Origin: Deltaproteobacteria bacterium
GTDB taxonomy: Bacteria > Myxococcota > JACRCW01
DNA length: 32,039 bases
Reading direction: 5' to 3'
Assembly: GCA_016218805.1 (NCBI GenBank)
Contig: JACRCW010000065.1
Coordinates: 62,001-94,039 of the forward strand
Shown here: piece after piece, positions 1-32,039 of the stretch
How the letters are laid out: each line of letters starts with the position of its first letter
Position numbering within the stretch: position 1 is the first letter of the stretch
Position numbers and translations under genes: made by a program
Notes under the pieces: generated by a model
Seen by the model: only the letters and a program-made list of their open reading frames with translations
Told to the model about the DNA's origin: nothing
Databases searched by the model: none

Positions 1-86
1 CCGCCGTCATGGCGGACGAATGCAGCATCCCCGTTGGCTTGCTCACCCGGGCATGGGCGGGTCCGGTGCTCGACGACCACCTTCAT
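1..86 (-). CDS. RsbX/SpoIIE-like PP2C phosphatase, 5' end only (runs off window)
   Basis: Not in the ORF track. ATG at 86-84 overlaps the TGA of the upstream kinase (ATGA). Translates MKVVVEHRTRPCPGEQANGDAAFVRHDG; RPxxGExxxGD is the typical RsbX/PP2C N-terminal motif. Confidence 0.7.
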   Translation of the reverse strand, partial: MKVVVEHRTRPCPGEQANGDAAFVRHDG

Positions 87-715
87 AGCGACAACTCCGC
101 TTCCACGCGGGTGCCGGCTGCGCCGGTCTTGATGTCGAAGTTGTTGGACAGGCGCTTGGCACCGAGGATCCCGCGGCCCATGCCGGTCTTGCTGCGATAG
201 TTGCCGGTCAGTATCTCCTCAAGATTGGGGATGCCGCCGCCCTGATCGGTCGCGGTGATCCGCAAGCGCAGGGGCCGCAAAGACGTCAATTCCAGCCGCA
301 CCTTCCCTCCCAGGGTGTAGTTGACAATGTTCCGCGCCAATTCGCTGACGAGCGTCATGGCCTTCTGGGTGCTGAGGCTCCCGGCGCCCGCCGATTCGCA
401 CATGGACAGCACGTCCGATCGGACCTGGAGGATGCCGTTCTCGTCCCGCACATCCCTGGTCACCGGAGGAAGATTGGCGGGTCCATCCTGCAGGCGGCGC
501 AACGCCTGCAGCATTGGCTCACGCGCTGCCTCCGGGGCGAACAGGCGCACGCCAGCCTCCAGTTGCCCAACCATCCGCGGCAGATCGGCTGGAGTGGCCG
601 GCCGGTCCGTCGGTATGCCGGCCTTCTCCCTCGCCCGGCCGATCATGCCCTTCGCCGTGGGGACGGAGAGATGCCGGGTGAGGATAGCCAGGAGTTGTTG
701 CTCGAATTGTTCCAT
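83..715 (-). CDS. RsbT-like Ser/Thr kinase / anti-sigma regulatory factor (HATPase_c) with extra N-terminal helical domain
   Basis: SELARNIVNY (N box), DQGGGI (G1), GMGRGILGAKRLSNNFDIKTGAAGTRV (G2). Start taken at MEQFEQ (715); alternative ATG at 748. Confidence 0.8.
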   Translation of the reverse strand: MEQFEQQLLAILTRHLSVPTAKGMIGRAREKAGIPTDRPATPADLPRMVGQLEAGVRLFAPEAAREPMLQALRRLQDGPANLPPVTRDVRDENGILQVRSDVLSMCESAGAGSLSTQKAMTLVSELARNIVNYTLGGKVRLELTSLRPLRLRITATDQGGGIPNLEEILTGNYRSKTGMGRGILGAKRLSNNFDIKTGAAGTRVEAELSL

Positions 716-994
716 GCCAGCCCGTCCGCAGGCGGCGAAGCTCTTCATCCCCGCCGCGCTGCGATGTCGAAGCTATCAGCGCTATCACGACGAAAGATAG
801 ATGAACGCCCGTTCCCGCAACGTACGTTGCGCCACACATTTCCAGCGGCTTTCTCCTGCATGGGCTCATCCCCGACGACAAAATATGACGTGGTTCGAAA
901 CAACGCGCTGGTGCCAATGCCCAAGTCAGGCACGCTGCCATGACGACACCAAGGTTGACCGGTCCCAAGACGCAGGCAGAGCATCCGTTCCGTC

Positions 995-1438
995 ATGCAG
1001 CCGCCGCCACCCAGCGTCGTGTCGACCATTTCCATTGAGCACGTGACGGACGCAGTGGTGGCGGCGTCAGGAGCGCTCCGCCAGGCACTCGCGCAACGCG
1101 CGTCGACGGCGGTTGCGCACGCATTTGCGATCGCGGTGCGCGAGCTGGCCACAAACATTCAGCGTCACGGCGGGGGAGGGGAGGTGCAGCTGGGGATGGC
1201 GCCGGGTCTGCTCTGGGTGCGCGCGCTGGACCGCGGCCCCGGCATAGCGGATGTTGAGTCGGCGCTGCGGGACCATTGGTCGGCGGGCCGCCCACGTCCT
1301 CTGGGAGTGGCGCCCACTGACGGCCTGGGCTGTGGTCTGGGCGCGGTCCGCCGGCTCATGGATGGACTGGAGCTTCATGCGCGTGACGGGGGCGGCCTCG
1401 AGGTGACGGCGTGGAAGCGCATTGTGGGGCCGCGGTGA
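995..1438 (+). CDS. RsbT-like anti-sigma regulatory kinase
   Basis: ELATNIQRHGGGG, DRGPGIADVESALRD, GLGCGLGAVRRLMD, GGLEVTAWK; 147 aa, the usual RsbT length. Confidence 0.85.
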   Translation: MQPPPPSVVSTISIEHVTDAVVAASGALRQALAQRASTAVAHAFAIAVRELATNIQRHGGGGEVQLGMAPGLLWVRALDRGPGIADVESALRDHWSAGRPRPLGVAPTDGLGCGLGAVRRLMDGLELHARDGGGLEVTAWKRIVGPR

Positions 1439-1555
1439 TGAGCGCCGCGGCGCGCAGCGGCTGGAGTTGCCATGCGACGGCGGGCGGCGGCTCGTCCCAC
1501 CGGAACATCCTTCTTCAGTATGCCGCGCCGTGTGGCGCCCTTCAGCGGATCACGC

Positions 1556-2068
1556 TCATTGGTGGCAGACTCTTCCGTGGTACTCGCCCACGCCACCCGC
1601 GGCGAAGTCGTACGTTCCGGTTGTGAGCAGCGAGCCGCTCGCGCCGGCGAAATCCTCCGTCCCGCCGGTGATTGTGAAGATCTCGGCGAATTCTCCGTCA
1701 CCGGCGGTGTGGAACGCGCCGCTGTCCTTGAAGAAGAGGTCCCCCCTCCGCTCGCCAGCCCTCGCCCCGAGCACCGTGTCACCAGTGATCAGCACCACCC
1801 CGGTGATTGGCGTCTCGTCGGTGAACGTGATGGTCTGCAACAAGGAGAAGTAGTCACCGCGAATACCCCCGCGGAAGGTTCCGCGCCCGCACACGCCAAT
1901 GGGCGAGGTGCATTCGGGTCCTCCTACCGGGATGAGATCAAAGTGTCCCTCAACGGCATGGCACTTCCCATGCGCCTCCGCGCCAGCACCCGACGACACC
2001 AGCGCCGCAGCCGCCACCCCAGCGGCCAGCACACCGCCCAGCCTTCCTGCGATCCCGTGTTCGGTCAT
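1556..2068 (-). CDS. Secreted protein, dirigent/allene-oxide-cyclase-like beta-barrel (putative)
   Basis: Ala-rich signal peptide ending AGAEA; ITGGTEDFAGASG resembles the dirigent/AOC GGTGxFxGAxG motif; GAGG RBS upstream. Confidence 0.55.
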   Translation of the reverse strand: MTEHGIAGRLGGVLAAGVAAAALVSSGAGAEAHGKCHAVEGHFDLIPVGGPECTSPIGVCGRGTFRGGIRGDYFSLLQTITFTDETPITGVVLITGDTVLGARAGERRGDLFFKDSGAFHTAGDGEFAEIFTITGGTEDFAGASGSLLTTGTYDFAAGGVGEYHGRVCHQ

Positions 2069-2245
2069 GGTTTGCCTCCTCGAAACGTTGTTGTGAAACG
2101 CGCACGCAGTCCTCGACGGAAAGGCGGATCACGGGGCGGCGATCCAGACGCAATACGGGACCTCTCCCGCGATCTGCATGTCGGCACTCCTGCGCCATTC
2201 CGTCGTACGACCGCGGGGCGGACGCTAACGGCCGGCCGGAAGAAT

Positions 2246-2271
2246 CGGACCCCCCCGATCGGGGGGGTCCG
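2246..2271. promoter_or_regulatory. Perfect 26-bp palindrome, putative operator (copy 1)
   Basis: CGGACCCCCCCGATCGGGGGGGTCCG in the divergent intergenic region. Confidence 0.55.
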
Positions 2272-2538
2272 CGACCTCCCACAGGAGCTGAATGCGTCTT
2301 GCTCGCCTTTTTGTTGCGCAAGGGACCCCGCTGCGCGGTTGCTCGGGGCGCCGGGCTTGCCGCAGGCAAGCCATCCACGCCGCCCCACTCTTGCTTCTTT
2401 TTGCGGGAGCGGCCCTCGATGACGGAGCGCAGCGACGTGGGCGGGGGGGACCGTGAGAGGGATCGCCCCCGGTGATTGACGCGGTCCTGGGGAACGCGCG
2501 GGCCCGCCCCGGGATGGTTCCGCGGTGCAAAACTCGCG

Positions 2539-2564
2539 CGGACCCCCCCGTTCGGGGGGTTACG
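2539..2564. promoter_or_regulatory. Near-identical palindrome, putative operator (copy 2)
   Basis: CGGACCCCCCCGTTCGGGGGGTTACG, 23/26 identical to copy 1, ~70 bp upstream of the terpene synthase ATG. Confidence 0.55.
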
Positions 2565-2636
2565 GACGGTTCACCGCGCCCTCTAGTTTGCGCAGGCACG
2601 GACCCGCACGCCGCGGATCCCCCTGGAGGTCACGCC

Positions 2637-3776
2637 ATGCGCGCCCCCCATCACGGTCAGCAGTTCCGCATTGCCTCGGCCCGCGAGGCGGCGGGCTTGC
2701 CCACCCATGATTCGCTGCGCCTCCAGGCCTGGCCCAGCCACTGGTGCTGCCCGGTGCGCCGCAACCCGCACGCCGCGGCCGTGGAGGCGGCCGTGCTGTC
2801 GTGGTTGTTTGACCTGGGGTGTTCGCCGGCGGAGGTGGCGCGCGCGCGGAAGTTTGACGCCGCCGGGTACGTGGGGCTGCCCTTTCCGCTGCTCTCCCAC
2901 CCCCAGGCCCTGCGCGTGGGCAAATACCTGGCGCTGTGGCTGCTGTGGGATGACGTCCACTTGGAGCGCCCGGAGAACCGCTGGCGGCTGACCAGCGAGC
3001 ACATCCTCTCCAACCTCCGGCCGCCGCAGATGACCCGGTTTGATGAGGGCTGGTGGCAGCTGTTCCAGGAGTTCGCCGCGGTGCGCAGCCCCCGCTGGCT
3101 GGACGGGCTGTGCAACACCATGACCGCCTGGTGCGCAGCCGCCATGGATGAAGCACTGATGGTGCGCCGCTTCCGTGAGCAGGGCGAAGTGCCGTCGTTT
3201 GACCGGCAGCTGCAGGTGCGCATCGCCACCATCGGGATGTTTGGCACCGTGTACCTGCTGGAGGACGGCTACGGTTACGAACTGCCCGTTGACTTCCACG
3301 CGCATCCCACCGTGCAGCGCATGACGGTGCTGGCCAACCAGATTGTCGGGTTGGGCAATGACCTGTTCAGCTGCGCCAAGGACGTTGCCACCGGCCAGCT
3401 CAACCTGGTCACCACGGTGATGCAGGAACGCGGCCTGACCCCGGCCGCCGCGCTGGAGACCATCATCCAGCTGCATGATGAATCACTGCAGGAATATGAC
3501 CAGCTGGCCGAGACGCTGGGCACCTGGTCTCCCGAAGCCGACCCGTACATCGCGCGGTGGGTGCAGGACGTCCGCTACGCGTCCCTGGGCTTCACGCTGT
3601 GGGAGGCGCAGGCACCCCGCTACGCCGCGCACCGCCTGGTGGTGGACGGCGCGGTGGTGGCGCCGTCCTTCCTGTTTGTCCCGGCCCTGGCCAGCGCCGC
3701 CCCCGGGCCCGTGGACGCCCTTCCCCATCCCTGTCCCCCGCCTCCCCAGGCCAGCCGCTCCGGAGCCTCTCCATGA
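2637..3776 (+). CDS. Class I terpene synthase/cyclase
   Basis: Asp-rich motif WDDVHLE, PPi-sensor Arg (VRIATIG), NSE-type motif NDLFSCAKD, C-terminal WEAQAPRY (WxxxxxRY). GGAGG RBS before ATG 2637. Confidence 0.9.
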   Translation: MRAPHHGQQFRIASAREAAGLPTHDSLRLQAWPSHWCCPVRRNPHAAAVEAAVLSWLFDLGCSPAEVARARKFDAAGYVGLPFPLLSHPQALRVGKYLALWLLWDDVHLERPENRWRLTSEHILSNLRPPQMTRFDEGWWQLFQEFAAVRSPRWLDGLCNTMTAWCAAAMDEALMVRRFREQGEVPSFDRQLQVRIATIGMFGTVYLLEDGYGYELPVDFHAHPTVQRMTVLANQIVGLGNDLFSCAKDVATGQLNLVTTVMQERGLTPAAALETIIQLHDESLQEYDQLAETLGTWSPEADPYIARWVQDVRYASLGFTLWEAQAPRYAAHRLVVDGAVVAPSFLFVPALASAAPGPVDALPHPCPPPPQASRSGASP

Positions 3777-4189
3777 CCCTCACCCTCAGCCAACACGGCA
3801 GCTTCCTGGATGTCATTGTCACCCAAACCCTCACGCCGGATGACGTGGCGGACCTGCTGCGGGCCATTGACGCGCAGCGCCTCAGGGGGCCGTTTGTGAT
3901 CCTCACGGACACCAGCGGCATGAAGGCCGCGCCGCGCCCGGTGGTCATGTTGTTTGTGGAGGGCATGAAGACCCGCCCGCCGCTCAGGGACATCTGGCTG
4001 GCCAATGCGGTCGTGGTGAATTCGCCCGCGGCGCGTTTTGTGTTGTCCACGCTGTTGATGATTGCGCCCATGCCCACGCAGGTGAAGGCCTTTGACAAGC
4101 GTGCGGATGCTGAAACCTGGCTGACGGACGTGTTGCGCCAGGCTCAGCTGAAATCCGCCCGAAACCCCGCTCAACAGGAGAATCCATGA
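3773..4189 (+). CDS. STAS/SpoIIAA-like (STAS/SEC14-type) small protein
   Basis: ATGA overlap with the terpene synthase; FVILTDTSGM...AVVVNSPAARFVLS...VKAFDKRADAETWL pattern. Confidence 0.7.
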   Translation: MTLTLSQHGSFLDVIVTQTLTPDDVADLLRAIDAQRLRGPFVILTDTSGMKAAPRPVVMLFVEGMKTRPPLRDIWLANAVVVNSPAARFVLSTLLMIAPMPTQVKAFDKRADAETWLTDVLRQAQLKSARNPAQQENP

Positions 4190-4962
4190 GTTCGCTGGCT
4201 GTACTCATCAATGCCTATTCACTGCCTACCGGCCGCCGCTTGGTGGCCCACCGCGAGGTCCGCATCATTGCCGACCGCACCGCCCAGGGACCGCTGGTGG
4301 CGCACCTGGACCGCGCGCTGATCCATGACACACAGGTCCGCCGCATGGAGGTGGAGTTCCGGAACAACCGCAACCGTCCCACGGACTCCGGGCCGTTGCT
4401 GGCGCTGGATATGGCGGGGGACCGCATCCTGTCCGCCCTGTATGACGGAGCGGGCGCCGTGGTGCGGGCCAACGTCCCCGGGACCCCGGTGGCCGCCGCG
4501 CGCACGCTGCTGGAGCAGATCTTCCCGGCGGGCGTGGCGGCCATTTCGCAGAAGCCGCTGGAGGAGCAGTGGACGGAGACTGACATCATTGTGGAGCGGT
4601 TTGCCGGGGACCTGGGGCCGGTGATGGACGCGCTGCACTTTCAACCGTACGCGGTGGAGCTGGCGCGGATTGCCCGGGAGGTTCGGGCGCTGATGCGGTC
4701 CACGCACAACGGCATGCTGACCTTAAAGAAGCTGACGGATGCGCGCCAGGTGGGTCACCAGGGGATGCTGGAGACCATGGCGCGGGTGATTGGCCTGTTC
4801 CCGGAGGAGACGGATGAACAGACCCAGCGCCGCGCAGAGCTGTTGGGCCCCGTTCTCACCCAGCAGGAAGAGGTGCGCGCCGCCCGCAAGCGCCGGCGGC
4901 CCCCCACGGACGTCAACCCGGACACCGGTGAAGTGGAAATGACCGACGACATTCCGGGTTGA
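4186..4962 (+). CDS. Hypothetical protein, probably helical
   Basis: 258 aa, AGGAG RBS, ATGA overlap with the previous gene, GC3-rich codon usage; no family recognised. Confidence 0.75.
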   Translation: MSSLAVLINAYSLPTGRRLVAHREVRIIADRTAQGPLVAHLDRALIHDTQVRRMEVEFRNNRNRPTDSGPLLALDMAGDRILSALYDGAGAVVRANVPGTPVAAARTLLEQIFPAGVAAISQKPLEEQWTETDIIVERFAGDLGPVMDALHFQPYAVELARIAREVRALMRSTHNGMLTLKKLTDARQVGHQGMLETMARVIGLFPEETDEQTQRRAELLGPVLTQQEEVRAARKRRRPPTDVNPDTGEVEMTDDIPG

Positions 4963-5270
4963 CCGGCCCCGGACGGGGTCCTCCACCGGGCCGCATGCCC
5001 GTCAACCGGGGTCCCGGGGGGTCCACCACCCCTCCGCGCGGCGAATGACCCCCTCCCAGCGGGGTCAAAGACCGGGTGCACCGGGTCCGGGATGCGGTGG
5101 CCACCGGGGCTTGACCCGGTCCAAGGGCGCTTGGCCAGGCGTCAACCGGGTCCGCCACCGCGCAACCGGGTGGGTCAGCCGCCGTCCGGAGGGGGTGGGG
5201 ACCCCCGCAGGGGTGGGTTGACCTTGGGCCGGCGGGGTCCATCACCCCCGTGCGGGTGGGTCAACCGGCC
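4959..5270. repeat. Degenerate GTCAACC/TTGACC-containing GC-rich repeat region
   Basis: GTCAACC at 5001, 5141, 5260; GTCAAAG at 5064; TTGACC at 4959, 5111, 5218; CCCCTCC at 5029 and 5050. No convincing CDS. Confidence 0.4.
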
Positions 5271-5392
5271 GTTTCTGCGGTGTTCGCTGCGGTCATGGCC
5301 GGGTGGCAGCACGCCCGCTGGACCCGAGCACCAGGGGTTGTTGACGGCGTCCCCCTTACATGTAGGGTGCTGGCGCTGAGTCGAGTTCCCGC

Positions 5393-5746
5393 ATGAAACG
5401 TCCCAGTATGAAGACCATCATCCTCTTAGGTGTGCTGCTGCTCGGCCTGGGCGGTGGGGGGCTCGCTTGGCGCGCGCTGCACCGCAAGCCGCGCCCGCCG
5501 CCCAGGGGGCTGCCTGGCGCTGCCCTGGTGGTGGAGGCGGACGGGACGCTCCGGTTTGGCGGGTGCCCGGATGGCCTGGTGGCATGCATCGAGCGGGCGC
5601 ACCTGCAGGCCATCCGTCCCAATGGCAACCTGGATTGCGCCATCCTGGCGGACCCGGCCGCGCCACTGGCGGCGCTGCTGGAGGCTGACGCCGTGTGCGC
5701 TGCCGGCGGGTTCCTGCCCGTGCGCGCACGGTTGATTGGTGAATAG
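5393..5746 (+). CDS. Small hypothetical protein with N-terminal membrane anchor or signal
   Basis: MKTIILLGVLLLGLGGGGLAW hydrophobic segment; four Cys in the rest; start could be 5408. Confidence 0.55.
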   Translation: MKRPSMKTIILLGVLLLGLGGGGLAWRALHRKPRPPPRGLPGAALVVEADGTLRFGGCPDGLVACIERAHLQAIRPNGNLDCAILADPAAPLAALLEADAVCAAGGFLPVRARLIGE

Positions 5747-5759
5747 CCCCTGAAAACCA

Positions 5760-5794
5760 GAACCCCCGGTCTCCGCATGCGGAGCCGGGGGTTC
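5760..5794 (-). terminator. Intrinsic terminator between convergent genes
   Basis: GAACCCCCGG-T-CTCCGC-AT-GCGGAG-CCGGGGGTTC hairpin, followed on the minus strand by TGGTTTTC. Confidence 0.75.
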
Positions 5795-5822
5795 CAGATA
5801 CCAGTGAAATGCTGCTGCTAGC

Positions 5823-6332
5823 TCACGGCTGCTTGGTCACCGTGAACTTGAAGCTCGCGGTCTTGCCCGTGGTCAGGCCGCTGCTGACGATGAAGTACAG
5901 CGCGGTGCCCGTGTAGCCCGTGGACATCGGCGTGATGTCGATCTTGGTGTGCTCCGTCGCGTCGGAGATGCTGGTCGGGTCGGAAGCGTAGGAGGACTGG
6001 CCCCACGTGCCGTCGCTGCCCAGACCGAACTGCAGGTAGTCGCCCGCGTCCGTGGCCGCGTCCAGCTTCACCTTCACGGTGTACTTGTCCGTGTCCACCG
6101 CGGCCGCCGCGAGGGTGGCCTTGTAGTAGGCGTACGAGCCCGTCATCACGGTCGAGTCGCAGGCCTTGCCCGAGGCCTCAGTTCCCACCGTGAACGCCTT
6201 GGCGGTCGCCGCGGTGTAGTTGCTGTCGCAGCCGCCGCCGCCGCCGTTATCGTCGTCGTCATCGCCGCCAGTGCAGCCCATCGCCAAAGCGCCCGCCACG
6301 AGCGGCAGCATCAACATCTTGATCAGCTTCAT
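5823..6332 (-). CDS. Lipoprotein of unknown function (beta-rich)
   Basis: MKLIKMLMLPLVAGALAMG-C lipobox-like signal, Asp/Gly linker, GGGAG RBS. Confidence 0.8.
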   Translation of the reverse strand: MKLIKMLMLPLVAGALAMGCTGGDDDDDNGGGGGCDSNYTAATAKAFTVGTEASGKACDSTVMTGSYAYYKATLAAAAVDTDKYTVKVKLDAATDAGDYLQFGLGSDGTWGQSSYASDPTSISDATEHTKIDITPMSTGYTGTALYFIVSSGLTTGKTASFKFTVTKQP

Positions 6333-6645
6333 AGTCAGCTCCCTTTTCCCGTTCGGGCCGCCTCGTGGCCTATCCCACCCTGGGTTGACCGGGCGGGCCC
6401 GCAAGAATTCCAACGCGAGGCGCCTTTAGGACAACCCACCGGGGTCACGTCAACCGGTGACGAGGTTCCCGCTGGGACAACCGCGAAGCGCACCGCGAGG
6501 GCGGCCCCCCTCAATGAACGGGCCAACCCGGAAAAACCCTGCTGGCTCCGGACGGCGCGGCCCGCGCCGCCGGGGGAACCGGGCGCGCCGGTCAGGCGGG
6601 TGTGCCCGCGTTTCACACATGACGGCGTGGGGGTTGCCCCGGTAA

Positions 6646-8645
<2,000 letters not shown>

Positions 8646-8861
8646 CGACGTGGTCTTGTGCCCTCCCGCGCGTCCCGTGGCAACCCGCAGCCGCTGCGGC
8701 CTCGCGCACCGGGTGCGCCCAGCCTGCGCGATCCGAAGGAACATCGGGTCCCGCCCGGGCCCATGGCACCCCGGCCGCCCCCGGGCACCCGGGACGCAAG
8801 CCGGTGAACGCCAAGGGGTAAACCCCGACGTCACATGCCGCAGTGCGGCAAGAAGGCGGAC

Positions 8862-8877
8862 TGACACGGTTCTTGCT
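8862..8877 (+). promoter_or_regulatory. sigma54-like -24/-12 element upstream of cytochrome gene 1
   Basis: TGACACG-GTTC-TTGCT versus consensus TGGCACG-N4-TTGCW (one mismatch, in the -24 GG); identical copy at 13254. Confidence 0.55.
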
Positions 8878-8938
8878 GCCCGCGCCTGACACTGGCCGCC
8901 CCGGGGGTGAGTGGGAAGGTGGCCCGCGAGAGGCTGTC

Positions 8939-10093
8939 GTGACCCGCTTGCCGCATTGTTCTCTTCGCCACGCCCGGTTTGCCGTACTGCTGGGCGGGCT
9001 CATGATGGCTGCGGCCGGCAGCCTGGCCGCGGGCGAGAAAGCCAAGGGCAAGCCACCCCCGGCGCCTCCGCCCAAGAGTGCGCCGCCGGCCAAGGCCCCG
9101 CCAGCCGCCAAGGGCGCGCCGGTCAAGCCGCTCCCGCCACTCAAGCAGGGCGCCCACGCGCCGCTCAAGGAGAAGGTCGCCTACGTCCACGGCCCGTTTG
9201 AAGAAGGGGATTGCAGCATCTGCCACAAGAACAAGGACCCCAAGAACCCCGGCCCGGCGCTGGACCCCACCCCGGAACTCTGCCTGGGCTGCCACGAGGA
9301 ATACCGCGAATACTCCACGCAGCGCGTGGTGAAGCACCGTCCCACCCAGGAGGGGTGCACCTGGTGCCACAACCCGCACAACTCCAAGCAGCCGCACCTG
9401 CTGCTGGAGGAGAGCAGCGCGCTGTGCCTGCGCTGCCATGACGCGGTCCGGCAGGTGCTGCAGAACGGGAAGGTGAAGCACGGCGCCGTGGAAGAGGGTG
9501 AGAAGTGCATGACCTGCCATGAGCCGCACGGCAGCAACATTGAGAGCCTGCTGGTGAAGCTGCCCTTTGACCTGTGCGTGGAGTGCCACGCCAAGGACAC
9601 GCAGCTGGATGACCAGGGCAAGGCGCTGACCAACATGAAGAAGCTGCTGGATGACAACCCGGAGTGGCACGCACCGGTGGCGGCCAAGGACTGCAGCGTC
9701 TGCCACAACCCGCACGCCAGCCCCAACTTCCGCCTGCTGACCAGCGAATACCCCGCCCGGTTCTATGAGCCGTATTCCGTCAAGACCTACGCGCTGTGCT
9801 TTGAGTGCCACAACGAGCAGATGGCGGCCACCGAGGAGACCACCGCGCTCACCGAGTTCCGCGACGGCAAGCGCAACCTGCACCACCTGCACGTGAACAA
9901 GGCGGAGCGCGGCCGCACCTGCCGCGCCTGCCACGAGGTGCACGCCTCCAAGTGGCCCTTCCACATCCGCGAGGGCGTGCCGTTTGGGAACAAGGGATGG
10001 ATCCTGAAGATCCAGTACGAGAAGACGGCAACCGGCGGGTCCTGCGCCAAGAGCTGCCACCCCAAGCGCGTCTACAACCGGACCATCAAATGA
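8939..10093 (+). CDS. Periplasmic multiheme (10-heme) cytochrome c
   Basis: Nine CxxCH (CSICH, CLGCH, CTWCH, CLRCH, CMTCH, CVECH, CSVCH, CFECH, CRACH) plus CAKSCH; CHxPH repeats; signal peptide and Pro/Lys/Ala linker. GTG start after GAGAGG inferred. Confidence 0.92.
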   Translation: MTRLPHCSLRHARFAVLLGGLMMAAAGSLAAGEKAKGKPPPAPPPKSAPPAKAPPAAKGAPVKPLPPLKQGAHAPLKEKVAYVHGPFEEGDCSICHKNKDPKNPGPALDPTPELCLGCHEEYREYSTQRVVKHRPTQEGCTWCHNPHNSKQPHLLLEESSALCLRCHDAVRQVLQNGKVKHGAVEEGEKCMTCHEPHGSNIESLLVKLPFDLCVECHAKDTQLDDQGKALTNMKKLLDDNPEWHAPVAAKDCSVCHNPHASPNFRLLTSEYPARFYEPYSVKTYALCFECHNEQMAATEETTALTEFRDGKRNLHHLHVNKAERGRTCRACHEVHASKWPFHIREGVPFGNKGWILKIQYEKTATGGSCAKSCHPKRVYNRTIK

Positions 10094-10941
10094 GTGGCGC
10101 CCTGCAGACCTTCCGCCGGCCGGTGGAAGCCGCCGCGCTGGTGCTGGCCGCCGGCGCGCTGTGGTGCGGCGCCGCTGACGGCGAGCCGCTGCCCCCGGGA
10201 ACCCAGCTGGAACAGCTCACGCTGCCCACGCTGGACGGCGGCAAGGCCGAGCTGATGGGTAGAAACGCCAAGGTCAACGTGGTGCTGTTCTTCCGCCCGG
10301 GCCAGGAGTTCTCCGCGCTGGTCCTCAAGGACCTGGCCGCGTGCGAGCAGGAGATGGCGGGCAAGCCGGTGCACTTTGCCGCGGTGGTGACGGACCAGTA
10401 CCCCGGCGCCGACGTGCAGGCCGCGGTTACCGCCGCCGGCGTGAAAATGCCCGTGTTTGTGGACGGGGGCGCCGCGCTCAGTGGCCGCTACAAGGTCATC
10501 CAGAACCCCGCCATGGCGGTGATTGACGGGAAGCTGAAACTGGTGGTCTTTGTGCCGTACACCAAGAACCACGCGCAGGTGATCCGCGCCCGCATCCGCC
10601 ACGCACTGGGCGAGCTCACCGACGCCGAGCTGGACACCATCCTCCACCCGCCCAGCCAGCAGGCCGGCGGCCTGGAGGGCGCCGCCGCGCATCGCCACCT
10701 CAAGCTCGCGGAGCGGCTGCTGGCGGCGGGCAACGCGGAGAAGGCGGCGGATTCGGCCCGCAAGGCGCTGGACAAGGACCCCAACCTGGCCGACGCGCAT
10801 GCGCTGTTGGGCGCCGCGTTGGCGCTGGGCGGGGACTGCGCCGGGGCGCGCAAGGCGTTTGACGCCGCGCTGGCGCTGGACAAACAGAATGCCCGTGCCC
10901 TCCAGGGCCGGAAGGAATGCGAGGGCGGAGCCAAGAGGTGA
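10090..10941 (+). CDS. Exported thioredoxin-fold (redoxin-like, no CxxC) protein with C-terminal TPR
   Basis: ATGA overlap with cytochrome 1; signal peptide; LPTLDGG...VVLFFRPGQEFS...MPVFVD...NPAMAVID redoxin pattern; TPR helices DPNLADAHALLG. Confidence 0.8.
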   Translation: MSGALQTFRRPVEAAALVLAAGALWCGAADGEPLPPGTQLEQLTLPTLDGGKAELMGRNAKVNVVLFFRPGQEFSALVLKDLAACEQEMAGKPVHFAAVVTDQYPGADVQAAVTAAGVKMPVFVDGGAALSGRYKVIQNPAMAVIDGKLKLVVFVPYTKNHAQVIRARIRHALGELTDAELDTILHPPSQQAGGLEGAAAHRHLKLAERLLAAGNAEKAADSARKALDKDPNLADAHALLGAALALGGDCAGARKAFDAALALDKQNARALQGRKECEGGAKR

Positions 10942-10944
10942 CCC

Positions 10945-13185
10945 ATGGGCGCAACAACGGACCCCACGCTGGCAGCGGTTGACGCGGTTCAACCCGCGGA
11001 CGGCGGCGTGTATGGTCCGCGCCCGCCGGAGGGGCCTGGGGCCGCCATGTTTGAGCCCATGAAGACTGGCATGTCGCTCCCGCCCGCCGGCGTGCCGTTC
11101 GGGAAATACCGGTTGGACTACCGGCTGGGGCAGGGCGGCATGGGCGAGGTGTTCAAGGGTCACCTCGTGGGGCTGGGCGGGTTTGACAAGACGGTGGTGA
11201 TCAAACGCATCCTGCGCTCGCACCTGGCGGACCCTGAGTTCGTCAACATGTTTCTCGACGAGGCGCGCCTGGTCGCGCTGCTGTCGCATCCCAACATTGC
11301 GCAGGTGTTTGAGATTGATGCGTTCCAGGGGCTGCCCTACCTGGCCATGGAGTACGTGGCCGGGCCCACGTTCTTTGGAATGATCCGCGAAGCCCACCGC
11401 CGTCACGACGTGCGCATGGGCTGCATTGCCAAGATCATGTCCAAGGTCTGTGACGGCTTGCACCACGCCCACAACGCGCGGGATGGGAGCGGGCAGCCGC
11501 TGGGGATTGTCCACCGTGACGTGAGCCCGCCCAACATCCTGGTGTCCGTGGAGGGCGTGCCCAAACTGGTGGACTTTGGCGTGGCCATGGCGCGCGGGCG
11601 CATGTCCAGCAGTTCGCCGGGGCTGGTGAAGGGCAAGCTGCGCTACGTGGCCCCTGAACAGATCCGCGGCGAGCCGCTCTGCGGGCGCGCGGACGTGTTC
11701 TCCGCCGGCGTGTGCCTTTACGAAGCCACCACCGGGCGGCGCCCCTTTGACGGCAAGAGCGAGGCGGAGATCATGCACGCCGTGCTGGAGGGGCGCTTTG
11801 TGAAGCCCTCCAAGCTGGTCTCTGAGTACCCGCCGGAGCTGGAGGCCGTTGTCAATTGGGCGCTCAAGACGGACCCCGCGCAGCGCTGCCCGTCCGCCAA
11901 GGCCATGCAGGAGGCGCTGGAGTCGTTTGTCACCGAGGGCGAATACCGCGCCAGGACGCAGGACGTGGCGGAGTGGATTGCGCAGCTGTTCCCGGACACG
12001 GGCCAGCAGCCGGAACTGCGCTACGTGGCCCCGCGCACGCAGGAGCCCTCGCCCTCGCCGCGGGCCGCCACACCCTCACCCGCCCCCGGCGCGCCGGCTC
12101 CCGTCTCCCTGCCCCCGCCGCTGCCCGCGGACTCGGTCACCGCCGAGCCCACCGCCCCCATGGCCGCACCGCCCACCGCCGCGGTGTGGGACGCCGAACC
12201 CGGTCCCCCTGCGCCCGCCCGGGATGCCCCCTCGCCGCCCGAGGTCAGCGTGCCCGGCTTTGCAGTGGAAGACGACATGGTGCAGGCGGTGGAGGCCGCA
12301 CCCGCGCCGGAGGCGCCCGCGCTCCCGCCGGTGGACGAAGACGCCCGGCGCAGCGCCTGGCGGGTCATGCTGGGCGTGGGCAGCGCGGCGGTCGTCGTGG
12401 GTGGCCTGTGGGTGGCCGGCGCCAGCGTGGTCATCTGGGCGGCGTATCAGCAGCACGGCAGCTCGCCGGTTGCGGCGGTGGAGGAACTCGCCCGGAACGA
12501 GCACCGCACGCCCGCACCCGCCCGCGAACCTCCGGCCCCCGTCGCCCCGGCCCCCGTTGCCCTGGCAGCCGTTGCCCCTGCCCCCGTCGCCCCGGCCGCG
12601 CCCGTGGCAAACGCAGCACCTGAGCCACCGCCCGCCGCCGAACCGCCCGCACCTGCCGCCGACGAGGCGCTGCCCCCCGCTGCGGCAGAAGCCGCGCCGC
12701 CCGTCGAGGTCCCTGCGCCCGCGCCCGCTGCGCGCGCTGAGCCGCGCAAGGCTGAGCCGCGCCGGAGCCCGGAGCCGGCCGCCAGGCCCCGCAAGAAGGG
12801 CCGCCCGGAGGCTGCCGCCGCCTCTGACCCGTCACCCACGCCGCCGGCGCCTGCGCCGCAGCCCGCTGCAGCGGCTGCCCCGGAGGAGCGCGATGTTGCC
12901 GCCACGCCGAGCGAGGGCGTGGTGCAGGACCCCAACATGGCGCGCAACACGCTGCACCTGGCCCAGATGCTGTTCAACAACGGCGCGCTGCCCAAGGCGC
13001 TGCGCACCGCCCGGCGCGCCGCTGGGCAGGATCCGTCGTTTGCTGCGGCGCACGCGCTGGTGGGCGCCATCCTGGCCGCGCAGGGCGAATGCCCCGCCGC
13101 GCGCCAGGCATTCCAGACGGCGCTGGCCCTGGACCGCGCGGACAAGGTGGCCCGGGAGGGCCTGGCGTCCTGCGTTGACCGCTGA
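10945..13185 (+). CDS. Hanks-type Ser/Thr protein kinase, single TM, Pro/Ala-rich linkers, C-terminal TPR
   Basis: LGQGGMGEV, VVIKRI, HRDVSPPNIL, DFG, APE; TM VMLGVGSAAVVVGGLWVAGASVVIWAAY; start may lie slightly downstream. Confidence 0.95.
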   Translation: MGATTDPTLAAVDAVQPADGGVYGPRPPEGPGAAMFEPMKTGMSLPPAGVPFGKYRLDYRLGQGGMGEVFKGHLVGLGGFDKTVVIKRILRSHLADPEFVNMFLDEARLVALLSHPNIAQVFEIDAFQGLPYLAMEYVAGPTFFGMIREAHRRHDVRMGCIAKIMSKVCDGLHHAHNARDGSGQPLGIVHRDVSPPNILVSVEGVPKLVDFGVAMARGRMSSSSPGLVKGKLRYVAPEQIRGEPLCGRADVFSAGVCLYEATTGRRPFDGKSEAEIMHAVLEGRFVKPSKLVSEYPPELEAVVNWALKTDPAQRCPSAKAMQEALESFVTEGEYRARTQDVAEWIAQLFPDTGQQPELRYVAPRTQEPSPSPRAATPSPAPGAPAPVSLPPPLPADSVTAEPTAPMAAPPTAAVWDAEPGPPAPARDAPSPPEVSVPGFAVEDDMVQAVEAAPAPEAPALPPVDEDARRSAWRVMLGVGSAAVVVGGLWVAGASVVIWAAYQQHGSSPVAAVEELARNEHRTPAPAREPPAPVAPAPVALAAVAPAPVAPAAPVANAAPEPPPAAEPPAPAADEALPPAAAEAAPPVEVPAPAPAARAEPRKAEPRRSPEPAARPRKKGRPEAAAASDPSPTPPAPAPQPAAAAAPEERDVAATPSEGVVQDPNMARNTLHLAQMLFNNGALPKALRTARRAAGQDPSFAAAHALVGAILAAQGECPAARQAFQTALALDRADKVAREGLASCVDR

Positions 13186-13253
13186 TTGTTCGCCATGGCG
13201 CACGGTTTTCGCGTGCCCCGTGCGGCCCTCCGCGCCATGGCGCGGCGTGGGCG

Positions 13254-13269
13254 TGACACGGTTCTTGCT
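13254..13269 (+). promoter_or_regulatory. sigma54-like -24/-12 element upstream of cytochrome gene 2
   Basis: TGACACGGTTCTTGCT, identical to 8862-8877. Confidence 0.55.
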
Positions 13270-13335
13270 TTTCCCGCCCGGCTTTCCGGCGTAGACCCCC
13301 GCTCTGCCGCCTGCATGGCATGGCACGAGGAACCC

Positions 13336-14541
13336 GTGACCACGACACGACACGGTCTTTGCGTCCGTCCCACCCTGGCCCTTCTGGCCGCGGTGCTGCT
13401 GTTCACACTTCCCGTCGCCGCCGCCGCGCCCAAGGGAGGGGGCGGGAAGAAGGGTGCGCCGCCGCCCGCCGCCGCCGCCAAGAAGCCAGAGGCGCCCAAG
13501 CCCGCCGCGCCGCCGCCCGCGCCCGCCAAGCAGGCCGAGCCACCCGCCAAGGCCCCGGCACCGGCCGCCGCGCCCCCGGCCAAGAAGCTCCCCGCGCTGG
13601 CCAAGGGCGCGGTGGCCCCGGTCAAGGACGGCGCCACCACCATCCACCCGCCGTTTGAAGAGGGGGATTGCAGCGCCTGCCACACCGGCACGGATGCCCA
13701 GGACCCGGGCCCGCTCAAGGGTGACATGAAGGAGCTGTGCTTTGAGTGCCACGAGGGCCACAAGGAGTTCCTGGAGAAGCCGTCCCAGCACGTGCCCTTC
13801 AATGAGGGCTGCACCTATTGCCACAACCCGCACAACTCGGTGGCCCCGGCGCTGCTGCGGGACACCATGGACACGCTGTGCCTGTCCTGCCACGACACGG
13901 TGAAGAACGCGCTGGCCACCGCGGTGAAGCACGGCCCCGCCGTCGAGGGAAAGAAGTGCCTCAATTGCCACGCGCCACACGGCGGGGATTTCAAGCCGTT
14001 GCTGGATAAAGAGCAGTTTGACCTGTGCCTGGGCTGCCATGACAAGGACGACGTCAAGGACCGCCGCGGCATGGTGCTGACCAACATCAAGCAGCGCCTG
14101 GATGCCAACGCGGAGTGGCACGCGCCCGTCGGCGCCAAGGAATGCGTCACCTGCCACAGCCCGCACGGCAGCCCCTCCTTCCGGATGCTGGCCAACACCT
14201 TCCCTGCCCGCTTCCATGAAGGCTACGCCAAGGAGAAGTACGGCCTGTGCTTTGACTGCCACAATGACCAGCTGGCGGCGAACCCGACGACGGATTCGGA
14301 CACCGAGTTCCGCGATGGCACGCGCAACCTGCACTACGTGCACGTGAACAAGAAGGAGCTGGGCCGGACCTGCCGCGCCTGCCATGACTTCCACGCGGTC
14401 AAGGGGCCCAGCATGATCACCGACGGCGTGAAGTTCGGCCGCAAGGGCTGGGTGCTGAAGGTGCAATTTGAAAAGAACGACGACGGCGGCAGCTGCGCCA
14501 AGAGCTGTCATTCGGCCAAGAGCTACCGCCGCGGGAAGTGA
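13336..14541 (+). CDS. Periplasmic multiheme (10-heme) cytochrome c, paralog of 8939-10093
   Basis: Nine CxxCH (CSACH, CFECH, CTYCH, CLSCH, CLNCH, CLGCH, CVTCH, CFDCH, CRACH) plus CAKSCH; shared EFRDGxRNLH and [11 protein letters not shown] start after GAGG inferred. Confidence 0.92.
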
Positions 14542-14593
14542 GCCGGCGGTCGTGGCGCGACGCCGCCGCGTTGGTGCTAGGGTGCGCGCGCCC

Positions 14594-16147
14594 ATGGCCG
14601 CCCCCCTTGAATCCCAGCCCGTCCTCATCCTGGACTTCGGTTCCCAGACGAGCCAGCTCATTGCGCGGCGCGTCCGCGAGCTGCGCATCTACTCCGAGCT
14701 GGTCCCGCACACGGTCACGGCGGCGGAGGTCCGCAAGCGCCACCCGGCGGCCATCATCCTGTCCGGTGGGCCGGCCAGCGTGTACCAGGAGGGCGCGCCC
14801 ACGGCGGACCCGGACATCCTGGAACTGGGCATTCCCGTGCTGGGCATCTGCTACGGCTGCCAATGGATGGCGCGCGCGCTGGGTGGGACGGTGGAGCGCG
14901 CCGCCCACCGTGAGTTTGGCCGCGCCGAGATTGAAATACGCGAGTCCGTGGAGATCTTTGCCACGCTGGGGCCGGGCAAGCACCCGGTGTGGATGAGCCA
15001 CGGCGACCAGGTGGAGAAGCTGCCGCGCGGCTTCACCGTGCTGGCGCACACGCCCACCTGCCCGCACGCCGCCCTGGGCTGGCGCGCGCGCAAGCTGTAC
15101 GGCGTGCAGTTCCACCCGGAGGTGGTGCACACGCCCATTGGCCGGGACGTGCTGGAGAGCTTCCTGGTGCGCGTGGCCGGCGTGCCGCAGCAGTGGCGCA
15201 TGGCGGACATTGTGGGGCAGAGCGTGGCCCGCATCCGTGAACAGGTGGGCGAGGGCCGCGTGGTGTGCGCGCTGAGCGGCGGCGTGGATTCCGCGGTGAC
15301 CGCGGCGCTGGTGCACCGGGCCATTGGGGACCGGCTCACGTGCGTGTTTGTGGACAACGGCGTGCTGCGCCACGGCGAAGTGGAGCGGGTGCGGCAGGTG
15401 TTTGTGGACGCCTTCCGCATGGACCTGCGCGTGGTGGACGCGCGGGACCGCTTCCTGGACAAGCTCAAGGGCGTCACGGACCCCGAGGAGAAGCGCAAGC
15501 GCATCGGCGCGGAGTTCATTGCCGTGTTTGACGCGGAGTCCGAGCGCCTGAGCGGCGTCACCCACCTGGCGCAGGGCACGCTGTACCCGGACGTCATTGA
15601 AAGCGTGTCCAACAAGGGGCCGTCGGCGGTCATCAAGACGCACCACAACGTGGGCGGGCTGCCCAAGAAAATGAAACTCAAGCTGGTGGAACCGTTGCGG
15701 GAGCTGTTCAAGGACGAAGTGCGCGCGCTGGGCGAGGAACTGGGCCTGCCGCGCTCGCTCATCCGGCGGCAGCCCTTTCCCGGCCCGGGCCTGGCCATCC
15801 GCGTGCTGGGCGAGGTGACCGCGCCGCGCCTGGCGCTGGTGCGCGCCGCCGACGTGGTGGTGCAGGAGGAGATTGAGGCCGCCGGCCTGGCGGAAGGCAT
15901 GTGGCAGGCCTTTGCCGTGCTGCTGCCGGTGCGCAGCGTGGGGGTCATGGGGGATGGCCGGACCTATGAGGAGACCGTGGCCATCCGCGCGGTCACCAGC
16001 GAAGACGGCATGACCGCGGACTGGGCGTGGCTCCCGCGGGACGTGCTGGACCGCATCTCCAGCCGCATCATCAACCAGGTGCGCGGGGTCAATCGCGTGG
16101 TGATGGACATCACAAGCAAGCCGCCGGGCACCATTGAGTGGGAGTGA
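14594..16147 (+). CDS. guaA: GMP synthase (glutamine-hydrolysing)
   Basis: [47 protein letters not shown]-terminal KPPGTIEWE. Confidence 0.98.
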
Positions 16148-16299
16148 ACCTACAGGGTGCTCCGAAACGGATCAGGAGTGTGACGGGCGTACTTGCATGG
16201 GAAAGCCGGAAAGGTGAATGTGCGCCCCGGCCGGGCGTCCAAACGCGTGTGAGCCCCCGCCGGGAGGCGGCGAAGCAGGGGCGGCACCACCGGTGAAAG

Positions 16300-16315
16300 G
16301 CGTCACATGTGACGC
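16300..16315. promoter_or_regulatory. Perfect 16-bp palindrome, putative TF site
   Basis: GCGTCACATGTGACGC in the 310-bp intergenic region upstream of the envelope cluster. Confidence 0.4.
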
Positions 16316-16457
16316 GCGGCACCAAGAAGTTCTTCAAGCGGTTCCGGTGGAGATTTTTTTGACGGGAGTGGTTGGCGGAGTCCCGCGGGTTTTTTTCTGG
16401 AGACCAGACAGAGGCGGGTTGGCCAGGGTCAGGCTGCCGCCGCGTGGAGAGGAAGCA

Positions 16458-17285
16458 ATGCGGAGCGTCAGTGGCATCTTGAGGTGGGCGGCGGCTGCAG
16501 GAGCGCTGGTGGTGGCCATGGCGGCGGCCCACGCGGCGGAGGCGGGCAGTGGCGCGGTGCAGAAGATTGGGCACGGCGAAATCAACTGGACCGACCAGTA
16601 CGTGGTGGCAACCGGGAGCGGCGCACCGCCTCCGGGCGCCGTGAATGTGGCCCAGGCGCGCCTGGCCGCGGAACGCGCGGCCAAGATGGATGCCTTCCGC
16701 AACATCCTGGAGGTGCTCAAGGGCGCCCAGGTGACGGCGAAGAGCACCGGCGCCGACGAAATGAGCAATGGCACCATCAAGAGCAAGGTGGAAGGTGTCA
16801 TCAAGAACTTCAAGGTCGTGGACACCAAGTACTATTCGGACGGCAGCGTGGATGTCATTGTCCGCGTGGAGCTCAAGGGCGACCTGTCTGACGCCCTGGT
16901 GCCGGACGCGGCCAAGCCCGTGGCGGTGCCCGCGGCGGGTGCGGCCAAGAACAGCGGCCTGATTGTCAACGCCAAGGGCCTGCAGGCAGTCCCGGCCATG
17001 GCGCCACGCATTGTGGATGAGGCCGGCAACGAAATCTACGGCGTCAACGTGGTCACGGAAGCGGCGGCCAAGGAGAGCGGCATTGCCGGCTACGTGAAGG
17101 ACCTGGACAGCGCGCAGGGGCACAGCCGGGTGAAGGGCACCCCGGTGGTGGTCCGCGCCATCCGCCTGGCCACGCCCGGCAAGAGCGACCTGGTCATCAG
17201 CAACGCTGACGCGGAGAAGCTGAAGGACCCGAACTCCAACCAGTCCTACCTTGCGCAGGGCAAGGTCATCATCGTGATTGACTGA
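16458..17285 (+). CDS. Exported LPP20-like domain protein
   Basis: Signal peptide ending AHA; INWT...VATGSG...ARLAAERAAKMDAFRNILEVLKG pattern; GAGG RBS. Confidence 0.65.
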   Translation: MRSVSGILRWAAAAGALVVAMAAAHAAEAGSGAVQKIGHGEINWTDQYVVATGSGAPPPGAVNVAQARLAAERAAKMDAFRNILEVLKGAQVTAKSTGADEMSNGTIKSKVEGVIKNFKVVDTKYYSDGSVDVIVRVELKGDLSDALVPDAAKPVAVPAAGAAKNSGLIVNAKGLQAVPAMAPRIVDEAGNEIYGVNVVTEAAAKESGIAGYVKDLDSAQGHSRVKGTPVVVRAIRLATPGKSDLVISNADAEKLKDPNSNQSYLAQGKVIIVID

Positions 17286-17320
17286 CCGTGGTGGCACCAC
17301 GCAAGTCAGGGAGGCTTGTC

Positions 17321-18481
17321 ATGCGCAACAAGGCATTCATCAGTGCAACGGCGTTGGCGCTCTGCGTGGCCACCACGGCCCGCGCCGAGGACGAGAAAAC
17401 GGTCACCGTCACGGGGCAGGCGGCCATCGTCAACGGGGACCAGAAGGGCGCCACGGAGAAGGCCCGCCGGGATGCGTTCCGGCTGGCGGTGGAGCAGGTG
17501 GGCGGCGTGCAGCTGGCCAGCTCCACGGTGGTCAAGAACTTCATGATGACCTCGGACGTCGTGCGGTCACAGGCGGACGGGTTTGTGAAGGCCCACGAGG
17601 ACAAGGAAGTGAAGTGTGATGCCAGCGTCTGCTCGGTGACCGCGGCGGTGACCGTGGCCAAGAGCGGCGTGGACAGCTTCTACAACCTGATGCTCATGCA
17701 GGCGGGTCACCCCAAGGTGGCGTTTGTCATCGCGGAGCGGATGGCGGGTCAGACGGACTTTTCGCTGGCCAACCAGGAGCGCGGCAAGAGCGAGAACATG
17801 CTGACGGACTATTTCATTGAGCGCGGCATGAAGGTGGTGGACTTTGGGGGCATGACGGGCGTCAACCTGTCCGGCGCCGCGGCCTCCGGTGAACTGAGCG
17901 CGGCCGACGCCGACAAGCTGGCCGACAAGGCGGACGCGCAGTACGTGGTGCTGGGCAAGGTGGTGGGCGTGGACGCCGGGCCGATCATGATCCAGGGCCT
18001 GCGCTCCTACAACATGACCTTCACGCTCAAGATGTTCTCCACCGCCACCCATGAGATTGTGGCGACGGTGACCAAGAGCAACGCCATCCCGTGCATCAGC
18101 CCCAACCTGGCGCCCGTGTCGTGCATGAGCCTGTACCGGGCGCGCGTGGTGGAGCCGGCCGCGCAGGAACTGCTCAACAAGACGGCCAAGTCATTCCAGC
18201 AGCAGGTGACCGGCGAGCGGCGTGTGCAGGTGCGGGCCAAGGTGGCCAGCTTTGCGGCGCTCAACGGGTTTGTGAAGGCGCTGCAGGGCGGGGCCATTGG
18301 CGGCATCAAGGACGTGCAGCAGCGCACGTTCAAGGACGGCAAGGCCACGCTGGATCTGCAGTTGGAAGGCGGGGACGTGAACTACCTGGCCGGTGAGCTG
18401 TCCTCCAAGAAGGTCGGCGGTTCCACGGTTGAGGTGACGGGCGTCAACAACGACCTCATCGAGATCGAAATCAAGAAGTGA
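17321..18481 (+). CDS. Exported protein with FlgT N-terminal-like domain
   Basis: Signal peptide ending ARA; VTVTGQAAI...ARRDAFRLAVEQVGGVQLASSTVVKNF pattern; GGAGG RBS. Confidence 0.65.
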   Translation: MRNKAFISATALALCVATTARAEDEKTVTVTGQAAIVNGDQKGATEKARRDAFRLAVEQVGGVQLASSTVVKNFMMTSDVVRSQADGFVKAHEDKEVKCDASVCSVTAAVTVAKSGVDSFYNLMLMQAGHPKVAFVIAERMAGQTDFSLANQERGKSENMLTDYFIERGMKVVDFGGMTGVNLSGAAASGELSAADADKLADKADAQYVVLGKVVGVDAGPIMIQGLRSYNMTFTLKMFSTATHEIVATVTKSNAIPCISPNLAPVSCMSLYRARVVEPAAQELLNKTAKSFQQQVTGERRVQVRAKVASFAALNGFVKALQGGAIGGIKDVQQRTFKDGKATLDLQLEGGDVNYLAGELSSKKVGGSTVEVTGVNNDLIEIEIKK

Positions 18482-18496
18482 GCGTTTCTGCCTCCT

Positions 18497-18524
18497 GGGA
18501 GTCCCGCTCCAACGCGGGACTCCC
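18497..18524. other. Intergenic GC hairpin (mRNA stability or weak terminator)
   Basis: GGGAGTCCCGC-TCCAAC-GCGGGACTCCC, 11-bp stem with no U tract. Confidence 0.5.
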
Positions 18525-18562
18525 GGGGTGCAGGTCTCCAATCCGTACAGCGAGGTTGTGCC

Positions 18563-19375
18563 ATGAAGACGGCGGGATGGGTTGGCAGGGGGGTGGCCGC
18601 GGCCACCGTGGGGCTGGCGGCGTGGCTGCTGCCGGTGACGGACAGCCAGGCGGCCAAGCCCGCAGCGGCGGCGCAGGGCGGCGTGGCCGGCAAGGTCACC
18701 TTCCTCAAGGGCAGCGCGCAGCGCGGCGCCAAGGAGAACGGGCCGTTCAAGCCGCTCAAGCGCAATGACGACCTGCGCGAGGGCGAGTACGTCAAGACGG
18801 CGGCGGACACGCGGCTGGAAGTGAAACTGGCGGACGGTTCCCTGGTGCGGCTGGCGCCCAACAGCGCGCTGCGCATGGGCACCGCCAAGGCGGCCGAGAC
18901 CGGGGACAATGAGAAGGCGCAGGCCAAGCTCACCGCGGGCAAGCTGTGGGCGTCCGTCACCAAGGGGGTGGGGTCGCAGAACAAGTTCGCCGTGCGCACG
19001 GAGAATGCCGTGGCCGGCGTGCGCGGCACCACGTTCCGGGTGAACGCCGAGACGGACGGTTCCACCGTGGTCAAGGTCTACGAAGGCGCCGTGGCCGTCT
19101 CCAACGGGCCCATGGTGGAGAAGCAGAAGGCGGGCGGCGGCAAGGGCCCCATAGACTTCAAGGGGCGCAAGGAAGTGGCCGCCCCGTTCAAGGAGGTCAC
19201 CCTGCAGGAGTGGGAGAAGATTGTTGGCAAGATGATGGGCATCAAGGTGGCCGCCAACGGTGAACAGGCGGAACCGGCGGCGTTCACCGCGGAGAACGAC
19301 GCGGCCGACAAGGAAGACGCCGACTGGGTGGCGTGGAACCAGGAGCAGGACAAGACCGCTGACACGCCGCAGTGA
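18563..19375 (+). CDS. FecR-domain exported protein
   Basis: LREGEYVKT...LEVKLADGSLVRLAPNS...LTAGKLW...VRTENAVAGVRGTTFRV...VKVYEGAVAV. Confidence 0.88.
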   Translation: MKTAGWVGRGVAAATVGLAAWLLPVTDSQAAKPAAAAQGGVAGKVTFLKGSAQRGAKENGPFKPLKRNDDLREGEYVKTAADTRLEVKLADGSLVRLAPNSALRMGTAKAAETGDNEKAQAKLTAGKLWASVTKGVGSQNKFAVRTENAVAGVRGTTFRVNAETDGSTVVKVYEGAVAVSNGPMVEKQKAGGGKGPIDFKGRKEVAAPFKEVTLQEWEKIVGKMMGIKVAANGEQAEPAAFTAENDAADKEDADWVAWNQEQDKTADTPQ

Positions 19376-19402
19376 GGTGTCTGCCAAGCGGTGCAGGACC
19401 GG

Positions 19403-19436
19403 CGCGGGGCCCCTTGGTGGGCCCCGCGGTCGTTTT
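19403..19436 (+). terminator. Intrinsic terminator
   Basis: CGCGGGGCCC-CTTGGT-GGGCCCCGCG followed by GTCGTTTT, between convergent genes. Confidence 0.65.
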
Positions 19437-19443
19437 GGGCGGG

Positions 19444-20250
19444 TCAGCGGGCGTTGGCGCGGCGCCACTCGCTGGGGGAGGCGCGCACCAGGCGACGGAA
19501 CAGCGCGGAGAAGTGCTGCAGCGAGGCGCAGCCCACGTCCAGGGCGATGGCGGTCAGCGGGTCGCGCGTGGCGAGCATGCGGCGCTGGGCTTCGCGGATG
19601 CGGGCGGCGTTGAGCTCCGCCTGGAAGGTGGTGCCGGCCTCCTGCAGGCGCCGCTGCAGCGTGCGCTGGGACAGGCCCAGCAGGCGGGCCAGGGTGGCCG
19701 GGGTGGCGTCATCCAGGTGACCCCCCAGCGCGGCCTGTAAGGCCCCCACGGCGGGCGCCACGCCGGTCACCGCCGCGTGCAGCCCGTCCAACTCTTCGGC
19801 CAGGGTGGCCGCCCGCGGGGCCTCCAGCCATTCCAGCGCGGCCACCGCGTCTTCAAACACGCGGTGCGGGTAGGGCGGCTGCAGCACCTGGTAGAAGCCC
19901 GCCACCACGGCCCCCTCCATGCCCGCGGGACGCACCAGCGCCAGGCGCGTGACCATGCGCTGGAGGGCGTCATGGTGGCGGCGGACGTATTCGTCCAGGG
20001 CGGCAAAGGCGCCGGGGTCCGCGCGCCGGATGCGCCGCGTGTCCACCAGCGACACGTGCGGCACCGCGCCGGGTAGCAGCTCCACGGTGAGGAAATGGGC
20101 CAGGCGGCGCATGTCCGCTTCGGTGGGCCAGCCCCACAGCGTGAAGCCGTACAGCGTGGGGCTGGCGCAGAAGTAGAGGAACGTCTCGCCGGCGATCCAG
20201 CGGCCCAGCGGGGCTGAGACAAACGCGTCCTTGTCCGGTGCGGGCCGCAT
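19444..20250 (-). CDS. AraC-family transcriptional regulator
   Basis: LARLLGLSQRTLQRRL and LTAIALDVGCASLQHFSALFRR...SPSEWR double HTH; start at 20250 or 20262. Confidence 0.92.
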   Translation of the reverse strand: MRPAPDKDAFVSAPLGRWIAGETFLYFCASPTLYGFTLWGWPTEADMRRLAHFLTVELLPGAVPHVSLVDTRRIRRADPGAFAALDEYVRRHHDALQRMVTRLALVRPAGMEGAVVAGFYQVLQPPYPHRVFEDAVAALEWLEAPRAATLAEELDGLHAAVTGVAPAVGALQAALGGHLDDATPATLARLLGLSQRTLQRRLQEAGTTFQAELNAARIREAQRRMLATRDPLTAIALDVGCASLQHFSALFRRLVRASPSEWRRANAR

Positions 20251-20297
20251 GCGTCCCCCCATCCGGCGGTGAGCCTAGCGACGCGGGGGCGGCCGGC

Positions 20298-20900
20298 TCA
20301 ATCGCGCCCGCGCAGGTAGTCCCCGCCGCGGTCCACGCCGTCCAGCACCGTGAGCAGTTCCTTGAGGATCCACGCCGTCAGGCCCCAGATGGTGTGCCGG
20401 CCGCCTTCGAAGAACGGCACGCGCCGCGGGTTGCTCAGGTGGTCCTGCAACTCCTCCTCGTAGAAGCCGCCGGGGTGCTGCAGGGTGGCCAGCGGGACGG
20501 TGAACACGTCCGCGATTTCGTGCGGGCTGGGGCGCAGCTCCGGCAGCGCGGGCAGGTAGCCGACGACGGGGGTGACGCGCTGGCCGCTGATGGAGAAGGT
20601 GTCATCCGACAGGCCCAGCACGTCCACCGCGCCGGGCGGGATGCCCAGCTCCTCCTCGGTTTCGCGCAGGGCGGTCATGATGAGGTCCGTGTCCCCCTCA
20701 TCCGTGCCGCCGCCGGGGAAGGCGACTTGGCCCTTGTGGGTGGGCACCGTGTCCGTGCGCAGCGTGAACAGGACCTCCAGGCCCGCCGGGGTGCTGACCA
20801 GGGGGACCAGCACGGCGGCGGTGCGGCGGGAGGGCCGCAGCTCGCGGCGCGGGCGGCTGGCGAGCAGGTGGGCAAGACGGTCGAGCGGTTCGGGGCGCAT
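20298..20900 (-). CDS. NUDIX hydrolase, CoA pyrophosphatase (NudL-like)
   Basis: AAVLVPL, LFTLR...HKGQVAFPGG, TALRETEEELG, IWGLTA. Confidence 0.92.
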   Translation of the reverse strand: MRPEPLDRLAHLLASRPRRELRPSRRTAAVLVPLVSTPAGLEVLFTLRTDTVPTHKGQVAFPGGGTDEGDTDLIMTALRETEEELGIPPGAVDVLGLSDDTFSISGQRVTPVVGYLPALPELRPSPHEIADVFTVPLATLQHPGGFYEEELQDHLSNPRRVPFFEGGRHTIWGLTAWILKELLTVLDGVDRGGDYLRGRD

Positions 20901-21499
20901 CAGCGGCGGGGCGCCCCGTTGCGGCGCCAGCCCAGACGGGTGCGTTCGTGCTGGGAGCGGAGCAGCTTCATGCCCAGCACCTCATGGTAGCGGCCGTCAC
21001 ACCAGTGCCAGCCGTAGCGGCCCGTGAAGTGGAACCCCAGGCCCCGGTACATGCGGATGGCGGAGGTGTTGAAGTCAAACACCCCCAGCCGCACGGACTC
21101 CAGCCGCAGCGGGCCGTAGCACTGCTCCAGCAGCAGCAGCATGGCCTGCCGGCCGATGCCCTGGCCGCGCAGGCGGGGTTCGCCCACCTCAATGAAGCAC
21201 TCCGCCTCCGGGCGGCCGGTGTCATAGTCCTTGAGCCCGACGTTCCCGACGTGGGAGCCGTCGCGCAGGATGGCATAGGAGACGCGGCGGGAGTCATGCA
21301 GCAGTTGTTCAATGTAGCGCTCAGTGGCGTCCGGTCCAGCCACGCCGCCCACCGCGTACTCCGGGCCGGGCACCAGCACCGTGAAGCGGACCAGCTCCGG
21401 GTCCCCCATCCAGCGGCGGATGTTGTCCGTGTCGCCGGCGGCCAGGGGCCTCAGCGAGATCAACGGCGCCCGATTCCTCTCCACGGTCTGGGACGTCAT
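20900..21499 (-). CDS. GNAT N-acetyltransferase (RimJ/RimL-like)
   Basis: LRGQGIGRQA acetyl-CoA motif; VFDFNTSAIRMYRGLGF. Confidence 0.9.
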   Translation of the reverse strand: MTSQTVERNRAPLISLRPLAAGDTDNIRRWMGDPELVRFTVLVPGPEYAVGGVAGPDATERYIEQLLHDSRRVSYAILRDGSHVGNVGLKDYDTGRPEAECFIEVGEPRLRGQGIGRQAMLLLLEQCYGPLRLESVRLGVFDFNTSAIRMYRGLGFHFTGRYGWHWCDGRYHEVLGMKLLRSQHERTRLGWRRNGAPRR

Positions 21500-21542
21500 G
21501 GAAGTGGTCCGAGGCTAATACACGCCCGCGTGGGCCGCACCG

Positions 21543-22046
21543 TCAGCTGACCAGACCGATGACGTGGGGGAGCACCGGCAGCAGGATCCGCTCCACGCCC
21601 AGGCGGCAGGCGGCGGTGGAGCCCGGCAGCGCGGCGATGAACGCGTTGCCGCGCACGCCGGCCACCGCGCGGGACAGGATGCAGGAAGCGCCGATCTCAT
21701 CAAACGACAGGGCGCGGAACAGCTCCCCGAAGCCGGGGAGCGGCTTCTCCAGCAGCGGGATGAGCGCCTCCGGGGTGACGTCCCGCGGGGTGATGCCGGT
21801 GCCGCCGTTGAGGATGACGGCGCGCGCGCCGGCTTGCAGTGCCTCCAGCACGGCCACGCGGATGAGGTTGGCCTGGTCCCGGACAATGACGGGGCCGGTG
21901 ACGGTGTGGCCGGCCGCGGCCAGGCGCTCCACCAGCAGGGCGCCGCTGCGGTCATCCGCGGCGGTGCGCGTGTCACTGACGGTGATGACGTGGCAGCGGA
22001 TGGGGCCGGGGGCATCAGAGCGCTTGTGCGCGGGGTCGGCGGTCAT
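21543..22046 (-). CDS. moaB: MogA/MoaB-family molybdopterin adenylyltransferase
   Basis: VITVSDTR...DDRSG, NGGTGITPRDVTPEA, LPGFGELFR, SRAVAG, LPGS; ATGA overlap with the upstream gene. Confidence 0.85.
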   Translation of the reverse strand: MTADPAHKRSDAPGPIRCHVITVSDTRTAADDRSGALLVERLAAAGHTVTGPVIVRDQANLIRVAVLEALQAGARAVILNGGTGITPRDVTPEALIPLLEKPLPGFGELFRALSFDEIGASCILSRAVAGVRGNAFIAALPGSTAACRLGVERILLPVLPHVIGLVS

Positions 22047-22594
22047 GCGGCCGTCTCCTGGAGGAGGCGGTGCAGCTCCTCGGCGTGGGTGGGGAGGAGC
22101 CACTCGTGCAGGAGGGTCTCCGTGGTGGTGACGGCCACGCCGGCCTGGCGGCACAGGTGCAAGGCCGCGTCATGGTCAGCCGGGCGGCGGGATGCGCAGG
22201 CGTCATGCGGGACCAGCGTGATGAACCCGTCCTGGTGGATTTCCCGCGCTGCCAGGAACACCCCCACGTGGGACTCCGCGCCGGCAACCACCACGCGCCG
22301 GCGGCGGCTGGCCTCCAGGTGGGCAAGCACGCCGTGGCTGACGCCTGGCCCGTCGTTCGCGTCCGAGAAGGTGGCGGCCGCGGCGCGGCAGGCGTCATCC
22401 AAGGTGCGCGGGAGGACTCCCAGGGCGGCTGCGTGGACCACGGCGACGGGTACGCCCGCGCGTGTGGCGGCCAGCACCAGCTGGCGCGCGCGCTGGGTGA
22501 CCTGGGTGCCGGCGCTGCCCAGGCGGGCCAGCAGGCGGTCCTGGAGCCCCAGCAGCAGCAGCAGCGTGTCCCGGGGGTCGGCGGCGCAGTCCAC
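22043..22594 (-). CDS. Isochorismatase-like protein (catalytic residues appear lost)
   Basis: LLLLGLQDRL, VVVAGAESHVGV, DACASR, TTTETLLHEWL match the YcaC-related isochorismatase pattern. Confidence 0.75.
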   Translation of the reverse strand: MDCAADPRDTLLLLLGLQDRLLARLGSAGTQVTQRARQLVLAATRAGVPVAVVHAAALGVLPRTLDDACRAAAATFSDANDGPGVSHGVLAHLEASRRRRVVVAGAESHVGVFLAAREIHQDGFITLVPHDACASRRPADHDAALHLCRQAGVAVTTTETLLHEWLLPTHAEELHRLLQETAA

Positions 22595-22616
22595 GACGCA
22601 GGGCGCCCCGGCGGGC

Positions 22617-23717
22617 TCAGCCGATCACGTGGGTGTTCGGGTCAATCTTGGGGTCCGGGCCGCCGCCTTCAAACGTCACTTTGACGTCCGGGGCGATCTT
22701 GAAGCCCCACGCCTTGAGCAGCGGCACCGGGTCCAAGAACTTGGCGTCCCCGTCCTGCGCCAGCTTCTGGATGCGGCCGGAGATGCCAATGGAGGTGACC
22801 ACGCCGCCGCGGACTTCAATGTGCCCGTTGGCCAGCATGCGCTGGCCGCGCGCCAGGGAGGGGTTGGTGAGGATGAGGCCGGGTTCGCCGGGGTTGCGGC
22901 GGGCGGCGGGCAGGCAGTGCAGCGAACCATCCGCGAGGATGGCGTAGTTGTTGGCCCACTTCTGGTTGTTGGTGCCGCGCGCGTACTGGTCGGGGTGCGT
23001 GGCCTCGTCATAGTGGGCCATGATGTCTCCGGTGCCCTTGCCGGTGACCTTCTCGTATTCAGCGACTTGGAAGGTATGCGTCTCACCGGTGCGCATGTCC
23101 CGCTGGGTCTCGCTCTTGTAGCCCTTGATGCGGGTGTACGTGGTGGACTTCTCCATGTCGTCCTGGAGCTTCTGCGGCGTGACCTCCGTGTAGTCAAACG
23201 CCATGTTGCCGCCCGGGGCGATCTCCTGCGGGTACGGCGTCCACTTGCCGGTGATCGTGAAGCCCTCGCCGTGGTCGTCCTTGGCGGGGTTGCCCAGCTC
23301 CGCCACGTCATAGGCCACCGCGCCGGCGGCCAGTGCCGTGTTGATGAGCTTCTTGACGTCGTCCGGGATGGGCGTGCCGCCCAGCGTCCGGGTGGCCTTG
23401 GTGGGGTCCAGGCGCGCCTGCTCCTGCGCGGCCAGCGCGGGCTGGCGGCGGGCCACCATGGCGTTCTGCTGCTCAGCCTGGCGGCGCAGCGAGGCGATGT
23501 CCCGCAGGTTGGTGGCGAGGAATTGCCTGGCCTCGGCGGTGACGGTGAAGCCGCTGCCTTGGGAGGCGGCCTTGAGGTCCTTCTCTTCGCGCGCGCTGAC
23601 GGTGGAGCCCGCCGCGCCCAGGAGCTTCTCCGCGTCCGTCTTGTCCAGCGTGCCGTCCTGCGTGACTGACCGCAGGGTGTTCTGGATGTTGCCGCCGCCC
23701 GACCGCCCGACCGACAT
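22617..23717 (-). CDS. Hypothetical protein
   Basis: 366 aa, strong GC3 bias, GGAGG RBS, no signal peptide; no family recognised with confidence. Confidence 0.85.
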   Translation of the reverse strand: MSVGRSGGGNIQNTLRSVTQDGTLDKTDAEKLLGAAGSTVSAREEKDLKAASQGSGFTVTAEARQFLATNLRDIASLRRQAEQQNAMVARRQPALAAQEQARLDPTKATRTLGGTPIPDDVKKLINTALAAGAVAYDVAELGNPAKDDHGEGFTITGKWTPYPQEIAPGGNMAFDYTEVTPQKLQDDMEKSTTYTRIKGYKSETQRDMRTGETHTFQVAEYEKVTGKGTGDIMAHYDEATHPDQYARGTNNQKWANNYAILADGSLHCLPAARRNPGEPGLILTNPSLARGQRMLANGHIEVRGGVVTSIGISGRIQKLAQDGDAKFLDPVPLLKAWGFKIAPDVKVTFEGGGPDPKIDPNTHVIG

Positions 23718-23835
23718 TGTCCGCCTCCCGGGTTGAAAACCGTGACGGCGTAGCAGGCCACGCAGCGGTTGTCACCGACGAAGGCGGCGGCGGCGGCGGG
23801 TGTGGCGCGCCGGGACGCCTGTTATCCCGCCCGCC

Positions 23836-24741
23836 ATGCGACCCGTGCTTCTCCTGGCCCTGCTGTCCGCGCTGGCCTGCGCCACCCCCCGTGCCGATGG
23901 GCCGGCGCCGCCCGCCCGGCTGCAGCTCGCCACGGCACGAGCCAAGCTGGCGCGCCTGTCCAGCCACCGCGCGCAGCTGTGGGTGGTGGTCCACGTGCGC
24001 GCGCACAAGACGCTGCGCGCCGACGGTACGGTGGATGAACCGCGGCTCATTGAGACGGCGGTCCGCAACGCGCGCGCGGTGGTGGAGGGCGGCGGTGACA
24101 TGGTCATCCTCATCAACAGCCGCTGTGAGATGCCATTGTACGAGCGCGTGCTTGCCGCGGTGCGCGCAGCGTTCCCGCAGTTTCCACTTGGAATCAGTGC
24201 GCTCAGCTACGGGCCGCAGAACCTCACGGAGGGATTCCGCCTGGCGGAGGGCTTCCACGCGGACCTGGTGTGGACGGAGGTGGTGCCGGGGCAGGGCTTT
24301 GAATGGGAGGATGACGATGGGAGCTACAAGCCGGGTGCGGTGACACCCGTGGAACTGGCGCTGGGCACGCAGGCGCGGGTGCGCCCGGCGGCGCTGCACG
24401 TGAGCGGCGTGCACATGAAGTACACGCGCCCGACGGACGGGCGCAGCTTTGACACGGCGCTGCGGGACGCACTGGGCACCGTGGACGGGATCAACATCAC
24501 GGGGGCGGCCACCGGGGTGCTGGCGGACGTGGAGCGGGTGCGGCGCGCGCGGGAGCTGGCCGGCGCATGGCCCATGGGGCTGGCCAGCGGCGTGAGCACG
24601 GAGAACATCGCGTCGGTGCTGCCGTACATCGACTACGCGATCGTGGGGACATCGCTGAAGGAGCCGGGTGACCCGCTGCTCACGTCCGCCGAGCGCGTGC
24701 GCGCGCTGCGTGCGGCGATGAACGCACGCGACGCGCAGTGA
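23836..24741 (+). CDS. BtpA/SgcQ-family TIM-barrel protein with lipoprotein-like signal
   Basis: AVVEGGGDMVILIN, PLGISAL, VHMKY, DGINITGAATG, LASGVSTENI, AIVGTSLK; N-terminus MRPVLLLALLSALA-C. Confidence 0.8.
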   Translation: MRPVLLLALLSALACATPRADGPAPPARLQLATARAKLARLSSHRAQLWVVVHVRAHKTLRADGTVDEPRLIETAVRNARAVVEGGGDMVILINSRCEMPLYERVLAAVRAAFPQFPLGISALSYGPQNLTEGFRLAEGFHADLVWTEVVPGQGFEWEDDDGSYKPGAVTPVELALGTQARVRPAALHVSGVHMKYTRPTDGRSFDTALRDALGTVDGINITGAATGVLADVERVRRARELAGAWPMGLASGVSTENIASVLPYIDYAIVGTSLKEPGDPLLTSAERVRALRAAMNARDAQ

Positions 24742-24759
24742 GACGGGCGCCCGCCCTGG

Positions 24760-25989
24760 TCAGGTGCGCAGTTCCCGCGGTGCCCGCTTGCGCGGCGGCC
24801 GCGGCAGCGCGCTACCCGGGGCGGCCAGCGCATGCGCCATGGCGGTGAGCAGGTGCAGGCGCGCTTCGCCGCGGCCGCGGGTGACCGGGGGGACGGGCGG
24901 CAACCCCAACGGCGCGGCCACCGTCTCCGGTGGGCCCACCTTCTTCTGCAGCCGCTCCGCTGCGTGCCGGTGCAGGTCCACAACGTCAACCGGGACCGGC
25001 GCGCCGAGCGTCCGCAGCAGGTTGGGCGTGAAGGTCCCCCACGCGGCCCAACGGTCCAAGGGCCGGACAAACGCGTGCCACGCCGCCAGGAACTCCGCGG
25101 GGGAGCGCCGGCCGCGCAGCACGCTTTCATCCACGCGCAGCTGCTCCAGCGCACCGGGGGCCAGCGGCACGCCCGCGTCCACCCACGCGTGGAAGCGTTC
25201 GCCCGTTCCCGGGCGCCACGCCTCCCACTGCAGGAGCGCAGCATGGTGCGGGCCGGCGGACGGGCGCGTGGAGTAGCCGTTGCCCTCCCCGTGGACGACC
25301 AGCAGGTGCGGCAGCGCGGCGGCCAGCTCGGGGACGGCGGGGCGCAGGCGCGGCACCCGCGGCGTGGTCCGCCCCAGGTGACGGGGATGCGGGGAGCGCG
25401 CGTGCTCCAGCTGTTTCTCCACCATGGCATCAAACGGGCGCAGCAGCGCCGGCCAGTCCTGGCCATCCCGCTCCACCACGGCGAGCAGCGCCGCGACCGC
25501 CTCAATGGTGGACAGGCAGTGCGCCGCGGGCTCCCGGCGGATGCGGTAGCGGCCGGGCTCCGCGGGGTCCAGCCGGTAGGCGGGCAGCGCGTGCAGCGCC
25601 GGGTTCATCCGCCACAGCTTGCGCGCCTGCCACCACGTCCCGTCCAGAATCACGATGTTCAGGTCCTCTTCCACCGCGGAGAGCTCGCGCGCGTCACGCG
25701 CGTCACGGCCGGGGTAGAGCACCACCGTGCGGCGCCCCGGCTGCGCCAGGAACTCACGCACCACCGGGTCCGCGGCAAACTCCACGTCGGCACGGAGCAG
25801 GGAACCCTGCAGCGCCAGGTGCGCCATCCGCGCGGTGCCAATGGGATTGCGCGCCTCGCGCGGGTGCTGGAGGAACAGCAGGCGTGACCGCGTCCGCAGC
25901 GGGGGAATAACGCTGCACACGCACGCGCTGGCGGCGCGGCGGCAGCGCAGGCACAGCGCGCGGTAGGTGGGCGGGTGCGGGGCCAACAT
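24760..25989 (-). CDS. DTW-domain tRNA-uridine aminocarboxypropyltransferase (TapT/YfiP-like) with C-terminal extra domain
   Basis: CLRCRR...CVC, LQHPRE, ILDGTWWQARKL, YRIRR, LSTIEAVA. Confidence 0.88.
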   Translation of the reverse strand: MLAPHPPTYRALCLRCRRAASACVCSVIPPLRTRSRLLFLQHPREARNPIGTARMAHLALQGSLLRADVEFAADPVVREFLAQPGRRTVVLYPGRDARDARELSAVEEDLNIVILDGTWWQARKLWRMNPALHALPAYRLDPAEPGRYRIRREPAAHCLSTIEAVAALLAVVERDGQDWPALLRPFDAMVEKQLEHARSPHPRHLGRTTPRVPRLRPAVPELAAALPHLLVVHGEGNGYSTRPSAGPHHAALLQWEAWRPGTGERFHAWVDAGVPLAPGALEQLRVDESVLRGRRSPAEFLAAWHAFVRPLDRWAAWGTFTPNLLRTLGAPVPVDVVDLHRHAAERLQKKVGPPETVAAPLGLPPVPPVTRGRGEARLHLLTAMAHALAAPGSALPRPPRKRAPRELRT

Positions 25990-26081
25990 GCTGCGGGGTG
26001 GTGTGCGGCAGCGTTGGCCATGGGTCAAGCCCGCCCGCGAGGGGTTGCATCCGCGTGCGGGCGTTTGGTCCAATGCGTCCC

Positions 26082-26720
26082 ATGCGCACGCTCGCCGCCC
26101 TGCTCGTCGTGATCGCCGCTGCATCCGCCACTGCACAACCGCTGGAGCGCCGCCAGCCGCCCACCCAGGTGCGGGACATCTTCCCCGCGCCGGAGACCGC
26201 GCCGGAGATCCGCACCGCCATGAAAGCCGCCATGGAGGTGAAAGGCTGGGGCGCCCTGCCGACGACGCCAGCGGACCTGATGAAGGAACTGGGCGTCAAG
26301 CTGGAACTCTGCCGCCACGTCACGGAGTTCAGCCGCGGCAACTACGCGTACACGGTGACCTGCTTCCAGACGGGCGCCGCGGACGGGAACATGTACGTGG
26401 GCGAGGACGACGACTACCGGCAGTACTTTGACAAGAAGTGGAACGGGAAGCGCGCCGCCCTGCGCGCGCTGGCCACCTCAGGGAGTTCGGTTGTGGTGGA
26501 GCAGTTCCACACCGCGCTGGTGAAGGACGACGAGGCGTACATCTGGTTCCTCTACTACACCAAGGACGGCTGCAAGCACCCGCGGTACTGGCGCCTGGTG
26601 CGCGTCACCAAGAAGGGTGACCTCACCTGGGTGGGTGACGACATGCAGGAGGCCGGCGGCGAGCCCGCCGACGTCAAGGGGAAGTGCATCAACGTGGAGA
26701 AGAAGGGCCGCAGGCTGTGA
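26082..26720 (+). CDS. Secreted hypothetical protein
   Basis: Signal peptide MRTLAALLVVIAAASATA; four Cys; GC3-rich codons; alternative start 26073. Confidence 0.8.
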   Translation: MRTLAALLVVIAAASATAQPLERRQPPTQVRDIFPAPETAPEIRTAMKAAMEVKGWGALPTTPADLMKELGVKLELCRHVTEFSRGNYAYTVTCFQTGAADGNMYVGEDDDYRQYFDKKWNGKRAALRALATSGSSVVVEQFHTALVKDDEAYIWFLYYTKDGCKHPRYWRLVRVTKKGDLTWVGDDMQEAGGEPADVKGKCINVEKKGRRL

Positions 26721-26741
26721 TGCAACTGCCCCGCGCGTGAA

Positions 26742-27473
26742 TCAGCGGTGCCGGCGGTGCGTGGGCAGGGACAGCGCGGGCAGGGCCGCGGCGAGCACCG
26801 CCACCACCCCCGCGGCGATGTACAGCGCCAACGCCTGCCAGCGGTAACGGCCCACCAGTTCATTCTCCGGCAGGTCCGACACGATGAACAGGTCCGTTCC
26901 CTTTTCCATCTTCAGCCCGCTGGCGCGCGTGCCCTGCACCGTCCCCAGCGCGTACAGCGCGTCCCCCTCCTCCAGCACGGTCTCCGTGTAACGCATGTGC
27001 TTGTTGAAGATGAGCCCCTGGGTGGAACGCCCGTAGCGCTCCAGCATGGTCTGCTCCAGCTCCGGCGGCGCGTCCTGGAACAGCCCGGTGCGCATGCGCG
27101 AATCCGGCCGCAGCACCAGCTCCGCCTCCTTGAGCTTCACGCGGACCTCCGCCGTACCGTCGGAGAGCACGCACGGGACTTGTCCGCGATCCTTGACCAC
27201 CGTGCGCCACCGCGACTTGTTCCCGTGGTGCCGGTGCTCCTCCACCTTGAACTCGTAATACACGCACCGCGTACCGGACAGCGGGCTCACCAGCATCTGC
27301 GTGCCCTCGGCGGCGGCCACGCGGCCCTTCACCTCGCGGAAGCCCGGGCGCAGCTCGCTGAGGGACGTGGTGGGCGTGGCCAGGATGCGCCGCAGCCGCG
27401 CGCCGCGCGTGAACCCCACCGCGGCAAGCCCCCCGGCCACGGCCAGGCCTACCAGCGTGAACAGTGCCTGCAC
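26742..27473 (-). CDS. GIDE-domain membrane protein
   Basis: N- and C-terminal TM segments; TPT...EVKG...SPLSGTRCVYY...RYTETVLEEGDALYALG...FIVSD. Confidence 0.8.
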   Translation of the reverse strand: MQALFTLVGLAVAGGLAAVGFTRGARLRRILATPTTSLSELRPGFREVKGRVAAAEGTQMLVSPLSGTRCVYYEFKVEEHRHHGNKSRWRTVVKDRGQVPCVLSDGTAEVRVKLKEAELVLRPDSRMRTGLFQDAPPELEQTMLERYGRSTQGLIFNKHMRYTETVLEEGDALYALGTVQGTRASGLKMEKGTDLFIVSDLPENELVGRYRWQALALYIAAGVVAVLAAALPALSLPTHRRHR

Positions 27474-27489
27474 GGCGGGCCTCCCGGGG

Positions 27490-28236
27490 TCAGGCGGGGC
27501 GTTCGGGGATGGTGACGTTCAGCTCAGACGGGCCGGGCGTGATGATGGTGGCCTCCTCCTCCCGGGTGGAAGGCCGCGGCCAGATGAACGCGAACTCCGG
27601 CGCCCGCCGCCCCCACACCTCCAGCGCCCGGGTGAGGTCCGCGCCGTCCTTCACGCGGAACGCGTCCCGGTCCCCTTCCACGCGGGCCAGCGTCACGCCC
27701 GCTTCCAGCGCCGCGGCCGCCAGCCCGGCGGTGCCGGCGCGCTCCACCACCTTCTGCAGCGACGTGCGGGTGAACGCCATGGGCGGCTGCGCCAGGCACA
27801 GCGGGCCGGCCTGGGGCGTGCGCAGCTCCTCACCATCCACAAAGATCTCGCCGCGCAGCGGGAGCACCGGGCAGGCCGCGCCGGACACGCGCGCGGCGTT
27901 GAGCACGCGCAGCACCATGGCGGTGGGGCACAGCGCCACCAGCGCGTCATGCACCAGCACCGCGTCCACGTCCGCCGGCAGGCGCGCCAACGCCGCCGCC
28001 AGCGCCTCGGCCGCGTGGAGCGAGCTGGGCAGCACGTCGATCAACTCGCTGAGCCCGAAGCGGTCCGCTTCCTTGCGCAGCAGTTCATGCACGGGGAGCG
28101 GGGCCACCATCACGGCGTGGACTTCCTGGCGCGGCAGCAGCGTGGCGGCCAGCGCGCGGATGCCCACCGGGGCACCCAGCATGGGGCGCGCGACCGCGTC
28201 CGCGTCATCCGCCAACAGGATGGAACCGACCGCCAT
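27490..28236 (-). CDS. IspD/TarI-like cytidylyltransferase-fold protein, degenerate
   Basis: AVLVHDA, LAQPPMAF (cf. QTPQxF), VEGDRDAFRVKDGADL (cf. NxKITxxxDL); lacks the N-terminal AAGxGxR motif. Confidence 0.6.
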   Translation of the reverse strand: MAVGSILLADDADAVARPMLGAPVGIRALAATLLPRQEVHAVMVAPLPVHELLRKEADRFGLSELIDVLPSSLHAAEALAAALARLPADVDAVLVHDALVALCPTAMVLRVLNAARVSGAACPVLPLRGEIFVDGEELRTPQAGPLCLAQPPMAFTRTSLQKVVERAGTAGLAAAALEAGVTLARVEGDRDAFRVKDGADLTRALEVWGRRAPEFAFIWPRPSTREEEATIITPGPSELNVTIPERPA

Positions 28237-28319
28237 GGCGCACCTCCCCCGGGAAAGGCCGGGACGGGGGGGACTGTAGCCACGAGGCTCGGGGAGGGGG
28301 CAAGACGCCCCCGGGTGGT

Positions 28320-28778
28320 TCAGCCGCCGTGCCGCTGCTTCTGGTAGCAGTCCCGGCAGTAGACGGGCCGGTTGGGCGCCGGCTCAAACGGCACGCTGGT
28401 CTGCATGCCGCACGAGCTGCAGGTCACCTCCACCCGCACCCGGTCACCGCCGCCGCCGCCGCCGCCGCGCCCGCCGCCACCACCGCCGCCACCGCCACCG
28501 TCACGCGGGCGGAAGACGCGGGCCGGCTTCTCAGCGACCTCCACGGACTGGTTGCGGTACCGCCCGCCACCTCCGCCGCCACCACCGCCTCCTCCTCCTC
28601 CACCCATGCCGCCCATGTCGCCGCCGGCCTTCTTCTTTTCCCGGCAGGTCTTGCAGCGCTTGGGCGGCGCCAGGAACCCCTTCTGGGCAAAGAACGCCTG
28701 CTCGCCGGCGCTGAACACAAACTCAACGCCGCAATCCCGGCACTGAACAACTTGATCCTCGTACTGGCCTTCGTCCAT
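28320..28778 (-). CDS. Zinc-ribbon plus CxxC-x17-CxxC protein with Gly-rich linkers
   Basis: CRDCGVEFVFSAGEQAFFAQKGF..PKRCKTCR and CSSCG..VPFEP...RPVYCRDCY; GAGGAG RBS. Confidence 0.92.
   Translation of the reverse strand: MDEGQYEDQVVQCRDCGVEFVFSAGEQAFFAQKGFLAPPKRCKTCREKKKAGGDMGGMGGGGGGGGGGGGGGRYRNQSVEVAEKPARVFRPRDGGGGGGGGGGRGGGGGGGDRVRVEVTCSSCGMQTSVPFEPAPNRPVYCRDCYQKQRHGG
28447..28602. repeat. CCG/CCA/CCT trinucleotide runs encoding poly-Gly
   Basis: Imperfect (CCN)n runs inside the zinc-ribbon CDS. Confidence 0.8.
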
Positions 28779-29062
28779 GGGGCTCCTCGATGGATGCGGG
28801 CCGGGGGCTATCCCCCCGTCCCCTGCTGGATGCCGTCCGCGGGGACGTCACCCCCGTGGGCGGATGACCCGCCCAAGCGGGCCTGCAGGCCTGCCGGACG
28901 GGTCTTGGTGGTGGTGGAGTGGAAACGTGCCACGACAGTTCTTGCGGTTCTTCCTGCGCTTGGGTGATGCAGTCCCCTCGACGAACGGCCCTGGCACAAC
29001 GTGATGGAACGAGGCTAGCGAACGCAAAACGGGGTGTCAAAGCGGGCCGCGCGCCGCGCGCG

Positions 29063-30523
29063 TCATGGCTCCAGGAGGATCACCACGACGTACAGTCCGT
29101 CCACACCCTGCCCGGGAACGGTGGCCACCGCGGCGCGCGCGTAGCGGCCGTCCAGCACCGCGCCGGCGGCCCCCACTTCGTCCGCGCGGGAAACCCGGTA
29201 CATCTGCAGGCCGGCGCGCCGGGCCGACGAGTGCGCCAGCGCCACGTCCGCCACGCGCCGCCCGTCGGGGAGGGTGTCCACCAGTTCGCGGGTCCCCGCC
29301 ACGTGGCGCGCGTGCTCGGAGGCCAGCGCCGCCAGCGTCTCATCGCCCGCCAGCGGAGGGAGCGCGCGGCGGCGGCGCTCGTCATTGAGCCGGGCCAGGA
29401 CGACGTCACGGGCCTGCCCGGGCGCTGGAATCTCCACCGGACGGCCCAGGGTGACCACCAGCAGCCAGTCGTCCAGGGCCTCCTGGCGCTCCAGGGCCAG
29501 GCCCACGCCGGTGAACGCGGGGTCCGCCAGCTGCTGGCGGTGCGCGGGGGAGTCCAGCAGGCCGCGCAGCGCGTCCGCGGGGGTGGGGCCGGCCGCCAGC
29601 ACCTCGCCCAGGCGGGCCACGGCGGGAGCGGCGGGCTGGGCGGCGTAGGCCTGCACCACGCCCATCCCGCGCGCGTCCAGGTGCTGCAGCGCCCCGCCGG
29701 CGCGCAGTGCCTCCAGACGCGTGCGGGCCGCGCCGGCCAGCGCGGGGTCCACCCGCAGGGACGGGAGCCCCTCCCGCGCGCGCCACAGCCGCAGCGCCTC
29801 GGCCAGGCCGTCCGCGCCGTCGCCCGGGGGAGCGGGCGGCCGCGCGGGCTCGGTGGCCGCGCTGCCCGCCCACACGTCATGGACCGCGGCCACCTCGGGG
29901 CCGCGGCCGTCATCCACGGTGAGTTGCAGGCGGTAGCGGCCCTCGCCGGCATGGAGGTGGGCGGTGGCGCGGTGCGTGCCGGTGCCCTCGTCACGGTCCG
30001 GCAGGACGGTGACGCGCCCGCGGGGATCCATGCACAGCCAGCTGACGGTGGCGGACGGGCGGCGCGTGACCGCGCGCAGCTCCAGCGCATCAAACGCCGC
30101 GGCGCGCTCCGGCGGCGGAAGGAACTCCGCCAGCCGCCGCACCACGACCGCGGCCGCACAGTGCTGGCCCTTGAACGCCACGGTGGCGCGCCCCACCGCG
30201 TCCACGGTGGGGCCGCGCGTGCGCTGCGCCACGCACGTGTCCAGCGCGCGCGCCGCGTCCGGGGCCGCGCCTTGGCGTGACGCGCACGCGGACACCTGGG
30301 CGTCCGCAATCCCGTGCTGCCGGAGCACCACGCGGACCAGCTCGGCGGCGGTCCCGTCTGACGCGCAGCGACGGACCGCCAGCGCGTGGGCCGCCTCCCG
30401 CGCGGCCCGCTCCAGCGGCGCCTCCGCGGCGCGTGCCGGGGAGGCGGCCGTCAGGGCCCACAGGGTGAAAATGGCGGAGCCGCACGGGAATCGAACCCGC
30501 CCGGGAGCATGTGCAGCCCCCAC
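29063..30523 (-). CDS. Exported CAP (SCP/Tpx-1)-domain protein with tandem CAP domains; start uncertain
   Basis: RAREGLPSLRVDPAL...LGEVLA...LLDSPAHRQQL..PAFTGVGL; second repeat LNDERRRRALPPL. In-frame starts at 30523 and 30550 (GTG, inside selC) or ATG 30625. Confidence 0.75.
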   Translation of the reverse strand: MGAAHAPGRVRFPCGSAIFTLWALTAASPARAAEAPLERAAREAAHALAVRRCASDGTAAELVRVVLRQHGIADAQVSACASRQGAAPDAARALDTCVAQRTRGPTVDAVGRATVAFKGQHCAAAVVVRRLAEFLPPPERAAAFDALELRAVTRRPSATVSWLCMDPRGRVTVLPDRDEGTGTHRATAHLHAGEGRYRLQLTVDDGRGPEVAAVHDVWAGSAATEPARPPAPPGDGADGLAEALRLWRAREGLPSLRVDPALAGAARTRLEALRAGGALQHLDARGMGVVQAYAAQPAAPAVARLGEVLAAGPTPADALRGLLDSPAHRQQLADPAFTGVGLALERQEALDDWLLVVTLGRPVEIPAPGQARDVVLARLNDERRRRALPPLAGDETLAALASEHARHVAGTRELVDTLPDGRRVADVALAHSSARRAGLQMYRVSRADEVGAAGAVLDGRYARAAVATVPGQGVDGLYVVVILLEP

Positions 30524-30569
30524 AACGGTTTTGAAGACCGTGCCGGTCACCAGATCCGGCTGCGACTCC
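30472..30569 (-). tRNA. selC: tRNA-Sec (UCA)
   Basis: 98 nt: 8-bp acceptor stem GGAGTCGC/GCGGCTCC, G73 plus encoded CCA, anticodon arm ACGGT-CTTCAAA-ACCGT, long variable arm, T arm GCGGG-TTCGATT-CCCGT. Confidence 0.95.
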
Positions 30570-30633
30570 GTTCCGTGGAATGGCACGGGGGGGCGGGGCG
30601 GTTCAATGGAGCCGCGGTGCTCCATCGGCGCGA

Positions 30634-31773
30634 TCAGGGTGCGGGGGCGGCCGGCGCGGGTGCCGGGGCAGGCGGGGCGGGCGCGGGCGCGGTCTTGGCG
30701 GGCGCCTCCTGCGCGGGTTCCTCGCGCATGAAGTCCTTGACGCTGACCACCACCATCAGCCCGATCATGAACATCATGCCCACGCCGTGGATGTAGATCT
30801 GCGCCCGCCCGGGAATGGCGCGGCGGGCCAGCGTCTCAGCGCCCAGGAAGATGAGCTTGCTGCCGTCCAGCGGCGGGATGGGGAAGAGGTTGAACAGGCC
30901 CAGCATGAGCGACAGCACGGCAAACAGCATGAGGAAGTCCTTCACGCTGCGGTTGGCTGCGGTCTTGAGCTGCTTGACCATCTCCGGTGGGCCGCGCAGC
31001 TGGTCCAGCGCGCTCTCGCCGGGCGCCACCACGCGGCGCAGCAGGTCACCCACGTCAGACAGGATGCGCAGCGTGCCGCCCACGACGGCAAATGAGGACA
31101 GGGTCACCGCCTCAGGCAGGGTGTAGGCCTGCCCGGGCCCGATGGGGCGCGGTTCGAAGCCGATGCCCAGGCGCGCGCTTCCGTCCGCGCCCCGCGGGAT
31201 GGGCTTGAGTTCCAGGGTCTCGGTGCCGCGGCGGATCTGGATGGGCAGCGGGCGGCCGGCGCTCTCGCCCACGCGCTGGGGAATGCTGGTCTCGCGGGAG
31301 ATCTTTTCCCCGCCCAGCGTGACAATGACGTCCCCCTTGCGCAGGCCCGCCTCTTCAGCGGCGGAGGCGGCCACCACCTCCGTGATGACGATCTCCACGT
31401 CCTGCTTCATGTTCCCGAGCCAGTACACGCCCACCAGCACGGCGAACGCGAGCGCGTAGTTGAACGCCGGCCCCGCGGCGATGACCAGCGCGCGCGCCCA
31501 GCGCGGGCGGCGCTGGAAGCTGCGGGGGTCTTCGTCCGCGCCCTCCTCCAGCGGGTTCATGCCCACAATGTCCACAAACCCGCCAAGCGGCAGCACGCCC
31601 ACCGTGTAGTCCACGCCGTTGCGGTGCCAGCGCAGGATGGCCTTGCCGAACCCGATGGAGAACCGGCGTACGCGCATGCCGCACCACAGCGCCACCAGGT
31701 GGTGCCCCAACTCGTGGAACGCCACAAGCAGACCGATCCCGAGGATCGCCAGCATCAGGTTGGTCACGTCCAT
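30634..31773 (-). CDS. rseP: RseP-like site-2 (M50) intramembrane metalloprotease with PDZ domain
   Basis: HELGH, FSIGFG, LPLGGFV, AGPAFN, PDZ (SAAEEAGLRKGDVI), NLFPIPPLDG; GGAGG RBS. Confidence 0.93.
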   Translation of the reverse strand: MDVTNLMLAILGIGLLVAFHELGHHLVALWCGMRVRRFSIGFGKAILRWHRNGVDYTVGVLPLGGFVDIVGMNPLEEGADEDPRSFQRRPRWARALVIAAGPAFNYALAFAVLVGVYWLGNMKQDVEIVITEVVAASAAEEAGLRKGDVIVTLGGEKISRETSIPQRVGESAGRPLPIQIRRGTETLELKPIPRGADGSARLGIGFEPRPIGPGQAYTLPEAVTLSSFAVVGGTLRILSDVGDLLRRVVAPGESALDQLRGPPEMVKQLKTAANRSVKDFLMLFAVLSLMLGLFNLFPIPPLDGSKLIFLGAETLARRAIPGRAQIYIHGVGMMFMIGLMVVVSVKDFMREEPAQEAPAKTAPAPAPPAPAPAPAAPAP

Positions 31774-31952
31774 CTGGGGTACCCGCCTCCGAGGTCCGTC
31801 ATGGTCCGCGCGGCGGTCCGCCGGCGGGGGTTGCTGCTTGTCACCCCCGGTGGGGCGCCACGGCAAGTTTCCAGCATAGCCACCCGGCGCCGGCTCGGCC
31901 ACGGGCGTTCCGGGAACTTGCCCATGGGACGCCGCCAGCGCAGATTGGTTCC

Positions 31953-32039
31953 ATGGTGCGCGCGCTGGTGGTCCTGGTGATGGCGTCTCTGGCCCCCGCC
32001 TGCGGGGAGGACGCGCCGTGGGTCCAGGACGCGCGGCCG
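31953..32039 (+). CDS. Putative lipoprotein, 5' end only
   Basis: MVRALVVLVMASLAPA-CGEDAPWVQDARP, open to the window edge. Confidence 0.5.
   Translation, partial: MVRALVVLVMASLAPACGEDAPWVQDARP

Follow-up and report, generated by a model that had tools for sequence, protein, structure and literature searches.

A Hanks-type Ser/Thr kinase lies here among genes for decaheme cytochromes and a redoxin-TPR protein. The question raised by this locus is whether the kinase belongs with its neighbours in a functional sense and, if it does, what it would report about them.

Organization of the locus

We analysed a window of 32,039 nt, by which we mean the whole stretch of DNA and not only the four genes of interest. 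The first-pass annotation had described four co-oriented genes, and all four open reading frames are indeed on the plus strand. The gene junctions were also read correctly: the first cytochrome gene (cyt1) overlaps the redoxin-TPR gene, here called R, in the ATGA at 10090-10093, and the kinase starts 3 nt past the R stop (TGA-CCC-ATG). The features, in their order along the window, are as follows.

6673..8148, plus strand: guaB (IMPDH), a flank outside the module
8133..8646, minus strand: DUF4149 gene, a flank divergent from cyt1; start inferred through a 168-aa homologue in the nearest relative (G001)
8862..8877, plus strand: 16-nt element TGACACGGTTCTTGCT, 61 nt 5' of cyt1
8939..10093, plus strand: cyt1, a putatively exported decaheme cytochrome with nine CXXCH, one CX3CH and a Pro/Ala/Lys linker
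10090..10941, plus strand: R (redoxin-TPR), with a signal-peptide-like N-terminus, a pseudo-redoxin of ResA/TlpA fold and a C-terminal TPR with a C-x26-C pair
10945..13185, plus strand: Hanks-type Ser/Thr kinase; kinase domain at about 11110-11913, TM helix at about 12385-12441, Pro/Ala linker, R-type TPR
12925..13182, plus strand: C-terminal TPR of the kinase (aa 661-746), a homologue of R's TPR with both Cys kept (C716, C743)
13254..13269, plus strand: the 16-nt element again, an identical second copy 66 nt 5' of cyt2
13336..14541, plus strand: cyt2, a local duplicate of cyt1, fast-evolving, with all haem motifs and ligand His retained
14594..16147, plus strand: guaA (GMP synthase), a flank

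The two cytochromes are ten-haem paralogues, as annotated; each has nine CXXCH motifs and a C-terminal CX3CH (CAKSCH), and they are 55% identical to each other. Genes for a porin, a cytochrome b or maturation are absent from the block, again in agreement with the annotation. Two CcsA-family genes do occur in the genome, both on contigs other than that of the block. The host probably belongs to Myxococcota, judging by the names attached to homologues of the kinase and of R.

The genes had been treated as a single unit, and this holds for the DNA but is doubtful for the transcript. In the nearest relative, which is of the same family, DUF4149 lies directly between guaB and guaA, and these genes align to window positions 6684-8601 and 14616-16147 with no insert separating the two segments in the relative. 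The whole block is thus absent from between DUF4149 and guaA, so the four genes behave as a unit. No match to the cytochrome or to R came from this genome or from two others (G001-G003). The GC3 values of cyt1, R and the kinase are 0.86-0.91, the same as in the flanks. We considered misassembly of the block and rejected it, since one Logan contig (from a groundwater run, possibly the source sample) spans 9917-13905 with zero differences. As to transcription, the gap ahead of cyt2 is 150 bp and contains an exact copy of the 16-nt element, which together make one four-gene transcript doubtful.

The element has only these two copies in the whole genome, even with up to one mismatch allowed, and both precede these cytochromes. 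Its 16 nt are the longest stretch common to the cyt1 and cyt2 upstream regions, where shuffled sequences gave a mean of 8.5 and a maximum of 12. It resembles a sigma-54 -24/-12 promoter in which the GG carries one change; the host genome encodes an RpoN-box ORF and 14 GAFTGA proteins. The element is not conserved in the family, being found upstream of one of 79 other members at up to four mismatches, and a near-consensus sigma-54 site precedes one of 69. A scan for sigma-70 promoters and terminators gave nothing above chance. We conclude that cyt2 probably has a promoter of its own; the shared element suggests that cyt1-R-kinase and cyt2 are co-regulated yet separately initiated.

A decaheme cytochrome and its partner form the conserved core

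The cytochromes belong to a multi-phylum family (2683 proteins at E <= 1e-40 among 4924 candidates). Ten further His residues are conserved family-wide and are present in both cyt1 and cyt2, from which we infer haems that are all bis-His ligated; cyt1 is thus probably a wire and not an enzyme. One CX3CH was found in each of the 82 cytochrome ORFs scored. The predicted N-terminal part of cyt1 (model residues 5-189) has an MtrA-like haem-chain fold, superposing on MtrA 6r2q_A with Z 10.1 and rmsd 3.7 over 162 aligned residues; the C-terminal part of the model is of low confidence. With the MtrA/DmsE/MtoA decahemes (TIGR03508; PDB 6R2Q chain A) the family therefore shares ten haems, paired-CXXCH repeats and this superposable part. 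It differs in that the last site is a CX3CH within a distinct C-terminal domain, leaving nine canonical CXXCH motifs in place of ten, and in its dedicated partner R. No MtrB-type porin gene adjoins the cytochromes, whose neighbours outside the block are DUF4149 and guaA. The two proteins score 97.6 and 93 against the TIGR03508 cut-off of 192.2, and 72.2 and 94.1 against the cut-off of 325 for NF041028 (GSU2203 decaheme), and so fall below membership of either.

R had been described as Cys-less. The active-site CxxC is indeed missing, but the protein does contain C26, C85, C250 and C277. Its model (pLDDT 95) has a thioredoxin-like fold with Pro at the expected cis-Pro position, and the best Foldseek match is ResA. 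Like the ResA/TlpA thiol-disulfide oxidoreductases R is exported, by prediction, and has this Pro invariant (Pro140, in 90 of 90 family members; D125 is likewise invariant). Unlike them it has a TPR fused to the redoxin domain, is encoded with one specific cytochrome, and reads QxxS where CxxC would stand, with CxxC found in none of the 90. The absence of CxxC throughout the family indicates a binding protein rather than an oxidoreductase. R most likely serves its cytochrome as an adaptor or chaperone, and we consider it highly probable that the two proteins bind each other. The C-x26-C pair, present in 80 of 101 TPR sequences, is probably a structural disulfide. Five residues are specific to first-position R copies and all lie inside the redoxin domain, a weak hint that this domain may be what grips the cytochrome. 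Database searches gave little more on R: a metagenome scan with R as sole query returned six generic TPR matches, atlas searches returned automatic TPR or redoxin names, and no solved structure covering the redoxin-TPR combination was among the 60 of 286 matches listed.

We examined the best 80 of 378 genomic cytochrome matches for their neighbours. At 76 of these 80 loci R follows the cytochrome at a distance of at most 350 bp, at one more the distance is 615 bp, and three loci lack R; 44 loci have one R copy, 24 have two and nine have three. The loci span Myxococcota, Verrucomicrobiota, Acidobacteriota and beta/delta groups, and include a named, cultured Anaeromyxobacter (L057) and one lineage with a natural cytochrome-R fusion (P0230/L099). 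Their contexts vary: the pair occurs in the dcw cluster (28 loci), beside NHL proteins (13) or an 11-haem cytochrome (14), or stands alone. A hand count of 401 genomes of the phylum gave 48 with both genes, seven with the cytochrome only, two with R only and 344 with neither, where six R candidates were scored per genome and 14 genomes whose cytochrome matches were weak and half-length went into the classes without the cytochrome; 45 of the 50 R-positive genomes are of one family and hence are not independent. The unpublished genome G195 enters these tallies and no other claim.

The 13-14 loci that have the pair amid NHL proteins and an 11-haem cytochrome resemble the Uet and Occ multiheme clusters described earlier (10.1101/2022.05.06.490989; 10.1101/695007; PMC9900912). 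The undecaheme, NHL and beta-barrel genes are all absent from the block in our window, whereas they are present in some homologous loci. Passages on these clusters in the same reports make no mention of the decaheme-R pair or of the kinase fusion.

General co-occurrence of cytochrome, R and kinase, as the first-pass annotation would have had it, did not emerge: kinases occur in seven of the 80 cytochrome loci, none of them with an R-type TPR, and one genome (G438) has cytochrome and R and lacks the kinase. A candidate for the same layout (G378) was rejected, as it has two cytochrome copies 4.5 kb apart yet neither R nor kinase. Judged by gene content, then, the conserved core is the cytochrome-R pair and not the kinase.

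Could R instead serve specifically in maturation of the non-canonical CX3CH haem site, as a pseudo-ResA joined to an NrfG/CcmI-like TPR, with the kinase as a quality-control sensor for apo-cytochrome? NrfG and CcmI are TPR chaperones of apocytochromes whose TPRs bind the C-terminus of their cytochrome (PMC12285233), and R would resemble them in being a TPR protein whose gene serves a multiheme cytochrome that has a non-canonical haem motif. The ResA match and the CX3CH in every ORF scored agree with such a role, as does a match of P0230 to TPR_CcmH_CycH, weak and sub-threshold at 21.8 bits against a cut-off of 42; R itself gives generic TPR matches. There are differences, however. The block has no haem-lyase gene, R adds a pseudo-redoxin without CxxC, and up to three R copies can accompany one cytochrome. 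R is moreover absent from some genomes that keep the cytochrome, and R-less cytochromes keep CX3CH, including the one in G059, a genome assembled as a single contig that gave no match to R. We regard this role as plausible but rather unlikely.

Cyt2 is a fast-evolving duplicate

The cytochrome tree (FastTree) groups cyt1, cyt2 and P0012 in one clade with a support of 99. The end branch of cyt1 is short (0.16) and marks it as the conservative copy, whereas that of cyt2 is 0.85; divergence has been asymmetric, about five-fold faster in cyt2, with every haem ligand retained. Of 80 conserved non-ligand positions cyt2 has lost 28 and cyt1 12. At the same positions three R-less cytochromes have lost 21-24 and a fourth seven, and 13 divergent R-linked cytochromes have lost 5-14. 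At nine positions R-less lineages have lost the residue whereas divergent R-linked cytochromes retain it; six of the nine are gone in cyt2 and one in cyt1 (p 0.043, a post hoc value from few lineages). The overlap in losses with cyt2 is significant for many R-linked sequences too, so part of the cyt2 signal is general tolerance. From these patterns of residue loss cyt1 looks to be R's partner, while cyt2 looks either released from R-type binding or repurposed.

The kinase carries an R-type TPR

The kinase is an ordinary transmembrane Hanks kinase with an unusual outer domain. Its catalytic motifs are intact (Gly-loop, VVIK, HRDVSPPN, DFG, APE and DVFSAG; Pkinase E 2.6e-37). It has one hydrophobic helix (aa 481-499, hydropathy peak 2.04) with Arg residues before it, and the C-terminus is predicted to face outside, beyond a linker that is 57% Pro+Ala. 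Transmembrane kinases of the PknB/Stk1 type have the same kinase-TM-linker-sensor layout and intact motifs, but there is no PASTA domain here (232 against a cut-off of 450), and the outer domain is one copied from the partner of the neighbouring cytochrome. Other comparators are PknE, PknG and the haem-c sensor domains that occur in histidine kinases and in chemoreceptors.

What is new here is the origin of the outer domain. The TPR of the kinase is 46% identical to that of R (E 3e-15). Against a profile of the R-family TPR built with the window's own row left out, it scores 84.7 bits; R itself scores 98.0, and the other 133 of the 135 domain hits in the genome score at most 42.5. This gap marks the outer TPR as a copy of R's TPR; on profile scores, it is derived from the cytochrome's partner family. 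A quick tree of the TPRs does not single out the donor R copy. The kinase TPR occupies the position held by second R copies at 33 of the 80 loci.

The suggested tie between kinase and module thus stands, and on firmer ground than adjacency. Sensing of redox state found no such support: nothing tested favours it over sensing of presence or assembly. Our preferred reading, which we hold tentatively and at somewhat less than an even chance, is that the kinase docks at the complex of cytochrome and R and signals whether this complex is present, or in what state of assembly.

A possible objection is that the TPR is a passenger: a rearrangement would have fused the 3' end of a spare R gene onto a kinase gene, leaving a generic fold or dimerisation cap that carries no cytochrome signal, with cyt2 as a relaxed spare wire under its own promoter. 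The host genome is rich in kinases (74 kinase ORFs), and close relatives of this kinase have varied C-termini. The losses of cyt2, which resemble those of R-less cytochromes, and the separate element upstream of it fit this account as well. Against it, first, the same kinase-TPR fusion occurs in P0280 (TPR 69.8 bits), where comparison with our kinase gives 67% identity for the kinase domain, 44% for the TPR, ungapped and with both Cys, and 22-31% for the linkers. The TPR is more conserved than the linkers, which suggests that selection has maintained it beyond the long Pro/Ala linker. Second, the kinase is retained in a block that comes or goes as a unit. Third, another, unrelated transmembrane kinase has been recruited independently directly behind R, beginning 2 nt past the R stop (L091 and L101). 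In the family of these two, R and the adjoining kinase paralogue are found in the same two of 34 genomes and are absent together elsewhere, although the two may be close kin. We think a passenger fusion unlikely, but it keeps an appreciable share of our judgement.

Several results count against docking as well. The fusion is known from two proteins, P0280 being the only one among the 119 closest kinase homologues. None of 400 other genomes gave a full-length match under strict scoring of three candidates per genome, the best matches being to the kinase domain only. The 14 next-closest kinase loci in the phylum search have neither an R-type TPR nor a cytochrome within 1.5 kb. Adjacency of kinase and cytochrome is by itself cheap evidence, since the host has, besides its many kinases, 38 ORFs with at least three CXXCH and further multiheme clusters, and three of the 74 kinase ORFs sit within 2 kb of a multiheme ORF. 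Across the 80 loci, eight kinase domains occur in the seven loci with kinases, seven of them no farther than 2.6 kb from the pair. They sort into four adjacent groups, unrelated to one another, plus one distant kinase, and are 28-40% identical to the window's kinase; the enrichment beside the module has p ~0.054 after relatives are collapsed. Finally, the kinase has no redoxin domain, the part of R that contains every residue peculiar to first-position copies, and this argues against direct binding of the cytochrome by the kinase TPR.

The redox state of the cytochrome was one of the two inputs that the first-pass annotation had suggested. In a redox-sensor reading, the TPR would bind a decaheme, perhaps a specialised cyt2, and kinase activity would track how oxidised the haems are, so that Ser/Thr phosphorylation is tied to the electron pool of the periplasm. 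With two cytochromes and as many R-type TPRs the layout is indeed one-to-one, and fast asymmetric divergence of cyt2 with its ligands kept is what a change of role would leave. The outer part of the kinase, however, has no redox-active feature except the Cys pair that is family-wide, the losses of cyt2 fit release from R and not a new conserved surface, and the layout is seen at no other locus among the 80. We consider this proposal distinctly improbable. Whatever probability these readings leave goes to other roles.

In the docking reading, the core, as sequence and synteny show, is a presumably periplasmic MtrA-like decaheme wire and a partner dedicated to it: R, whose ResA-like domain is catalytically dead and is joined to a TPR. 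The cytochrome-R unit appears to have been duplicated in this lineage, as the cytochrome tree supports, with a presumed order of events. A myxobacterial transmembrane Hanks kinase would have acquired the TPR of an R copy, to which its own is homologous, while cyt2 diverged. The kinase TPR may then dock where R's TPR normally makes contact, on the cyt1-R assembly or R itself, possibly on cyt2. Docking would cluster the kinase, and autophosphorylation would report that an electron-transfer component is present or correctly assembled; haem redox state need not be read. Export of cyt1, cyt2 and R, binding of R to cytochrome and docking of the kinase TPR are all presumed in this scheme.

Novelty and implications

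The first-pass annotator knew of no described system with this layout, and our literature search, covering article listings and passages of PMC9900912, PMC13194489, 10.1101/695007, 10.1101/2022.05.06.490989 and PMC12285233, likewise found neither the pair nor its link to a kinase described, though the pair may stand under locus tags in the 19-gene occ cluster or in the osc operon. A near-constant partner of a decaheme family, made of a dead ResA domain and a TPR, thus apparently has gone undescribed, and that the outer TPR of a kinase is, by sequence comparison, copied from this partner is a new fact. The presence of the pair in cultured Anaeromyxobacter and in Uet/Occ-like clusters makes it testable now.

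In the boldest version, the kinase has turned the partner's docking domain into a receptor domain with the duplicated, specialised decaheme as ligand, and the state of the periplasmic electron wire directly sets phosphorylation. We rate this as quite unlikely; if it were true, the repeated recruitment of unrelated kinases behind cytochrome-R would identify the pair as a signalling input of general use, beyond its service as a wire. On the speculative side, too, the kinase shows how a receptor domain may be recruited out of a respiratory gene next door. Should the kinase bind the module, the assembly or redox state of multiheme electron transfer would be linked to Ser/Thr phosphorylation, a link that our literature search did not find described.

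Genomic settings of the cytochrome and R

At 28 of the 80 loci, which are the best 80 of 378 genomic cytochrome matches, the dcw cluster is interrupted between ddl and ftsQ by the decaheme cytochrome and up to three copies of its partner, the pseudo-redoxin R; the insert lies on the opposite strand (L030, L037, L041, L046 and L057, among others).

The genome holding the window also encodes, on a different contig from the window's cytochromes, a 114-aa protein with three haems that resembles the cytochrome N-terminus (G000:C158:13032-13376), and similar small genes lie immediately 5' of the cytochrome in many loci. Further multiheme clusters of this genome are:

C54:26530-31679, a putative barrel encoded together with proteins of 33 and 9 haems
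C165:2690-21074, 14-haem and 19-haem proteins with maturation genes
C146:62403-68581, what looks like a two-component system, alongside proteins of 12, 3 and 7 haems

Different arrangements were found in Verrucomicrobia:

L099:4745-8528, two cytochrome-R fusion genes in tandem
L047:7330-9603, kinase gene divergent from the cytochrome
L050:4752-7007, kinase gene divergent from the cytochrome

The tandem fusions adjoin NHL genes and putative beta-barrel genes, and both kinases have an N-terminal sensor region flanked by membrane segments, with the kinase domain C-terminal.

Other genes in the window

The window contains additional genes:

2472-3776, terpene synthase family 2
3557-4189, SpoIIAA-like, next after the terpene synthase gene
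16218-19375, LPP20, FlgT-like and FecR genes, downstream of guaA

The last set is also kept in a same-family genome that lacks the cytochrome-R-kinase block at this site (G001).

Variation in R

About half of the R family bears His at the pseudo-active site, in the motifs QEHS and LHP; the window's R (10090-10941, + strand) carries Phe and Asn at these positions. Another genome, G127, has R copies with no cytochrome nearby (L160 and L161, on C15 and C11), and thus R also occurs alone.
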